Assembly: GCA_030828305.1 (NCBI GenBank)
Contig: JAURCU010000001.1
Span: 2,820-66,819, forward strand
From: Luteolibacter sp.
Lineage (GTDB): Bacteria > Verrucomicrobiota > Verrucomicrobiia > Verrucomicrobiales > Akkermansiaceae
Length of the DNA stretch: 64,000 nucleotides
Reading direction: 5' to 3'
Shown here: positions 1-64,000 of the stretch, one piece after another
Layout: each line of letters begins with the position of its first letter
How positions within the stretch are numbered: the first letter of the stretch is position 1
The notes under the pieces: model-generated
What the model was told of the DNA's origin: nothing
What the model saw: the letters and a program-made list of their open reading frames with translations, nothing else
Databases searched by the model: none
Translations under genes and position numbers: made by a program

Positions 1-276
1 CTGCCCGTCTCGGGTGCAGACATCCAGGACGAGAAGGTGCTGGGCACCTGCCATCTGGCGACCGGTCGCGATGACCATCTTGGTGGCGACATTCTGCCCA
101 GCATGTTCAAAAAGCACGAGAACTCGACCCACGACGACATTCTCTTTGCCCCACACAAGACCCCGAACTTCAACATTCGCGAGGTCCGCATGCAGCGTGG
201 CGATCAGCAAGAAGTGGTGATTGAGAACTTCCGCCCCTCGGCCTATGTGATGGATGCCTTGGCAGGTGGCCGCTAA
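1..276 (+). CDS. 3' end of a probable M29-like (thermophilic-type) aminopeptidase, cut by the window edge
   Basis: Frame is open from base 1 (LPVSGADIQDEKVLGTCHLATGRDDHLGG...). DEKVLGTxHxAxG resembles the C-terminal metal-binding motif of M29 aminopeptidases. Confidence 0.55.
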   Translation: MPVSGADIQDEKVLGTCHLATGRDDHLGGDILPSMFKKHENSTHDDILFAPHKTPNFNIREVRMQRGDQQEVVIENFRPSAYVMDALAGGR

Positions 277-358
277 ATGTCCTGTCATTCTTTCTGGAGA
301 CAGTCTCCGCGTAAGTTGGGGCTGGCTAGGCGCGTAGTTTCTGGGTAATCCAAAAGCC

Positions 359-1648
359 ATGTCGTCCAGCCACTTCACCCGCTCCACCCGCCGCCAGGCC
401 ATCAAATCTCTGGCCACGCTCGCGACCATTCAGATCGTGCCCAGCCATGTATTGGGAAAAAATGGCCAAACGCCGCCCTCTGAAGTCCTCACCAAGGGTA
501 TCATCGGCTGCGGCAACATCAGCCGTTCCCAGCACCTCTCCATGCCCGGCAAGCTGCTCGCACTCTGCGACTGCGACTCTCAACACTTGGCCGAGGTCAC
601 CAAGATCGCCAGAGAAAAGAAGGGTGAGAAGGACTTCACGGGCTACAGCGACTGGCGCGAACTGATTGCGCGTGATGATATCGATATTGTCCACATCGCC
701 ACCCCACCCCACTGGCACGGCAAGATGGCGGTCGAGGCCGCAAAAGCCGGCAAGGATATCTGGTGCGAAAAACCCATGGCACGCACCATTGGCGAGGCCA
801 TGGCCATGGTGAAGGCTGTCGAGAAGCACGGGCGCATTTTCCGCGTCAACACTTGGTTTCGTTTCCAGGGTGGTTTCTACGGTATGGGGGCACCGGTTTC
901 GATGATCAAGAAGGCCGTCATGAACGATATGCTCGGCTGGCCGCTCAAAGTGACTGTCTCAAAGCACACCGGCTTCGGCTGGAAACTCGGCATGTGGTCA
1001 GGCACTCCGGGGCTCAAACCGGAATCGGTTCCCGCCCATCTTGACTACGATATGTGGCTCGGGCCAGCGCCCAAGAAGCCTTACAACCATCTGCGTGTTC
1101 ACGACCGCTTCCGCGGCTACTGGGACTATGATGGTGGCGGGCTCGGCGACATGGGTCAGCACTACCTTGATCCGATTCAATACATACTTGGAAAAGACGG
1201 CGAGGCTCCGGTGTCCGTGGAGATCGATGCGGATCCGCAGGACAAGGAAGCCGTGGGCAAGTGGCGGCGTATTGAATTCACTTACGCTGACGGCTGCAAG
1301 ATCGTCTGCGACGGCAATGACAGCCTTGAGGGTGCTGCTTTCATCCAAGGCCCCAAGGGCAAGATGATGAAACGCCTGCAAAGCGACATTGTCGACCTGG
1401 TCAAAAAGGTCAAGGACCTGCCCGAGCCTCCGGAACAGAACACTGACTTTCACCAATGTGTGCGAGAGCGAAAGAAATTCGCCCTCAACGAACAAAACGC
1501 CTTCTGGTCCTCAACCATGGTGAACATGGGCATCACCGCCCATCGCCTGAACAAGAATCTCCAGTTCAATTCCAAGACCCTGAAATTTGACGATGAGCAA
1601 GCCAATGGCCTGATCAACCAGCCAATGCGCGAGCCTTGGCAAATCTGA
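359..1648 (+). CDS. Gfo/Idh/MocA family NAD(P)-dependent oxidoreductase with Tat-like signal
   Basis: GIIGCGNI Rossmann motif, DIVHIATPPHWH, CEKP, GGGLGDMGQHYLD. N-terminal RRQAIK twin-arginine followed by a hydrophobic stretch. Confidence 0.9.
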   Translation: MSSSHFTRSTRRQAIKSLATLATIQIVPSHVLGKNGQTPPSEVLTKGIIGCGNISRSQHLSMPGKLLALCDCDSQHLAEVTKIAREKKGEKDFTGYSDWRELIARDDIDIVHIATPPHWHGKMAVEAAKAGKDIWCEKPMARTIGEAMAMVKAVEKHGRIFRVNTWFRFQGGFYGMGAPVSMIKKAVMNDMLGWPLKVTVSKHTGFGWKLGMWSGTPGLKPESVPAHLDYDMWLGPAPKKPYNHLRVHDRFRGYWDYDGGGLGDMGQHYLDPIQYILGKDGEAPVSVEIDADPQDKEAVGKWRRIEFTYADGCKIVCDGNDSLEGAAFIQGPKGKMMKRLQSDIVDLVKKVKDLPEPPEQNTDFHQCVRERKKFALNEQNAFWSSTMVNMGITAHRLNKNLQFNSKTLKFDDEQANGLINQPMREPWQI

Positions 1649-1669
1649 CAGCCTGTATAAGGTCGCCGC

Positions 1670-2746
1670 ATGTCTTCACCCATTCGCATTCTCTGTGTCG
1701 GCGCCGGCCACATGGGCCGCTCCCACGCCCTGGCCTACCACAGTCTTGGTGGCTTCGAAATCTGCGGCATCGTCACCCGATCGCCAGGCAGCCGGGCCAA
1801 ACTCAACGAGGAGCTGGGCGGGGGCTACGCCGAGTTCGGTGACTACTACGACGCACTTGAGCAGACCAAGCCCGACGCCGTCTCCATCTCGACCTATCCG
1901 GACACTCACGCCGACTATGCCGAGGCCGCCTTCGAGGCCGGCTGCCACGTCTTCATTGAGAAACCCCTCGCAGAGACCGTGCAAGCGGCCCAGCGCATCG
2001 TCGACAAGGCCAAGGCCACCGGCCTCAAGCTGGTGATCGGATACATCCTGCGCCACCACCCCAGCTGGATCAAATTCATCGAAATGTCCCACGACCTCGG
2101 CAAACCACTGGTCATGCGCATGAACCTCAACCAGCAGAGTTCGGGCGACAACTGGATCACCCACAAGAACCTGATGAGTTCCATTTCACCCATCGTCGAC
2201 TGCGGCGTGCACTACGTCGATGTGATGTGCCAGATGACACGCTCCAAGCCGTTGCGTGTATCGGGCATTGGCGCCCGCCTCTCTGACGAGCTCCCCGAGG
2301 GCAAGATCAACTATGGCGCGCTGCAGGTAACCTTCCAAGACGGATCCGTTGGCTGGTACGAGGCTGGGTGGGGTCCGATGATGAGTGAGGTTGCCTTTTT
2401 CGTAAAAGACGTAGTCGGACCCAAGGGTTGCCTGTCGATCGTTGCCGAAAAAGCGGGCGCCGAAGGCCAAAGTGCCAACGTCGACGCCCACACCCAGACC
2501 CAGGCCCTGCGCCTGCATCACTCGGAACTCAATAGCGATGGCGAGTTTACCAAGGCAGACGACACCATCCGCCTCGACGACGAACCCGACCACGACGAAC
2601 TCTGCCACCGCGAGCAGGAGTTCTTCCTGAAGGCCATCCTCGAGAACGACGATCTTACCGACCATATGGACGACGCCATCAACTCGATGCGCATCGTTGC
2701 TGCCGCCGACGAAAGCTTTCGCACCGGCAAGACCATTGACCTCTGA
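1670..2746 (+). CDS. Gfo/Idh/MocA family oxidoreductase (cytoplasmic)
   Basis: ILCVGAGHMG, HVFIEKP, DCGVHYVD. No signal peptide. Confidence 0.9.
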   Translation: MSSPIRILCVGAGHMGRSHALAYHSLGGFEICGIVTRSPGSRAKLNEELGGGYAEFGDYYDALEQTKPDAVSISTYPDTHADYAEAAFEAGCHVFIEKPLAETVQAAQRIVDKAKATGLKLVIGYILRHHPSWIKFIEMSHDLGKPLVMRMNLNQQSSGDNWITHKNLMSSISPIVDCGVHYVDVMCQMTRSKPLRVSGIGARLSDELPEGKINYGALQVTFQDGSVGWYEAGWGPMMSEVAFFVKDVVGPKGCLSIVAEKAGAEGQSANVDAHTQTQALRLHHSELNSDGEFTKADDTIRLDDEPDHDELCHREQEFFLKAILENDDLTDHMDDAINSMRIVAAADESFRTGKTIDL

Positions 2747-2751
2747 CCCTC

Positions 2752-3990
2752 ATGAAAATCATCGTAATTCTCTGCTCCATCGCACTCGCCTCTACCGCTA
2801 TCGCCAGAGAGCTGGAGTTCATCTCTCTATTCAACGGCAAGGATCTCACCGGTTGGGAGGGTGAAGGCTACAAAGTCGAAGACGGCGCCATCGTCTGCAC
2901 CCCCAAAGGCAAAAACCTCTTCACCGAGGCCACTTACGCCAACTACGTCCTGGAACTCGAATTCAGGCTGCCACCTGCCGGCAACAACGGCTTGGGAATC
3001 CACTACCCGGGGGAGGGCAACGGCGCTTACACCGGCATGGAGATCCAAACCTTGGACAATACCGGCAAGAAGTATCAGGGAAAACTAAAAGACTACCAGT
3101 GGCACGGCAGCCTCTACGAGCTCCAGCCGGCCAAACGTGAGGGTCTCAAGCCCGTCGGCGAATGGAACAAGCAGATCGTCACCATCAACGGCAAGGACGT
3201 GAAGGTGGAGCTCAACGGCATCACCATCCTCGAAGCCGACCTCGACGAACTCAATAAGACCCATCCGAAGCACCAGGGTGCCAAGCGTCGCAGCGGCCAC
3301 ATCGCCTTCCTAGGCCACGGCGATCCGGTTGCCTACCGCAACATCCGCATCGCTGAGACTGCCCCAGATTCAGCTATGTTTGAAACTGATTCAGGTTGGA
3401 AACCGCTCAAGAAACCGGGCTCCTTCAAAGGCTGGAAATACAGGGAAGGTATCACCAACTGGACCGATCACAACGGCATCATCAAGCACAACGGCCAAGG
3501 GGGTGAGATCAAAGACCTGTGGACCGAAGCCTCCTACAAGGACTTCACCCTGAGCTTTGACTGGCGTTGGTCGGGTCGCGGCAAGATGAAGATGCAACCT
3601 GTCGTCCAACCCGACGGAAGCCACAAGGGCAAAGCAGAGGTCGAGGAACTCGACAGCGGCGTCTACCTGCGCGGCGACTCCAAATCACAGGTCAATTTAT
3701 GGAACTGGACCATCGGTTCTGGTGAAGTCTACGGCTACCGAATGGACAAGAAAATGCCACCTGAAGTGAGGGCTGGCGTAACTTCCAAGATGAAAGCCGA
3801 CAAGCCCTTGGGTGAATGGAACCACATGGAAATCACCATGAAGGGCGACATCCTCCAAGTGAAACTCAACGCTCAGCACGTAATCGAGGACGCCAAGTTG
3901 CCGGGCGTGGCTCTAGAGGGCCCACTGGCCCTGCAAAGCCACGGCCAAGCCATCGACTTTGCCAACATCCTGATCAAGGAGCTGAAGTAG
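2752..3990 (+). CDS. Secreted protein with two DUF1080 (3-keto-disaccharide hydrolase family) domains
   Basis: Signal peptide; SLFNGKDLTGW, GNNG, EIQ, GEWN, GHIAFLGHG..VAYRNIRI; second copy with DSGVYLR, GEWN, LQSHG..IDFANI. Confidence 0.88.
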   Translation: MKIIVILCSIALASTAIARELEFISLFNGKDLTGWEGEGYKVEDGAIVCTPKGKNLFTEATYANYVLELEFRLPPAGNNGLGIHYPGEGNGAYTGMEIQTLDNTGKKYQGKLKDYQWHGSLYELQPAKREGLKPVGEWNKQIVTINGKDVKVELNGITILEADLDELNKTHPKHQGAKRRSGHIAFLGHGDPVAYRNIRIAETAPDSAMFETDSGWKPLKKPGSFKGWKYREGITNWTDHNGIIKHNGQGGEIKDLWTEASYKDFTLSFDWRWSGRGKMKMQPVVQPDGSHKGKAEVEELDSGVYLRGDSKSQVNLWNWTIGSGEVYGYRMDKKMPPEVRAGVTSKMKADKPLGEWNHMEITMKGDILQVKLNAQHVIEDAKLPGVALEGPLALQSHGQAIDFANILIKELK

Positions 3991-3998
3991 CTTTCTTC

Positions 3999-5210
3999 AT
4001 GAACTATCGTGAGGCCATCGAGTGGCTGTTTTCGACCCAACTGTTTGGCATCAAACTGGGCCTTGATGGCCCGCGACAACTGCTCAAGGAGTTCCTGGCC
4101 TTCCCCGATCACGGGGTAAAGGTGATCCACGTCGCCGGCACCAACGGCAAGGGAAGCACCTGTGCGATGATTGACTCGATCGCACGCGCAAGCGGATCAC
4201 GCAGTGGGCTGTTCACCTCGCCTCACCTGATCGACTACCGCGAACGCATACAGGTCAACGGCTGCCACATTCCCGAAGAGAACTGCTCGGCCATGCTCAG
4301 CGAACTGCGCGCCATCTGTGAAAAGTTCGAGACCCATCCGACCTTCTTTGAAATTACCCTGGCGCTGGCGATGCGCTGGTTTCGCCAGCAGCACTGCGAA
4401 CTCATCGTTCTTGAAACTGGCATGGGCGGCCGCCTCGACGCCACCACCGCAGTACCCGCCGACGTCTGCGTGATCACCCCCATCAGCATGGACCACGCCC
4501 AATGGCTGGGCGATACTCTCGCGACAATCGCCATGGAAAAGGCCGGCATCTTGGTTGCAGGCAAACCGGCGCTATCCTCACCGCAGCAGGCGGATGCTCA
4601 TGCGGTCATCGAGAAGGAAGCCAACGAGCGGCGCTCTCCGTTGACTTTCATCCACGAACCCCTGCTAGGCTACACCCCAGCCATTCCGGGAGAGCACCAA
4701 CGTTGGAACGCAGCACTCGCCGTGGAGGCCCTGCACTTGGCTGGCTTTCACCTCAATAGCGACATCATTCGCCAAGGCCTGAGCTCCGTTCGCTGGCCCG
4801 GCCGTTTCGAGCGCATTGACCGCAAGATCATCCTCGATGGTGCCCACAATCCACATGCCGCGACTTCCCTGGCCCAGACCTGGCGTGATCAATTCGGCAA
4901 CACCATGGCAACTCTCATTTTTGGCGCGGTGGCCAGCAAGGACATCGCGGGCATCCTCGAGCAACTTGCTCCCATCGCCCGCCGTATCCTCTTCTGCCCA
5001 GTCGACAGCCCACGGGCCACTCCATGTGAGGAGATGCGTTGCGCACTTCCCCCAGATGCACCTGAACACTCCATTCACGACACTCTGGAGACGGCACTGA
5101 AAGAAGCCCGCAAGCATGAGGAGCTCATCGTCATTACTGGCTCCCTGTTTCTGATTGGTCAGGCTCGCGCAATCTTCACCGAGGGAGATTATCAGGCCAG
5201 CAGCCAGTAA
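3999..5210 (+). CDS. folC: Folylpolyglutamate synthase / dihydrofolate synthase
   Basis: HVAGTNGKGS, FTSPHL, LETGMGGRLDAT, LDGAHNP. Start placed at ATG 3999 (MNYREAIEW); the longer ORF-track start overlaps the upstream gene. Confidence 0.93.
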   Translation: MNYREAIEWLFSTQLFGIKLGLDGPRQLLKEFLAFPDHGVKVIHVAGTNGKGSTCAMIDSIARASGSRSGLFTSPHLIDYRERIQVNGCHIPEENCSAMLSELRAICEKFETHPTFFEITLALAMRWFRQQHCELIVLETGMGGRLDATTAVPADVCVITPISMDHAQWLGDTLATIAMEKAGILVAGKPALSSPQQADAHAVIEKEANERRSPLTFIHEPLLGYTPAIPGEHQRWNAALAVEALHLAGFHLNSDIIRQGLSSVRWPGRFERIDRKIILDGAHNPHAATSLAQTWRDQFGNTMATLIFGAVASKDIAGILEQLAPIARRILFCPVDSPRATPCEEMRCALPPDAPEHSIHDTLETALKEARKHEELIVITGSLFLIGQARAIFTEGDYQASSQ

Positions 5211-5229
5211 GAAGGCAGGGGCCGCGAAC

Positions 5230-6033
5230 TTAATCCGCAGATTGGATCTTGAGAAAGTGTTCGGCACCCTCGATCTCCAAATCGTTCCAGTTCGGCTTCC
5301 ACTGCCTCATCACCAATGACAGCGAGGCGATGCTATGGTCGCTTGGCGCGGCACCCCTCAGCTCTTCGAGGACGGCCGTGGGATCGAGCAGGTTGAGCTT
5401 GTTGGCGTGGTAGCCGCCACGGATATCGATATGCTCGGATTCGCGTATTTCAAAGTGCAGGTGAGCGGGATAGTGGTCATTGGCAGTGCCGTTGGTGCCA
5501 ATGACTTGAGCGCGCGCGACCAATGCCTGCAGCGGCACATGCATCCGGTCAAGGTGCGCATACATGGAATGCAGAAGACGCCCATCCGGGGTGCGGTGTG
5601 CAATGATGAGGACATTACCCCATGCCGGGGAGGGCTCACCGGCGTATACGACCAAGCCATCCCCAACCGCATAAACGGGATCACCCAAATCGGTATTCAT
5701 GCCGCCGATGCCATTGAGATCATCACCCGCATGGTGGCCGCCGCGCTTCTCATTCATCTCCCAGAATGCCTGGGCCTTGTAGGTGAGGTGCCCCATGGGG
5801 GGGTCGAATCGGGTTGCGAGCGGGATCTGTGCCATCTCCCAAGCCGTAGGGAATTCAAAGCGATGGTCGACAACACCGTCCTCCGGCATCAGCAGCGGTG
5901 GATCCGAGCCCTGAAAGCCGATGCGTTTGACCTCGGCCAGATCCTTGTTCTGGCTGTTTAGAACCCAGATCACGATTCCCAGTCCTGCCAGTAGGATGAT
6001 GGCGAGGCGCGCTTGTACAGGAATATTCATCAT
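5230..6033 (-). CDS. M23 family metallopeptidase (LytM domain) with N-terminal membrane anchor
   Basis: HAGDDL, PVYAVGDGLV, GNVLIIAH, YAHL, HLHFEIR. Start placed at MMNIPVQ, just before the hydrophobic segment. Confidence 0.85.
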   Translation of the reverse strand: MMNIPVQARLAIILLAGLGIVIWVLNSQNKDLAEVKRIGFQGSDPPLLMPEDGVVDHRFEFPTAWEMAQIPLATRFDPPMGHLTYKAQAFWEMNEKRGGHHAGDDLNGIGGMNTDLGDPVYAVGDGLVVYAGEPSPAWGNVLIIAHRTPDGRLLHSMYAHLDRMHVPLQALVARAQVIGTNGTANDHYPAHLHFEIRESEHIDIRGGYHANKLNLLDPTAVLEELRGAAPSDHSIASLSLVMRQWKPNWNDLEIEGAEHFLKIQSAD

Positions 6034-6174
6034 GGGGCGGCAAATTCTAGCGACTGAATCCCCCGGCCTGCAAGCCATGGCATCATCAAAGGACTGGCGG
6101 TATTCGCCTAGACGAGTCAGCCTGCAAGTCGAAGATAGATTGTCTTCCAACCACCGCGTATTGCTCAACCACCC

Positions 6175-7140
6175 ATGAAATGTCTCATTTCCTACCTGAC
6201 CATCCTGCTTGCACCACTGCTTCAGGCTGAACTCATCTGGACCGATCCCGAAAAAGCAGCCATCGAAAACCCAGCCTTCCTCACCCAAGGTGAATATCAC
6301 AGGCAAGGAGCCGCCTACGGGGTCCAGGTAGTGGATCTGGGTGACAGTAAGTTCGACGCTTACGTGCTCGAGGGCGGACTCCCGGGTGCTGGCTGGGAGC
6401 CAGGCCAGTCGCGTAAGCGCATCGCAGGAGCCGTCTCCGAGACGGGCAATATCGAATTCATCGCCGGCAAGAATAGAATCTCCATCCAAAAGCAGGAACT
6501 CACTCTCCAGTTGGAAGGCAAGCAGGTCCTAAGCTTGCCGCGTATTGAGCGCAAGTCCCCCACTCTCGGCGCCAAGCCCCCAAAGGGAGCGGTGGTGCTT
6601 TTCGATGGCACATCCGCTGATGGCTGGAAAAAAGGCGTAATGGAAAATGGTCTGCTTAAAGCAAACCACTCGATGAGCAAGGAGACGTTCAAGAGCTATC
6701 AGGCTCACATCGAATTCCGCACGCCCTACAAACCCGGTGCCCGCGGTCAGAAGCGCGGCAACAGCGGCATCTACCATCACGGCCGCTGGGAAACCCAGGT
6801 GCTCGACTCTTTTGGCCTGGAAGGACAGCAGAACGAATGCGGCGGTATATACTCGATCACCAAACCCAAGCTCAACATGTGTCTGCCCCCACTCAGCTGG
6901 CAGACCTACGACGTCGACTTCACCGCCGCCAAGTTTGACGCCGAAGGCAATCGCACTGCCTGGCCACGCATTACCGTGCGCCTCAACGGCGTGCTCATCC
7001 ACGATGACATCGAGCTAAACAAGGACTTCACCGCCGCCGCTCCCATCCGAGGCCCGATCAAGAACGAGGGCGGCCCCATGTTCCTGCAGGACCACCAGAA
7101 TCCGGTCTATTTCCGCAATATCTGGGTGCTGCCGAAGTAA
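6175..7140 (+). CDS. Secreted DUF1080 domain protein
   Basis: Signal peptide; VVLFDG, GNSGIY, EXQVLDS-like ETQVLDS, WQTYD, LQDH..PVYFRNIW. Confidence 0.85.
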   Translation: MKCLISYLTILLAPLLQAELIWTDPEKAAIENPAFLTQGEYHRQGAAYGVQVVDLGDSKFDAYVLEGGLPGAGWEPGQSRKRIAGAVSETGNIEFIAGKNRISIQKQELTLQLEGKQVLSLPRIERKSPTLGAKPPKGAVVLFDGTSADGWKKGVMENGLLKANHSMSKETFKSYQAHIEFRTPYKPGARGQKRGNSGIYHHGRWETQVLDSFGLEGQQNECGGIYSITKPKLNMCLPPLSWQTYDVDFTAAKFDAEGNRTAWPRITVRLNGVLIHDDIELNKDFTAAAPIRGPIKNEGGPMFLQDHQNPVYFRNIWVLPK

Positions 7141-7213
7141 GCTGCTTTTCCGCCTTTGACATTCGGCTCAGGGGTGGGCAGGTTGCCCGCAAATCAAAGC
7201 AACCCCCTAATTA

Positions 7214-8596
7214 ATGGCCTACGATCTCATTGTCATCGGAGGCGGCCCAGCCGGCTACGTCGCCGCCATTCGCGCCGCCCAACTCGGTAAAAAAGTCGCC
7301 TGCGTCGAGAACGACCGTGCTGGTGGCACCTGTCTGAACTGGGGCTGTATCCCGACCAAGGCTCTCCTCAAGAACGCAGAGCTCTACCACACGCTCACCC
7401 ACAAGGCCGGCGAGTTCGGTTTCAGCATCGATGGCCTCTCCTACGACTGGGCCTCGGTGATCCAGCGCTCACGCAAGGTTTCAGAAAGACTGGCCGGAGG
7501 CATCGAATTCCTCTTCAAGAAGAACCAGGTCGACTACATCCGCGGTTACGGCTCGATTGAAGGCACCGGCAAAGTTGGCGTACAAGCCACGGACGGCTCC
7601 ACCCAAAGCCTCGAAACCAGGGAAATCATGATCGCCACTGGCTGCAAATCTCGTGAGCTGCCTCCTCTGCCCTACAACGGCAAGTCGGTGATCAGCTCCA
7701 AGGAAGCCATGGTGCTAGACAGCCAGCCTGAGGAGATGATCATCATTGGTGCGGGTGCCATCGGCGTCGAGTTCGCCTACATCTACAATGCATTTGGCAC
7801 CAAAGTGACCATCGTTGAAATGCAGGATCGCCTTCTGCCCGTCGAAGATGACGAAGTTGGAGAAGCGCTCGAAAAGTCACTCACCAAGCAAGGTATCCGC
7901 TGCCTCACCAAAACCAAGATCAACGAGTTCAAGGATCACGGTGACCGTGTCGAACTGGCTGTGGAAGGCCCCAAGGAGAACGGCATCATCAGTGCCGAGA
8001 CCTGCTTGGTGGCCATCGGCATCTCACCGGTTCTTCCCGGCGGCGCCCAACCCGAACTTTGCGAGCGCGGCTTCGTGAAGGTCGGGGATCGATACGAGAC
8101 CTCCATCCCCGGCGTCTACGCGGTGGGCGATATCATCGGGCCCCCGTGGCTTGCTCACACTGCCTCTTTCGAAGCCATTCAGGCCGTCGAGGGCCTCTAC
8201 GTGGAGGGTTCCACCCCACGTAAAGTCGGCAACTTCCCCGGCTGCACCTACTGCCACCCGCAGGTTGCATCGGTCGGCAAGACCGAGCGTGCGCTCCAGG
8301 AGCAAGGCATCGAATACACCGTCGGCAAGATTCCCTTCATGGCCATCGGCAAGGCCATTGCCGCAGGCGAGGCGGACGGTTTCGCCAAGCTACTCTACGG
8401 CAAGAAGCACGGCGAACTTCTGGGTGCCCACATCATCGGTGACAACGCCACCGAACTCATCGCCGAGATGGGCTTGGCCCTCGACCAGGAACTAACTGCT
8501 CAGGAGATCCACTCCACCATCCACGCACACCCGACCATGTCGGAGGTGATCCACGAAGCGACGTTGGCCGCAGAAGGCCATGCGATTCACTTCTGA
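7214..8596 (+). CDS. lpdA: Dihydrolipoyl dehydrogenase
   Basis: GGGPAGY FAD motif, GGTCLNWGCIPTK redox disulfide, IIGAGAIG, C-terminal HAHPTMSE. Confidence 0.96.
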   Translation: MAYDLIVIGGGPAGYVAAIRAAQLGKKVACVENDRAGGTCLNWGCIPTKALLKNAELYHTLTHKAGEFGFSIDGLSYDWASVIQRSRKVSERLAGGIEFLFKKNQVDYIRGYGSIEGTGKVGVQATDGSTQSLETREIMIATGCKSRELPPLPYNGKSVISSKEAMVLDSQPEEMIIIGAGAIGVEFAYIYNAFGTKVTIVEMQDRLLPVEDDEVGEALEKSLTKQGIRCLTKTKINEFKDHGDRVELAVEGPKENGIISAETCLVAIGISPVLPGGAQPELCERGFVKVGDRYETSIPGVYAVGDIIGPPWLAHTASFEAIQAVEGLYVEGSTPRKVGNFPGCTYCHPQVASVGKTERALQEQGIEYTVGKIPFMAIGKAIAAGEADGFAKLLYGKKHGELLGAHIIGDNATELIAEMGLALDQELTAQEIHSTIHAHPTMSEVIHEATLAAEGHAIHF

Positions 8597-8619
8597 TCCA
8601 AGGATTCGCAATCTCACCT

Positions 8620-8665
8620 ATCCCTGCAGGCCCCGGCCAGTGGGGATTTTTTGAGACCGGGCCTG
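8620..8665. terminator. Possible bidirectional hairpin between convergent lpdA and usp
   Basis: Imperfect inverted repeats (CAGGCCCCGG...CCGGGCCTG; ATCCC...GGGAT) with a T6 run at about 8647-8652. Confidence 0.3.
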
Positions 8666-8666
8666 A

Positions 8667-9119
8667 CTAATCTTCGGGAGCTGCTGGCACCACAAGTGTG
8701 GGAACCTTCGCACGGCGAACCATACCCTCGGCCACGCTGCCGAGGAGCAAGGAGGCAATGGCCCCATGGCCGTGCGAGCCCAGCACCAGAAGATCAGCCT
8801 CGCTCTCTGCAACGTAATCCTCGATGCAGCGAAGCGGGCTTCCCTCCGCGATATGGACAGATGCATCTGGATTGCCCATCGAGATCTCCTTGGCCATCTC
8901 ATTCAGCTTTTCGCAGGCAAGCCGCTTGGCCTCTCTCTGGTATTCATGCATGCCGGGAAATTCGGCAGGAGTAAGGCCATAGGCAGCGTAGCTCGGCTCG
9001 GGTTCGATCACGTGGATGAGACGCAATTGCGCACCATGACAGCGGGCGTGAATTCCAGCCTGTCGAAGGACTTCGGGAGTGGCATTTGAAAAATCGACAG
9101 CAACAACAATTGATTTCAT
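8667..9119 (-). CDS. Universal stress protein (UspA family)
   Basis: MKSIVVAVDFS and ADLLVLGSHGHG...LLGSVAEGMVRRAKVPTLVVP. Confidence 0.92.
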   Translation of the reverse strand: MKSIVVAVDFSNATPEVLRQAGIHARCHGAQLRLIHVIEPEPSYAAYGLTPAEFPGMHEYQREAKRLACEKLNEMAKEISMGNPDASVHIAEGSPLRCIEDYVAESEADLLVLGSHGHGAIASLLLGSVAEGMVRRAKVPTLVVPAAPED

Positions 9120-9306
9120 GGCACTACAACCCAACCAAGTCTCGGAGCTTTAGGCAATGCAGCATTTGACCAGAATTCAGCAATTCAACCACCGTATGGC
9201 GTGAATCACGCCGGTCGTGGTAATACAAATTGCAATAAAAAGTCCCATTTGATAGTATGGGAAAAATCAACTGGGCTACTCCACAGCCTGTTCCTTCCAC
9301 GCCCCA

Positions 9307-11061
9307 ATGATCCTCAAGTCTTTCAAACACATCTTTTTTTGGCTCTCCGGGGCCGGTGCCGAAACCCTTGAACAATGCCCCAACTGGGAGCAGCGCAAAT
9401 ACGTCGCTTTTGGTGCCACCATTCTGGTTCCCACCCTCTTTGCCTTCATTGCCTGCGCCTACGCGGTTTCCACCCTTACTGACAACTGGCAAATCATCAT
9501 CCCAGTAGCTGCGGCTTGGGGATTCATCATTCTGACAATTGACCGGGCACTTCTCGCCACCTACCGCTCCTTCCAGAGCTTTGGTCGAAAGCTTGGCCAG
9601 TTTTCCTTGCGCATGGTCGTTGCCGCACTGATGGGCGTCACCATTGCTCATCCACTTACCCTGCTGCTGTTCAAGGACAAGATCCATCAGGCCATTGAGG
9701 AGCAACGCGGCATTGAGCTGGAGGATATTGCCAAAAAGTCTGCCACCGCGCAGGCCACCGTTCAGAGCGAGATCGACAAGGTGAATGCCGACATTGCCGC
9801 CAACGACGAGCGCTTCAAAAAGACCTACGAGGCTGAATTCATCGTCGAAGACACCACGGTTGGCGCACACGACCCCAGCGCCGAGCTCGATGCCGAGACT
9901 CGAGCCCAGATGGAGGATAAACTCAAGATCGCAACCGGTCCCGTGGTCACCAAAATTGAAGCCGCAGATGCCAAGATTGAGGAACTCGCCACCAAATACG
10001 AAACTCTTCAGGCAGAGCTCGACTTTTGGCAACGCGAGTTTGAGCGCGAGGTAAATGGTCAGCGCAGTGGACTTGCCGGTGAGGGGCCCAGAGCTCGCAG
10101 CATCCGCGAGGACCAACTGGCCTGGCGTCGTGACGAGGCCAAACGCATCGGTGAGATGCTAGGCTTCCAGACTCAGCAGCGAGACGCCTTCGCTGCCGAT
10201 AAGAAAATGATCGAAGACCAGATCCGCGTCGACTTTGTCGCCATTGCCGCTGACAAGGCCGAGCTGATGAAGGCAGAACGTGAGCGTGTTGCCGCCCTCA
10301 AACGCACGGTGCAGCAAGACCAAGCAAGCCGGTTCACGCAGCAGCAGGATTCCATCCGCGCGAGCATCAAGAACCGTATCGACATCCAGCAGACGGAACT
10401 CGCACGCCTACAGGAGCAGCGCGCCATCGTTGCAAAAAACGGACAGGACCGTATCGAGGCTCTCATGGCCGAGCCGCGACGTGATATTCTCACTCAAACC
10501 CTTGCCTTGCATCACGACATCTTCAAGGATGAAGAGAGCGGTGGTGAGTATGCACTGTACGCGTACGCCATCTTGGCGCTACTCTTCATGCTGGTGGACA
10601 CCATTCCCCTGATTGTTAAGTTCTTTACCAAGCCGGGACCCTACGACGCTTTGGTAGACTGCGAGGAAGTGCGCTACGACCGCGAGCGAAAGACCTTCCT
10701 TGAAAGCTACAACCGCTACATGGAGGGCCTCGCCGCCGGTCGCCTGCTGCATCTCTCGCCTGCCAACAAGCCTCTGGAGCGCTCACTGATTGAAGGAGTG
10801 GATCGCTCGCGCGCCGCCAAGGAATTCATCGAACACCTGATGGATCTTGAACGCTCCTTCCAGGAGAAGATCGCCGATGAACGCGAACTGCTCACCGAAA
10901 TGGCGAAGGCCGACCGCGATGCCGAAAGCATCCACTCCCGAGCCGAGATGCTCGAGGAGATGTCCAAGACCTTCTACGCCGATTTGCGGAGCCGGATGTC
11001 CTCCTTTTTTGAGGATCCAGAGACGGCCAAGGCGGCCGCGAGTGCCGCCACACGGAGTTGA
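9307..11061 (+). CDS. DUF4407-like membrane protein with long coiled coil
   Basis: Three N-terminal hydrophobic helices with IDRALL motif, about 300 aa of E/K/Q/R-rich heptads, a fourth helix with DTIPLIVK, then a helical C-terminal tail. Confidence 0.7.
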   Translation: MILKSFKHIFFWLSGAGAETLEQCPNWEQRKYVAFGATILVPTLFAFIACAYAVSTLTDNWQIIIPVAAAWGFIILTIDRALLATYRSFQSFGRKLGQFSLRMVVAALMGVTIAHPLTLLLFKDKIHQAIEEQRGIELEDIAKKSATAQATVQSEIDKVNADIAANDERFKKTYEAEFIVEDTTVGAHDPSAELDAETRAQMEDKLKIATGPVVTKIEAADAKIEELATKYETLQAELDFWQREFEREVNGQRSGLAGEGPRARSIREDQLAWRRDEAKRIGEMLGFQTQQRDAFAADKKMIEDQIRVDFVAIAADKAELMKAERERVAALKRTVQQDQASRFTQQQDSIRASIKNRIDIQQTELARLQEQRAIVAKNGQDRIEALMAEPRRDILTQTLALHHDIFKDEESGGEYALYAYAILALLFMLVDTIPLIVKFFTKPGPYDALVDCEEVRYDRERKTFLESYNRYMEGLAAGRLLHLSPANKPLERSLIEGVDRSRAAKEFIEHLMDLERSFQEKIADERELLTEMAKADRDAESIHSRAEMLEEMSKTFYADLRSRMSSFFEDPETAKAAASAATRS

Positions 11062-11094
11062 CGCCAAGTCATATCGCCTCATCGTAGCGGAATC

Positions 11095-11469
11095 ATGATC
11101 AAATTCCTTCACACCCGTATCCGCGTTCAGGATCTGGACACTTCCATCGAATTTTACAAGAAGCTCGGTTATGTCGAAAAAGAGCGCAAAGGCTCGCCTC
11201 AGGGCAACCAGTTGGCTTTTCTCGAACTTCCCGGCAACGATGCCTTTCTGGAGCTGACCTGGTCCGAGGACTACAAGACCACTTGTCCGGAGGATCTCAT
11301 GCACACCGCGCTAGGCGTGCCCAACATCATCGAATACTGCGGCAAACTGGAGCAGGGAGGCATTGAGATCTGGCCCTCTGGCTGGATGGAAAAATTCAGC
11401 TCTGGGGAGCGCAAGATGGCCTTCGTAACCGATCCAGATGGCTACGAGGTGGAAATTCTCGAGCGCTGA
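11095..11469 (+). CDS. VOC/glyoxalase family protein (lactoylglutathione lyase-like)
   Basis: FLHTRIRVQDLDTSIEFY, LELTW, AFVTDPDGYEVEI. Confidence 0.88.
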   Translation: MIKFLHTRIRVQDLDTSIEFYKKLGYVEKERKGSPQGNQLAFLELPGNDAFLELTWSEDYKTTCPEDLMHTALGVPNIIEYCGKLEQGGIEIWPSGWMEKFSSGERKMAFVTDPDGYEVEILER

Positions 11470-11631
11470 TCACCACCGGCGAGCGATCCAAACAATAAGG
11501 GAAAAAACATGACCCTTCCGGCCATTTTTGTAGTGGCAGAGCCATCCTGCTCCCTAGTAGCCTGTTTGCAGCTTGTCATTTGGGCAGGCCAACCCTCTTC
11601 ATAAACATCCAACCCACACCCATAATCAACG

Positions 11632-12936
11632 ATGAGCACGTTCCCCTCTGAGGCCGTCAAATACGAAGGCCCTGAATCTAAAAATCCTCTGGCATTCAAG
11701 CATTACAAGGCTGACGAAGTCGTCGCTGGCAAGACCATGAAAGACTGGTTCCGTTTCGGATGTGCCTACTGGCACACCATGCGTGGAAACGGCTCAGATC
11801 CATTTGGTGTGGGCACTGCCGACCATCCATGGGACGACGGCACCGATTCCATCTCCAATGCCCAGAATCGTGCCCGTGTGTTCTTCGATTTCCTCGAGAA
11901 GGTCGGCATCGACTACTACTGTTTTCACGACCGTGACGTCGCTCCCGAGTGCGCCACCTTGGCCGAGTCCAACAAAGCACTCGACCAAGTGGTTGATACC
12001 CTTGAGGAGCTCCAGAAGAGCAGTGGCAAGAAGCTTCTCTGGGGTACTGCCTGCCTCTTCGTGCATCCGCGCTACCAGCAAGGTGCCGCCACCAGTCCCA
12101 ACGCAGACGTGTACGCCTACGCTGCAGCACAGGTCAAGAAGGCGATGGAGGTGACCCACCGCCTCGGCGGGGAAGGCTATACCTTCTGGGGTGGCCGCGA
12201 GGGTTATGCCACCCTTCTGAACACCGACATGAAGCGTGAGCTCGACCACTTGGCTCGCTTCCTCCACATGGCCGTGGACTACAAGAAGGAGATCGGCTTT
12301 GAGGGTCAGTTCTATATCGAGCCCAAACCCCAGGAGCCCATGACTCACCAGTACGATTCGGACAGCGCAGCCTGTCTCAACTTCCTGCGCGAATACGACC
12401 TGCTTGACCACTTCAAACTCAACATCGAGACCAACCATGCCACCTTGGCCGGTCACACCATGGAGCACGAGCTGGCCACCGCTCACGCCGCAAACGCCCT
12501 CGGCAGCATTGATGCCAACATGGGCACCGCAAACGTGGGCTGGGACACCGACCAGTTCCCCACGGATCTCTACTTAACCACCCAGACGATGCTAGCCATC
12601 ATGAAAATGGGCGGCTTCACCACGGGCGGCCTCAACTTCGACGCCAAACGTCGCCGCGAGAGTTGGGAAGCCATCGATCTGGTCCACGCTCACATCGCTG
12701 GCATGGACGCCTTCGCCCGCGGCCTCAAGATCGCAGACAAGGTGCGCCAGGACGGCCGCGTGGATGCCTTCATCAAAGAACGCTACGCGACCTTCGACAG
12801 CGGCATCGGAGCAGACATCGAATCCGGCAAGACCTCGCTCGCCGATCTGGAGAAATACGCGCTCTCCAATCAAGAGCCCATGGTCGCCAGCGGCCGCCAA
12901 GAAGTGATCGAAAGCATCATCAACGACTGCATCTGA
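11632..12936 (+). CDS. xylA: Xylose isomerase (class II)
   Basis: [42 protein letters not shown]. Confidence 0.97.
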
Positions 12937-12961
12937 TCGACTAGCGGTGTATCATTCACAT

Positions 12962-12996
12962 GGCGGATGTCCACGAGGGCATCCGCCTTTCTCTTT
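12962..12996 (+). terminator. Intrinsic terminator after xylA
   Basis: GGCGGATGTCC-ACGA-GGGCATCCGCC stem-loop followed by TTTCTCTTT. Confidence 0.8.
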
Positions 12997-13431
12997 AATT
13001 GGCCAATCTTCTCATAAAACCGGCCATGCATTGATCATTTGGCGCAGATAATGAATATATCCCACCAACTCAGGAAACGCGATTTGGTTTACTTAGTGAG
13101 AAAGGCTTCGTACGCCCAACATCCTGCCTGCTACCCGGCATGGCTGCAACTTGCCGCGAGTATTTCTTGATGATCCAACATTCCCGCACCGGGCATCACA
13201 GAGCATGACTGCATCCTCCATGAGATGGGGGATCACGATAAGGAAAACAAAATCCACTTCATTCAGGTGATCAAGAATTAGCCGGGGCTACGGCTCATAA
13301 AAGCGCCTTCTTGGGGGTAAGGAAGCCAGCCTCCTGAACGACGCGAACCCCAATGGACCAGGCCGCTGGATCAGGTTACCGACTGCTGCCAATCACTGCG
13401 TGCCAAGCCGGCTCCACGACACGGCGATACC

Positions 13432-13464
13432 AAAAAGCGGATGCCCGTTATCGGACATCCGCTT
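13432..13464 (-). terminator. Intrinsic terminator after the 13489-14388 gene
   Basis: Minus strand reads AAGCGGATGTCC-GATAAC-GGGCATCCGCTTTTT. Confidence 0.8.
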
Positions 13465-13488
13465 GATGAATCCTTGTATGGAAATTGA

Positions 13489-14388
13489 TTATTGATGTTG
13501 GGCGTGGCCCTCGTCATCGAAGTTGCCGGAGGGATCAACACCACCATTGGGTCCACCACTGCCCTGACCGGGGTTGGAGGAGTCAACACCGTCGATGTTG
13601 TTGCCGTGACCGTTGTTGTTCTTGCCCGAGAAGTTCACCAGAGCGACGAAGTCCTGATAGTCAAAGCTGGCACTTGTGCGGTCCGTGCCACCGTATTCCG
13701 CCATGACAAGCAGGCTGTTGGCACCGATTGACACAGTGTTGTCTGAATTGACATAGGGCTGCAGGTAGCCGGCCATATTGCCGGACTGGGGCAGGTTGTA
13801 GGAGGTCGGAATGGAGTCACCATTCTTAAGGGCAACGATCTGCACATTGGAATTCACACCAGTCATGAACGGGGACCAGTTGTCACCATCCACGTAGCGA
13901 CCACCGAAGTTGATGGTTGTGCCTTTGTTGTGTTTTTTGGTGTATGTCGAATGCGTGGGGTCCACGTCAGCATTGGTACCGTAGAAGAGTTGGGTATAGT
14001 TTCCACCTCCCACGCTGATCCGGATTTCCGCAGGAATGGTGTCAACCGACGGACTTGGACCGTTTTGAGTCACACCCACACCCACGACACGAACGTCAAC
14101 GTAAGTGTTGGACTGTATAGTGGTGATTTGAGCGGGAGGAGTCACTGCCGCGAGGTCGGAGACCGTGGTGGGATAGGCGATGGTCCAGTTGAGAGTCGGG
14201 AAAGTACCCGCCTGAACCACTTTGGGAGTGGCGCTGAGGACACCAGCAGGGAATAGAGGATCGGGCAGAGTTATCTTGCTGCTGCCGCTACTGTTATTAC
14301 TGCCGTTGCCACTGTTGGGCGCCGCGAGCGCGGGAAGCCCAAGCAAACCAGCAACGGTTGCAAACACGAGGAGGTGTTTTGGATTCAT
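13489..14388 (-). CDS. Secreted hypothetical protein with C-terminal NNGHGNN..DGVD..NPG..DDE motif
   Basis: Signal peptide (MNPKHLLVFATVAGLLGLPALA), beta-rich T/N/G composition, DYQDFVALV motif, Asn/Gly/Asp-rich tail. Confidence 0.75.
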   Translation of the reverse strand: MNPKHLLVFATVAGLLGLPALAAPNSGNGSNNSSGSSKITLPDPLFPAGVLSATPKVVQAGTFPTLNWTIAYPTTVSDLAAVTPPAQITTIQSNTYVDVRVVGVGVTQNGPSPSVDTIPAEIRISVGGGNYTQLFYGTNADVDPTHSTYTKKHNKGTTINFGGRYVDGDNWSPFMTGVNSNVQIVALKNGDSIPTSYNLPQSGNMAGYLQPYVNSDNTVSIGANSLLVMAEYGGTDRTSASFDYQDFVALVNFSGKNNNGHGNNIDGVDSSNPGQGSGGPNGGVDPSGNFDDEGHAQHQ

Positions 14389-14700
14389 GGTGTGTGTGTG
14401 TTTATTTAATCTAAGCAGGAGATTTAAGGTTCAAATATCTACAATTGTCGATACTGAAAATAAACTGAATTTTGCTTTCTAGGCAATCGTGAGGCGCATG
14501 AGGTGCCCCGCGAACACGTGAGCAGAGGCTTGGCAAGCGCATGTGAATGCTCATGAAATCCCGAAAAATCAGCCATTTTCAATGATGCAATCCTGATTTT
14601 CGAGGGCAGTTGATGATTGTGGGGCAATGAAGCATGGGTTCTAAAAAAACTGCTTAAGGCCTCCCGCTGGTCAGAGCATTTAGTCCAATATAAATCATTT

Positions 14701-17171
14701 TCATTCAAATAAATCTAGCTGAGGTAGGCTTGATTCGGGCTTGGCCGCTTGCCCGGTGTTCTTCGCCTTGGGCTGTTTTTTTGCCTCCGGCTTGGTCGAG
14801 TGCAACTCCAAGTGCGCGAGAATAGATTTGGCCCGCTCCACCACCGGCTTGGGCAAGCCCGCCAAACGCGCGACTTGAATGCCGTAACTCTTGTCGGCCG
14901 CACCAGGTAGAATCTTATGCAGGAATATGATTTCATCATTCCACTCACGCACCGCGACATTGAAATTTTCGACCGCCTGCTTGGCTTGAGCCAGATCCGT
15001 CAGTTCGTGGTAGTGGGTGGCGAAAAGAGTGCGGCAGCCGATTTGATCGTGCAGGTGCTCGGCCACGGCCCATGCGATGGAGAGCCCATCAAAGGTGGCC
15101 GTACCGCGACCGATCTCATCAAGAATCACCAGCGATTGATCCGTGGCATGGTTGAGAATGAGGGCGGTCTCACTCATTTCGACCATGAAGGTGGATTGAC
15201 CGCGTGAGATATCGTCCGAAGCTCCGACCCTGCAAAAAATTCGGTCTACGAGACCCAGTTGGGCAGAGTCTGCCGGCACGTAGGCGCCAATCTGGGCCAT
15301 CAGCGAAATCAGGGCTACCTGACGAATGTAGGTCGACTTGCCCGCCATGTTGGGGCCAGTGAGAATCTGCACTCGCGAGTCCTCGGGATCGAGAGCGGTA
15401 TGGTTGGGCACAAACTTGGAGTCAATGAGCGTTTGTTCGAGGACGGGATGGCGGCCGTTCTCAACGAGATACCCCTACCCTCGTCCAATACGGGGCGACA
15501 ATGGCGATGCAACTGGGCCAAATCAGCCAACCCGCAGAGCACATCAATTTCGGCGACGGCGACCGCGGTCTCCTGGAGCTCGGCGAGATGCTTGCACACA
15601 TCAGCACGCAATTCGGCAAACAACTCCGCTTCAAGTTTCTTGGAGCGCTCCTCGGCACCCAATACCTTGTTTTCCACTTCTTTGAGTGCCGGGGTGATGT
15701 AGCGCTCGGCATTGGCCATCGTCTGCTTGCGGGTGTAATCCTCGGGCACTTTGCCCAAGTGGGTCTTGGTGACTTCAATGAAATATCCGAAGACATTGTT
15801 GAACTTCACCTTGAGTGAATCGATGCCGGTGCGCTTGCGCTCGTCTTCCTGCAGCTTGGCGATCCAATCCTTGCCGTCGCGCTGGGCACCACGCAGCTCG
15901 TCGAGTTCCGCAGACCAACCATCGCGGATGATGCCACCATCGCGCAGGTGGGCAGGCGGTTCCTCAACCAGCGCATTCTCCAGCAGTGAGGTCAGCTGAT
16001 TGAAATCGTGCAACTGATCCGTCAACTCGCACTTGCCCTCCAACAGACTACCCAAGTCCTCGCGCAGGGCTGGCACATGCGAAAGTGAAATGCCAAGTGC
16101 CTGAAGATCGCGGCCATTGCCCGAACCCTGTGACAAGCGGGAAGTGGTGCGCTCAATGTCGCGGATGCCCTTGAGAGACTCGCGGCACTTGGAGAGCACG
16201 TAGGGCTCCTCCAGAAAGGCCGCGATGATGTCCTGGCGGCGAATCAAGCTCTGCAAGTCGCGAAGCGGATGGAGGACCCAATCGCGAAGCAAGCGCGCGC
16301 CCATGGGAGTCGCCGTTCGGTCCAGCACTCCCAGTAGCGTGTGCTCACGGCCACTGCGCGATTCCACCAAGTCAAGGTTGCGCTGAGAAGCGGCATCGAT
16401 CAGCACATGGTCCGCGTTCTGGCGCACCTTGGGCACCTTGATGTGGCCACAAGGCCGCTTGAGTTGATGGATGAGGTAGTGCAAGACTCCACCTGCGGCC
16501 CCACAGGCAGCTGGCAGGTCGGCGCAACCGAAACCGTCCAGGGAGTGCACATGGAAGTGCCCCTTGAGGAGATCGGTCGCATGCTCGGGCTCAAAGGCGT
16601 AGCCATCGTAGGGCATGCTGTTGGCAATGGGGCCGAACTCATCCTGCAAGTGATCGGGAATCAATAATTCGGAGGGGGACAGCCTGGCTACCTCGTCATT
16701 GAGTTGGCCAATGTCAGCGTATTCGGCGACCGCGAACTCGCCAGTGGTGTGATCCACACAGGCCAATCCCCAGACCTTGCCCGTGTGATGAAGGGCAGCA
16801 AGGTAGTTGGAGCGTTTGTCCTCGAGCAAACTCAAGTCATCGATGGATCCCGGCGAGAGGATGCGCGCGATTTCACGCTCCACTAGCTTGCCGGGTTTGG
16901 GCTCCGAGGTTTGCTCGGCGAGCGCCACCCGCTTGCCCGCCTTGAGCAGGCGCGCAATGTAGCCCTGGGCGGCATGGAAAGGCACGCCACACATTGGGGT
17001 TTCACCACGCCTGGTGAGCGCCACGTTGAGGATGGGTGCCGCGGTCTTGGCATCCTCGAAGAACATCTCGTAGAAGTCGCCGAGGCGGAAAAAGAGAATG
17101 ATATCGGAGGGCAGCGACTTCCGCATGGCCGTGTATTGGGCCATCATCGGGGTCTTGGAGGATCCTGCCAT
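14701..17171 (-). pseudogene. mutS: DNA mismatch repair protein MutS, split by a 1-bp frameshift near 15467 (true pseudogene or sequencing error)
   Basis: N-terminal ORF has TPMMAQY and FFRLGDFYEMF. The second frame gives [11 protein letters not shown]...[38 protein letters not shown]. Minus strand reads GGTATC|TCGTTGAGAAC where GGT ATC CTC GTT GAG AAC would join the frames. Confidence 0.9.
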
Positions 17172-17229
17172 GGGAGGCAGTCTGAAGAGAGCGTCGAAGG
17201 GAATCAAGTAGGCATCGGACACAAGGGCA

Positions 17230-18678
17230 TCAGAAGTTCAGGGCCACCCCGCTGGTGAAGAGCAGGTCGTGATGGGCGCGGCCGTTGACTGGAAGATTCT
17301 CGTAGCGACTCTCAAGCTCCCAGCGCCAAGAAAGGTGGCAATTGAGCTTGGTCTCGAGTGCCAGCTTGCTGGCAAGCACGTAGCGCTCGGGCTCATCCAA
17401 GGCGCTGGTGGCCTCGATAGACTGCCTCAGACGCAGCTTATTGCTGAACCTGTGCCTAAGGCGCTCCACCAGTCTGAGTGATGGATACTGGCCATAGCCA
17501 TTGCCGGTCTGCTCGAAACTCATCATCGGTCCAATCTCCAGGTCCAGGCGGGTGCGCTCTTGCTCGACAAGCTTGCGCCCCAACAGAGCGGATGGCGTGA
17601 AGCGGTAGCCGATGTCAGCCAGGTCATCGCGCAAAAAACCCGCGGCCATGCCGAGGTAAAGCGGATCCCTCAGTTCGCGGTTGAGTTGGAGTCGCGAATG
17701 CAGGCGATCGGTGGAAGTCTGACCTGCATCCTCGGCAAAATGGTAAGCAAACTCCCAGGATAATTCGCGCTCCTCCCCAGTATACTCGCTAGCCCAGTTA
17801 AGCTTGAAGCCGGTCTTGTCGGCATTGCCCCGGTTGAATGTGAGGCCAAGGGCCGCCGTGCTTTCCCAAGCGTCGTCGGTAGCCAGCCCCGTGCCGAGCA
17901 CGGCATTGCTGACATCCGATCCTGGCGAGGGCAAATCTTGCTCGCCGGAAAAGGAGTAATGTAAGCCGACCAAGAGGGCGGTGTCCGAGCGGCCCTGCGC
18001 CAACGCCGGCGCGGTGTCGACACGGTGGCGAATGAAGGTCCTCAAAGAGAGGCTACTGTTGAGTTTGTTTTCTAGGCCAAGCTCCAACTCGTAAACCGAA
18101 TCTGCAGCATCCTCGACACGCGGCGTCCAGGACAAGGACTGCCACAGTTTGACCTCCCTGCTGAAAAGATACTCGAAGCGCTGGGACAGGCGCGCCGTCA
18201 TGTATTGCTCGCTCATTTTGCCCTTTCTTTCCCAAGCATAACCGGGACCGAACTCAAGCGAGAGCGTGGCCTTCTCCTCCTGAAGCAAGTGGCGACCCAG
18301 CATGATGCTGGTGTCGATGCGGTAGTCGATGTCAGCAACTGCATCGGTGAGGACAGATCCATAATGACTGAGATACCAATGTTCATCGAGATCGCGCGAG
18401 AGTTGCTCGTGGAACTTGGTGCTATTGGAACTCTCCACTGTGTCGTTCTCGGCAAAGAAGTGATCGAGACCCAACCGGGCATCATAAAGCTCACCTTCGT
18501 ATTCCCCCAACAGTTGGAGCGAGTAGGCCAGGGACTCCGAGTTGCCATCAGCCACAGAGAGCGAGCCGGTAGCCGACAGACTCCATGGGCAAACCACTCT
18601 TTCTTTGGCCCAAACCGCGCCAGCCCCGAAGGGCAGCACGTGGACGGCGAGAATACTCAGTCGCTTCAATATCATCAC
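17230..18678 (-). CDS. Outer-membrane protein with two tandem DUF481 (YdiY-like) beta-barrel domains
   Basis: Signal peptide; two similar ~215 aa halves (GN..., D..ADIxYR, L.LE.GP, final amphipathic strand GLHYSF / GVALNF); terminal Phe. Confidence 0.75.
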   Translation of the reverse strand: MMILKRLSILAVHVLPFGAGAVWAKERVVCPWSLSATGSLSVADGNSESLAYSLQLLGEYEGELYDARLGLDHFFAENDTVESSNSTKFHEQLSRDLDEHWYLSHYGSVLTDAVADIDYRIDTSIMLGRHLLQEEKATLSLEFGPGYAWERKGKMSEQYMTARLSQRFEYLFSREVKLWQSLSWTPRVEDAADSVYELELGLENKLNSSLSLRTFIRHRVDTAPALAQGRSDTALLVGLHYSFSGEQDLPSPGSDVSNAVLGTGLATDDAWESTAALGLTFNRGNADKTGFKLNWASEYTGEERELSWEFAYHFAEDAGQTSTDRLHSRLQLNRELRDPLYLGMAAGFLRDDLADIGYRFTPSALLGRKLVEQERTRLDLEIGPMMSFEQTGNGYGQYPSLRLVERLRHRFSNKLRLRQSIEATSALDEPERYVLASKLALETKLNCHLSWRWELESRYENLPVNGRAHHDLLFTSGVALNF

Positions 18679-18726
18679 CCCCCTTCCTGTGCACGGCTGG
18701 CTGGTGGCTTCAAGGGTTAAGCTTCC

Positions 18727-20931
18727 TTAAAAAGCTCCATTCAACTTGCGACCCACCCAGAAGAGGGCAAGCAGAACCACCATTACAATCAATACTGCCC
18801 AGTTCGACCACAGCGGCACACGTGACTCCATCGGTCTGGGTTCAGGCAGGGCATTGATCTCTTTGATCAACTCGGACACCTGCATGGGCTGCACGATGCG
18901 ACCGCGGGCAACCTTGGCCATTTCCTTGAGCACTTCGGGTCTGGCAGGCTGGCCGGTCTTTTCAATTTCCACGCCCTGGGCGAGCAACTTGGTTTCCAGC
19001 GGCTGATCTTGCGCGCCACTGACGACCGCACGGATTTTCCAGGTGCCGGGAAGGTCCACCTTGAAGCGGCCACTGAAAGCGCCCCAGCCTTCCTCGCTCT
19101 TGCGCAAGTCGAGGCGCTTGATGCGTCCGTCGGGCGCGGTGAGATCAACGGTCACCCGTCCATCCTCAAGGGGTGCACCCTTGGCATCGAAGGCATTCGC
19201 GTTGAGGGTGACCGTGGCACCCGGCTCCGGGCGCTCGGGAGTAAAGTAGACGCGAACGCGCTGGCCGGCTGCCATGTTGCGCTGATAGGACATCCAGCGC
19301 GCCACCTGACCCCAGAAGCGGTAATGGTAGAGGTCCTCCACTCCCCGTCGCCAGCGCCAGGCCGAATCAGTTCCCATGAAGAGCACCTTACCGTTGCCGG
19401 CTGGCTTGGTCACCAGTAGTGGGACCAGGCCATACTTGCCACGGCGATTGCCATGGACAGCCAGCACCTCGGTGCCGGCCTTGGATTTGATCACGGGTGC
19501 GTGCCAGAAGAATCCGGGCAAACGGCGCCAGATCTCGGGATTCTCCTCCTCGCTTTCACCGAGCATGGTGAGCAGGGAGCCACGGCCCTCGGTGGTGAGC
19601 ACCAAAGGGGCAGCGATCGGCTCGGAATGCCCCTCGCGCTGCTTGTCGTCCAGCACCACCGGCATCAGGTCGGCCAAATCGGTTTCGAGCAGCGAGAACT
19701 GGTTGCCCTGACTGCCGGGGAGAAAAACCACACCCGACGCCTGATTCTCAACCAGTCCGCGGATCAGCGTGCACTGTTCCTTTGTCAGCTGATCGTTGCC
19801 GATGCCGACGTCACCCAGGAAGATCACATCATACTTCGAGAGCTCTTCCAACTTCTCAGGAAAGGACTGGATGTAGTCACTGCCCGCTCCCGGTCCGAGT
19901 TGCGGGTGGAAGAGCAAACAGGATAGCTCGACACCGGGGTCACGCGAGAGGGCGTTGCGCAAAAAGCGATACTCCCAGCGCGGCTGGCTTTCGACCACCA
20001 GCACCTTGATCTTCTCGGGTCGTCCGGCAATCACGAACTCACGCGCATTGTTGGCATCTACCAGTTCGCCCTCGGCCACCGGCACCGACAGCTCCAACTT
20101 GGTGGCACCCTCCTTGTTAAGGCGCCAAAGCATCGAGTCATAGGTTTCGGAATTGGGCGCCAGGACCAGGTCCTTGGTGATCTCCTTGCCGCTCTCATCG
20201 CGCAGGCGAACCACGGTGCGCACCTGGCGGTCCAGCGAGGAGCGGATGGTGAAGGGAATCTGCACCTTCTCGCCAATCACGCCGTAACTGGGTGCTGCAA
20301 CCTGCATCAGATCGATGTCGGGCAGACGCACCGGGCTGCCCACGGGAATGGGGAAAAGCGGTACTCCGCGCAGGCGCATTTTCTGGGCGGCAGCAACGGG
20401 AGGCTGTCCAAGGTTGTAATCAGCATCCGTAAAGAGCACCACCGCGCGCAGGTTGTCTTCCTTTTCCAAAAGCGAGGAAATCGCCCCTTCAAGATCCGTG
20501 CCGGAAAGGGCCGGCTTGTCCGGGTCGGGAACCGAGAAAGACACCACCTTGACCTCATTCTTGCCATCCTCTTCGAGCGGTGCCCAGATATCGGAAGCCA
20601 ATACCTCCTCCACCCACTCGGCCCGGGCAAGGATGCCGGTCTTGCTGCCAAGATCCCCGGACAACTCCGCATCAATGGTCGTCATGGACTTCGACCGGTC
20701 GGAGAGGATCGCGATCTTGGGCTTGGTGTTTGGATTGATCACCGTCAGCCATTCTGGCTGCCAAAGAAGCACCGCTACCACGATAGCCACCAACATGCGC
20801 ATCGCCTCCAGCACGGCCGAGCGTTTGGGATGCGGGCTACGCTTCCAGCTAAGCCAACACAACACGGCAACGGCAATCAGGCCCGCAATACCAAACAACA
20901 GGGTCAGTGGCGTTGGATTGAGATCAATCAT
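18727..20931 (-). CDS. Membrane protein with vWA-like and glutamine-amidotransferase-like domains (MoxR cluster partner)
   Basis: Two N-terminal TM helices, AILSDRSKSM and VVLFTDAD (MIDAS-like), PRWEYRFLRNAL, YDVIFLGDV, WRWRR, C-terminal TM. Confidence 0.75.
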   Translation of the reverse strand: MIDLNPTPLTLLFGIAGLIAVAVLCWLSWKRSPHPKRSAVLEAMRMLVAIVVAVLLWQPEWLTVINPNTKPKIAILSDRSKSMTTIDAELSGDLGSKTGILARAEWVEEVLASDIWAPLEEDGKNEVKVVSFSVPDPDKPALSGTDLEGAISSLLEKEDNLRAVVLFTDADYNLGQPPVAAAQKMRLRGVPLFPIPVGSPVRLPDIDLMQVAAPSYGVIGEKVQIPFTIRSSLDRQVRTVVRLRDESGKEITKDLVLAPNSETYDSMLWRLNKEGATKLELSVPVAEGELVDANNAREFVIAGRPEKIKVLVVESQPRWEYRFLRNALSRDPGVELSCLLFHPQLGPGAGSDYIQSFPEKLEELSKYDVIFLGDVGIGNDQLTKEQCTLIRGLVENQASGVVFLPGSQGNQFSLLETDLADLMPVVLDDKQREGHSEPIAAPLVLTTEGRGSLLTMLGESEEENPEIWRRLPGFFWHAPVIKSKAGTEVLAVHGNRRGKYGLVPLLVTKPAGNGKVLFMGTDSAWRWRRGVEDLYHYRFWGQVARWMSYQRNMAAGQRVRVYFTPERPEPGATVTLNANAFDAKGAPLEDGRVTVDLTAPDGRIKRLDLRKSEEGWGAFSGRFKVDLPGTWKIRAVVSGAQDQPLETKLLAQGVEIEKTGQPARPEVLKEMAKVARGRIVQPMQVSELIKEINALPEPRPMESRVPLWSNWAVLIVMVVLLALFWVGRKLNGAF

Positions 20932-20958
20932 GTGTTGGCGGGAAAATTGTCATCAACA

Positions 20959-22977
20959 TCAGATATTGGCGTTGCCAGGTCGGGGTGAATGACCCGGGCC
21001 GAGCTGCGCAGAGCGAGTCGGCAGCACCACGGTGGGAGATTTCTTGGGCAGGCAAAGCAGGGCCTCAAGAATGAGAAACAACATGGCGGCAATCAGGAAG
21101 ATGCGCCAAACGTCGCGGGAGAGCCCACTATCATCTTGCTGGCCGGTCTGATCAAACATGCTGTAGTTGACTCCCTCCAGCAACACATCGAGTTGCTCGC
21201 GCGTGAGAATGTCTGGCACGTCCTCGGTCGCGGGGCGGTTGATGGCCAAGACCCGATCACCTGCATCAAAGATGCCGGCCTCGTAGGCGGCATTCGAGGG
21301 ATTGGCCTCGCCGTAGCTGTCAAGACGGCGGCGCACGCCCTCGCCAAGTCTGGCAGTGCCCGGACCCACCTCTCCCTGATGGGCCTGATCGAAACGATCG
21401 GCACCAGCCAACACCATGCGCTGAAGGGCGGGCAGCAGAAGATCGGCGTCGCCTAGGTTGGACCAGCTGTAATCCGGTAGGGAGCCCAAACACCAGATCG
21501 TGCCTTGATTGACAATGCGGCGCGTCAGCATGGCTTCACCGTCATCCCACTTGGCGAGCGGAACCAAGTCACCCTCGGGAATCTGGCGCGCAATCGCCTT
21601 AAGACGATGTCCGGCGAGCGAAGTTCCATCGATGGCATCGCGCAACAGCCCATCCGAACGGTTCCAGCTGTCGAGAATGAAGAACTTATCGGTAGCGGCA
21701 TTCTGGACCGGCGACCAGCGGATACCGAGAAACTCGTCACTGCTTTCCGATCCCGGAGGCAGCAGCATCAGTTGCCCACCTCCGGCAACGAATCTTTCCA
21801 GGGCATCCTGATCGGAACCCTTGGGCAACGGGGCAGCCCAGATCACAGCGGCCAGATCAGTCGTGATTTCCTCGATCGCCTGATCCGGTATCACCAGCTT
21901 GGATTTCAGCCCCCCGAGGCCGGGTGGAGCAGCAAGCAGGGCCAGATAGTCGGCAGCCTCGCCAGCGGGAGCAACCACCATGGACTTGCGATCCAAGGCT
22001 TGACCGTAGGCGAAGAATGCGACGTTGTCGCGTGGGTTGCCGTCTCCGGGAATGGACACCCAGCCGTAGCCGGATTCAGCATTCTCGGCCAGCTGGATGG
22101 TTTTTTGAAAGCGCAGGGCCTGACCATCCATGGTAAGAGAGTCGGTAGTGCTGACACCATTGACCTGAGTGCTCAGAGGCAGAGTGATGGAACTGCGACG
22201 ATCACCCTGACGCAGAATTTCGAGCTCAAGCTGCAGCTGGTCGCCGGTGCGGCGCGCCGCCAGCAGACGAACCGAGGAGTTAAGGTCCGTGGACCCGGTC
22301 ATCGAGAGAACCCGCAGGCGTGGCGAATTGGGCATTGAGTTGAAACTCGCACGCAGGGCGACCCAACCTTCGTCGGCGAGATTCCAGTTAGTGGCCTGAA
22401 GATCGGAAGCAAGCCAGACCTCATTGTTGCCGGAGCTGTCGCGCAACCAGTCGGCGGCGCGATTGAGCATGGCCGCAATATCGGCGGCACCGTCCGTGGC
22501 CGCGGTGAAGGGATGATCAACAAGCACGTCGGGCGAGGGAACCTCCTGCGGGCGTAGTGAAGCGCTATCAATGAGAACCAGCTTGGGATTGCCGAGGTCG
22601 TCCATCGCGTCCCGCACCTTGGCCAGAATGATCTCGCGGCGCGACTTGAGCCCTTCGCCAGCGCGAATCTCCATCGAGGCCGAGCGGTCCAGCAGCAGCA
22701 CGACGGTATCGATTGAGCCACCGCCCCACCCGATGAGCCCCGAGATCACCGGTTTGGCAGCGGCGGCAAAAAGACCTGCCAGCAAGAGACAGCGACAAGC
22801 CAGAATGATGATGTTGCGCAACTTGCGCTTGCCGCGAGATTGGCGCGTGGCCTTGAGCAAGAACTGCATTGCTGCCCACTGGATGGTCTGGTGGCGGCGG
22901 CGGTTGATCAGATGGATGATCACCGGAATAGAGGCGAAGGCCAGGCCCCAGAGAAAGAGTGGAGTGAGGAAAGTCAT
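20959..22977 (-). CDS. BatA-domain / vWA membrane protein
   Basis: MTFLTPLFLWGLAFASIPVIIHLINRRR...WAAMQFL (BatA N-terminus), VLLLDRSASM, C-terminal TM. Confidence 0.85.
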   Translation of the reverse strand: MTFLTPLFLWGLAFASIPVIIHLINRRRHQTIQWAAMQFLLKATRQSRGKRKLRNIIILACRCLLLAGLFAAAAKPVISGLIGWGGGSIDTVVLLLDRSASMEIRAGEGLKSRREIILAKVRDAMDDLGNPKLVLIDSASLRPQEVPSPDVLVDHPFTAATDGAADIAAMLNRAADWLRDSSGNNEVWLASDLQATNWNLADEGWVALRASFNSMPNSPRLRVLSMTGSTDLNSSVRLLAARRTGDQLQLELEILRQGDRRSSITLPLSTQVNGVSTTDSLTMDGQALRFQKTIQLAENAESGYGWVSIPGDGNPRDNVAFFAYGQALDRKSMVVAPAGEAADYLALLAAPPGLGGLKSKLVIPDQAIEEITTDLAAVIWAAPLPKGSDQDALERFVAGGGQLMLLPPGSESSDEFLGIRWSPVQNAATDKFFILDSWNRSDGLLRDAIDGTSLAGHRLKAIARQIPEGDLVPLAKWDDGEAMLTRRIVNQGTIWCLGSLPDYSWSNLGDADLLLPALQRMVLAGADRFDQAHQGEVGPGTARLGEGVRRRLDSYGEANPSNAAYEAGIFDAGDRVLAINRPATEDVPDILTREQLDVLLEGVNYSMFDQTGQQDDSGLSRDVWRIFLIAAMLFLILEALLCLPKKSPTVVLPTRSAQLGPGHSPRPGNANI

Positions 22978-23867
22978 CGTTTGGTCTTCGAGAGGCGTGC
23001 CGTCAGGAACTCACGCATCAGCGGCTCAGCCTCGGTCTCGGTGGTAATCAACTGATAATCGGCATTGGCATCGTGGCATTTGTCGCGCGCCGCATTCATG
23101 AAATCGCGCAAGGCGATCTTGTATTCCTCGGCGATGAGGTTGGGCTCAGCAACAATCGCAGTACCATCCTCCAGATCGACGAAGCGCTTGGGCCGATCGA
23201 ATTCAAAGTCGATCTCTTGCGGATCCATCAAGTGGAAGACGGCGATGTCGTGCTTGCGGTAGCGCAAATGCTGCAGGGCGTCACCCAAATCATCGGGATC
23301 GACAAAAAGATCGGACAGGATGACGACAAGGGCACGCTGGCTGATTTTTTCAGCGATGGCGTGAAGAGCATCCAGCAAGCCGGTTTGCCCACCCGGCTTG
23401 AGATCGTTGAGTGTCGAAAAAATACGCTCGAGGTGCGAGACGTTGCGACTCGGTGGAATTTCCAGATGCAGCTTGTCGGTGCATACCGATAAGCCCGCGG
23501 CATCTCCCTGATTGACCAGTAGGTAGGCAAGGGAGGCAGCAATCTTGCGCGCATAAGCCACCTTGGTGCCGTGTTCGCCCTCGAAGTTCATCGAACCCGA
23601 TGCGTCAACCACGAAGTAGGCCCGAAGGTTGGTATCAGCTTCGAACTCCTTGATGTAAAAGCGATCCGAACGCGCAAACACTTTCCAGTCGAGACGACGT
23701 GTGTCGTCACCCTCAACATACTTGCGGTACTCGGCGAATTCCACCGAGGAGCCGCGATGCGGGGAGCGGTGCTTGCCTGCTACATTGCCCAGCATGGGCG
23801 CGCGCGACTCGAAGGGCAGCGCCCCCAGCCGCGAAAGCAGGTCCGCATCCAGAAAGTCATACTTCAT
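22974..23867 (-). CDS. DUF58 domain protein
   Basis: GKHRSPHRGSSVEFAEYRKYVEGDDTRRLDWKV, VDASGSM, SD. Overlaps both neighbours by 4 bp. Confidence 0.92.
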   Translation of the reverse strand: MKYDFLDADLLSRLGALPFESRAPMLGNVAGKHRSPHRGSSVEFAEYRKYVEGDDTRRLDWKVFARSDRFYIKEFEADTNLRAYFVVDASGSMNFEGEHGTKVAYARKIAASLAYLLVNQGDAAGLSVCTDKLHLEIPPSRNVSHLERIFSTLNDLKPGGQTGLLDALHAIAEKISQRALVVILSDLFVDPDDLGDALQHLRYRKHDIAVFHLMDPQEIDFEFDRPKRFVDLEDGTAIVAEPNLIAEEYKIALRDFMNAARDKCHDANADYQLITTETEAEPLMREFLTARLSKTKR

Positions 23868-24994
23868 GCTTCGCGCATTTCCTCGATGAGACGCTCAATG
23901 ATCTTTTTGGAAGTCATGCCTTGAGACTCGGCCGCAAAGTTGGTCAGCACGCGGTGTGTGAGCACTGCGGGAGCCACGGCTTCGATGTCTTCGAGCGAGG
24001 CCATGTAGGAGCCGCGCAATGCGGCACGCGACTTGGCCCCGAGAATGAGATACTGCACGGCACGAGGTCCTGCACCCCAACCCACGGTATCCTTAATCCA
24101 CTGGGGGGACTCGGGCTGGCCCGGGCGGGTCATGCGCACCATTTTGACGGCGTATTCATAGAGGTGAGCGGGAACAGGCACGCGGCGCACCAACTCCTGA
24201 AAGGCGAGAACCTTTTTACCATCCAGCAGATGGTCGAGCTTCGCCTTGCCCGTGCCGGTGGTCTCCTGAGCAATTCGGATCTCCTCGGCTTCACTTGGGT
24301 AGTCCACTTCAATCAGGAACATGAAGCGGTCTAGCTGGGCCTCGGGCAGAGGATAAGTGCCCTCCTGCTCAATCGGGTTCTGGGTTGCCAAAACGAAGAA
24401 GGGCGGCTCCAGCACATAGTTGCGGCCCAGGACGGTGACCTTAAACTCCTGCATGGCCTCAAGCATGGCGGATTGGGTCTTGGCAGGCGCGCGGTTGATC
24501 TCATCGGCCAGCAGCATGTTTGCGAAAACCGGACCCTTGACGAACTCGAATTCACGACGACCACCCTCACCGGTTTCTTGAATAATGTCGGTGCCGGTAA
24601 TGTCGGCAGGCATCAGGTCGGGTGTGAACTGAATGCGGTTGAAGCTGAGGTCAAAGGTCTCGGCCACCGACGACACCAAGAGGGTTTTGGCCAGCCCCGG
24701 AACCCCCATCAGTAGTGCGTGACCACGGGCAAAGAGCGAAATGGCGAGCTTTTCAATCACATCCTCCTGACCAATGATGACCTTGCCGAGCTCTGCCTTG
24801 AATTGGGCATAGACCTTGCCGAGTTCATCAATGGCGGCGACATCGTCCGGAGGAAGAGTCATCTCAGCAGATTCTGGGGCAGACTCCGTGGCGGCGGTCG
24901 CGGTGGTTTCGGTCGCGACGGCGGCGCCCCCTTCTTCATTGGTGGTCTCCGGCGCTACGCCGGAATTGGTTTCAGGTGTGGAGTCCGTGGTCAT
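23864..24994 (-). CDS. MoxR family AAA+ ATPase
   Basis: GVPGLAKT, RIQFTPDLMPADITG, DEINRAPAKTQSAMLEAMQE, ATQNPIEQEGTYPLPEAQLDRF. Confidence 0.96.
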   Translation of the reverse strand: MTTDSTPETNSGVAPETTNEEGGAAVATETTATAATESAPESAEMTLPPDDVAAIDELGKVYAQFKAELGKVIIGQEDVIEKLAISLFARGHALLMGVPGLAKTLLVSSVAETFDLSFNRIQFTPDLMPADITGTDIIQETGEGGRREFEFVKGPVFANMLLADEINRAPAKTQSAMLEAMQEFKVTVLGRNYVLEPPFFVLATQNPIEQEGTYPLPEAQLDRFMFLIEVDYPSEAEEIRIAQETTGTGKAKLDHLLDGKKVLAFQELVRRVPVPAHLYEYAVKMVRMTRPGQPESPQWIKDTVGWGAGPRAVQYLILGAKSRAALRGSYMASLEDIEAVAPAVLTHRVLTNFAAESQGMTSKKIIERLIEEMREA

Positions 24995-25277
24995 GTGAGT
25001 GGGTAAAAGCTAAGAGCCGCCTTTGTTTTGTCCAGTAAGGAAAGCCTCATATTTCCTTCATTTACTACGATTTTACGGCGAATCTACCATCAGACTGAGA
25101 ACTACTTTGCACACGCGCTCGCCCATGGTGATGCGCGCGACGAGCAATCCCCCCTCTCGAGTCTCATTGATTAAGTTTTGTTGAGGAAAAACAGATGATC
25201 AGTGCCCGCAAAGTGAACCGAACAGCCATAATCAAGCCCCATGACCAAAAGTTGGGGCGAAATTTCCATTTCCGGCT

Positions 25278-25307
25278 TGCCAGCAACGCTTTGTCTGCTA
25301 AATCACC
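25278..25307 (+). promoter_or_regulatory. Possible sigma-70 type promoter for rpsM-rpsK-rpsD
   Basis: TTGCCA, 16 nt spacer, then (GC)TAAATC about 85 nt upstream of the rpsM ATG. Match by eye only. Confidence 0.25.
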
Positions 25308-25390
25308 CGCCCCCGCGGCTCTGCCGAGTTGCGCAAGTACACGCATCCGCGCACCAATTACGACCACCCACCGTCCAACCAACGCCCATC

Positions 25391-25759
25391 ATGGCACGCA
25401 TTCTAGGCATTGAAATTCCCAACGAGAAGCGCATCGAAGCTTCTCTGCCCTACATCTTTGGCATCGGCTCGTCGACCGCCTCCAAAATCCTTGACCAGGC
25501 AGGCATCGATCCTGACATCCGCACCGGTCAACTCAGCGAGGACCAACTCGTCAAGATTGGCCAAATCATCCAAGCCGAATCCATTTTGGTCGAAGGTGAC
25601 CTTCGCCGTGAGCGTCAGGCCCAACTCAAGCGCCTCACTTCCATCAACTGCATTCGCGGCATTCGCCACAAGCGTGGCCTCCCCGTCCGCGGACAACGCA
25701 CCCGCACCAACGCCCGCACCCGCAAGGGCAAGAAGAAGACCGTTGGCGTGAAGAAATAA
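25391..25759 (+). CDS. rpsM: 30S ribosomal protein S13
   Basis: [10 protein letters not shown]...IFGIG...[25 protein letters not shown]. Confidence 0.98.
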
Positions 25760-25780
25760 TTTCCCTCTCCATTTACCACC

Positions 25781-26350
25781 ATGTCAGACGAAACCCCAAA
25801 AAATTCCGCCGAGGAGCAATCCGAGTCGGTTGAGCCCACAGAAGCTCCAGCACCCGCCAACCCTCCCGCCGAGGAAGCTGCCACCGAGGCCGCTGCTGAA
25901 GGCCAAGAGGCCCCCAAGAAAAAGGAAGAGAAAAAGGACATCTTCGCCGAGCTGCTCGGTGAGGAAGAAGCCGTCAAGGTTCACAAAGCCAAGAAGGCCA
26001 AGAACATTGCCAAGGGCATCGTCCACATTACCGCTACTTTCAACAATACGTTGGTCAATGTCACCGACACCAAGGGCAACGCCATTGGATGGTCCAGTGC
26101 CGGCAAGATGGGCTTCAAGGGTTCGCGCAAAAGCACCGCTTACGCCGCCCAGGTGGTTTCACAGGATGCCTGCCGTCAGGCCATGGGCCACGGCCTCAAG
26201 GAAGTTGAAGTCCGTGTCAAGGGACCCGGTTCCGGCCGTGAATCCGCTGTGCGCGCCGTCCAAGGTCTCGGCCTGGAAATCCTCTCCATCCGCGATGTGA
26301 CCCCAATCCCTCATAACGGCTGCCGCCCCAAGAAGGCCCGCCGCGTCTAA
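25781..26350 (+). CDS. rpsK: 30S ribosomal protein S11 with acidic N-terminal extension
   Basis: [48 protein letters not shown]. Confidence 0.97.
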
Positions 26351-26376
26351 TTTTTCATCCTCTACCCTTTCCTACC

Positions 26377-26988
26377 ATGGCACGTTACACCGGTCCCCGC
26401 GCCAAGATCAGCCGCCGCTTTGGCGTCTCGCTCTTCGGCCCCTCCAAAGCAGTCGAACGCCGCAACTTCCCGCCCGGCCAACACGGTCTTCGTGGTGGTC
26501 GTCGCAAGAAAAGCGAATATGCGGTCGCCCTCGGCGAGAAGCAGAAACTGCGTTATCAGTATGGCATCCTCGAGAAGCAATTCCGCGCTTATTACGAGGA
26601 AGCCGCTCGCCGCCGCGGGGTGACCGGCGAAACCATGCTGCAACTGCTCGAGTGCCGCCTCGACAACGTTTGCTACCGCGCAGGCTTTGGCAACACCCGC
26701 CAAGCGGCCCGCCAACTGGTCAACCACGGTCACGTGACCGTCAATGGCATCAAGACCGACATCCCAAGCGCCCAAATCAAGCCGGGTGACGTCGTCAAGA
26801 TCGCTGATAGGCCCTCTTCCCAGCAACTGGCTCTCCGCATGACCGACCTGACCCAGGCCATGCCGTCCACCGAATGGCTCGAAGTCGACAAGGATGCCCT
26901 TCAGGCAACCATGACCCGCGTTCCAGAGCGCGACGACATCGACCCCATCGTCAACGAGCAACTCATCGTCGAGCTCTACTCGCGTTAA
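26377..26988 (+). CDS. rpsD: 30S ribosomal protein S4
   Basis: MARYTGP, EKQKLRYQYG, LECRLDNV, RQLVNHGHV, NEQLIVELYSR. Confidence 0.98.
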   Translation: MARYTGPRAKISRRFGVSLFGPSKAVERRNFPPGQHGLRGGRRKKSEYAVALGEKQKLRYQYGILEKQFRAYYEEAARRRGVTGETMLQLLECRLDNVCYRAGFGNTRQAARQLVNHGHVTVNGIKTDIPSAQIKPGDVVKIADRPSSQQLALRMTDLTQAMPSTEWLEVDKDALQATMTRVPERDDIDPIVNEQLIVELYSR

Positions 26989-27014
26989 TCAGTATATTGC
27001 AACTATTGTTATCG

Positions 27015-27047
27015 AAAGCGCCCGGACGAAAGTCCGGGCGCTTTTTT
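27015..27047 (+). terminator. Strong intrinsic terminator after rpsD
   Basis: AAAGCGCCCGGAC-GAAA-GTCCGGGCGCTTT perfect stem with GAAA tetraloop, then a T run. Confidence 0.9.
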
Positions 27048-27363
27048 AGCAATGAACCATTAGAATCAGGGAACTGCATTTTCCGCATGCCCAGCGCAAG
27101 CAGCGGGCAGCCGGCCCGAAAAACTCAAAACAAGCCGTATTTTTTCAGCCCGCTCTCCGGCAAGCAGGTCGGGTACTTTAATTTCGCGGGTAGACCTAAA
27201 CCTCTTGATCAGGCTTTTCGTAGGAGAAAAAAGTCGGCGGGATGATGCCCCATGATCTTGCCACACAATTCCCCAAGCTCATGAAACTCTCCAATTCTCC
27301 AATTGCTTGTCTGGTTTCCGGGCGTGACAGGCAAGGCAGTCTGCCCGCATCATCCGCTCACTC

Positions 27364-29169
27364 ATGGATGTCCTGCTGATTGCGCTCGGAGCATTGGTGC
27401 TCTACCTGATTGCCTACCACACCTACGGGCGCTGGCTGGCTCGTCGCATTTTCAAGCTCGATGCCAACAACAAAGCCCCTTCCATCGAGCTTGAGGATGG
27501 CACTGACTACGTACCGACCTCGAAGGGTGTGGTCTTTGGTCACCACTTCACCTCGATTGCCGGAACGGGTCCCATTGTGGGTCCTGCTTTGGCCGTGATC
27601 TGGGGTTGGGTGCCCGCGCTCCTGTGGGTGCTCTTCGGATCGATTTTGATTGGTGCGGTCCATGACTTCGGCTCATTGGTGGTTTCCATGCGCAACAAGG
27701 GTCAGACCATCGGGGATGTCGCCGGGCGCATCCTCACTCCGCGCAGCCGTATCCTGTTTCTCTCCATCCTGTTTCTCGCGGTCACCATTGTCTTGGCTAT
27801 CTTCGGCTTGGTGATCGCGTCGGTGTTCAAGATGTTCCCCGCCTCCATTTTCCCCTGCCTGGTTCAGATCCCGGTGGCAATGGCCATTGGCCTTTGGCTT
27901 CATCGCAATGGCAAATCCCTACTCATTCCTTCCCTGCTGGCTCTAACCCTGATGTATCTGACGGTGTGGCTGGGCGACTGGGGCTTCCTGCATGCCTTCA
28001 ATGAATTCATGTCCGGGCTCCCGATAATCGGCTGGGTCGCCATCCTCCTGATCTACTCCTATGTCGCTTCGGTGCTGCCGGTGTGGACGCTGCTCCAGCC
28101 CCGCGACTACATCAACTCACTGCAGCTACTCTCCGCTCTCGGTCTCATCATCATCGGCTTGCTGGTTGCTGCAATCTTTGGCTTTGGCGAGCCGTCGAGG
28201 AGTCTCGAAATAGTTGCACCTGCTATCCGCGTGGGTGAGCATGCCCCGGAAGGCGCGCCCTACATCTTTCCTTTCCTATTCATCACCATCGCCTGTGGTG
28301 CGATCTCGGGCTTCCACTGTCTTGTTTCATCGGGCACTTCCTCCAAGCAACTCAGGACCGAAACCGACGCCCAGTTCGTGGGTTATGGATCCATGCTGAC
28401 CGAAGGCTTTCTTGCGGTGTTAGTCATTCTCGCCTGCGTTGCCGGCTTGGGTCTTGGCATCCCCGAAATCATTGATGACAAAAATACCGGCTCGTTGATC
28501 ACTGGCGAAGCCGCTTATCAGGCTCGCTATGGTAGCTGGCAGTCTGCAGGCGGTCTTGCTGCCAAGGTGGGTGCCTTTGTGGATGGTAGCGCCAACTTAC
28601 TCAAGGCTCTAAAGATTGATGCGGCTTTCGCCGTGGCCTTGATGGGTGTCTTTGTGGCCTCATTCGCTGCCACCACCCTCGACTCTGCCTGTCGCCTTCA
28701 GCGCTACGTCACCCAGGAGCTGGCAGCTGCCATTGGAGTTACTGCACTGACGAGAAAACACGCTGCTACAATTTTTGCCGTACTGATTGCCGGTGCGCTT
28801 GCATCGGTGCCGCCCCCGGGTGGCGCTTGGGAACTGCAGAACCTGGGCAAGGGTGGTCTGATACTCTGGCCCTTGTTTGGCGCCACCAATCAATTGCTCG
28901 CGGGTCTGGCTTTTCTCGTCATTCTGTTCTGGTTGCGACGACGTGGCTTGCCCAACTGGTTCATCGCCATTCCGGCAGGCTTCATGCTGGCCTTGCCGGC
29001 CATTGCCATGCTTATTCAGCTTTTTGTCGGCAAGGGCGCATGGCTGACAGGTGACAGCCCCAACTACCCACTTGGCGGCATCGGCATCGCCACCATCATG
29101 CTTGAAGTCTGGATCATCCGAGAAGCCCTTGGTGTCTGGAATAAGGCCAAGGGAGTCCTAGAAATCTGA
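27364..29169 (+). CDS. cstA: Carbon starvation protein A (peptide/pyruvate transporter family)
   Basis: GHHFTSIAGTGPIVGP, GAVHDFG, PRDY, ITIACGAISGFH, YGSMLTEG, WPLFGATNQLLA; many TM helices. Confidence 0.95.
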   Translation: MDVLLIALGALVLYLIAYHTYGRWLARRIFKLDANNKAPSIELEDGTDYVPTSKGVVFGHHFTSIAGTGPIVGPALAVIWGWVPALLWVLFGSILIGAVHDFGSLVVSMRNKGQTIGDVAGRILTPRSRILFLSILFLAVTIVLAIFGLVIASVFKMFPASIFPCLVQIPVAMAIGLWLHRNGKSLLIPSLLALTLMYLTVWLGDWGFLHAFNEFMSGLPIIGWVAILLIYSYVASVLPVWTLLQPRDYINSLQLLSALGLIIIGLLVAAIFGFGEPSRSLEIVAPAIRVGEHAPEGAPYIFPFLFITIACGAISGFHCLVSSGTSSKQLRTETDAQFVGYGSMLTEGFLAVLVILACVAGLGLGIPEIIDDKNTGSLITGEAAYQARYGSWQSAGGLAAKVGAFVDGSANLLKALKIDAAFAVALMGVFVASFAATTLDSACRLQRYVTQELAAAIGVTALTRKHAATIFAVLIAGALASVPPPGGAWELQNLGKGGLILWPLFGATNQLLAGLAFLVILFWLRRRGLPNWFIAIPAGFMLALPAIAMLIQLFVGKGAWLTGDSPNYPLGGIGIATIMLEVWIIREALGVWNKAKGVLEI

Positions 29170-29245
29170 CACTCTGATTATTTTTTAAACATTTGATAAT
29201 CAGTTGATTGCATCCATAGCTCCATTGAAACTGGTTGTTGAAGCC

Positions 29246-29615
29246 ATGCTCAAACCCCATCATTTTTTCTACAAGTGCCCGCTCAAGATCTCCGATCTAG
29301 AGCAGACCTAGGAGCGGTTGTTTCTGCGCCAAGTGCAGCAAGGACATTTACAACCTCACCGATTGCTCGATTAAGGAAGTCCTGCAGCTAAAGCGCCACA
29401 AGGATTTCCTATGTGGCTTCGTGCACGCCGTGAGCGTCACTTCCATTGTGGGCTTGGCTGCATGCTCTAAGAGTGGGGAGGAAAATGCGAGCAACGAGAA
29501 TGGCAACTTCTCCGCACAACAAGAAAACCAACAAGTTAACGTGGAGGCTAGGCCTGAGTTGATGGGTGCTATCTGTGTTGCTGAAAAGGAGTTCGTCAAA
29601 CCCGAAGTCGATTAG
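29246..29615 (+). pseudogene. Small Cys-rich membrane/lipoprotein gene interrupted by a +1 frameshift near 29309
   Basis: ATG 29246 gives MLKPHHFFYKCPLKISDLEQT-TAG. Skipping one base continues RSGCFCAKCSKDIYNLTDCSIKEVLQLKRHKDFLCGF, a hydrophobic stretch ending LAAC, and a polar tail to TAG 29613-29615. Confidence 0.6.
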
Positions 29616-29812
29616 CCCGCCGAGCACCAAGACACCACAGCCAAGGACGATCCCGAATCCTAGGTTCTCTCAGAATTCAAGCCATCGGTGGGAATCAACC
29701 GCCCCGTGATCATGGGACCCATCTGCCCGCCGGATCGGCTCAGACCTCAAACCGGCAGAGGGGACAAGCCGCTCGATCAGAAGCGGGAAGCCAACCCCAC
29801 GCGATACAAGTC

Positions 29813-31354
29813 TCACTCAGGACTATTCACTTTAGGCCCTTTGCTTGCCGGCTTCTTGAAACCCGCAAGGATCTCAACCGCCTTCTTGCGCTGTTGAGCG
29901 TCGAGTTTTGAGCCGATTGCTTCCTTCATCTTGGATCCATTCTCCCCTCCCCGCTCCTCGGCAAGACTTGCCAGGGCCCATGCCTTGGGGAGGTTCTTTT
30001 CGACAGGACCACCTGAGCTAAGCAGACGGGCAAGGGCTAAAGTCGCCTCCACGTGACCCTGCTGTGCAGCGAGGCCGTAAAGTTCACCGGCATTCTTGTA
30101 GTCCTGCTGCAAGCCTGCGGCTCCGACCTCGTAAAGGGCCGCCAAATTATTTTGTGCCGCTGCATTGCCAAGTTTGGCAGCTCGGGTAAGCCAGCTGGTG
30201 GCTGCGGCCGGGTCGGCTACTCCCAATTTGCCGCCCAGATAGAACAAGCCCAACTCGTTCTGCGCCACAGCCAATTGTTGATTGGAGGCGGAAAGGAGAT
30301 TGATATAAGCCGCAGCAAGATCCGGATTTTCAGCGGAGATCAACAACATGGCTACCTGAAATTGAGCCATGGGGTGCCCGCCTTCAGCTGCCTGCAACAA
30401 CAGGGCTTTACCGCGCTGAGGATCCTTTTCGGTCCCGCGACCCGCGAGGTAAAAGTCGGCTGTGAGCAGAGTGCAATCGAGTTGCCCTCCATCTTTTCCG
30501 CGCTCGTAGGCTTGAAGTGCCGCCTTGTCGTCTTTCTTGACGTTCTGCTCGTAGTCACCGAGCACCAGACAAGCCCTCAAATCTCCTGACTCGGCAGCCT
30601 TGCTCAACCAGGCACGACCACGTTGCTCGTTGCGCAGCGACTCTTGGCCATTGAGTAACCTGGAGCCCAAGTCAATCATCGACTGCACATCACCGAGTTC
30701 AGCAGCCTGGCGATAGAGCTCGATGGACTTGGCCGGATCAATGAATTTCTCGAAACCGAAGCTGCCCTCCCGCAAGGCTGCCAGCAGACGGATGGAGGTC
30801 AGGTCGTCAGCCTTGGCTGCGCGATGCCACCACTCGATGGCTTTCTCCGGTTTGGGCTCCTTGCTCAAGCGGCCGCGCAGCCAAGCCTCACCAAGTAGGC
30901 GTCCTGCAACTGCAACTTGGGTTTCTGCCGCTTTTTCCAATGTCTTGCGCGCCTCATCGCGCTCATTTTCCTTATCGGAGAGCAGCAATAGGAGTGCGCC
31001 GCGATAGCCCGCATCCTCATGTCCTGCAGAGGATGCCTTGCGGTAGAAATCGAGAGCCTTATCGCGGGAAAATTCCAAACCTCGACCCGATTCATGAGCT
31101 AGCCCCATGAGAAAGAGGGCATCGGCATCGCCCGATTCGACGAGAGGTTTGGCCAAATCCACAGCCTCCTCAAAACGCCCCTCTGAAAAAGCCCTGTTGG
31201 CCGCGGCAGCCGGCCCGTCGACCTTTGCCTCCTTGGCGATCACCTCCTTCAGCAGAGAGTCAATGGTATCGGGTTCGTTGATGGAGATTGCCGCTTGTAG
31301 GCTGGTGAGCGAGGCAATCACCAGAGCGATTATGATGCGAAGAAAAGGTTTCAT
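29813..31354 (-). CDS. Secreted SEL1-like (TPR) repeat protein
   Basis: Signal peptide MKPFLRIIIALVIASLTSLQA; about ten repeats of type A.F.LG..YE.G.G.......A..WY.KAA..G. Confidence 0.9.
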   Translation of the reverse strand: MKPFLRIIIALVIASLTSLQAAISINEPDTIDSLLKEVIAKEAKVDGPAAAANRAFSEGRFEEAVDLAKPLVESGDADALFLMGLAHESGRGLEFSRDKALDFYRKASSAGHEDAGYRGALLLLLSDKENERDEARKTLEKAAETQVAVAGRLLGEAWLRGRLSKEPKPEKAIEWWHRAAKADDLTSIRLLAALREGSFGFEKFIDPAKSIELYRQAAELGDVQSMIDLGSRLLNGQESLRNEQRGRAWLSKAAESGDLRACLVLGDYEQNVKKDDKAALQAYERGKDGGQLDCTLLTADFYLAGRGTEKDPQRGKALLLQAAEGGHPMAQFQVAMLLISAENPDLAAAYINLLSASNQQLAVAQNELGLFYLGGKLGVADPAAATSWLTRAAKLGNAAAQNNLAALYEVGAAGLQQDYKNAGELYGLAAQQGHVEATLALARLLSSGGPVEKNLPKAWALASLAEERGGENGSKMKEAIGSKLDAQQRKKAVEILAGFKKPASKGPKVNSPE

Positions 31355-31444
31355 GGCAGGCAGTGAGGGGGGGTAAAAAAGGGGGGAAGCGCTTGTGCAC
31401 CACAAAGAATACAGGCTCGAAAGGCCAGGTGAAGAGAAAAGGCT

Positions 31445-34400
31445 TTAGCGGCACCCGATTTTCTGGACCAGCAGTGCTTCTGCGAGAAACGACGCGGTGT
31501 TCGATCTTTTTGAACGTGCCACTTTTTCCGGAACGCCCCAGGCCACTAAACGACCTCCGCCCTCTCCCGCCTCGGGACCGAGGTCGAGAATCCAATCCGC
31601 TTCTGCGGCAACGTCCATGTGGTGCTCGATGACCACTACCGTATGGCCCTCATCCACCAAGCGATGTAAGATCTCAATAAGGCGGCGGATGTCTTCGTGG
31701 TGTAGGCCGACGGTGGGCTCCTCGATCAGGTAAAGGTTGCGCTTTTTGATAGCCGCGGTGCGCAAGCCGGCCTTCGATCCACGACCTTTGATGAGTTCAG
31801 CCACCAATTTGATGCGCTGGGCCTCTCCACCGGAAAGGGTTGGTGAGGGCTGGCCTAACTGCAGGTAACCAAGCCCAGTGTCGGCCATCAAGCGAAGCGG
31901 AACCGCAATCCGAGGTTGGGAATCGAAGAAGTCGGCGGCTTCATCAATGGTCATTGCCAGCACTTCACCGATATTGCGCGACTTGAAGCGCGCCTCAAGG
32001 GTGGCAGAGTTGTAGCGCAGGCCATTGCATGCCTGGCAATGCACCCAAGCCGCAGGTAGGAAATCCATCTCGAGCTTTATTCTTCCATTGCCTTTGCATT
32101 CCGGACAGCGTCCGCCCTCGGTGTTGAATGAAAAACGGGAGGCATCGTAGCCACGCATGCGTGCGTCGGGCAACTGGGCAAACAAGGCTCGGATGTGATC
32201 GAAGACCTTGACATACGTAGCCGGGCAGGAACGCGAGGTCTTGCCAATCGGTGCCTGATCGACTTCGTAGCAGGCCTTGATCGCCTCAAATCCGATGGCA
32301 GACTTGAATGGCTTGCGTGTAGTGCGTTTGGAGCGCACCGCCGGCGCGATACACTCGTGCAGGAGCGTTGATTTTCCTGAACCCGAAATACCGGTGATCA
32401 CCGTCAAGCGAGCAAGAGGAAATTTCACCTCGATGCGCTTCAGATTGTTGGCTGTGCAACCCACCAGTTGCAGCATGGCATGATTGCGCCCGACCGCTCG
32501 CCGCTCGCCACGCATGGGGTGCGTCATCGGATTGAGCATGGCTTTGATGGTTGGGGAATGCTCCACGGCTCTGGCCCAAACGGATTTGGATGCTTTTCGA
32601 GGGCCTTCATGGGCGGAAATGGGAGGGCCTTCATAAACCACTTCGCCCCCGAAACGACCCGCGCCCGGCCCCAAGTCGATGAGATGATCAGCGGCAGCAA
32701 TCGTGTCCTCGTCATGCTCGACAATAATAAGCGAATTGCCGTGATCGCGAAGCGCGGCCAAGGTTGCCAGCAGGGCCCGGTTATCACGTGGATGCAGGCC
32801 AATGGTCGGCTCATCGAGCACGTAGAGCACACCTCGCAGGTTGGAGCCGAGCTGCGCGGCCAAACGGATGCGCTGGGATTCACCGCCAGACAGGGTGTTG
32901 CCGGAGCGGTTGAGCTGGAGATAACCCAAACCCACCTGCTCAAGGAAGGCCAGACGCTGCCTAATTTCGGGCAGGATATCGCGCGCGATCAGGCGCTGGC
33001 GCTGATTATCAAAATCGAGCCCAGCGAAGTGGGCGGAGGCTTCCGCAATGGGCATCGCCGCCAGATCCGCAATTCCATAACCCGCCAACTGAACCGCGCA
33101 AGCCATGGCATTGAGACGTGCACCCTTGCAGACATCACACTCAACCAATTCCTGCTGATCCATTCTGTCCATGGCACGCTCGGCATCGAGCTCTGCTTCC
33201 ATTACGGAGTCAAAACGCGAGGTATCAAGGCGTCTTCCACGTCGTGCCACCACCCCATGGCCGCGGCATTGCGGACACCAACCGTGGGGTGAGTTGAAAG
33301 AAAACAGACGCGGGTCGAGATCGTCATAGGAAGCCTTGCAGCTCGGGCAGCTCGATTGGGTTGAAAGCAACTGCATGCCCTTGTCATTTGCCCGCAATCG
33401 CACCACTCCCCTGCCAATCTGCAGGGCACGCTGCATCAGGGCCGACATGCCTTTGGAGCGGGCCGACTTGAAGCGCGCAACCTCAACATCAATGTCGTGC
33501 TCCTGATATCGGGCGAGGCGTGTGAAGGATGCACCATCCACCCACTCGCCATCGACCAGTAGCCGCTCAAATCCCTGCTTGAGCGCCCACTCAGCAACCT
33601 CGCTGTGGTAACCCTTGCGGCCGCGGATGACGGGCGCAAGCAAGCTCACCTCTCCCTTGGCAGCAGCCTTGCGAATCGCATTCTCAATGGCGGCAAGCGA
33701 TTGCTTACTCACAGGCACTCCGCAGTCCGGACAGTGCATAATGCCAAGCTTGGCATATAGCAGACGGGCGAAGTTCCAAACTTCGGTAACCGTAGCAACG
33801 GTCGACTTCCCGCCCCCCTGTGAAACGCGCTGCTCAATTGCCACAGTTGGCGGCAGACCAATGAGCTGGTCGAGCTCTGGCTTTTCCAGCTGTTCTGCAA
33901 ACTGCCGAGCATAGGTCGACATCGAATCGAGAAAGCGTCGCTGACCTTCTGCAAAAAGGATATCGAAAGCCAGGGTCGATTTGCCGGAGCCGGATAGACC
34001 GGAGATCACCACCAGCTTCTCGCGCACGATGTCCAGCGACAGATTCTTGAGGTTGTGATGGCGCGCCCCTCGAAGCTCAATGGCATTCGAAGCCCGCAGG
34101 GACTTGGCGGGTTTGGAGCGCGGGCGTCTGCCCGATTTGCCGAGCACATCTTTGAGCAAGTGACCCGTAGGGCTCTTGAGCCTGGAAATCTGCTGTGGAT
34201 TCCCCTGCCCCACCAATTGACCACCCCGGTCTCCAGCTTCCGGTCCGAGGTCTAGAATCCAATCGGCAGACTTGATTACCTCCACATTGTGCTCGATGAC
34301 CAACAAGCTGTTGCCCGCATCTACCAGTCTATGGAACACCCCGAGCAGACGCTCGATATCACGAAAGTGCAGGCCCGTGGTTGGCTCGTCCATGATCAAG

Positions 34401-37036
34401 AGCCGCTTGGACTTGCTGCCCGGGTTCTCGCGCAAAAGCTTGCACAATTTGAGCCGCTGCGACTCCCCGCCCGAAAGGGTGTTGAGCGGCTGACCCAGAA
34501 GCAGATAACCGAGTCCGACCTCCACCAGAGGCTGCAAGGCGGAGTGAATCTGCCCCATCCAGCGCTGGTGCTTTTTCGAGGTGGTGAGGCCGGCGGCAAA
34601 ATGCTCGAGTGCCTCATCAACACTCAAGCCGAGCACATCGGCAATGGATAGGCCCGCATAGCTGTATTCCAGGGTAGAAGGCTTGTAGCGCCGACCTTCA
34701 CAATCCGGACAGGTCACATAAAGATCTGAGAGAAACTGCATTTCCACCTTCTCGGATCCGGTTCCCGCACAGCGGTCACAACGCCCCTCGCCGGAATTGA
34801 AAGAAAAATATCCCGGTTTGAGACCTGCCGCGACGGCTTGCGGTTCCTCACAAAACAATTGCCGAATCGCATCAAAAGCCCCGAGGAACAGGGCCGGTGT
34901 CGAGCGGGGTGTACGGGCCACAGCGCTCTGGTCCACCAAATCCACGCCGTCCAGAAGCTCGCTGCCTTCCAGGGATCGAATGGGGGCTGCCTCCCCCTCA
35001 GGGTTCTGCCCCAACTTACGCCCCAGGTTCTGATAGATCACATCATGAGCCAAGGTTGATTTGCCTGATCCGGAAACCCCGGTCAGACATACCAGCAAGC
35101 CAAGAGGCACATCGATATCCAGCTTGCTCAGGTTGTGTCGTGTCGCACCGCGTATTAGCAGCCTCTCATTGCCGGGCTTGCGAGGCTCTTTGGGGATAGC
35201 AATCGACTCGCGCCCGTCCAACCAGGGCAAAGTGCCCTGACCGCTCTTGGCATTGGCCTTACGAAAAGCCGCCGCACTCGCCGGGCCGGCATACATGACG
35301 TTGCCACCGTGCCGGCCCGCACCTGGCCCGAGATCAATCAAATGATCAGCGGCCTCCATGACTGCCTGCTCGTGCTCAACAACCACCAGCGTGTTGCCCA
35401 GATCGCGCAGACGATGCATCACCGCCACCAGTTGCTCAATGTCACGGGCATGCAGGCCAACCGTTGGTTCATCCAGTACAAATAAGGTTCCTGTCAGTGA
35501 AGCCCCCAGGCATGCCGTGAGATTGACCCGCTCGATCTCACCACCCGAGAGCGTGCGGGTGGCACGGTCGAGAGTCAGGTAGCCCAAGCCCACCTGATTG
35601 AGGTAGTAAAGACGCGAATGCACCTCCTGCAGGACCAACTTCAGGGTTGGATCCTGCGCTTTGCTTGATTTGCCATGGCGCTTGATCAGCTCCGCCACAA
35701 AAGGCAGCAGGTCGGCAACCGGCATCCGCCACAAATCCGGCAGGGTCTTGCCTTCGATCCGGAAGCACAGAGCCTGCGGCTGCAAGCGGCGGCCGCGACA
35801 AGTGGAACAAGTCGTGTAGGAGCGGTAACGCGAGAGGAACACCCGCACGTGCATTTTGTAGGCCTTGGTCTCAAGCCAATCGAAGAAGCCCTTCACACCA
35901 TACCAGTCACCGGCTTGCCACAGCGCATCCAGCTCCTCCATGGTAAGATCATCTTTTTTACTATTTCCGTAGTATATCCAATCCCTGTCGTCTTCGCTCA
36001 ACTCTTCCCATGGTCGATGGATATCGATCCCTCTTTCTGCACAACAACGAAGCAGGTCGCGTTGACACTCCTCACCCCTCTCCCCCTGAAATGGCCTGAT
36101 CGCGCCATCGGCAATGGACAGAAAAGGATCGGGAACCGCTTTCCCCATGTCGATACCGATGACCCGCCCAAAGCCGCGGCATTTCGGGCAAGCGCCCAAT
36201 GGAGAGTTGAAGGAAAACAGAGCAGGCGTGGGCGCCTGCAAGGTGAAGCCGGTACGCGGGTTGGTCCAGGCAGACACGAACTCACGCTTCAACCCACCAT
36301 CCTCTCTGTGCAACGACGCCCGTCCCTTGCCAAGTTGCAAGGCGGCCTCAAGCGCTTCGAGCAGACGCGGGCGCTCACGCGCCCCGACCTTTAGTCGGTC
36401 CTGGATGACCAGGACCCATGACAAACCTTTGAGAAGATCCATCGGTGGCTCCTCGTCTGTACGTAAGATGCCACTGTGGGCGACCACGCGCAGATAGCCC
36501 TGTTCATTGAGAAAAGCGAAGAATTCGGCAGCATTGACGTTTTCAGGCACATCCACGCAAAAAGTCACCAGAACCACCTCACCATTCATCTGGGCCAACG
36601 CCCAGTCGGCGGCCGTCTCGGCGCTATCGGGGGTGATCAGCTCGCCGGTTTCGGGATCGTAGGCCTGAGCGAGACGCGGATAGAGCAGCTTCAGGTAATC
36701 ATTGACTTCAGTGAGAGTGCCAACCGTTGAGCGGGTCGTGCGTATGTGGTTTTTCTGCTCGATGGCAATGGCCGGCGGAATTCCCTCCACCTCATCCACA
36801 TCCGGTTTGTCCATGCGGTCAAAAAACTGCCGCACATACGGCGAGAACGTTTCCACGTAGCGACGCTGGCCCTCGGCATAGAGGGTATGGAAAGCAAGCG
36901 ATGACTTTCCGGATCCGGACGGGCCGGTTACCACGGTCAATTTGCCATGGGGAATTTCAAGATCCAGATCCCGCAGATTGTGCTGGCGACAGGAGCGCAG
37001 GCGTATGACCGGACACGGCGACTTGGAATGGGGCAC
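31445..37036 (-). CDS. uvrA: Excinuclease ABC subunit A, double-length (two UvrA units in one polypeptide)
   Basis: Four Walker A motifs (GPSGSGKSS, GVSGSGKST, GLSGSGKST, GISGSGKST), four LSGGE signatures, multiple CxxC zinc fingers. Start uncertain; GTG 37036 chosen to avoid overlap with the kinase gene. Confidence 0.95.
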   Translation of the reverse strand: MPHSKSPCPVIRLRSCRQHNLRDLDLEIPHGKLTVVTGPSGSGKSSLAFHTLYAEGQRRYVETFSPYVRQFFDRMDKPDVDEVEGIPPAIAIEQKNHIRTTRSTVGTLTEVNDYLKLLYPRLAQAYDPETGELITPDSAETAADWALAQMNGEVVLVTFCVDVPENVNAAEFFAFLNEQGYLRVVAHSGILRTDEEPPMDLLKGLSWVLVIQDRLKVGARERPRLLEALEAALQLGKGRASLHREDGGLKREFVSAWTNPRTGFTLQAPTPALFSFNSPLGACPKCRGFGRVIGIDMGKAVPDPFLSIADGAIRPFQGERGEECQRDLLRCCAERGIDIHRPWEELSEDDRDWIYYGNSKKDDLTMEELDALWQAGDWYGVKGFFDWLETKAYKMHVRVFLSRYRSYTTCSTCRGRRLQPQALCFRIEGKTLPDLWRMPVADLLPFVAELIKRHGKSSKAQDPTLKLVLQEVHSRLYYLNQVGLGYLTLDRATRTLSGGEIERVNLTACLGASLTGTLFVLDEPTVGLHARDIEQLVAVMHRLRDLGNTLVVVEHEQAVMEAADHLIDLGPGAGRHGGNVMYAGPASAAAFRKANAKSGQGTLPWLDGRESIAIPKEPRKPGNERLLIRGATRHNLSKLDIDVPLGLLVCLTGVSGSGKSTLAHDVIYQNLGRKLGQNPEGEAAPIRSLEGSELLDGVDLVDQSAVARTPRSTPALFLGAFDAIRQLFCEEPQAVAAGLKPGYFSFNSGEGRCDRCAGTGSEKVEMQFLSDLYVTCPDCEGRRYKPSTLEYSYAGLSIADVLGLSVDEALEHFAAGLTTSKKHQRWMGQIHSALQPLVEVGLGYLLLGQPLNTLSGGESQRLKLCKLLRENPGSKSKRLLIMDEPTTGLHFRDIERLLGVFHRLVDAGNSLLVIEHNVEVIKSADWILDLGPEAGDRGGQLVGQGNPQQISRLKSPTGHLLKDVLGKSGRRPRSKPAKSLRASNAIELRGARHHNLKNLSLDIVREKLVVISGLSGSGKSTLAFDILFAEGQRRFLDSMSTYARQFAEQLEKPELDQLIGLPPTVAIEQRVSQGGGKSTVATVTEVWNFARLLYAKLGIMHCPDCGVPVSKQSLAAIENAIRKAAAKGEVSLLAPVIRGRKGYHSEVAEWALKQGFERLLVDGEWVDGASFTRLARYQEHDIDVEVARFKSARSKGMSALMQRALQIGRGVVRLRANDKGMQLLSTQSSCPSCKASYDDLDPRLFSFNSPHGWCPQCRGHGVVARRGRRLDTSRFDSVMEAELDAERAMDRMDQQELVECDVCKGARLNAMACAVQLAGYGIADLAAMPIAEASAHFAGLDFDNQRQRLIARDILPEIRQRLAFLEQVGLGYLQLNRSGNTLSGGESQRIRLAAQLGSNLRGVLYVLDEPTIGLHPRDNRALLATLAALRDHGNSLIIVEHDEDTIAAADHLIDLGPGAGRFGGEVVYEGPPISAHEGPRKASKSVWARAVEHSPTIKAMLNPMTHPMRGERRAVGRNHAMLQLVGCTANNLKRIEVKFPLARLTVITGISGSGKSTLLHECIAPAVRSKRTTRKPFKSAIGFEAIKACYEVDQAPIGKTSRSCPATYVKVFDHIRALFAQLPDARMRGYDASRFSFNTEGGRCPECKGNGRIKLEMDFLPAAWVHCQACNGLRYNSATLEARFKSRNIGEVLAMTIDEAADFFDSQPRIAVPLRLMADTGLGYLQLGQPSPTLSGGEAQRIKLVAELIKGRGSKAGLRTAAIKKRNLYLIEEPTVGLHHEDIRRLIEILHRLVDEGHTVVVIEHHMDVAAEADWILDLGPEAGEGGGRLVAWGVPEKVARSKRSNTASFLAEALLVQKIGCR

Positions 37037-37064
37037 GATTGAAGACTTGGATCTGGGAGCCGAT

Positions 37065-38417
37065 TTATGGCTCTGGCTTTGTTTCTGCCTCCCGTGCCGG
37101 CGAGGAAGTTGGGGGAGGCTCAGGCGGCACGGGCGAATCATCCAGCAGGTCCCTAACGGAACCTTTCTGGGAATCGATGAAGCTGCTCAGGCCATCGGTT
37201 TGGTTTTGCTCGGGTTCTGTATTCCCGCCATCTCCCCCTCCCAGCATGAGGATCACGATGCCAGCGAAGACCAGGATGATCACCGCAATCCAAATACCCA
37301 TATGACTGCCAGTTCCTGAGGACATCATCATCGCGGGCGGTTGACCGCCGAGCGCGCCAGCCCCCCTCGCAGCCCCGGCGGCAGGCGCGGCCAACCCACT
37401 TCCGGCGGGCCTGGGAACAGCAAGGGCTCCGCCACCGCCTGCTCCAAGCCTGAGGGCTCCACCGCCCGCTGTGCGCTCGGGTTTGGGCTTGGCACGAAGC
37501 ATGTCACCCTGAGACATCTGCTGGATTTCCGACCCAGCGACTGTTGACACGCCCCTGGTCTGTGAGCCAGCCGCCACAGACAACTTGGTTGCCATGGCCT
37601 GTCCGGGCTGGCTGACCTTCGCCAGCTCTGAAGCCATCTCGGCCGCAGTTTGAAAGCGTTTTTCAGGGTCAGGTTGGGTCGCCTTGCGGATGACAGCATC
37701 CACACGTGGATGGCAGCGGACCTGTAGCGACGCAGGACGCGGATCATCCTCTGGAAGCTTACCGGTGATGAGTTCATGCAGCATCACCCCAAGCGAGAAA
37801 ATGTCGGCGCGTTGGTCAAAACGGTGGGGCGGCTCGATGACTTCCGGAGCGGTGTAGCCCGGCGTGCCAAATATGGTCTCTCCGTCTTCCACTTCACGGT
37901 CAAGCGGACGGGCCAGACCGAAGTCACCGATCTTGGGCTGCAGGTGGGCATCGAGCAGAATGTTGGCCGGTTTGATGTCGCGGTGCAAAATGCCGTGCTG
38001 GTGTGCATTGGCCACGCCCGCACAAATTCCCTGCATGAGACGCAGTGATTCGGAAGTCTTGATGACTCCCCCCTTGGTCACGTTGAAGAGGGTCTCGCCC
38101 TCCACATACTCCATGATGATGTAGAGCATTCCCGCAACTTCACCAAAGTCGAAGACACCAATGAGATTGGGATGGTTGAGCTTGGCCATCGCCTTGGCTT
38201 CCGCCTCGAAGGCCGCACAGAACTCGGGATCCTGCGAAAACTCGGTGGGCAGAATCTTGATGGCAACAACTCGGTCCAGAGATTGCTGCACCGCACAGTA
38301 AACCGCCCCCATGCCACCTGTTGCGACGAGGTGCTTGATGTCGTAACCCGGGAAAAGAGATGCCAATTCCTTGGTCTCCCTGATGGCAAATCCGGGATTT
38401 GAAGCGGTATCACTCAT
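37065..38417 (-). CDS. Membrane-anchored Hanks-type Ser/Thr protein kinase (catalytic motifs intact)
   Basis: ATGGMGAVY, VAIK, HRDIKPAN, DFG, GTPGYTAPE, DIFSLG; Gly/Ala-rich linker; one TM (IWIAVIILVFAGIVILML); short acidic/Pro-rich external tail. Confidence 0.93.
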   Translation of the reverse strand: MSDTASNPGFAIRETKELASLFPGYDIKHLVATGGMGAVYCAVQQSLDRVVAIKILPTEFSQDPEFCAAFEAEAKAMAKLNHPNLIGVFDFGEVAGMLYIIMEYVEGETLFNVTKGGVIKTSESLRLMQGICAGVANAHQHGILHRDIKPANILLDAHLQPKIGDFGLARPLDREVEDGETIFGTPGYTAPEVIEPPHRFDQRADIFSLGVMLHELITGKLPEDDPRPASLQVRCHPRVDAVIRKATQPDPEKRFQTAAEMASELAKVSQPGQAMATKLSVAAGSQTRGVSTVAGSEIQQMSQGDMLRAKPKPERTAGGGALRLGAGGGGALAVPRPAGSGLAAPAAGAARGAGALGGQPPAMMMSSGTGSHMGIWIAVIILVFAGIVILMLGGGDGGNTEPEQNQTDGLSSFIDSQKGSVRDLLDDSPVPPEPPPTSSPAREAETKPEP

Positions 38418-38512
38418 AAAAGGGCCAGCGGCGAGAGAGTAGGGATATCAGCGCCTACCCGGAAATTAAGCATCAACGATGACCCGCGCAAGAGGGAATC
38501 AGAGCAGACAAA

Positions 38513-40654
38513 TCAGTGAGCAATCTTGTGATCACTACTCCATTCAATGACGTAGCCGGAAGCCATGCCATCCCTGGAACGCTCATCCCATCCCCCTCCG
38601 GGCCGCATCAACAAGGCCGAATCCTTGATCTTGGCCTCTTTGCCCTGTGGCCAATCACTGGATATCCAGGGCTCGCCGGTGGTCCATCGCCAACCCCTGC
38701 CTGCCAGATGAAACCCACCCAACCAAATCCCCTCCGGGGCGTCAGCATCCTCGGTCAACTTCTCGATATTGAATTTTTCCGCGATGCCGCCAATCACCAC
38801 CAGGTTGCCGCCTGCCGCACGGGCAGCGAGGACGGCCTGCTTCCAGGTCGCGCTGTGCGGCACATAAAGATAATTGCGCACTCCGAAGGCACGCGTGCCG
38901 GGCGGATAAATGGGCGTTGCCGTGGCCAGGGAATCCTTGGTGGTTTTGAGAAGCGACTCTAGCGATCCCGGATTGCGGCCATCCTTGCTCCATTCGATCA
39001 CAAATTCGCGTTTGAGGTCACCTTGCAGGCTTTTGAGTTCTCCGGCGGTTCCAACCGCGAGAAATTCACCGAGCATAACGGAAGGATCCCTTGGCCGCCA
39101 TGACCTTCCATCCGCGAGAGTCCAGCTGTGACGACCACTTTTGGCAGCCCCAAGCCAGAAGGGCATGCCATCGTTTTCGACAAGCTTTTCGCGCATCCAT
39201 TCCGATGTCGCCCGGGATCCGGGGATCGCCAAATGACCACCATGCATTTGCGCATACCAGAAGGCATCATCCCAGGTCATGGGCACATTGACGTGATAGA
39301 AATAGCGATTGTCCATTTCCAGGGTTCCCGGGGGAAGTTCACTGCGGGATCCGCGCGAGAGAGCGCTGCGCAAGCGCGCCAATTCCTTGGCGGCGTCTTT
39401 TTTGGAAAGGGCAGCTTGCGTGCCGGGGCGTGGGTCGGAGTCGTTGGGGAAATCATTGGCCTCGCGGGTGTGGGGATATTCGGGCGTGGACTGCTGACCA
39501 GTTGGTCTGGCGGACCGGGGAATCACCCGAACCTCATGAGTGGATACGTTGGCCTTGTCCTCGGCCTCGTTGCGGGCCTTCTTCTGTTGATACGCACCCC
39601 AAGCCACTTTGATGGCAAGCAGCAACACGACGATCACCACAAGGTGAATCCACAGTTTGGCAGATGACGGTGGCTTCAGCAACATCACTGCTGCCCTGGG
39701 CGCGGCATTAGGCCTGTCCATTCCATCCACCGCAGCCCCCTTGGCTCCAAGACAGCTTGCGCGCGGCCCGGATGCGAGGCCACTACGGGGACTTGCTGAT
39801 TGCAATGTAGACGGACTAGTCAGCTCGGCTGCTCGTTTCTTGCGTATTGACACAACCGATCTTCTGCCAGCCTTCGGGTCAAAGGCATCCAGCAGTTCCT
39901 CGTGGAATTCCACCAACTCACGGTGGCGTTTGGAGGGATCGTCGGAAGTGGCCTTTTGCACCAGGCGTTTGAGGGCAGGTCCGATATGCTTGACGCGATC
40001 CAATGCATCCACGCCCTCGGTTTGGCCGACCGCCATCTCGCGTAGGATCACACCAATCGAATAAATGTCTGCTTGGGCTGTGGGCCGGGCACCTTCCTCA
40101 GCCATTTCGGGAGCACGAAAACGAAGTGCGCTGGGATCGAGCTTGGAAGTGTCTCCCGAAGCTTGGCTAAAGCCACCGATCTTGGGCATGTGGGTCTCAT
40201 CCAGAAGGATGTTCTTAAGGCTCAGTGCCCCATGAAAGACACCATGCTTGTGGGCATGGCACATGCCGACACAAATGCCCTCAACCAGGGTCTGCAAGTG
40301 TTTCAAATGCACCGGCTCGCCCTTGGTAGAATTCCACAGGGGCTTGCCGGCGACAAATTCGCTCACCAGATAGATCATGTTCTGCTCGATGCCGGAGTCA
40401 TAGACCCCAATCAAATTGGGGTGCATGAGCTTTGCCGTTACCTTGGCGGTTGCAGCGAAGGATTCGCGAAATTCCTGAGAGCGACTGAGCTCGGGAGAAT
40501 AAAGTTTGATTGCCGCGCAACGCTCCAGCGACTTCTGTTTGACCAGATAAACCGCCTTCATCTCATCGGCCGCAAGCCTACTCACAAACTCAAAGGCAGA
40601 CATTTGCTCATTGAGATCATCCACCTCAGGAGGGATGAAACTGGATTCAGACAT
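38513..40654 (-). CDS. Membrane pseudokinase with two C-terminal C-type-lectin-like domains
   Basis: Kinase fold colinear with the neighbour but AADEMKAVY / HGALSLKN / GGF replace Gly-loop / HRDxKxxN / DFG. TM LWIHLVVIVVLLLAIKVAW. Two repeats PPGT...Y....TW..A...A...GG.L..., W(L)G, W....G..W, ..IEW. Start placed at MSESSFIPP. Confidence 0.8.
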   Translation of the reverse strand: MSESSFIPPEVDDLNEQMSAFEFVSRLAADEMKAVYLVKQKSLERCAAIKLYSPELSRSQEFRESFAATAKVTAKLMHPNLIGVYDSGIEQNMIYLVSEFVAGKPLWNSTKGEPVHLKHLQTLVEGICVGMCHAHKHGVFHGALSLKNILLDETHMPKIGGFSQASGDTSKLDPSALRFRAPEMAEEGARPTAQADIYSIGVILREMAVGQTEGVDALDRVKHIGPALKRLVQKATSDDPSKRHRELVEFHEELLDAFDPKAGRRSVVSIRKKRAAELTSPSTLQSASPRSGLASGPRASCLGAKGAAVDGMDRPNAAPRAAVMLLKPPSSAKLWIHLVVIVVLLLAIKVAWGAYQQKKARNEAEDKANVSTHEVRVIPRSARPTGQQSTPEYPHTREANDFPNDSDPRPGTQAALSKKDAAKELARLRSALSRGSRSELPPGTLEMDNRYFYHVNVPMTWDDAFWYAQMHGGHLAIPGSRATSEWMREKLVENDGMPFWLGAAKSGRHSWTLADGRSWRPRDPSVMLGEFLAVGTAGELKSLQGDLKREFVIEWSKDGRNPGSLESLLKTTKDSLATATPIYPPGTRAFGVRNYLYVPHSATWKQAVLAARAAGGNLVVIGGIAEKFNIEKLTEDADAPEGIWLGGFHLAGRGWRWTTGEPWISSDWPQGKEAKIKDSALLMRPGGGWDERSRDGMASGYVIEWSSDHKIAH

Positions 40655-41035
40655 CTGGGCGGTAGCAGGGAATGAGTGATGAGATGAAAGGGAATTCGGA
40701 GCCTGGACGCCTGGATGGCAAACACGCTCAAATGACTTCAAAGTTAAGCCATTCATGGGCTCAGCACCAAGGACAAAGGAGAGATGTCGATATGCCGCTG
40801 ATGATGCGCCCCGATTGACCCGAGCGGCGAAACTTGTCCCATGCATATCTCGAAAACGCACTTTTGTCTCCGGTGATCAGACCAACGGGCACCAAAAGAA
40901 ATGAAATAGAGATGCCTCCATTGGCTTATTTTTAATGTGGAACATAGGCGGCTTCGTCGGATAATGTGTGGAAGGCGGCTGGATGCCAAATCGGCACATC
41001 TCCATTGAATTTGTCCCAGCTTCAAATACGGCTCC

Positions 41036-41911
41036 ATGAATGACCCCAGCCAACTTGCTCTTGCCTTGATCTTCCTCTTTACTCTGGTTGGAGCTGCTTG
41101 TGCCATCCTGTTGCGTTCCCAGTTTGGTCAGTCAGGACTCAGGGCCACGCCTCCTCCCATTCCACAGGGTAAGGTAAGCGCTTGGTTTTACCGCCCCGGA
41201 GATCTGGTGGGAGCTCTCGTCCTCTACCTGGTCTTCGCCGGTCTGTTTGCGCTCAGCTGCTTGGCTGCTCCCATGGATGCCGAGGATTACACGGCGGGCG
41301 CCCTGATTTTCAGCATGGTCTTCCAGCTCATCCTTGCCGCCGTGGTCTGCAGGCTGGCACTTCGACTCACAAACTCGAACCAATGGCTCGGTTGGCGTTG
41401 GAAAGCCTGGCCATGGCTTTTTCTAATCGGACCAGGCGTGGTCATTTTTATGTTGGTCATCTTTTGGCTGATCCAACTCAGCGGCTATTTAGAATGGATG
41501 GAGTCACTCGGCGTGGAGACCATTCAGGACACAGTCAGCTTGCTGCAGGAAGGCCGGGACCCCGTGGTGCTAATCCTGCTGGTCATCACCGCCACCCTGA
41601 TTGCGCCCGTCTGCGAGGAGGTCGTGTTCCGCGGCTACCTTCATCCCATCCTAAAGAAGTACGGCGGCGTGTGGGTCGGCGCCTTATTTTCCTCTCTGCT
41701 TTTCAGTGTTGCCCATGGCAACTTGGCCGTGGCCCTGCCTTTGTTTCTGCTAGGAGCTATTCTGGTATGGCTCTACGAGTTGACCGGCTCCATCTGGGCA
41801 CCCATTGCCGTGCACTTCTGCTTCAATGCCACCACGGTTTTTGCCCAACTTGCCACCCGCAACATGGAGATCCCATCGGCCATTCTTCCCGGCCTTCAGG
41901 TCTTCCCATGA
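41036..41911 (+). CDS. CPBP (CAAX protease / Abi) family intramembrane metalloprotease
   Basis: APVCEEVVFRG, FSVAH, H..FN; multiple TM helices. Confidence 0.92.
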   Translation: MNDPSQLALALIFLFTLVGAACAILLRSQFGQSGLRATPPPIPQGKVSAWFYRPGDLVGALVLYLVFAGLFALSCLAAPMDAEDYTAGALIFSMVFQLILAAVVCRLALRLTNSNQWLGWRWKAWPWLFLIGPGVVIFMLVIFWLIQLSGYLEWMESLGVETIQDTVSLLQEGRDPVVLILLVITATLIAPVCEEVVFRGYLHPILKKYGGVWVGALFSSLLFSVAHGNLAVALPLFLLGAILVWLYELTGSIWAPIAVHFCFNATTVFAQLATRNMEIPSAILPGLQVFP

Positions 41912-41926
41912 AGAAGTGCCCTGAAG

Positions 41927-42808
41927 ATGAATGAGGATCACCTGATAGAAGAACTGCTCAAGCAGGTACCCCTTGCGCAGGGCACTGCCGGACCTGGTGA
42001 TGATTGTGCAGTCGTGGAGCGAGAGGGAGGGCTCCTCGCGTTGCTCAAGACCGATGCCATGGTCGAGGGCGTTCATTGGTCCGCTGACACATCGCCCCAG
42101 CGTGTCGGCCACAAGGCCGTGGCCCGTGTCCTCTCCGATTTTGCAGCCATGGGAGGGCGGCCCGGGGAGTTCATGATCACTCTGGTCATCCCAAAAAAAA
42201 CGGCGCTCGATTGGTGCACCGCCTTGTATCAGGGCATGGGGGAATGCCTAAGAACCCACGGAGGTCTTATTGTTGGCGGGGAAACCAGCAGTAGCCCCGA
42301 AGGCTCACCCGCCGTTATTTCGGTGGCCGCCAGTGGCAAGGTGGAACGCGATCATTTGGTTCTTCGGAGCCATGCCACAGCTGGTGACGCCATTCTGGTC
42401 ACCGGTGAACTGGGTGGCTCCATTACCGGCAAGCACCTCGACTTCTCACCCAGGCTTGGGGAGGCTCGCTGGCTGGTGGAGCACTTCAAGCCCAATGCAA
42501 TGATGGACCTATCCGACGGCTTGGCCAGGGATTTGCCTCGCCTGGCGAAGGCATCCAACTGCGGCTTCCAACTCCGGCACGATGCCATTCCCTGCTCCGA
42601 TGGCTGCTCCACCACGCAGGCCATGACGGACGGCGAGGACTACGAACTGCTCTTCACCATCGGAGCTGATCGGGTGAATTCACTCAGGAAAGCCTGGCAC
42701 CGAAAGTTCCCCGATCTGGCGCTCACTGTCATTGGCGAAATGTGCGCCGAGCATGCAGGCGAACAGCTTGAAGGCGGCTGGGATCATTTCAGTGATTCGA
42801 TCAACTGA
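41927..42808 (+). CDS. thiL: Thiamine-monophosphate kinase
   Basis: GPGDDCAV, KTDAMVEGVH, SDFAAMGG, GGET, MDLSDGL, GEDYELLFT, GWDHF. Confidence 0.95.
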   Translation: MNEDHLIEELLKQVPLAQGTAGPGDDCAVVEREGGLLALLKTDAMVEGVHWSADTSPQRVGHKAVARVLSDFAAMGGRPGEFMITLVIPKKTALDWCTALYQGMGECLRTHGGLIVGGETSSSPEGSPAVISVAASGKVERDHLVLRSHATAGDAILVTGELGGSITGKHLDFSPRLGEARWLVEHFKPNAMMDLSDGLARDLPRLAKASNCGFQLRHDAIPCSDGCSTTQAMTDGEDYELLFTIGADRVNSLRKAWHRKFPDLALTVIGEMCAEHAGEQLEGGWDHFSDSIN

Positions 42809-43982
42809 ACTTCACCGCGTGCTTCTTTGATAGCTTTAACACGTCACCCGCCTCCGCAGAGAAGGCCGCGGCCGGATCCGTCAGCTTGACACTGTTCAAT
42901 TGCACCGCACCCGGAATGATGAACTGCTTGCGCAGCTCGCCGTTGGACTTCTTGATGCCGTAGCAACGCTCAAATGCAAGTGCGGCTACACTGAGAACAG
43001 TGACATCTCCGGGAAGTTCAGCTAGCAGCAAATCAGGAAGGTCGGCGGCAGCAAGATCGCGCTTGGAAAAACGCTGATCCCAATCGGCGCGCGCGGCCTT
43101 GGCCGCATCTTTACCATGATAACGACCTGTGAGTCGCTCAGCTAGGAACTTTTTGGCATCCATGGGATGCTGGGAAGAGTCACGCTCCTCACCGAGTAGC
43201 AACTGGTAGTAGCGATCCATGAGTTCATCGGACACACTCATCAATTTGCCATACATTTCCTGCGGCTCATCGGAAACACCCACGTAGTTATCGTAGGATT
43301 TTGACATCTTGCGCACGCCATCAAGCCCCTCGAGCAAAGGCAAGACCATGACCACCTGCTGGGGCAGTCCCTCCTCTTTCTGGAAGTCGCGGCCGACGAG
43401 AATATTGAATAGTTGGTCAGTGCCGCCGATTTCGACATCGGCACGGGTCTCCACCGAATCCCAACCCTGCATAATGGGATACTGCAGCTCGTGCAGCCTC
43501 ACCTCTTGCCCCTTGTCGATGCGGTTTTTGAAATCCTCTCGCTGCAACATCTGTTGCATGGTGACTCGCGAGTTGAGTTTTAGAACTTCCTCGTAGCTCA
43601 TCTTGCGGAACCAGTCACCATTGTAGACGATCTCGGTCTGGTCCTTGTCGAGGATCTTGAAGGCCTGATCGGTATAGGTCCCGGCGTTGGCCAGCACTTC
43701 ATCACGGGTGAGCGGCGGACGCGTGGCCGAGCGGCCCGAGGGATCGCCGATGGTGGCGGTGAAATCCCCAATCAGTAGTACCGCCTGATGGCCGAGCTCC
43801 TGGAACTGACGCAATTTTTCGAGTGCCACGGTGTGACCAAAGTGGATGTCGGGTGCGGTTGGATCCACCCCGAGCTTGATGCGAAGGGGGCGACCCAATT
43901 TGAGCTTTTCGAGCAGTTCCTTTTCGGAGAGCACCTTGGCGGCGCCGGCAGTCAGCACGGTGAGTTGTTCTTCGGGAGACAT
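42801..43982 (-). CDS. tyrS: Tyrosine--tRNA ligase
   Basis: GVDPTAPDIHFGH, EIGGTDQLFN, KMSKS, C-terminal S4-like domain. Start placed at MSPEEQL. Confidence 0.96.
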   Translation of the reverse strand: MSPEEQLTVLTAGAAKVLSEKELLEKLKLGRPLRIKLGVDPTAPDIHFGHTVALEKLRQFQELGHQAVLLIGDFTATIGDPSGRSATRPPLTRDEVLANAGTYTDQAFKILDKDQTEIVYNGDWFRKMSYEEVLKLNSRVTMQQMLQREDFKNRIDKGQEVRLHELQYPIMQGWDSVETRADVEIGGTDQLFNILVGRDFQKEEGLPQQVVMVLPLLEGLDGVRKMSKSYDNYVGVSDEPQEMYGKLMSVSDELMDRYYQLLLGEERDSSQHPMDAKKFLAERLTGRYHGKDAAKAARADWDQRFSKRDLAAADLPDLLLAELPGDVTVLSVAALAFERCYGIKKSNGELRKQFIIPGAVQLNSVKLTDPAAAFSAEAGDVLKLSKKHAVKFS

Positions 43983-44137
43983 GGTTTGTGAAATCGCTTG
44001 AGGGCGCATCATGGCGCGAGATTGGCCGATGCCAAGCATGGATGGCGGTCCGGAGCAGCACAAAAGCCCCGTTAACAACCAATTTTTGCTTTCCAAATCT
44101 GCGGGCTTCGCGCAATTCTGCCCTCCGCCAACAAAAC

Positions 44138-44214
44138 GGTGGTCGTAGCTCAGTTGGTAGAGCCCCAGATTGTGATTCTGGTTGTCGCGGGTTCGAGCCC
44201 CGTCGATCACCCCA
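44138..44214 (+). tRNA. tRNA-His (GTG)
   Basis: G-1 plus GTGGTCG/CGATCAC acceptor stem, D arm AGCTCAGTTGGTAGAGC, anticodon arm CCAGA-TTGTGAT-TCTGG, GGTTCGAG T-loop, discriminator C, encoded CCA. Confidence 0.97.
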
Positions 44215-44283
44215 TCTTTTCCATCGGGATGTGCGCATAGCACCCGCCAAATCCGGGAGGAAGGGAGGGAACCCCAGATTCTC

Positions 44284-44964
44284 ATGGAGCCGCTGGAAAG
44301 CAGGATTAACTACAAGTTTCGCAACTCCCTGTTGCTGGGCGAGGCACTGACCCACCCCAGTCTGGCTTACGAATCGCAGAAGCCCCACTTCGACAACCAA
44401 CGTCTCGAATTCCTCGGCGACGCGGTGATCCAATTGATCATCACCGAGGAACTCTATGGCCGCTTTCCATTTTTTTCCGAAGGCCAGCTCACCAAACTGC
44501 GCTCCCGCTTGGTATCTCGCACTGCGCTGGCCAAATTCGCCAGCCATATTCACCTGGGTGACTATGTCTTGCTTGGCAAGGGCGAGCAAGCCAGCGGCGG
44601 CAACAAACGCAACTCCACCCTTGCCGATGCCCTGGAAGCGCTGATCGGTGCCATCTACATCGACTCCGGCCACAAGGCCGCCCAAACCATCTTACTGCGC
44701 CTCATCGGCAACGAACTGGACAAGATGGAGGACAGTCCACAGGAAATGAATCCCAAGGGTCAGCTTCAGGAGTTGCTACAGGCCATTCATCCTGAAGCGC
44801 CCGAATACAACATTGTGAGCGAAAGTGGGCCCGATCATCGCCGCGTTTTCCAAGCTCAGGTTTTATGGCGTGGTGCGGTGCTGGCCAGCGGCAAGGGCAA
44901 GAGCAAGAAAGAGGCAGAGGCGAGGGCCGCCGCCGAGGCGCTTCGCGCCAAAAACTGGCAATAA
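44284..44964 (+). CDS. rnc: Ribonuclease III
   Basis: ALTHPS, NQRLEFLGDAV, ADALEALIGAIYID, dsRBD NPKGQLQE...GKGKSKKEAE. Confidence 0.97.
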   Translation: MEPLESRINYKFRNSLLLGEALTHPSLAYESQKPHFDNQRLEFLGDAVIQLIITEELYGRFPFFSEGQLTKLRSRLVSRTALAKFASHIHLGDYVLLGKGEQASGGNKRNSTLADALEALIGAIYIDSGHKAAQTILLRLIGNELDKMEDSPQEMNPKGQLQELLQAIHPEAPEYNIVSESGPDHRRVFQAQVLWRGAVLASGKGKSKKEAEARAAAEALRAKNWQ

Positions 44965-44965
44965 G

Positions 44966-46111
44966 ATGAGTGCGAACTCAGACAAGAAAGCGCCCCGTCT
45001 GCGATTCATCGATATGGCCCGGGCGGTGGCCATCCTCTTGATGCTTGAGGGACACTTCGTGCATCTGACCCTTGGTGAAGAATACCGGATCCGGGGGGTC
45101 TTCATTCATGACATCTGGCAGCACATGCGTGGGCTTGCAGCTCCGATGTTTTTCACGGTCACCGGGCTTATATTCGCCTATCTGCTGTGTGGCACTCCCG
45201 CCAACGAGCCTTATTTCAAGTCGCGCCGAGCGCAACGTGGCGCAATCCGCGTCGCCGAATTGATGTTCTGGGGCTATGCCCTCCAGTTTCATCCGGCGCT
45301 GCTGACCGGCACAATGAAGATTCACTCTGAGTCGTGGCTGATTGCCTTCCATGTGCTACAATGCATTGCCTGCGGCCTAATTGCCATGATCTGCATCTTT
45401 GGCCTGCTGCGCGGTTTCGGAATCAGAATCCTTCTGCCTGCCTTTCTGCTCTGCGGGTTCTCTCTGTTCCTGCTCGATCAAATCCTCCAAAACCTGCAGG
45501 GCTATTGGCCCGCAAGTGCCCCGGCCATCATCCAGAACTTCGTTAAAGGACCGACATCTCACTTCTCCATTGCGCCCTGGTTGGGTTTTACCCTCTATGG
45601 TGCTGCCATTGGCACATGGGTCCGCCATCACGAGCAGAGCAAGGGTTGCATGATTCACCCCGCACCCTTGCTGATCATCGGCTTCATACTCTCGCGCATC
45701 GGCTGGCCCATGGACAACCATATCGCCTGTGGCTTTCTCGATCTGATCGGCTACGAGGCCGCCAATCGTGAAACCTCCTTCTATTTTCACTCCCGTTTTG
45801 GCGAGGCGTTGCTACTGATCGGACTCTTGGCATGCTTCGACAAGTGGGTGAAGCTCGAAACAACCTGGTTCGAGAAAATCGGACGCAACACATTTTCGAT
45901 CTACGTGGTGCATGTGATCGTACTCTACGGAGGACTTTTCGGCATCGGCATCAACGATCTCTGGACACGCTCACTCAATCCCTGGCAAGCCGCCTTGGGC
46001 GCGCTGTTGTTCATGGTCGCCTTTGGTCTGATGGCGCAATGCATCGACCCACTGCGGGATTGGCTCAAGTCGAAGCGGCCCACATGCCTCGGAGGCCGAA
46101 GACCACAATGA
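44966..46111 (+). CDS. DUF1624 / heparan-alpha-glucosaminide N-acetyltransferase-like membrane protein
   Basis: RLRFIDMARAVAILLMLEGH, APMF, HVLQCIA, F.I.PW.GF, Y..H; about 9 TM helices. Confidence 0.7.
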   Translation: MSANSDKKAPRLRFIDMARAVAILLMLEGHFVHLTLGEEYRIRGVFIHDIWQHMRGLAAPMFFTVTGLIFAYLLCGTPANEPYFKSRRAQRGAIRVAELMFWGYALQFHPALLTGTMKIHSESWLIAFHVLQCIACGLIAMICIFGLLRGFGIRILLPAFLLCGFSLFLLDQILQNLQGYWPASAPAIIQNFVKGPTSHFSIAPWLGFTLYGAAIGTWVRHHEQSKGCMIHPAPLLIIGFILSRIGWPMDNHIACGFLDLIGYEAANRETSFYFHSRFGEALLLIGLLACFDKWVKLETTWFEKIGRNTFSIYVVHVIVLYGGLFGIGINDLWTRSLNPWQAALGALLFMVAFGLMAQCIDPLRDWLKSKRPTCLGGRRPQ

Positions 46112-46132
46112 AGGTGGATAGCCGAATCCTGT

Positions 46133-47839
46133 TCAGAGATCCAAATTCTTATCAGTAACCGCGCCCTCGCTGGCAGTGGTCACCAACTTGGCGTATTTGG
46201 CGAGCACGCCATGGCGGTAACGCGGCTCGGGCTTCTGCCACTTGGCCTTGCGCGCAGCCAGATCCTCATCACTGAGTTTCACATCCAGCCGGTTGTTGAG
46301 TGCGTCAATGGTGATTTCATCCCCATTCTCAAGCAACGCAATCGCTCCACCGCAGTAAGCTTCGGGGGTGATGTGGCCGACCACAAAACCGTGACTTCCA
46401 CCCGAGAAGCGGCCATCGGTGATCAGCGCCACGTCCTTGCCAAGGCCCAGCCCCATGATGGCACTGGTGGGCCCGAGCATCTCACGCATCCCGGGGCCGC
46501 CTTTGGGGCCCTCAAAGCGGATCACGATGACATCACCCTTGACGATCTCCTTGGCGAGGATGGCCGTCATCGCTTCGGGCTCGGAATTGAAGACTCGCGC
46601 CTTGCCGATGAAGAGCTCGCCCTCCTTGCCGGTGATCTTGGCGACCGCACCACCCTCGGCGAGATTGCCGCGCAGAATACGCAGATGGCTGTCCTTCTTG
46701 ATGGGGTTGTCGAGCGGACGGATGATCTGCTGGCCTTCGGGGTAAGTCGTGGCCATTTTCTCGAGATTCTCAGCCATGGTGCGACCAGTAACCGTCATGC
46801 AGTCACCGTGGAGCAGGCCGGCATCCAGCAGCATCTTCATCAAGGGCACGGTGCCGCCGATCTTCACCAAGTCGGCCATGGCGTGCTTGCCGGAAGGCTT
46901 GAGATCGGCGAGCAGCGGCACCTTCTTGCCGATGCGCTCGAAGTCCTCGAGGGTGATGTCCACGCCTGCAGCGTGAGCCATGGCGGGAATATGCAGACAG
47001 GCATTGGTCGAACCCCCGAGCGCGATCAGGAGTGTGATGGCGTTCTCAAAGGCCTTCTTGGTCATGATGTCGCGCGGCTTGATGCCGAGTTCGATGAGAT
47101 TGAGCACCGCAGCACCTGCGTCGAAGCAGTCGCGCATCTTGTCGTCGGAGATGGCCGCTTGGGCGGAGCTGTTGGGCAGCGACATGCCGAGAGCTTCGAT
47201 GGCACTGGCCATGGTGTTGGCGGTGTACATGCCACCGCAGGATCCGGGACCGGGAATGGCGCAGGACTCGACGGTCGCAAGATCTTCGTCGTTGTATTCG
47301 CCATTGGCATGTTTGCCGACGGCCTCGAACACGGAAACGATGTCGAGGTCCTTCTCCTCGCCCTTGATTGAAGCACAGCCGGGCATGATGGTGCCGCCGT
47401 AGACGAAGACCGAAGGACGATTCATGCGACCCATGGCCATCACGCAGCCGGGCATGTTCTTGTCGCAGCCACCAATCGCCACATACCCGTCCATGCCTTC
47501 GCAGCCGACCACGGTTTCAATCGAGTCGGCGATCACCTCGCGCGACACCAGGGAATACTTCATGCCCTCGGTGCCCATGGAGATGCCGTCGGATATGGTG
47601 ATGGTGTTGAAAATCACACCCTTGCCGCCGGCGGCATCCACACCCTTGGAGCTCTCACGCGCAAGTTTGTCGATATGAATGTTGCATGGAGTGACTTCAC
47701 TCCAGGTAGAAGCAATACCGATCTGTGGCTTGCCGAAATCTTCTTTCTCAAAGCCCACGGCATAAAGCATCGCACGGCTGGGGGCACGATCCGGACCATC
47801 GAGCATCGGACTGGAGTAGGGGCGTTTGGAATCACTCAT
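46133..47839 (-). CDS. ilvD: Dihydroxy-acid dehydratase
   Basis: [64 protein letters not shown]. Confidence 0.98.
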
Positions 47840-48053
47840 CTCTTGGCGGAGCATCCCGCCGGATGAGGCTCCACGTCAAGCCTCCCTGCAGAGTTGGTCG
47901 GGCATCTCGATCACCAGTCTGGCAAAATCTCCAGCACATGGTCGAGATGACAAAACATGATCGAGATCCTATGTCACTTATCGGATTCACCTATCCGGCT
48001 CTCCAACTACACTTGAAAGCCCCTCGCACCTGTCTCAGTATGGTGGTCATCGC

Positions 48054-50564
48054 ATGAAAGCTGCACAATTCCTCATCTCCTGCGGAGCAATGATGCTGAT
48101 CGGCCTGATCGCGGCCGCCTGCAAGCCCAAGCAGGCCGAGGACGCTGCGAACTCGCCCCCTGATACGTCAGCAAGCACAGAAGAGGTAGAGCTCGTATCC
48201 GCCACAGCTCCCGTCTCTTTCAACAATGACATCCGCCCCATCCTCTCGGATCGGTGCTTTGCCTGCCACGGATTTGACAAGGAGACGCGAGAGGAGGACC
48301 TCAGGCTCGACATCCATGAGGGAGCCACTGAAGACCTGGGCGGCTATGCGGCGATCGTTCCCGGCAATCGAGAGAAAAGCGAGTTGTGGCTGCGCATCAC
48401 TGACGAGGGCGACCCCATGCCACCGAAAAAATATCATGGCAAGGCGTATCACAAGACCCTCAGCGCCGAGGAGATCGAGTTGATCGGACGCTGGATTGAT
48501 GAGGGAGCACCCTACGAGGACCACTGGGCCTACACGCCAGTCGAAACAACTGAACCTCCCAAGATCGCCAAACACCCCATCGACAGCTTCATTCAGGCCA
48601 AGCTCAGGGAGCAAAAGATCAAGCCCTCTCCCAAAGCCGACAAGCGCACGCTCATGCGCCGTGTCACCTTCGATCTTACCGGACTTCCACCCGCACCCGC
48701 CCAAGCCGCTGTCTTCATGCAAGATGATTCGCCGGATGCCTATGAGAAATACATCGATCAACTCATGGCCAGCGAAGCCTACGGCGAACACCTTGCCGTG
48801 TGGTGGCTTGATCTGGTGCGCTATGCCGACACCATCGGCATTCACAGCGACAACCCGCGCAACGTCTGGCCTTACCGCGACTGGGTCATCCAGTCGCTCA
48901 ACGACAACATGCCATTCGACCAGTTCTCCATCATGCAGCTCGCCGGCGATCTGATGCAGCAAGAACCCACCACCGACCAACTCGTTGCCAGCGCCTACAA
49001 CCGCCTCAACCTCGCCACCGAGGAGGGTGGTGCCCAGGCCAAGGAATACCAGGTCATCTACAACGTCGATCGGGTCACCAACTACGGTGAAGTCTGGCTC
49101 GGTTCGTCGACGGGTTGCGCGCAGTGCCACGACCACAAGTTCGACCCCATCAGCATGGAGGACTTCTACACCCTCGCCGCCTTCTTCGGCAGTCTCAACG
49201 GAGCAGCAGTGGGTCAGGAAAGTGGCTATCCCAAGCACGAGCCTCCCTACATCTTTTTGCCCAGGGACGATGCCGAGAAAAAGCAAATTGACGACGTCGA
49301 AAAACGCTACCGCGAGTTCATTGAAAAATACCCCGATGCCCCTCTCATGGATGAATACTACGGAAGCCGTGGCCAAGGCCGTCCGGCTTTGCCTGAGGGA
49401 GGCATGCCGACTTGGGGCAAGGAGTTCGAGAAGCTGCTGGGCGAACGCGCCAAGCTGGCCGAGAAGATCAATACCGTTCCCGTTTCACGCGATCTCAATA
49501 CGCCGCGCACCATCCGCATCCTGGCCCGCGGCAGCTGGCAGGATGAAACCGGTGAGGTCGTCCAGCCCGCCACCCCACGCTTCCTCAACGGCCCCCGCTC
49601 CACCGAAGACAAGCGCCTGAACCGCCTCGACCTCGCCAAGTGGACGGTATCCAGGGACAACCCGCTAGCCAGCCGCGCCGTGGTCAACCGTCTGTGGGCC
49701 CGCTACATGGGTCATCCCCTCTCGAGCAACCCCATCGACCTCGGCAGTCAGGGTAGCGCCCCCACTCACCCCAAGCTCCTGGACTGGATGGCCGCCGAAT
49801 TCATGGATCAGGGCTGGGACCTCAAGCACATGGTCCGCTTGATTGTTACCAGTGATACCTACCAGCAGTCCTCCAATGCCCGTGCCGATCTGGCCGACAT
49901 CGATCCCGACAACAAACAACTCTTCGCACGCCAGTCGGCGATCCGCCTCCCCGCCGAAGTCATGCGAGACCAGGCTCTCATGGCCTCAGGCTTGTTGAAG
50001 CCACGCGTTGGTGGCCCGAGCGTCTTCCCTTATCAGCCCGAAGGCCACTGGAATGCGCTGAATTTCCCAAAACGCACCTGGCCGACCAGCAAGGGCGACG
50101 ACCTCTATCGCCGCGGGATGTATACGTGGGTGCAACGCAGCTTCCCGCATCCACAGATGGTGAACTTCGATGCGCCATCGCGTGAGCGATGCACTGGCGA
50201 GCGCTTCCCCTCGACCACTCCCTTGCAGGCGCTGTCGTTGCTCAACGGCCCGGCCTATGTGGAGTCAGCGCGCGTGCTGGCCCAGCATCTCATCATCGAG
50301 CAACAGGAAGATTCAGCCCGCCTGGACGCACTCTATCTCAAAGTTCTGGCTCGCGCTCCCCGCGAGGAAGAGAAGGCCACGTTGATGGAGCTGCTCGCAA
50401 AGCAGAACGAACACTTCACCGCCAAACCGCAAGACGCTGCCAAACTGGCCGCTGCCGGACAGGCACCTCCCCTCTCCAACGATCTCAAACCCCTGGAAGT
50501 CGCTGCCTGGACCAGCCTCTGCCGCGTGGTTCTCAACCTTCACGAAACCGTCACCAGAAACTGA
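48054..50564 (+). CDS. Planctomycete cytochrome c (PSCyt1) + DUF1549/DUF1553 (PSD1/PSD2) lipoprotein
   Basis: Lipobox-like IAAAC; CFACH and CAQCHDHKFDP haem motifs; HPIDSF, RRVTFDLTGLPP, WLDLVRYADT, NRLWARYMG, PTHPKLLDWMA, TTPLQAL. Confidence 0.92.
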   Translation: MKAAQFLISCGAMMLIGLIAAACKPKQAEDAANSPPDTSASTEEVELVSATAPVSFNNDIRPILSDRCFACHGFDKETREEDLRLDIHEGATEDLGGYAAIVPGNREKSELWLRITDEGDPMPPKKYHGKAYHKTLSAEEIELIGRWIDEGAPYEDHWAYTPVETTEPPKIAKHPIDSFIQAKLREQKIKPSPKADKRTLMRRVTFDLTGLPPAPAQAAVFMQDDSPDAYEKYIDQLMASEAYGEHLAVWWLDLVRYADTIGIHSDNPRNVWPYRDWVIQSLNDNMPFDQFSIMQLAGDLMQQEPTTDQLVASAYNRLNLATEEGGAQAKEYQVIYNVDRVTNYGEVWLGSSTGCAQCHDHKFDPISMEDFYTLAAFFGSLNGAAVGQESGYPKHEPPYIFLPRDDAEKKQIDDVEKRYREFIEKYPDAPLMDEYYGSRGQGRPALPEGGMPTWGKEFEKLLGERAKLAEKINTVPVSRDLNTPRTIRILARGSWQDETGEVVQPATPRFLNGPRSTEDKRLNRLDLAKWTVSRDNPLASRAVVNRLWARYMGHPLSSNPIDLGSQGSAPTHPKLLDWMAAEFMDQGWDLKHMVRLIVTSDTYQQSSNARADLADIDPDNKQLFARQSAIRLPAEVMRDQALMASGLLKPRVGGPSVFPYQPEGHWNALNFPKRTWPTSKGDDLYRRGMYTWVQRSFPHPQMVNFDAPSRERCTGERFPSTTPLQALSLLNGPAYVESARVLAQHLIIEQQEDSARLDALYLKVLARAPREEEKATLMELLAKQNEHFTAKPQDAAKLAAAGQAPPLSNDLKPLEVAAWTSLCRVVLNLHETVTRN

Positions 50565-50566
50565 GT

Positions 50567-52045
50567 ATGCAGCACCCATTTCAAATGAAACGCGTTCTCA
50601 TGGAGCGTGTTCACGCCGAGCAATGCCTTCTCAGCCAGACCCGGCGCAAGTTTTTAACCAGCACCTTCGGCTCGGTCGGCTCGCTGGCGCTCGGCTCGAT
50701 GATGGGTTCCAAACTGATGGCCGCCACCGCTCGTGAACTCGACGAAGGTCTGCCCGCCGGCGCCAAGCCCTTCCTTACCCACGCCCCCAAGGCGAAACGA
50801 GTCATCCATCTGTGCATGGCCGGCGGCCCCAGCCACCTCGAAACCTTCGACTACAAGCCGACGCTCAGGAAACATCACAAGCAACCCATGCCCGAGTCGC
50901 TGACCAAGGGCCAGCCCATCGCCCAACTGCAGGGCAGGGCGCTCACCGCCTTCGAGCCGCAAACCACTTTCACCAAATGCGGCAAGGCCGGCATCGAGAT
51001 TGCCGACATTTTCCCCCACATCCAGAAGCTCGCCGACGAGATCTGCGTGATCAAGTCGATGAAGACCGAGCAGATCAACCACGACCCCGCTCACACCTTC
51101 TTCAACACGGGCACCATTCGACCCAACAATCCATCCATCGGCTCGTGGCTGATGTATGGTCTGGGCTCCCTTAACCAGAATCTTCCGGGCTTTGTCGTCC
51201 TCACCTCAGTCGGTGGCGGTCAGGCCCAGCCCATCTCTGCGCGCCAATGGCACAACGGCTTCCTCGACAGCAAATACCAGGGCGTGAAACTCAATTCGGT
51301 GGGTGACCCGGTCTACTACGTCGGATCCCCTGACGGCGTCTCCAATCCCTGCCAGTCCGAAGTCATCGAGGCTGTCAACCAACTCAATCAGAAGCACTCC
51401 AAGGTGGTGGACGATCCCGAAATCGCCAGTCGCATCGCGCAGTACGAGCTCGCCTTCCGGATGCAGATGGCGGTGCCCGAGTTGACCGATTTCTCGGACG
51501 AAAATCCCAAGACCATCGAGAGCTACGGCTGCAAGCCGGGTGACGGTTCCTTCGCCAGCAATTGCCTGCTCGCCCGACGCCTCGCCGAACGTGGTGTGCG
51601 CTTCATCCAACTCTATCACCGTGGCTGGGATCATCACGGCGGCATCAAAAAGCGCATCCCCGGAGCGGCTAAGCTTGTCGACCAGGCCACCGCAGCCCTG
51701 ATCAACGATCTCAAGCAACGCGGCATGCTCGACGATACCCTGATCATCTGGGGCGGTGAGTTTGGCCGCACCCCAATGGCCCAAGGCGACGGCCGCGACC
51801 ACCACATCAAGGGCTACTCCATGTTCCTATGTGGTGGCGGCATCAAGCCCGGCATCACCTACGGCAACACCGACGACTTCGGCTACAACGCCCAAGAGAA
51901 CGTCGTTCACGTCCGCGACCTCCACGCCACCATGCTTCACCAACTTGGCATCAACCACGAGAAGATGACCTTCAAGCATCAGGGCCTCGACGCGAGACTC
52001 ACCGGGGTGGAGCACGCCAAGGTGCTCAAAGAGCTAATCTCCTGA
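50567..52045 (+). CDS. DUF1501 domain protein (sulfatase-like fold, Tat signal)
   Basis: RRKFL Tat motif, AKRVIHLCMAGGPSHLETFDYKP, ARRLAERGVRF, GWDHH, GGEFGRTP, RDHH, TGV. Confidence 0.92.
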   Translation: MQHPFQMKRVLMERVHAEQCLLSQTRRKFLTSTFGSVGSLALGSMMGSKLMAATARELDEGLPAGAKPFLTHAPKAKRVIHLCMAGGPSHLETFDYKPTLRKHHKQPMPESLTKGQPIAQLQGRALTAFEPQTTFTKCGKAGIEIADIFPHIQKLADEICVIKSMKTEQINHDPAHTFFNTGTIRPNNPSIGSWLMYGLGSLNQNLPGFVVLTSVGGGQAQPISARQWHNGFLDSKYQGVKLNSVGDPVYYVGSPDGVSNPCQSEVIEAVNQLNQKHSKVVDDPEIASRIAQYELAFRMQMAVPELTDFSDENPKTIESYGCKPGDGSFASNCLLARRLAERGVRFIQLYHRGWDHHGGIKKRIPGAAKLVDQATAALINDLKQRGMLDDTLIIWGGEFGRTPMAQGDGRDHHIKGYSMFLCGGGIKPGITYGNTDDFGYNAQENVVHVRDLHATMLHQLGINHEKMTFKHQGLDARLTGVEHAKVLKELIS

Positions 52046-52053
52046 TTGAGGGC

Positions 52054-54441
52054 TCAGGATTTGAAGTCGGCAGGATCGATGACGCGCTCCTGTCCCTGAT
52101 TGAGCTCGTAGGTTTTTTTGACTCCGCGGTAGTTCAGGGTGCAGACTGGGCCGTCATTGGAGAGACCGCGCAAAGTGATTTTATGGAGTGCTCCATTTTT
52201 CCACTCGATGTCCATCCCGTAGCCACCGCGCAGCTTCATGCCCGTCACACGACCCTCCGGCCATGCCTTGGGAATGGCAGGCAGCAGATGGATGTAGCCC
52301 ATGTGGGATTGCGCGATCATTTCATTGACCGCAGCGGCAAAGCCGAAGTTGCAATCAATCTGGAAAGGCGGGTGGGTGGTCCAGAGATTGCCATGGGTTT
52401 TGGTCTGAAGGACGTCTGCCGCGAGCTTGTAGGAATTCTCGGCATCGAGCAGACGAGCGAACACGCAAGACTTGAAAATCTTGCTCCATCCAGTGCGACC
52501 ATTGCCGCGCGCGATCACGCTGACTTTGGCCGCATCGGCAAAATCGCTCGTATAGGTCGGGTGGATCTGGCGACCGGGATAAACCGCGAGCATATGACTG
52601 GCGTGGCGGTGCTCGCATTTGGGGTCGTCGACATCCTCCATCCATTCCTGCAATTGGCCCCATCGACCGATTTGTGGCCCCAACAGCTTGGAACGTTTTT
52701 CACGCAACTGCTTGCCGAACTCGGCATCCACTCCCAGGGCCTCGGTGGCCTCAATGGTGTTGGTGAAGAGGTCCCAGCACATCTGCTGGTCGTAGGAGAC
52801 GCCGTCGAGTTTGGTACGAAGCCCCTCGATCATGGTTGCACTTCCGTCCCCATTCTTCTTGTAGCCGATCTCGGGTGAGGTGCCGTCGGGAACCACCAAG
52901 GTTCCGTCAGGCAACTCCTTCAGGTGATCCAGCCAAAACTCGCTGATCTCCTTCATCACCGGGTAGGCGTAGCATTTGAGATAGTCATGATCGCGGTTGA
53001 AAGCGAAGTGATCCCAGAGGTTCTGACTGATCCATGCAGAGTCACCCTTCTGAAAGTAGTAGGTCGAGCCGCCAAAGATGCCGTTCTCGGAGCGCATCAA
53101 CCAGCCACGCTTCACGCCGAGCACTTTATGGGTCTCCTCCCTGCGCACCTCACGGATGGAATCAATCCACTCGGCGAGAGGCACGAAGCACTCCGAAAGA
53201 TTGGCCTGATCGACGAACCAGTAGTTCATCTGCAGGTTGATGTCGGTGTGGTAGTCACAGAGCCAAGCTGGGCGCAGGTGGAAGAGCCACAGACCTTGGA
53301 GATTGGCCGGCAAACCGCCATGGCCGGGGCGCGAGCAACTGATCATGAGATAACGCGCGTAGCGGTAGAGCAGGGTCTCAAGTCCTGGGTCTTTACCCGG
53401 CTGATATTGCTCAACCCTTTGGGCCGTGGTCAGCTTTTTCTTGGTAGGATCCGGCTTGCCCAGAGTGATGGAGAATCGATCGTAGAGTGACCGGTAATCC
53501 TCGACGTGGGCCTTGAGGAGTTGGACATAGCCTTTCTTTGCGGCCGCCTCGAGTGTGGCGGCAATGCGCTTGTGGGGGTGTTCACCACTCCAGCCCTCCT
53601 CCCGCTCGTTGACATAGCTGGTGTCAGCCGCAAGCAGCACGACGATTTCATTGCAGCCTGCAAACACAATGCGCTCGCCGCGGATACTCAGCGTGCCACC
53701 ATCGTGAAGCACGCGGACTTGGGCCTCGTAGTCGAGGTTGATGATATCATCACTGGCGTATTCGCGACCGCGCAGGCCCTTGTTGACGATCACCGGCCAC
53801 CAGAAAAGATCCTTGCTGTCTCCCTCCAGAGTCAGGGTGTTGCCCTCGGCCTTGGTGAGGATGGCTTCCATCGCCTCCTTGGGGTGTTTCATCTCCGCGG
53901 CAAACTTCGAACGGTGCATGCTATCGAGCCATAACTCCCCGGAGAGGGCGCCCGGTTTGTCCGCGCTGAAGCGCAACACCATGACTTGGTCTGGGTAACT
54001 GGCGAAATACTCACGGGTATGGCTGACATTGCCGGACTGATAGCTGATGGTTTGCAGCGCGCGACTGATGTCGAGCTCACGACGGTAATTGCGCGGCTCC
54101 TTGTGGCCGAGCTTGACGTAAAGATCGCCAAAGGGCTGATATCCGCCGGTACGGTCCTCGTTGCCGACCCATAGCGAATCCTCATTGAACTGGATACGCT
54201 CGACATCGGTGCCACCGAAGGCAGTGCAGCCGAGCCTACCGTTGCCAATGGGAAAAACCTCCTTGGACCAGATCTCATCGAGAGTTTTGAGCCTGAGCTC
54301 GGATTTGTCGGTAATGAGAACCTCTTTGTCGGCCCAAAGCAGGTGCGAGTGACTTGCTTGAGCTTGGGGTCGGGACACGGCTCCGATCACCGCTGCGCTC
54401 AGAAAGATGGCGAATTTACGAAACATTGGAAACAATCTCAT
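52054..54441 (-). CDS. Glycoside hydrolase family 95 (alpha-1,2-L-fucosidase-like)
   Basis: PIGNGRLG, QFNEDSLW, YARYLMISCSR, PANLQGLW, DYHTDINLQMNYW, SPE, GQLQEW, HRHASH, PFQIDCNFG. Start uncertain (54441 or 54426). Confidence 0.93.
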   Translation of the reverse strand: MRLFPMFRKFAIFLSAAVIGAVSRPQAQASHSHLLWADKEVLITDKSELRLKTLDEIWSKEVFPIGNGRLGCTAFGGTDVERIQFNEDSLWVGNEDRTGGYQPFGDLYVKLGHKEPRNYRRELDISRALQTISYQSGNVSHTREYFASYPDQVMVLRFSADKPGALSGELWLDSMHRSKFAAEMKHPKEAMEAILTKAEGNTLTLEGDSKDLFWWPVIVNKGLRGREYASDDIINLDYEAQVRVLHDGGTLSIRGERIVFAGCNEIVVLLAADTSYVNEREEGWSGEHPHKRIAATLEAAAKKGYVQLLKAHVEDYRSLYDRFSITLGKPDPTKKKLTTAQRVEQYQPGKDPGLETLLYRYARYLMISCSRPGHGGLPANLQGLWLFHLRPAWLCDYHTDINLQMNYWFVDQANLSECFVPLAEWIDSIREVRREETHKVLGVKRGWLMRSENGIFGGSTYYFQKGDSAWISQNLWDHFAFNRDHDYLKCYAYPVMKEISEFWLDHLKELPDGTLVVPDGTSPEIGYKKNGDGSATMIEGLRTKLDGVSYDQQMCWDLFTNTIEATEALGVDAEFGKQLREKRSKLLGPQIGRWGQLQEWMEDVDDPKCEHRHASHMLAVYPGRQIHPTYTSDFADAAKVSVIARGNGRTGWSKIFKSCVFARLLDAENSYKLAADVLQTKTHGNLWTTHPPFQIDCNFGFAAAVNEMIAQSHMGYIHLLPAIPKAWPEGRVTGMKLRGGYGMDIEWKNGALHKITLRGLSNDGPVCTLNYRGVKKTYELNQGQERVIDPADFKS

Positions 54442-54702
54442 CACTGCAGAATTAGTCATACAGCCCAAAAAATCAAATTTCGCCCGATGAGGAGATGTCC
54501 ACAGCTCCAGAGCCGTCATTTTTGATGCAGGCGGGGCGCTTGCGTCTCATGGTTGGTGGATGTCAGCCGGGATGATTGGCGAGCGTCTGGTGTCAATTTC
54601 TATCTTCAAGCCAATCATAGGCTTGAGCTGCAATCAAAACAAAGACACTTGGTCTGAATTTGCGGATTTGCGAAATGCCAATCTTGGAGAATGCTTTGCG
54701 CT

Positions 54703-55809
54703 GTGGATTCACTAACTCAGGCAACTTTGGGCGCAGCCATTGGCGAACTGGCACTGGGCAAACGCCTCGGCAACCGGGCGATTGCCTGGGGCGCTTTCTT
54801 CGGCACGCTGCCAGACTTGGACATCCTTTTCACTCCCCTCTTTGATCATGCTGGCTGGCTGTGGTGGCACCGTGGTCCAAGCCACTCCCTACTCATGATG
54901 ACACTGGCCAGTCTGTTACTCGCTCGCCCCCTCTCCAGATGGTGGCAGGCGGACAAGGTCACACCCATGCTCGCAGGCTGGTTCGTGTTTCTGGTTTTGA
55001 GCACCCATGTGCTCATCGACTGCTTCACTACCTACGGAACCCTCGTATGCTGGCCCTTCGATACAACCCGGATTGCCTTCAACAATCTCTTCATCATCGA
55101 TCCGCTCTTCACCCTGCCGATGCTGCTGGCACTGATTTGGATCGCTTTACTGAAAAAACCTGCCCAGTTGCCCAGACGGCGTCGCGTCAACCTCATTGGC
55201 CTGGGGCTGGCTTGCCTCTATGTCGGGCTGAGCTTCGGCGCGAAGGCCTTGGCATCCCGGGGCTTTGAGGCCGATCTTGCCAGGCAGGGAATGACCCCGC
55301 TGCGGCGATTCGAATCCCCTACTGCTTTCAATATCATCCTCTGGCGCTCGGTGGTCGACACAGGTGAGAGTTTTTGGGTGGGCTACCGATCGATCCTCGA
55401 CGCCAGTTCAGAGCCGACACGCTGGACCATCTACCCCAAGGGTCGTGATTCCTGTGTCATAATGGGAGAGCTCAGAGAGCTTCAACTCATCGAGCATTTC
55501 TCCAGCGGCTGGTGGATTGCGCGCCCACATGCCAAGGGACTTTGGATCGCAGATCTGCGTTTCGGCGAAATACGCGAATGGGACAGCCGCGATGGCATGG
55601 TCGACCACCGCATGAGCTTTAGTTGGAACCTGTTGCCGGATGAAGAGCGCAATCGCCTTCGCCCCCTGCCCCGCACGCGGCCCGAAATGAAGGAAATGCT
55701 CAAGCGCTTGGCCAAAAGAGCGGCCGGGCATCGCCAGGCTTGGGAAGCCAGCCCCCGGCTCGAAGGAGTCACGGGCAGCCTACCGGAGTTCCTCATCACC
55801 AGGCCCTGA
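54703..55809 (+). CDS. Inner-membrane metal-dependent hydrolase (YdjM/DUF457-like)
   Basis: (M)DSLTQATLGAA, GTLPDLD, HRGPSHS, HVLIDCFTTYGT, FIIDPLFT. GTG start. Confidence 0.88.
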   Translation: MDSLTQATLGAAIGELALGKRLGNRAIAWGAFFGTLPDLDILFTPLFDHAGWLWWHRGPSHSLLMMTLASLLLARPLSRWWQADKVTPMLAGWFVFLVLSTHVLIDCFTTYGTLVCWPFDTTRIAFNNLFIIDPLFTLPMLLALIWIALLKKPAQLPRRRRVNLIGLGLACLYVGLSFGAKALASRGFEADLARQGMTPLRRFESPTAFNIILWRSVVDTGESFWVGYRSILDASSEPTRWTIYPKGRDSCVIMGELRELQLIEHFSSGWWIARPHAKGLWIADLRFGEIREWDSRDGMVDHRMSFSWNLLPDEERNRLRPLPRTRPEMKEMLKRLAKRAAGHRQAWEASPRLEGVTGSLPEFLITRP

Positions 55810-55883
55810 AAGCCGGAAGGACATGCAAATTCATCACAATTCGGAGTTTCCGTCCGAGTAAAGCTGACTCTATTATCCACAAC

Positions 55884-57815
55884 GTGAGAATTTTCTGCCT
55901 GCTGATTGCCCTCTGCGTGTCCTTGCATGCCGCCGCCCCAGGGGCGGGCGACGCCGCGCTCGCTTACCTTGAGGAAATCCGCGAGGGCAAAATCAATCTC
56001 GATTCCGGCAAGGCGACCGCCATCTCTCCGCATATTCTGGAGCAAAAGCGACTCAATATCGCGGCACGCCTCAAGCGCCTGGGCAGCGAGCTCGGTAATG
56101 GCAAACTCAACATTGGGCGCGAAAAAGTCGAGGGCGATCTGGCGGCGGTAATGATCTGGAAATCTGATGGCTTCGACCCCAGCCAGATGCAGGTCATCGC
56201 TATTGGCCTGGTCCAGCGCGAGGGCAAATGGCTACCCGCCCCTGTGCCGGCCTCGTTCGAAAACTGCGGCATCAGCTATCGGACAGACGTCCGCAAACGC
56301 ACCAAAACCCTCGAAGCCTGGATGCATAAGCACATGGTTAGCGATCTATCGCAATTGCGTGAGCAATCCATCGCGCGCATGCGCGGTGACATCCACAAGC
56401 ACATCACCCGTGAAGATCTGGCCAAGATGAAGCCTCGTCAGGTCATGCAGCAATTCCTTGATGCGTGCAGCCGCCGAAACGCGCCCGAGATCATGGGGCT
56501 GGTTGGGGGATTGTCCGACAATCTGCCTGAGAACTGGCCGATTCGCTCAAGTAGCATTGAGGCAGCCACCAACGATCTTGATTCTCCGGGCCCGTGGAGA
56601 CTACTGATGTCACCCAATGTCGTCAGGGCTACTGTTGAACTCGATGATGAACACGGCCCTCTTCACGCATCGATCGCCTGTCTGGACCCCCAACTGATCG
56701 CCGGTTCCAGCACCCGCGAGCCCAAGGTTGAGCTGGTGCATCTCGAACTCATACTTGCCTCTGACGGCTTGTGGCAGGTCGAAGTGCCGCCCCACTTCTG
56801 GGAGGATCAGGACACCCGAGCAAACCATACCCACGAGGAACTCGACCGTGACCTGCTGGGTCGCTTCGCCAGCGAAGTGCGCAAGCAATACCCGGCCGAG
56901 CCCAAAGAGACGGTTGCCAGCGCTCGCAAGGCACTGATTGAGGCCCTGCAGCAGCAGCGCTTTGGTGACCTGCTCAAACTGACTGATATCGCCGCCGACC
57001 CGGCAACCGGACGCAAAGCAATCCTCAGGGCCGCTGAGGCATGGGGCTCTTTGCACGGCCTGGCCAATGCAGAAAACCCGGCATCTGCCTTCCAACTTCT
57101 CGACCTCGATATGAAGGTGGACGGCGATCATGCAGGCCTCCTCGTCCATGCCTTCTCGGCCCGCAAACCTGACCGCTACGACCCACACGCCCTCTACTTG
57201 CAGCGCAAGAAAGCCGGATGGATGTGGTTACCCAATCCCGATGATGCCCTGCTGGAGTCTTTCAAGGACTGGAGTGACGCCACCACCATCGAACAACGCG
57301 AGGGCTGGCGCCTGAATCTGCTCGCGGATTGTCCGGTAGTCACAAAACTTGGGCCTGCCGCTCCTGATGAAAATGAAGCGCGGAAAGTGGTCGAGGCATG
57401 GATCAAGGCGATTGAAAACGGAAACGTAATGGCCGGGCTAGAGCAATGTGCCCGACTTGATCTCGAAGACAGCTCCAAAGTCATGCTTCGTAATTTGGGC
57501 TACGAGGTGGTCGATGCCTTGCGCAAGGATGGCAAGGGTTCGGTAAAACATGTGCTTGCCAAAGGTTCATGGGTTGGCGTCGGCACCCACCCACGCAACC
57601 CCCAGACGCGCTCATTTTCCATGTATCCGGTCATCCAGACCGAGAAAGGCCCCCGTATCCTTCTGGAAATCGACTTGATTGCCTCAAGCGGCAGAGGGCG
57701 CGAGTTTCTCAACCGTACGAGCCTGACCCGCTCCAAAGACCTTGGTGAAAAGACTGACGAGTTACTCAAGGAACTGTTTGAGGATCACTGTCGCCAATGC
57801 CTGCCTGAGCCCTGA
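55884..57815 (+). CDS. Secreted hypothetical protein with about four repeated helix+sheet modules
   Basis: GTG start then signal peptide (RIFCLLIALCVSLHA); long open frame with coding-like composition; no family recognised. Confidence 0.7.
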   Translation: MRIFCLLIALCVSLHAAAPGAGDAALAYLEEIREGKINLDSGKATAISPHILEQKRLNIAARLKRLGSELGNGKLNIGREKVEGDLAAVMIWKSDGFDPSQMQVIAIGLVQREGKWLPAPVPASFENCGISYRTDVRKRTKTLEAWMHKHMVSDLSQLREQSIARMRGDIHKHITREDLAKMKPRQVMQQFLDACSRRNAPEIMGLVGGLSDNLPENWPIRSSSIEAATNDLDSPGPWRLLMSPNVVRATVELDDEHGPLHASIACLDPQLIAGSSTREPKVELVHLELILASDGLWQVEVPPHFWEDQDTRANHTHEELDRDLLGRFASEVRKQYPAEPKETVASARKALIEALQQQRFGDLLKLTDIAADPATGRKAILRAAEAWGSLHGLANAENPASAFQLLDLDMKVDGDHAGLLVHAFSARKPDRYDPHALYLQRKKAGWMWLPNPDDALLESFKDWSDATTIEQREGWRLNLLADCPVVTKLGPAAPDENEARKVVEAWIKAIENGNVMAGLEQCARLDLEDSSKVMLRNLGYEVVDALRKDGKGSVKHVLAKGSWVGVGTHPRNPQTRSFSMYPVIQTEKGPRILLEIDLIASSGRGREFLNRTSLTRSKDLGEKTDELLKELFEDHCRQCLPEP

Positions 57816-58051
57816 ATCCAGGAAGCTCTGGATCATTGCATGTTGATTCCAGCGAACTTTGTCAAAACAACCGATTCGGTGTGACGGTTGAAGTCTTCCA
57901 TGTTGTCTGCATCTCTGTCTTCAATGTTTTTTGCCTGCCGTGGATGATGAGAACACGGACACTTGGCGCTCCAAGTGATGCTGTGTGTGACTGCCCTGGC
58001 CACGATTGCTTGATGAAGCCTCGGTATTGCATTCAGCACGCCTCTCCTCAA

Positions 58052-58864
58052 TCAGGACTCCCAACTCGGCAGGCCGAGTTGTTCGGGCAGGGCCGTGCGG
58101 GGCCGCATCGTCAGCACTTCGGGTTCTCCATCGGTGACCAGCACCGTGTGCTCAAAGTGGGCGGAAGGTTTGCGGTCGCCAGTCACCACTGTCCAGCCGT
58201 CGTCAAGAATGCGCACGGCAGCGACGCCGGCGTTGACCATCGGCTCAATGGCCAGAGTCATGCCGGGTTGTAGGATGGGAGTTCTGCCGAAGGGCCGGTA
58301 ATTTGGAACCTGGGGTTCCTCGTGCAGATTGCGACCCACGCCATGGCCGACGAAATCACGCACGATGCTAAATCCAAGCGGCGCTACAAAAGCTTCCACA
58401 GCAGCACAAAGATCGGCCAGAGGCTCGCCGGCAAGGGCATGATCGATCGCGCGAAATAGAGACTCTTCGGTGGCAGCCAGCAGGCGCTTGGTTTCCATCG
58501 GGATATCGCCGATTGCCACAGTAGTTGCATTGTCACCAATGAAGCCGTTCTTAACGATACCCACATCAATACTGATGATGTCGCCAGGCATGATCTTACG
58601 GGCACTGCCTATGCCGTGAACCACTTCCTCGTTGACCGAAATGCAAGTATAGGCAGGAAAACCGCGATAGCCCAAGAAAGCACTCTTGCAGTCATGCTCC
58701 TCCATGAGTTTGGCCGCAAGTTGGTCAATCTCGGCTGTCGTCTTTCCCGGTGATGCGGCGGCGGCCACCGTCTGTAGGATGGTGGAAGCAATATGACCCG
58801 CTTCCCGCATCGCTTCAATCTCGCGCGGTGATTTGATGGGGATGCGGGATTTGCGTTTTGCCAC
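58052..58864 (-). CDS. map: Methionine aminopeptidase type I
   Basis: CISVNEEVVHG, DIISIDVG, GDNA, GHGVG..LHEEP, IEPM, AHFEHT. Confidence 0.97.
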   Translation of the reverse strand: MAKRKSRIPIKSPREIEAMREAGHIASTILQTVAAAASPGKTTAEIDQLAAKLMEEHDCKSAFLGYRGFPAYTCISVNEEVVHGIGSARKIMPGDIISIDVGIVKNGFIGDNATTVAIGDIPMETKRLLAATEESLFRAIDHALAGEPLADLCAAVEAFVAPLGFSIVRDFVGHGVGRNLHEEPQVPNYRPFGRTPILQPGMTLAIEPMVNAGVAAVRILDDGWTVVTGDRKPSAHFEHTVLVTDGEPEVLTMRPRTALPEQLGLPSWES

Positions 58865-58896
58865 GGTTAATTTGGGGTCTGTGTTACGAAAGAGCT

Positions 58897-59565
58897 TCAG
58901 GATAGCGACTTAAGAGCCGCCAGCAATTGGCCAGTCACTTCATCGCGTGGGCGGGTGGCATCGCAAGCACAAAGAATTCCGGCTTGTAGGTAGCTTTCCA
59001 CCAGGGGTTTCGCGTAATTTTCGTATGCCTGATGACGGCTGAGAAAGTTTTCGAGAGTATCATCGCCGCGGGTCTCTGCCATTTCTCCACATTCGGGACA
59101 GGCTCCACCAGTCAACTCAGCCCGGCCCCCGGACCAACGGCAACCCGGACACTCCACGCGTCCCTCTATGCGGTCTTTGAGAATTTCAATTGGGGCTTTC
59201 AGAAAGACTGCGGCGTCGAGTTTTTGGCTACGCTCACCGAGCCACTGCTGGAGGAAGTCGGCCTGAGCCTGGCTGCGTGGAAAGCCATCCAGAATCCAGC
59301 CTTTCCCGGAATTCTCGAGCCACTGCTCGACAATCTCACACATGCAGGAGTCGGGCAGGTAGCCTCCATGATTGAGAATGGGGCCTGCCATCCTGCCGAT
59401 CGCGGTGCCATTCTCCATGTGCTCGCGAAGCAGTGCCCCCGTGCTCAGGTAGCGCAGACCCAGCTTGTCGGCGATGCGCCGCGCTTGAGTGCCCTTGCCG
59501 CTGGCAGGCGGCCCGATCATGACCAGCCTCAAGACACAGCTGGCTTGCTCGCCCGTGGTGTCCAA
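58897..59565 (-). CDS. adk: Adenylate kinase with Cys4 LID
   Basis: GPPASGKGTQA, STGALLR, ILDGFPRS, LID CPGC...CPEC, RGDD. Position between secY and map. Confidence 0.9.
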   Translation of the reverse strand: MDTTGEQASCVLRLVMIGPPASGKGTQARRIADKLGLRYLSTGALLREHMENGTAIGRMAGPILNHGGYLPDSCMCEIVEQWLENSGKGWILDGFPRSQAQADFLQQWLGERSQKLDAAVFLKAPIEILKDRIEGRVECPGCRWSGGRAELTGGACPECGEMAETRGDDTLENFLSRHQAYENYAKPLVESYLQAGILCACDATRPRDEVTGQLLAALKSLS

Positions 59566-59574
59566 GGCTTCGAC

Positions 59575-61065
59575 TTACTTGTAAATGGAGGCCGTGATCG
59601 CAATGATGATCAGCGCCGCAATCAACACCCACAGATAGAGCAATGCCCCTCGGGCACCGGCAGTGGATGCGTTCTGGCTGAGTCGCTCGTAGCGGCCCTT
59701 GAGCTTACCTTTTCGAAGGAAGCCATCGTACTGTTTCTGCAGCAATTGGGTCTCGACCTGACGCATCACATCCAGAACCACGCCGACCATAATAAGCAGT
59801 GATGTGCCACCAAAGAACTGGAGCACCAGCGATCCCGGAGGCAGCCCAACCAGCATGCCGACAAAGACCGGCAGACAGAACAGGGCGGTCAGGAAGATGG
59901 CACCGGCAAAGGTCAGGCGCGTCATGGTAAAGTCGAGGAAATCGGCAGTGGGCTTGCCGGGGCGCACACCGGGGATGTAGCCGCCATTGCGCTTGAGGTC
60001 CTCTGAAATCTGGGAAGGTTGGAACATCATGGCGACCCAGAAGTAGGAGAAAAGGAAGATGCCTATACCACCAAGAATATAATACCAGGTGCCACCGCCG
60101 ACGAGCTCCCCATACAATTTGGTGGCCCAGGCTTGGTCGGCAAAGAGCCAGTTGAGCATCAGTGGTGGCAGGCCGAGCACGGCCGAGGCAAAAATGATGG
60201 GCATCACGCCCGCATAGTTCACCTTGAGCGGCAGATACTGGGTCTGACCACCCATCTGCTTGCGGCCAACCACGCGCTTGGCGTATTGCACCGCGATACG
60301 GCGCTGGCCTTGGGTGATGGCAATGGTGGCTGCGATCACGATCAACAGCAAAGCAATCATGACAACCATCATGATGCCGCTGAAGGCGCTGTCTGCGGAG
60401 ACGAAATATTTCCAAGCCTGGATCAAAGCGCCCGGCAGCGCGGAGATGATGTTGACCGTGATGATGATGGAAACTCCGTTACCGATTCCCTTTTCGGTCA
60501 TCTGGTCACCGATCCACATCAGAAACATGGTGCCCGCAACGATGGTCAGCACAGTGATGGCCATCCATTGGAAACTGGGGTCAGGAACCAGTTTGCCGTA
60601 GTCCTCGATACCGCTGAGGTAGGGAATTCCAGCAGGATTCTTGAGCGTACGGGCCACGAAGACGCCCTGCACGAAGGCAATCGCGATGGTGATGTAGCGC
60701 GTGTATTGGGTAATCTTCTGGCGTCCTCCATCTTCACGCGCCAGACGCGAAAGCTTGGGCACCACGGCGGTCATCAACTGCACCATGATCGAGGCCGAGA
60801 TGTAGGGCATGATACCCAAAGCAAAGATGCCGGCCTGCTGCAAGCCACCGCCGGCAAACACATTGAGCAGCGCGACTACACCCCCAGCCGGATTGGTCGG
60901 ATCCTGATTTTTCATGTCATCCATGAAGGCATTGATCACGGCGGGATTGACTCCCGGCAGGGTCACATGAACACCCAGACGAACAATAATGATGAGAGCC
61001 AGGGTGAAGAGGATGCGGTCCCTGAGTTCAGGGATTTTCCAAGTGTTGGCGAAAGCTGAAATCAT
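59575..61065 (-). CDS. secY: Preprotein translocase subunit SecY
   Basis: FALGIMPYISASI, GIGNGVSIII, YLPLKVNYAGVMPIIFAS, GGYIPGVRPG, GGTSLLIMVGV. Start placed at MISAFANTW. Confidence 0.98.
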   Translation of the reverse strand: MISAFANTWKIPELRDRILFTLALIIIVRLGVHVTLPGVNPAVINAFMDDMKNQDPTNPAGGVVALLNVFAGGGLQQAGIFALGIMPYISASIMVQLMTAVVPKLSRLAREDGGRQKITQYTRYITIAIAFVQGVFVARTLKNPAGIPYLSGIEDYGKLVPDPSFQWMAITVLTIVAGTMFLMWIGDQMTEKGIGNGVSIIITVNIISALPGALIQAWKYFVSADSAFSGIMMVVMIALLLIVIAATIAITQGQRRIAVQYAKRVVGRKQMGGQTQYLPLKVNYAGVMPIIFASAVLGLPPLMLNWLFADQAWATKLYGELVGGGTWYYILGGIGIFLFSYFWVAMMFQPSQISEDLKRNGGYIPGVRPGKPTADFLDFTMTRLTFAGAIFLTALFCLPVFVGMLVGLPPGSLVLQFFGGTSLLIMVGVVLDVMRQVETQLLQKQYDGFLRKGKLKGRYERLSQNASTAGARGALLYLWVLIAALIIIAITASIYK

Positions 61066-61190
61066 GGTCGGAATTTGGGAAAAGCTGGCAAGCAGTGAGA
61101 GAATGGAAGTGACGGGCAGACACGACGAGCAAGCACCGAAGCGCTTCCTCTGCAATCAGGATTTGGAAGGCGGGGCGGTTGCGGGAGGGC

Positions 61191-61637
61191 TCAGTCCTCC
61201 TTGATGCTACCACCGGCCTTCTCGATCTTCTCGCGAGCGGAAGCACTGACCTTGTCCACCTGGATGGTGAAGGCCTTCTCCACTTCACCGTCACCGAGAA
61301 GCTTGACCTTGTCGCAGCGACCGTTAAGCAAGCCACTCTCGCGCAAGGACTCCTCGTTGATCACGGCACCCGCTTCAAAGCGGCCGTCGAGATCACCGAC
61401 GTTGACCACCCCGAATACATCGCGGAAATCGTAGTTGTTGAAGCCGCGCTTGGGGAGCCGGCGATGCAGCGGCATCTGGCCACCCTCGAAACCGACGCGG
61501 GTGCCGCTGCCGGAACGGGCTTTCTGACCCTTGTGTCCTTTGCAGGAGGTCTTGCCGTGTCCGGAGCTCTCGCCGCAGCCTAGACGCTTGACGCGTTTCT
61601 TGGCGCCGGGGTTGGGGCTGTAATTGTGCAGTGTCAT
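61191..61637 (-). CDS. rplO: 50S ribosomal protein L15
   Basis: GKTSCKGHKGQKARSG, GFEGGQMPLHRRLPKRGF, SAREKIEKAGG. Confidence 0.98.
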   Translation of the reverse strand: MTLHNYSPNPGAKKRVKRLGCGESSGHGKTSCKGHKGQKARSGSGTRVGFEGGQMPLHRRLPKRGFNNYDFRDVFGVVNVGDLDGRFEAGAVINEESLRESGLLNGRCDKVKLLGDGEVEKAFTIQVDKVSASAREKIEKAGGSIKED

Positions 61638-61674
61638 GATGATGATGCGTTAATGATGATTCTGTTGGAGAGAC

Positions 61675-62388
61675 TCAGATCGCCTTCTCTTTCTTCTTCT
61701 TGCCGCGAAGACCCATGATCTGGTCGCGGGTGCGCAGTTGGGAGAGCGCCTTGATGGTAGCCTTAACCACGTTGGCATGGTTGGAGGAGCCCATCGACTT
61801 GCCAAGCACGTCGCGAATGCCTACGGCCTCGCAGACAGCTCGGACACCGCCACCTGCAATAATTCCAGTACCGGGAGAGGCAGGCTTGAGCAGCACCTTA
61901 CCACCACCGAATTCGGCATAGATTTCGTGCGGAATGGTGCCGTCGGCGAGATTCATTGGCTCGAGGCACTTGCGGGCCGCTTCACTGGCCTTGCGGATGC
62001 AGTCGGCAACCTCGTTGGCCTTGCCGAAACCGAGGCCCACCTTGCCCTGTTTGTTGCCCGAGACGACCAGCGCGGAGAAGCTGAAGCGACGTCCGCCCTT
62101 CACGACCTTGGCGCAGCGGTTGATGAAGACCACCTTCTCGGCGAGTTCATTGCCTTCGGCGTCAGTTGGAGACTGGCGCTCGTCGCGACGGGGGCCGCGG
62201 GGAGCACGCTCGCGCTTGGCAGCAAAGGATTTCGCCTGTTCTTCGGCAGCGGCCGGGGAAGGCCCCTCTTCGGATCTGGCTTCTGCGGCGGGCGCTGCTG
62301 CCTCAGGAGCAGCTGGCTCGGCGGCAGTTTCGGCAGCCTTATCTTCGGGAGTTTCAGCGGGGGTTTCGTTGTCTGTGGTAGTTACCAT
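61675..62388 (-). CDS. rpsE: 30S ribosomal protein S5 with long acidic N-terminal extension
   Basis: [39 protein letters not shown]. Confidence 0.98.
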
Positions 62389-62407
62389 GATGGGAAAAGG
62401 TCAGTGC

Positions 62408-62764
62408 TTAGAATTGAAGGCCGGCTTCACGGGCGGCATCGGCGAGGGCCTTGACCTTGCCGTGATAGAGGTGACCGCCACGGTCGAAGACCACGACACT
62501 GATTTTGGAGCCTTGGGCACGCTCGGCGAGGAGCTTGCCGACTTTTTGGGCACTTTCGATGTTGGAGGAAGCCTTCTCGAATTCCTTGTCCATGGTGGAC
62601 GCGGCCACGAGGGTCCTGCCTTCGACATCGTCGATGACCTGGGCGGTGATGTGTTGGTTCGAGAAGTGAACCGCGAGACGTGGGCGCTCGGCAGTACCAC
62701 TGACCTTGCGCCGGATGCGTTTGTGGATCCGTTGGCGGATCGACTTGCGTTTGATGATGCTCAT
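62408..62764 (-). CDS. rplR: 50S ribosomal protein L18
   Basis: [43 protein letters not shown]. Confidence 0.98.
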
Positions 62765-62784
62765 GTTGGCGAAATGGTTGGGGG

Positions 62785-63324
62785 TTATTTACCGACGCTC
62801 TTGCCTTCCTTGCGGCGGACATATTCGTCTGAATAGCGGACGCCCTTGCCCTTGTAGGGTTCGGGTGGATAATAGCTGCGAACCTCGGCGGCGAACTGAC
62901 CGACAAGTTGCTTGTCGATGCCTTCCACCTTGATCTTGGTGTTCTCGTTGACGGTAACCGTCAGACCATCGGGGATGGGGTGCAGCAATGGATGAGAGAA
63001 GCCAAGCGACAGGTCAAGATCCTTGCCCTTGACCGCAGCGCGCATACCCACGCCGTGGATTTCAAGGTCCTTGGAGAAGCCTTCGGAGACTCCCTGAATC
63101 ATGTTGCTGACCAGACTGCGGCAGGTGCCGTGGAGGGCGCGATGCTCGCGCTTCTCGGTGGCACGCTCAAGGACGACCTGGCCATCCTCCTGCTTGATGG
63201 AGATTCCTGCAGGCAGAGTGAACTTGAGTTCGCCCTTGGATCCTTTGACAGTGACTTTGGCACCCTCAATCTTGATCTCGACCTTATCGGGAACAGCGAT
63301 GGGTTTGATACCGACTCGTGACAT
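62785..63324 (-). CDS. rplF: 50S ribosomal protein L6
   Basis: [26 protein letters not shown]. Confidence 0.98.
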
Positions 63325-63354
63325 GGTGATGTTTCCTTTCTGGGTGGATTGGGA

Positions 63355-63750
63355 TTACCAGACGTAAGCGAGGAGTTCGCCGCCGAGTTTCTGCCGCTTG
63401 GCACTGCCACCGGACATCACACCTTTCGAGGTCGAAAGAATGGCGATGCCGAGGCCCGACATAACACGCGGGATGTCTCCGGAGCCAACGTAGTGACGGC
63501 GACCGGGTCGAGATACGCGCTTGAGATCGGTCAGCACCGCACGGCCATCCACATAGCGCGGCTTGACCTGAATTTCGGTGATGCTGCCGGTGACGACTTC
63601 ATATTTCCATATGTAGCCCTCTTCCTGCAGGATCTTGGCAATGTCTGCCTTGATGCGGGAATGCGGGACGTTGAATTCCTCCTTGCCGGCACGGGCAGCG
63701 TTTTTGAAACGCGTGAGGAAATCGGAAATGGGATCGGTGAGAACTGCCAT
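63355..63750 (-). CDS. rpsH: 30S ribosomal protein S8
   Basis: TDPISDFLTR, EEGYI, RVSRPGRR.Y, ILSTSKGV, GGELLAYVW. Confidence 0.98.
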   Translation of the reverse strand: MAVLTDPISDFLTRFKNAARAGKEEFNVPHSRIKADIAKILQEEGYIWKYEVVTGSITEIQVKPRYVDGRAVLTDLKRVSRPGRRHYVGSGDIPRVMSGLGIAILSTSKGVMSGGSAKRQKLGGELLAYVW

Positions 63751-63779
63751 AATCTTGGGAGGGTTAAAATGTTCGTGGT

Positions 63780-64000
63780 TTATGCGGTAGCGGCCTGAGT
63801 TTCGCTGGCCTTCTTGAGGTCACGGAACGGCATGCCCAACTCACTGAGGAGCGCACGGCCTTCGGCGTCTGTGTTGGCAGTGGTGACAACGATCATGTCA
63901 AAGCCGATCTGGCGCTTGATCTGATCGAGTTCGATTTCCGGGAAGATCGACTGGTCCGCAATTCCGAGGGCGTAGTTGCCACGGCCATCGAAAGACTTGG
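63780..64000 (-). CDS. rplE: 50S ribosomal protein L5, 3' part only (cut by the window edge)
   Basis: My translation of the minus strand from 63998: [41 protein letters not shown]...[13 protein letters not shown]...stop. Confidence 0.96.

Follow-up and report, generated by a model that had tools for sequence, protein, structure and literature searches.

A lectin-like pseudokinase beside a sensor-less kinase in Verrucomicrobia: a possible two-chain receptor arisen by complementary degeneration

Two adjacent genes on the same strand, hereafter A and B, raise the question of whether a bacterial receptor might have become divided between two chains, one keeping the sensor on a dead kinase domain and the other keeping the catalysis. 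Such a division had been suggested, as a glycan-sensing receptor, in a preliminary description of the locus; both of the open reading frames it named exist as it gave them, and there are no other kinase or C-type-lectin-like domain (CTLD) genes within the window (the whole 64-kb stretch of DNA analyzed). The locus is made up as follows:

38513-40654, minus strand: gene A, a 713-aa receptor pseudokinase (dead kinase domain, transmembrane helix, linker, two CTLD units)
38418-38512, minus strand: A-B intergenic spacer, 95 nt (terminator scan, metatranscriptome)
37065-38417, minus strand: gene B, a 450-aa active-type Hanks kinase with one transmembrane helix and a 55-aa outside tail (ORF list, Pfam, motifs)
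41036-41911, plus strand: divergent gene for an Rce1-like (CPBP) membrane protease, conserved on the upstream side of the lectin (pseudo)kinase (synteny)
31445-37141, minus strand: long duplicated UvrA-like gene (about 1900 aa), conserved downstream neighbour (ORF list, synteny)

Gene A was delimited from the ORF list, Pfam matches, orthologue starts and motif alignment; its frame is open up to a GTG at 40861, and its orthologues start at the ATG at 40654 (MSE..FxPPE). The UvrA-like ORF as listed overlaps the end of B, its true start being uncertain. The host of the pair is a marine or estuarine Verrucomicrobia bacterium.

The two proteins align with 35% identity over 312 residues (E 2e-46), and every motif quoted in the preliminary motif-by-motif comparison is correct in the alignment, as is the single transmembrane helix given to each protein, both being strongly hydrophobic. 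The kinase and membrane features are:

39869-40612, minus strand: A pseudokinase domain, aa 15-262 (motif alignment, AF2, conservation)
40547-40573, minus strand: A Gly-loop, AADEMKAVY
40505-40516, minus strand: A AAIK
40442-40459, minus strand: A FAATAK
40211-40234, minus strand: A HGALSLKN
40160-40180, minus strand: A IGGFSQA
40106-40123, minus strand: A RFRAPE
39587-39655, minus strand: A transmembrane helix, aa 334-356 (hydrophobicity, conservation)
37593-38357, minus strand: B kinase domain, aa 21-275 (catalytic motifs all intact)
37317-37358, minus strand: B Ser-rich juxtamembrane motif GALGGxPxxMMSS (conserved among orthologues)
37233-37301, minus strand: B transmembrane helix, aa 373-395 (hydrophobicity, conservation)
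37233-37358, minus strand: B juxtamembrane motif and transmembrane helix, whole feature
37158-37193, minus strand: B short outside motif GLxxFIxSQxG (GLSSFIDSQKGS), conserved

B reads ATGGMGAVY, VAIK, FEAEAK, HRDIKPAN, DFG and GTPGYTAPE, whereas A has AADEMK for ATGGMG, AAIK for VAIK, FAATAK for FEAEAK (a Thr standing in place of the alphaC Glu), HGALSLKN for HRDIKPAN and GGF for DFG, together with a shortened activation loop from which GTPGY is gone and APE is retained. What remains in the kinase domain of A is the beta3 Lys, APE and the Asn of the catalytic loop; gone are the Gly-loop, alphaC Glu, HRD Asp and DFG Asp. Of the five attributes of a competent kinase (Lys, Glu, HRD Asp, DFG Asp, Gly-loop) B has all and A the Lys alone. 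If a kinase fold counts as a pseudokinase when one or more of the VAIK Lys, HRD Asp and DFG Asp are absent throughout its orthologues, A is one by sequence, two of the three being absent in every orthologue. Its place in the Hanks-type superfamily is nonetheless clear from both a Pkinase match (PF00069; 9e-23, 81.4 bits, cut-off 31.7) and a bilobal fold: the dead domain still models as an intact kinase (AF2 pLDDT 86.9), and its nearest structures in Foldseek are PknA, PknB and Stk1 (E 1e-16 to 1e-15 for PknA/PknB). The profile searches proposed earlier also match B to Pkinase (3e-49, 168 bits, cut-off 31.7) and A, in two stretches, to Lectin_C (PF00059; 1.6e-6, 29.3 bits, cut-off 22.6).

What, then, might A sense with? 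Its ectodomain contains:

38987-39322, minus strand: A CTLD 1, aa 445-556, following a helix and a PPGT motif (profile, AF2, Foldseek)
38537-38893, minus strand: A CTLD 2, aa 588-706, following a helix and a PPGT motif (Pfam, profile, AF2, Foldseek)

The two cysteine-free repeats noticed earlier turn out to be real CTLD folds by Pfam, profile and structure alike (AF2 pLDDT 91.4): Foldseek retrieves tandem CTLDs (Endo180, DEC-205 and the mannose receptor; E 1e-14 to 1e-12) as well as single ones such as those of CD23 and mincle (TM about 0.8), and the sequence profile matches DEC-205 at 4.5e-42. With the animal domains A shares fold and profile, and with the mannose receptor, Endo180 and DEC-205 the tandem arrangement as well; it differs from them in the helix and PPGT motif before each domain and in being devoid of disulfides. 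All four cysteines of A (46, 128, 132, 301) lie N-terminal to the transmembrane helix, which leaves the ectodomain without any. Neither the EPN/QPD and WND calcium/sugar motifs nor the canonical disulfides are found there, the EPN position being variable in the family (e.g., WPQGKEAK in A) and WND having become W-D/x; A was therefore rejected as a calcium-dependent sugar-binding C-type lectin sensu stricto, and the "glycan-sensing" part of the original proposal finds no support. The profile matches also include type II antifreeze proteins and lithostathine, which are CTLDs without sugar binding. The CTLDs would face the periplasm in a diderm cell; since the residues flanking the transmembrane helix are positively charged on both sides, this topology is assigned by homology only. 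At least 430 protein clusters contain the same ectodomain module, and of those sampled that also bear a kinase domain roughly one in three is degenerate; about 30 clusters in a representative search carry the module with no kinase domain. The C-type-lectin fold would appear, from these sequences, to be widely used by bacteria as a periplasmic sensor.

Whether A and B belong together is a question for their neighbourhood. The order ThiL, Rce1-like, A, B, long UvrA is conserved in every related genome checked, and the adjacency of A and B, conservation of which had been proposed as a check and lack of which would have spoken against the pairing, is kept in every syntenic relative. With X and Y denoting the genes at the positions of A and B, the order with a pseudokinase X occurs in the window and in L015, L001, L002, L008, L016, L009, L017, L019 and L020, and gene order in these genomes shows the predicted pair to be syntenic wherever a pseudokinase occupies this locus. 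Y accompanies 10/10 pseudokinase X genes vs. 4/8 active ones (Fisher p = 0.023, a statistic that ignores phylogeny). A promoter/terminator scan, whose counts were no higher than in shuffled sequence and which supports just one point, found no terminator-like site on the coding strand of the A-B spacer. Fragments of both genes are present in metatranscriptomes, and one contig spans 87 of the 95 spacer nucleotides and the start of B, these contigs being weak evidence owing to low depth and possible DNA carry-over.

The relatives carry, at this same locus, one or two active lectin kinases, a pseudokinase with a helical-domain kinase, the A-B pair, or a kinase-less A (the metagenome-assembled L005, whose X keeps the transmembrane helix and CTLDs and whose Y is present). 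X runs from active, through dead with a helical extension, to dead without it; the outside part of Y consists of two CTLDs and the helical domain in L013 and L029, is reduced to the helical domain in L017, L019 and L026, and comes down to about 50 residues in the clade of the window (55 after the helix in B itself, in keeping with the earlier estimate). This graded series of predicted architectures fits complementary degeneration. The preliminary description had named lectin domains on orthologues of the active kinase as a sign that B is simply truncated: close orthologues of B are all sensor-less and short, and it is the remote co-orthologues in L013 and L029 that do carry lectin domains, which fits an ancient complementary loss and not a recent truncation. 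An origin of X and Y by tandem duplication is plausible, not proven. The long branch of the A clade keeps it from being placed in a neighbour-joining bootstrap tree of the kinase domains (computed in numpy), and the orthology of A hence rests on ectodomain and synteny.

That A and B form a heteromeric receptor in which A senses and B catalyses, having arisen by complementary degeneration of a conserved Verrucomicrobiales kinase locus, is a reading whose chances we would put as about even. The doubtful, yet by no means far-fetched, competitor is that the two are independent modules kept adjacent by inherited synteny alone: A would be a self-sufficient pseudokinase scaffold or sensor, perhaps a homodimer recruiting cytoplasmic proteins in the way the Mycobacterium tuberculosis MviN pseudokinase recruits FhaA and acts as a scaffold (PMC12599244), and B a housekeeping Verrucomicrobiales kinase with inputs of its own. 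The whole block of RNase III, TyrRS, ThiL, Rce1 ... UvrA is syntenic, so that unrelated housekeeping genes are also kept in order and the adjacency of A and B may mean no more than that. Stand-alone pseudokinase-lectin genes exist outside the syntenic locus (L021, L023, L024, L025) with no kinase gene within 7-8 kb, which indicates that a dead lectin kinase needs no adjacent partner; a B-type kinase without a lectin partner adjoins the Rce1-like gene in Luteolibacter algae (L010); and L005, together with the kinase-less clusters, indicates that the pseudokinase domain is dispensable in some lineages. The predicted stand-alone genes and L005 weaken the case for an obligate pairing. Against independence speak the complementary and graded nature of the losses, the above association of Y with pseudokinase X, and the specificity of the conserved transmembrane helix and outside motif of B to the pseudokinase-carrying clade: GLxxFIxSQxG is seen only in the short-B clade accompanying the pseudokinase. 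The transmembrane helices are conserved at 59% (A) and 56% (B) vs. 14-28% for linkers (14-23% for those flanking the helix of A), the juxtamembrane and GLxxFIxSQxG motifs of B also lie well above linkers, and the kinase domain of B has a mean identity of 83% to its orthologues.

On the two-chain reading, the ancestral occupant of the locus ThiL, Rce1-like, X, (Y), long UvrA would have been an active receptor kinase consisting of a kinase domain, a transmembrane helix, two CTLDs and a C-terminal helical domain. X (gene A) would have kept the sensor and become a stably maintained pseudokinase, and Y (gene B) would have kept catalysis as its ectodomain shrank to a short conserved peptide. A would now be the ligand-binding, non-catalytic chain of the heteromer, its periplasm-facing CTLD pair binding a ligand other than a canonical calcium-dependent sugar, and its kinase-fold and transmembrane segments would regulate B allosterically; B might then phosphorylate itself, the Ser-rich linkers of A and downstream targets. 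The N-lobe back-to-back interface of PknB-type kinases is a plausible contact between the chains, given that the equivalents of PknB Leu33 and Asp76 (L43 and D86 in A) are invariant across dead and active members; the Arg10-Asp76 salt bridge of PknB is not conserved in the alignment (in place of Arg10, B has Gly and A has Ala), so it is only the Leu33 and Asp76 equivalents that support the idea. A physical A-B receptor is an inference for which the evidence is indirect, namely the kept adjacency, the complementary losses and the conserved transmembrane and interface residues.

The sign of the regulation could also be the reverse: A, as a negative regulator or decoy, would pair with B or compete for its ligand or docking site, so that B is held inactive or the ligand titrated. 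Eukaryotes have catalytically dead paralogues by which an active partner is inhibited, sequence is silent on the sign, and the same co-occurrence and conservation data would suit this reading, which we nevertheless consider unlikely, as no data here favour inhibition over activation and the retained PknB-type activating interface residues fit activation slightly better.

How firmly is the dead state itself established? The same degenerate motifs occur in all A orthologues, at 46% to 99% identity; the preliminary description had allowed that HRD and DFG might survive among them, and every one is dead. In the P0011-type relatives (38% identity) the alphaC Glu has likewise become Thr and the HRD Arg has become Gly, a sign that the inactivation happened once and long ago. 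No region of A is better conserved than the pseudokinase domain (66-74% aa identity, dN 0.19-0.25, dS saturated, omega about 0.08-0.17), as against 59-64% for the ectodomain and 29-40% for the linkers in the same orthologue comparison, and the substitutions in the 99%-identical pair number 8 synonymous and 6 non-synonymous (omega 0.23). The HGA/GGF substitutions, for which purifying selection had been put forward as a check, are conserved, and the domain bearing them is under such selection. These comparisons show the predicted dead state to be ancient, common to the wider HG-x/NFG clade and under strong purifying selection; A is, by this sequence evidence, an anciently fixed pseudokinase and not a decaying gene.

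Strong purifying selection would also suit an enzyme working by a non-canonical mechanism, be it Asp-less phosphotransfer or some other ATP-dependent chemistry (SelO, SidJ), and the A clade shows no variation at the beta3 Lys, at APE or at the His and Asn of the catalytic loop, the Lys being kept in A and in 25/27 degenerate relatives with a readable Lys position. This seems very improbable to us, however, since A has lost four independent catalytic elements together (alphaC Glu, HRD Asp, DFG Asp and the glycines of the Gly-loop, where acidic residues now stand) and the HRD-Asp position is unconstrained across the wider clade, being filled by A, S, N, D, G, H, T, E or R. Recent inactivation of A on its way to a pseudogene, with B a truncated copy, has the loss of the A kinase domain in a single metagenome-assembled genome (L005) in its favour and is refuted by the intact ORF, the shared dead motifs, the low omega at saturated dS and the short B in all close orthologues.

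Should the proposal hold, the A-B locus (two adjacent genes, one transmembrane helix each) would be a simple system for studying the control of an active kinase by an inactive kinase fold. As relatives preserve the evolutionary intermediates, the order of complementary degeneration can be reconstructed. Bacterial pseudokinases have been catalogued, yet are almost unstudied experimentally, and the A clade points to a large Lys-retaining pseudokinase family (HG-x with NFG or GGF) missing from the bacterial kinome classifications consulted. Taken together, a bacterial two-chain receptor, in which a CTLD pseudokinase chain switches a sensor-less kinase, born of complementary degeneration, plus an unnamed Lys-retaining pseudokinase family of Verrucomicrobiota, is a proposal we advance tentatively and with rather more doubt than confidence.

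Among known systems, the anti-phage defence kinases MADS6 and BREX PglW were rejected on scores (75-153 bits vs. a cut-off of 460, and 18-83 vs. 990), a reading that also fails because the neighbours of A-B are housekeeping genes. The PknB/Stk1 PASTA kinases have the same layout as A, i.e., an N-terminal cytoplasmic kinase fold, one transmembrane helix and a C-terminal repeat sensor outside, but membership was rejected (NCBIfam NF033483, cut-off 450; A 122 bits, B 260 bits): Pfam matches no PASTA repeats in either protein, the sensor of A is two CTLDs, A is without catalytic residues, and sensing is on one chain and catalysis on the other.

The bacterial pseudokinase families described so far (ActPs1, ActPs2, ActPs3/MviN, GLW, CP1, DYD and DLHK; bioRxiv 10.1101/2025.01.12.632604, PMC12599244) resemble the A clade in being degenerate Hanks-type domains conserved family-wide, and ActPs3/MviN further so in being a membrane protein that combines a pseudokinase with a carbohydrate-binding-type domain (PMC12599244). 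The VAIK Lys is, however, substituted in all seven, across the whole membership of five and, in CP1 and DYD, in 34-60% of members (bioRxiv 10.1101/2025.01.12.632604, PMC12599244), and architecture and taxa differ too; A was rejected as a member on its retained Lys and is set apart by the family descriptions. Neither source mentions Verrucomicrobia or a lectin domain, and the A clade is absent from their lists of bacterial pseudokinases.

No published example of a bacterial receptor with sensing on a dead chain and catalysis on a live one was found in the literature; there are parallels in eukaryotes. HER3 with HER2/EGFR, the plant pseudokinase co-receptors and STRADalpha-LKB1 likewise keep, under selection, a dead paralogue beside an active one, with allosteric regulation through kinase-fold contacts of the kind proposed for A-B. 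The likeness is one of analogy only, with no common origin of the pairing; the bacterial active chain is, in addition, essentially without an ectodomain, and its gene adjoins that of its partner. In A, as in HER3, it is the dead chain that carries a full ligand-binding ectodomain.

The two adjoining, co-oriented minus-strand genes of the preliminary description, referred to here as gene A (upstream; a pseudokinase, a transmembrane (TM) helix and two C-type-lectin-like domains, CTLDs) and gene B (downstream; an active Hanks-type kinase with nearly no outside part), are real, and both open reading frames were confirmed:

40654-38513, minus strand: gene A, 713 aa, ATG start at 40654 preferred
38417-37065, minus strand: gene B, 450 aa

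The reading frame of A is open as far as a GTG at 40861, and the orthologue starts match MSESSF, i.e., the ATG at 40654. Pfam Pkinase is matched by both proteins (A 81 bits, B 168 bits; cut-off 31.7) and Lectin_C twice by A (29.3 bits; cut-off 22.6), while A and B align with one another over 312 residues at 35% identity (E 2e-46). Each item of the motif alignment drawn previously proved right upon rechecking both sequences: A keeps the beta3 Lys (AAIK) and APE, has AADEMK for a Gly-loop, Thr for the alphaC Glu (FAATAK), HGALSLKN in place of HRDIKPAN, GGF in place of DFG and a short activation loop devoid of GTPGY, and B possesses the full set of canonical kinase motifs. A single strong hydrophobic helix is present in each protein. 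In A the four Cys all precede it, and in B 55 residues come after it, close to the approximately 50 outside residues beyond a single TM helix that had been described.

The degenerate state of A is evidently not confined to this contig. A word-indexed search retrieved nine full-length orthologues (46-99% identity, all about 700 aa), every one of which has lost the Gly-loop and the alphaC Glu and shows HG[AS]L..N and GGF, so that the case raised earlier against the proposal, namely, orthologues keeping HRD/DFG, did not materialize. Purifying selection on the pseudokinase domain, put forward for checking in view of the HGA/GGF substitutions, was borne out when the window was compared with four orthologous loci by the Nei-Gojobori method. 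This domain is the best-conserved region of A, with an aa identity of 66-74%, a dN of 0.19-0.25, saturated dS and an omega no higher than about 0.08-0.17, the ectodomain being at 59-64% and the linkers at 29-40% identity; between the window and the 99%-identical contig L015, A shows 8 synonymous changes and 6 non-synonymous ones (omega 0.23). In its predicted structure, the N-terminal domain of A still adopts an intact kinase fold (pLDDT 86.9), the closest structures being PknA, PknB, Stk1 and PknI. A is a conserved pseudokinase receptor under selection. As to the age of the inactivation, a 904-aa relative (P0011, 38% identity to A) has HGN and NFG and, like A, Thr for the alphaC Glu and Gly for the HRD Arg, which suggests a single old inactivation behind both. 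Relatives at 31-33% identity, one of them from Luteolibacter luteus, are fully canonical kinases having the same two CTLDs and a C-terminal helical extension.

Of the two cysteine-free C-type-lectin-like repeats reported outside, the fold stands, and a sugar-binding function is unsupported. The last 296 residues of A model as helix-CTLD-helix-CTLD (pLDDT 91.4, pTM 0.89), for which Foldseek returned the tandem CTLDs of Endo180, mannose receptor and DEC-205 (E 1e-14 to 1e-12) as well as single CTLDs, e.g., CD23 and mincle (TM about 0.8), and the sequence profile of the ectodomain matches DEC-205 by itself at 4.5e-42, all of which makes the predicted CTLD fold a solid assignment. The same profile also matches type II antifreeze proteins and lithostathine, which are CTLDs without sugar binding. 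A “lectin” label, however, would not be solid, since the ectodomain lacks disulfides and the EPN/QPD and WND calcium/sugar positions are variable and non-canonical throughout the family. As Verrucomicrobia are diderm, the CTLD part should face the periplasm if the topology is read from homologues; for A itself, the positive-inside rule gives no clear answer.

An exhaustive profile search with the A ectodomain (clusters at 50% identity, E 1e-30 or better) yielded at least 430 clusters. Among the 89 alignable kinase-bearing clusters from the top 150, 57 are canonical and about 30 degenerate, the latter mostly with HG-x and NFG, the Lys kept and the Glu and Gly-loop lost; this places A in a pseudokinase family that is both large and diverse. 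Roughly 30 more clusters are kinase-less; some of these are fragments, and several consist of an N-tail, a TM helix and two CTLDs.

Gene B can firmly be regarded as a conserved active kinase whose sensor was lost, and its close orthologues (57-100% identity, 380-466 aa) are all canonical, all lack an ectodomain and conserve the TM helix, a Ser-rich juxtamembrane motif (GALGGxPxxMMSS) and a short outside motif (GLxxFIxSQxG). More distant orthologues from Luteolibacter species (kinase domain 60-68% identical, about 530-650 aa) carry a helical domain without a Pfam match, and no lectin, outside, and the second kinase of locus L013 has CTLDs. The helical domain (~180 aa; FDVxxFFxRAR ... KQxxID ... 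YxxGLEKQIERL) resembles an extension C-terminal to the CTLDs of active lectin kinases and is lost from both A and B. In one B orthologue (P0126, 452 aa) the C-terminus continues as UvrA-like sequence, apparently through a frameshift or because the adjoining B and UvrA genes were fused in assembly.

P0139 about 390-554; P0011 about 700-900; L017:11281-13050: examples of the outside helical domain

The surroundings of the pair comprise the following:

31445-37141, minus strand: UvrA-like gene, about 1900 aa, two UvrA_inter matches and many ABC/AAA P-loop matches
41036-41911, plus strand: Rce1-like (CPBP family) membrane protease gene, also at loci L004, L011 and L017
44139-44214, plus strand: tRNA-His (GTG), flanked by the genes for TyrRS and RNase III

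The UvrA-like gene, twice the normal length and co-oriented directly downstream of B, is the conserved right-hand neighbour of the kinase locus across Verrucomicrobiales; as listed it shares 77 nt with the end of B, and its start is uncertain because homologues align only from about residue 18-45. The Rce1-like gene is always directly upstream of the lectin (pseudo)kinase, and a second copy in several genomes is co-oriented with the kinase and ends about 60 nt before it; the two may be functionally linked. Long frames across the tRNA (e.g., 42801-44285 and 43702-44685) are over-extended.

Related loci L015, L001/L006, L002/L003/L007, L008 and L016 have the same gene order, namely, RNase III, TyrRS, ThiL, Rce1-like, A, B, long UvrA. 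In L017, L009, L019 and L020 this locus contains an HG-x/NFG pseudokinase-lectin gene and, after it, an active kinase of the B type (381-605 aa), sometimes with a reverse-strand globin gene in between. Elsewhere this place is taken by one active lectin kinase (L011, L034, L031/L033), two in tandem (L013, L029, L032) or an active lectin kinase together with one of the B type (L026). Conservation of the pair, put forward for checking, is supported: a kinase is present at the place of B at 10/10 loci whose gene at the place of A is a pseudokinase or kinase-less, versus 4/8 with an active one (Fisher p 0.023, counting distinct loci and ignoring shared ancestry). A and B are stably adjacent, and across the related genomes the losses form a series that is graded and complementary.

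L013:8001-13513; L029:6654-12179: tandem active CTLD receptor kinases at the same locus
L005:5682-7034: kinase-less A orthologue, MAG 'Luteolibacter sp. ME_XS_2108_bin13'
L021:302-2851; L023:6774-9380; L024:6807-9413; L025:1779-4382: stand-alone HG-x/NFG pseudokinase-lectin genes, about 850-870 aa

The L013/L029 tandem may represent the state preceding the complementary losses; the second L013 kinase, combining CTLDs with a B-type helical domain, clusters with the B clade (bootstrap 77), and in both loci the first CTLD of the second kinase contains a QPD motif (WAAGQPDN), the C-terminal helical domain being present as well. In L005, the A orthologue has no kinase domain (a short N-tail, TM helix and two CTLDs only), yet a short B kinase is next to it; the gap to the Rce1-like gene is too small for a kinase domain, and P0204 from the representative search has the same form. 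Either a genuine deletion or faulty assembly could account for it. At the same locus in L. luteus (L004:2238-3413), an active kinase of 391 aa without a sensor, sharing 69% identity in the kinase domain with the adjoining active lectin kinase P0027, seems to have arisen independently and more recently as a sensor-less paralogue.

Whether the A and B chains together make up one receptor seems to us an evenly balanced question. In favour are the complementary losses, the co-occurrence of pseudokinase and B at this locus, the unusual conservation of both TM helices and of the short outside peptide of B, and the A residues L43 and D86, invariant among dead and live family members, equivalents of which (Leu33 and Asp76) lie in the N-lobe dimer interface of PknB. 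A scan found no terminator-like site between A and B, and low-depth metatranscriptome contigs cover most of the spacer and parts of each gene. The main rival, that A and B have independent functions and are kept adjacent by synteny, is less likely but serious. The four stand-alone pseudokinase-lectin genes, which are in a different genomic context and lack any kinase within 7-8 kb, and the B-type kinase found alone in L. algae speak against obligate pairing.

DNA nearly identical to the window occurs in estuary, marine and salt-marsh metagenomes, and the closest named contigs belong to MAGs labelled Luteolibacter sp. and Akkermansiaceae bacterium. Seven bacterial pseudokinase families are on record (bioRxiv 10.1101/2025.01.12.632604, a bacterial STK atlas; PMC12599244, a 2025 review), and neither source mentions Verrucomicrobia or lectin domains; literature searches for lectin kinases of Verrucomicrobia/Planctomycetes and for bacterial pseudokinase-kinase pairs returned nothing relevant, and descriptions may exist elsewhere. 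The closest functional analogues of the A-B pair are eukaryotic, i.e., HER3 with HER2, plant pseudokinase co-receptors and STRADalpha with LKB1, the closest bacterial one being the MviN pseudokinase scaffold.
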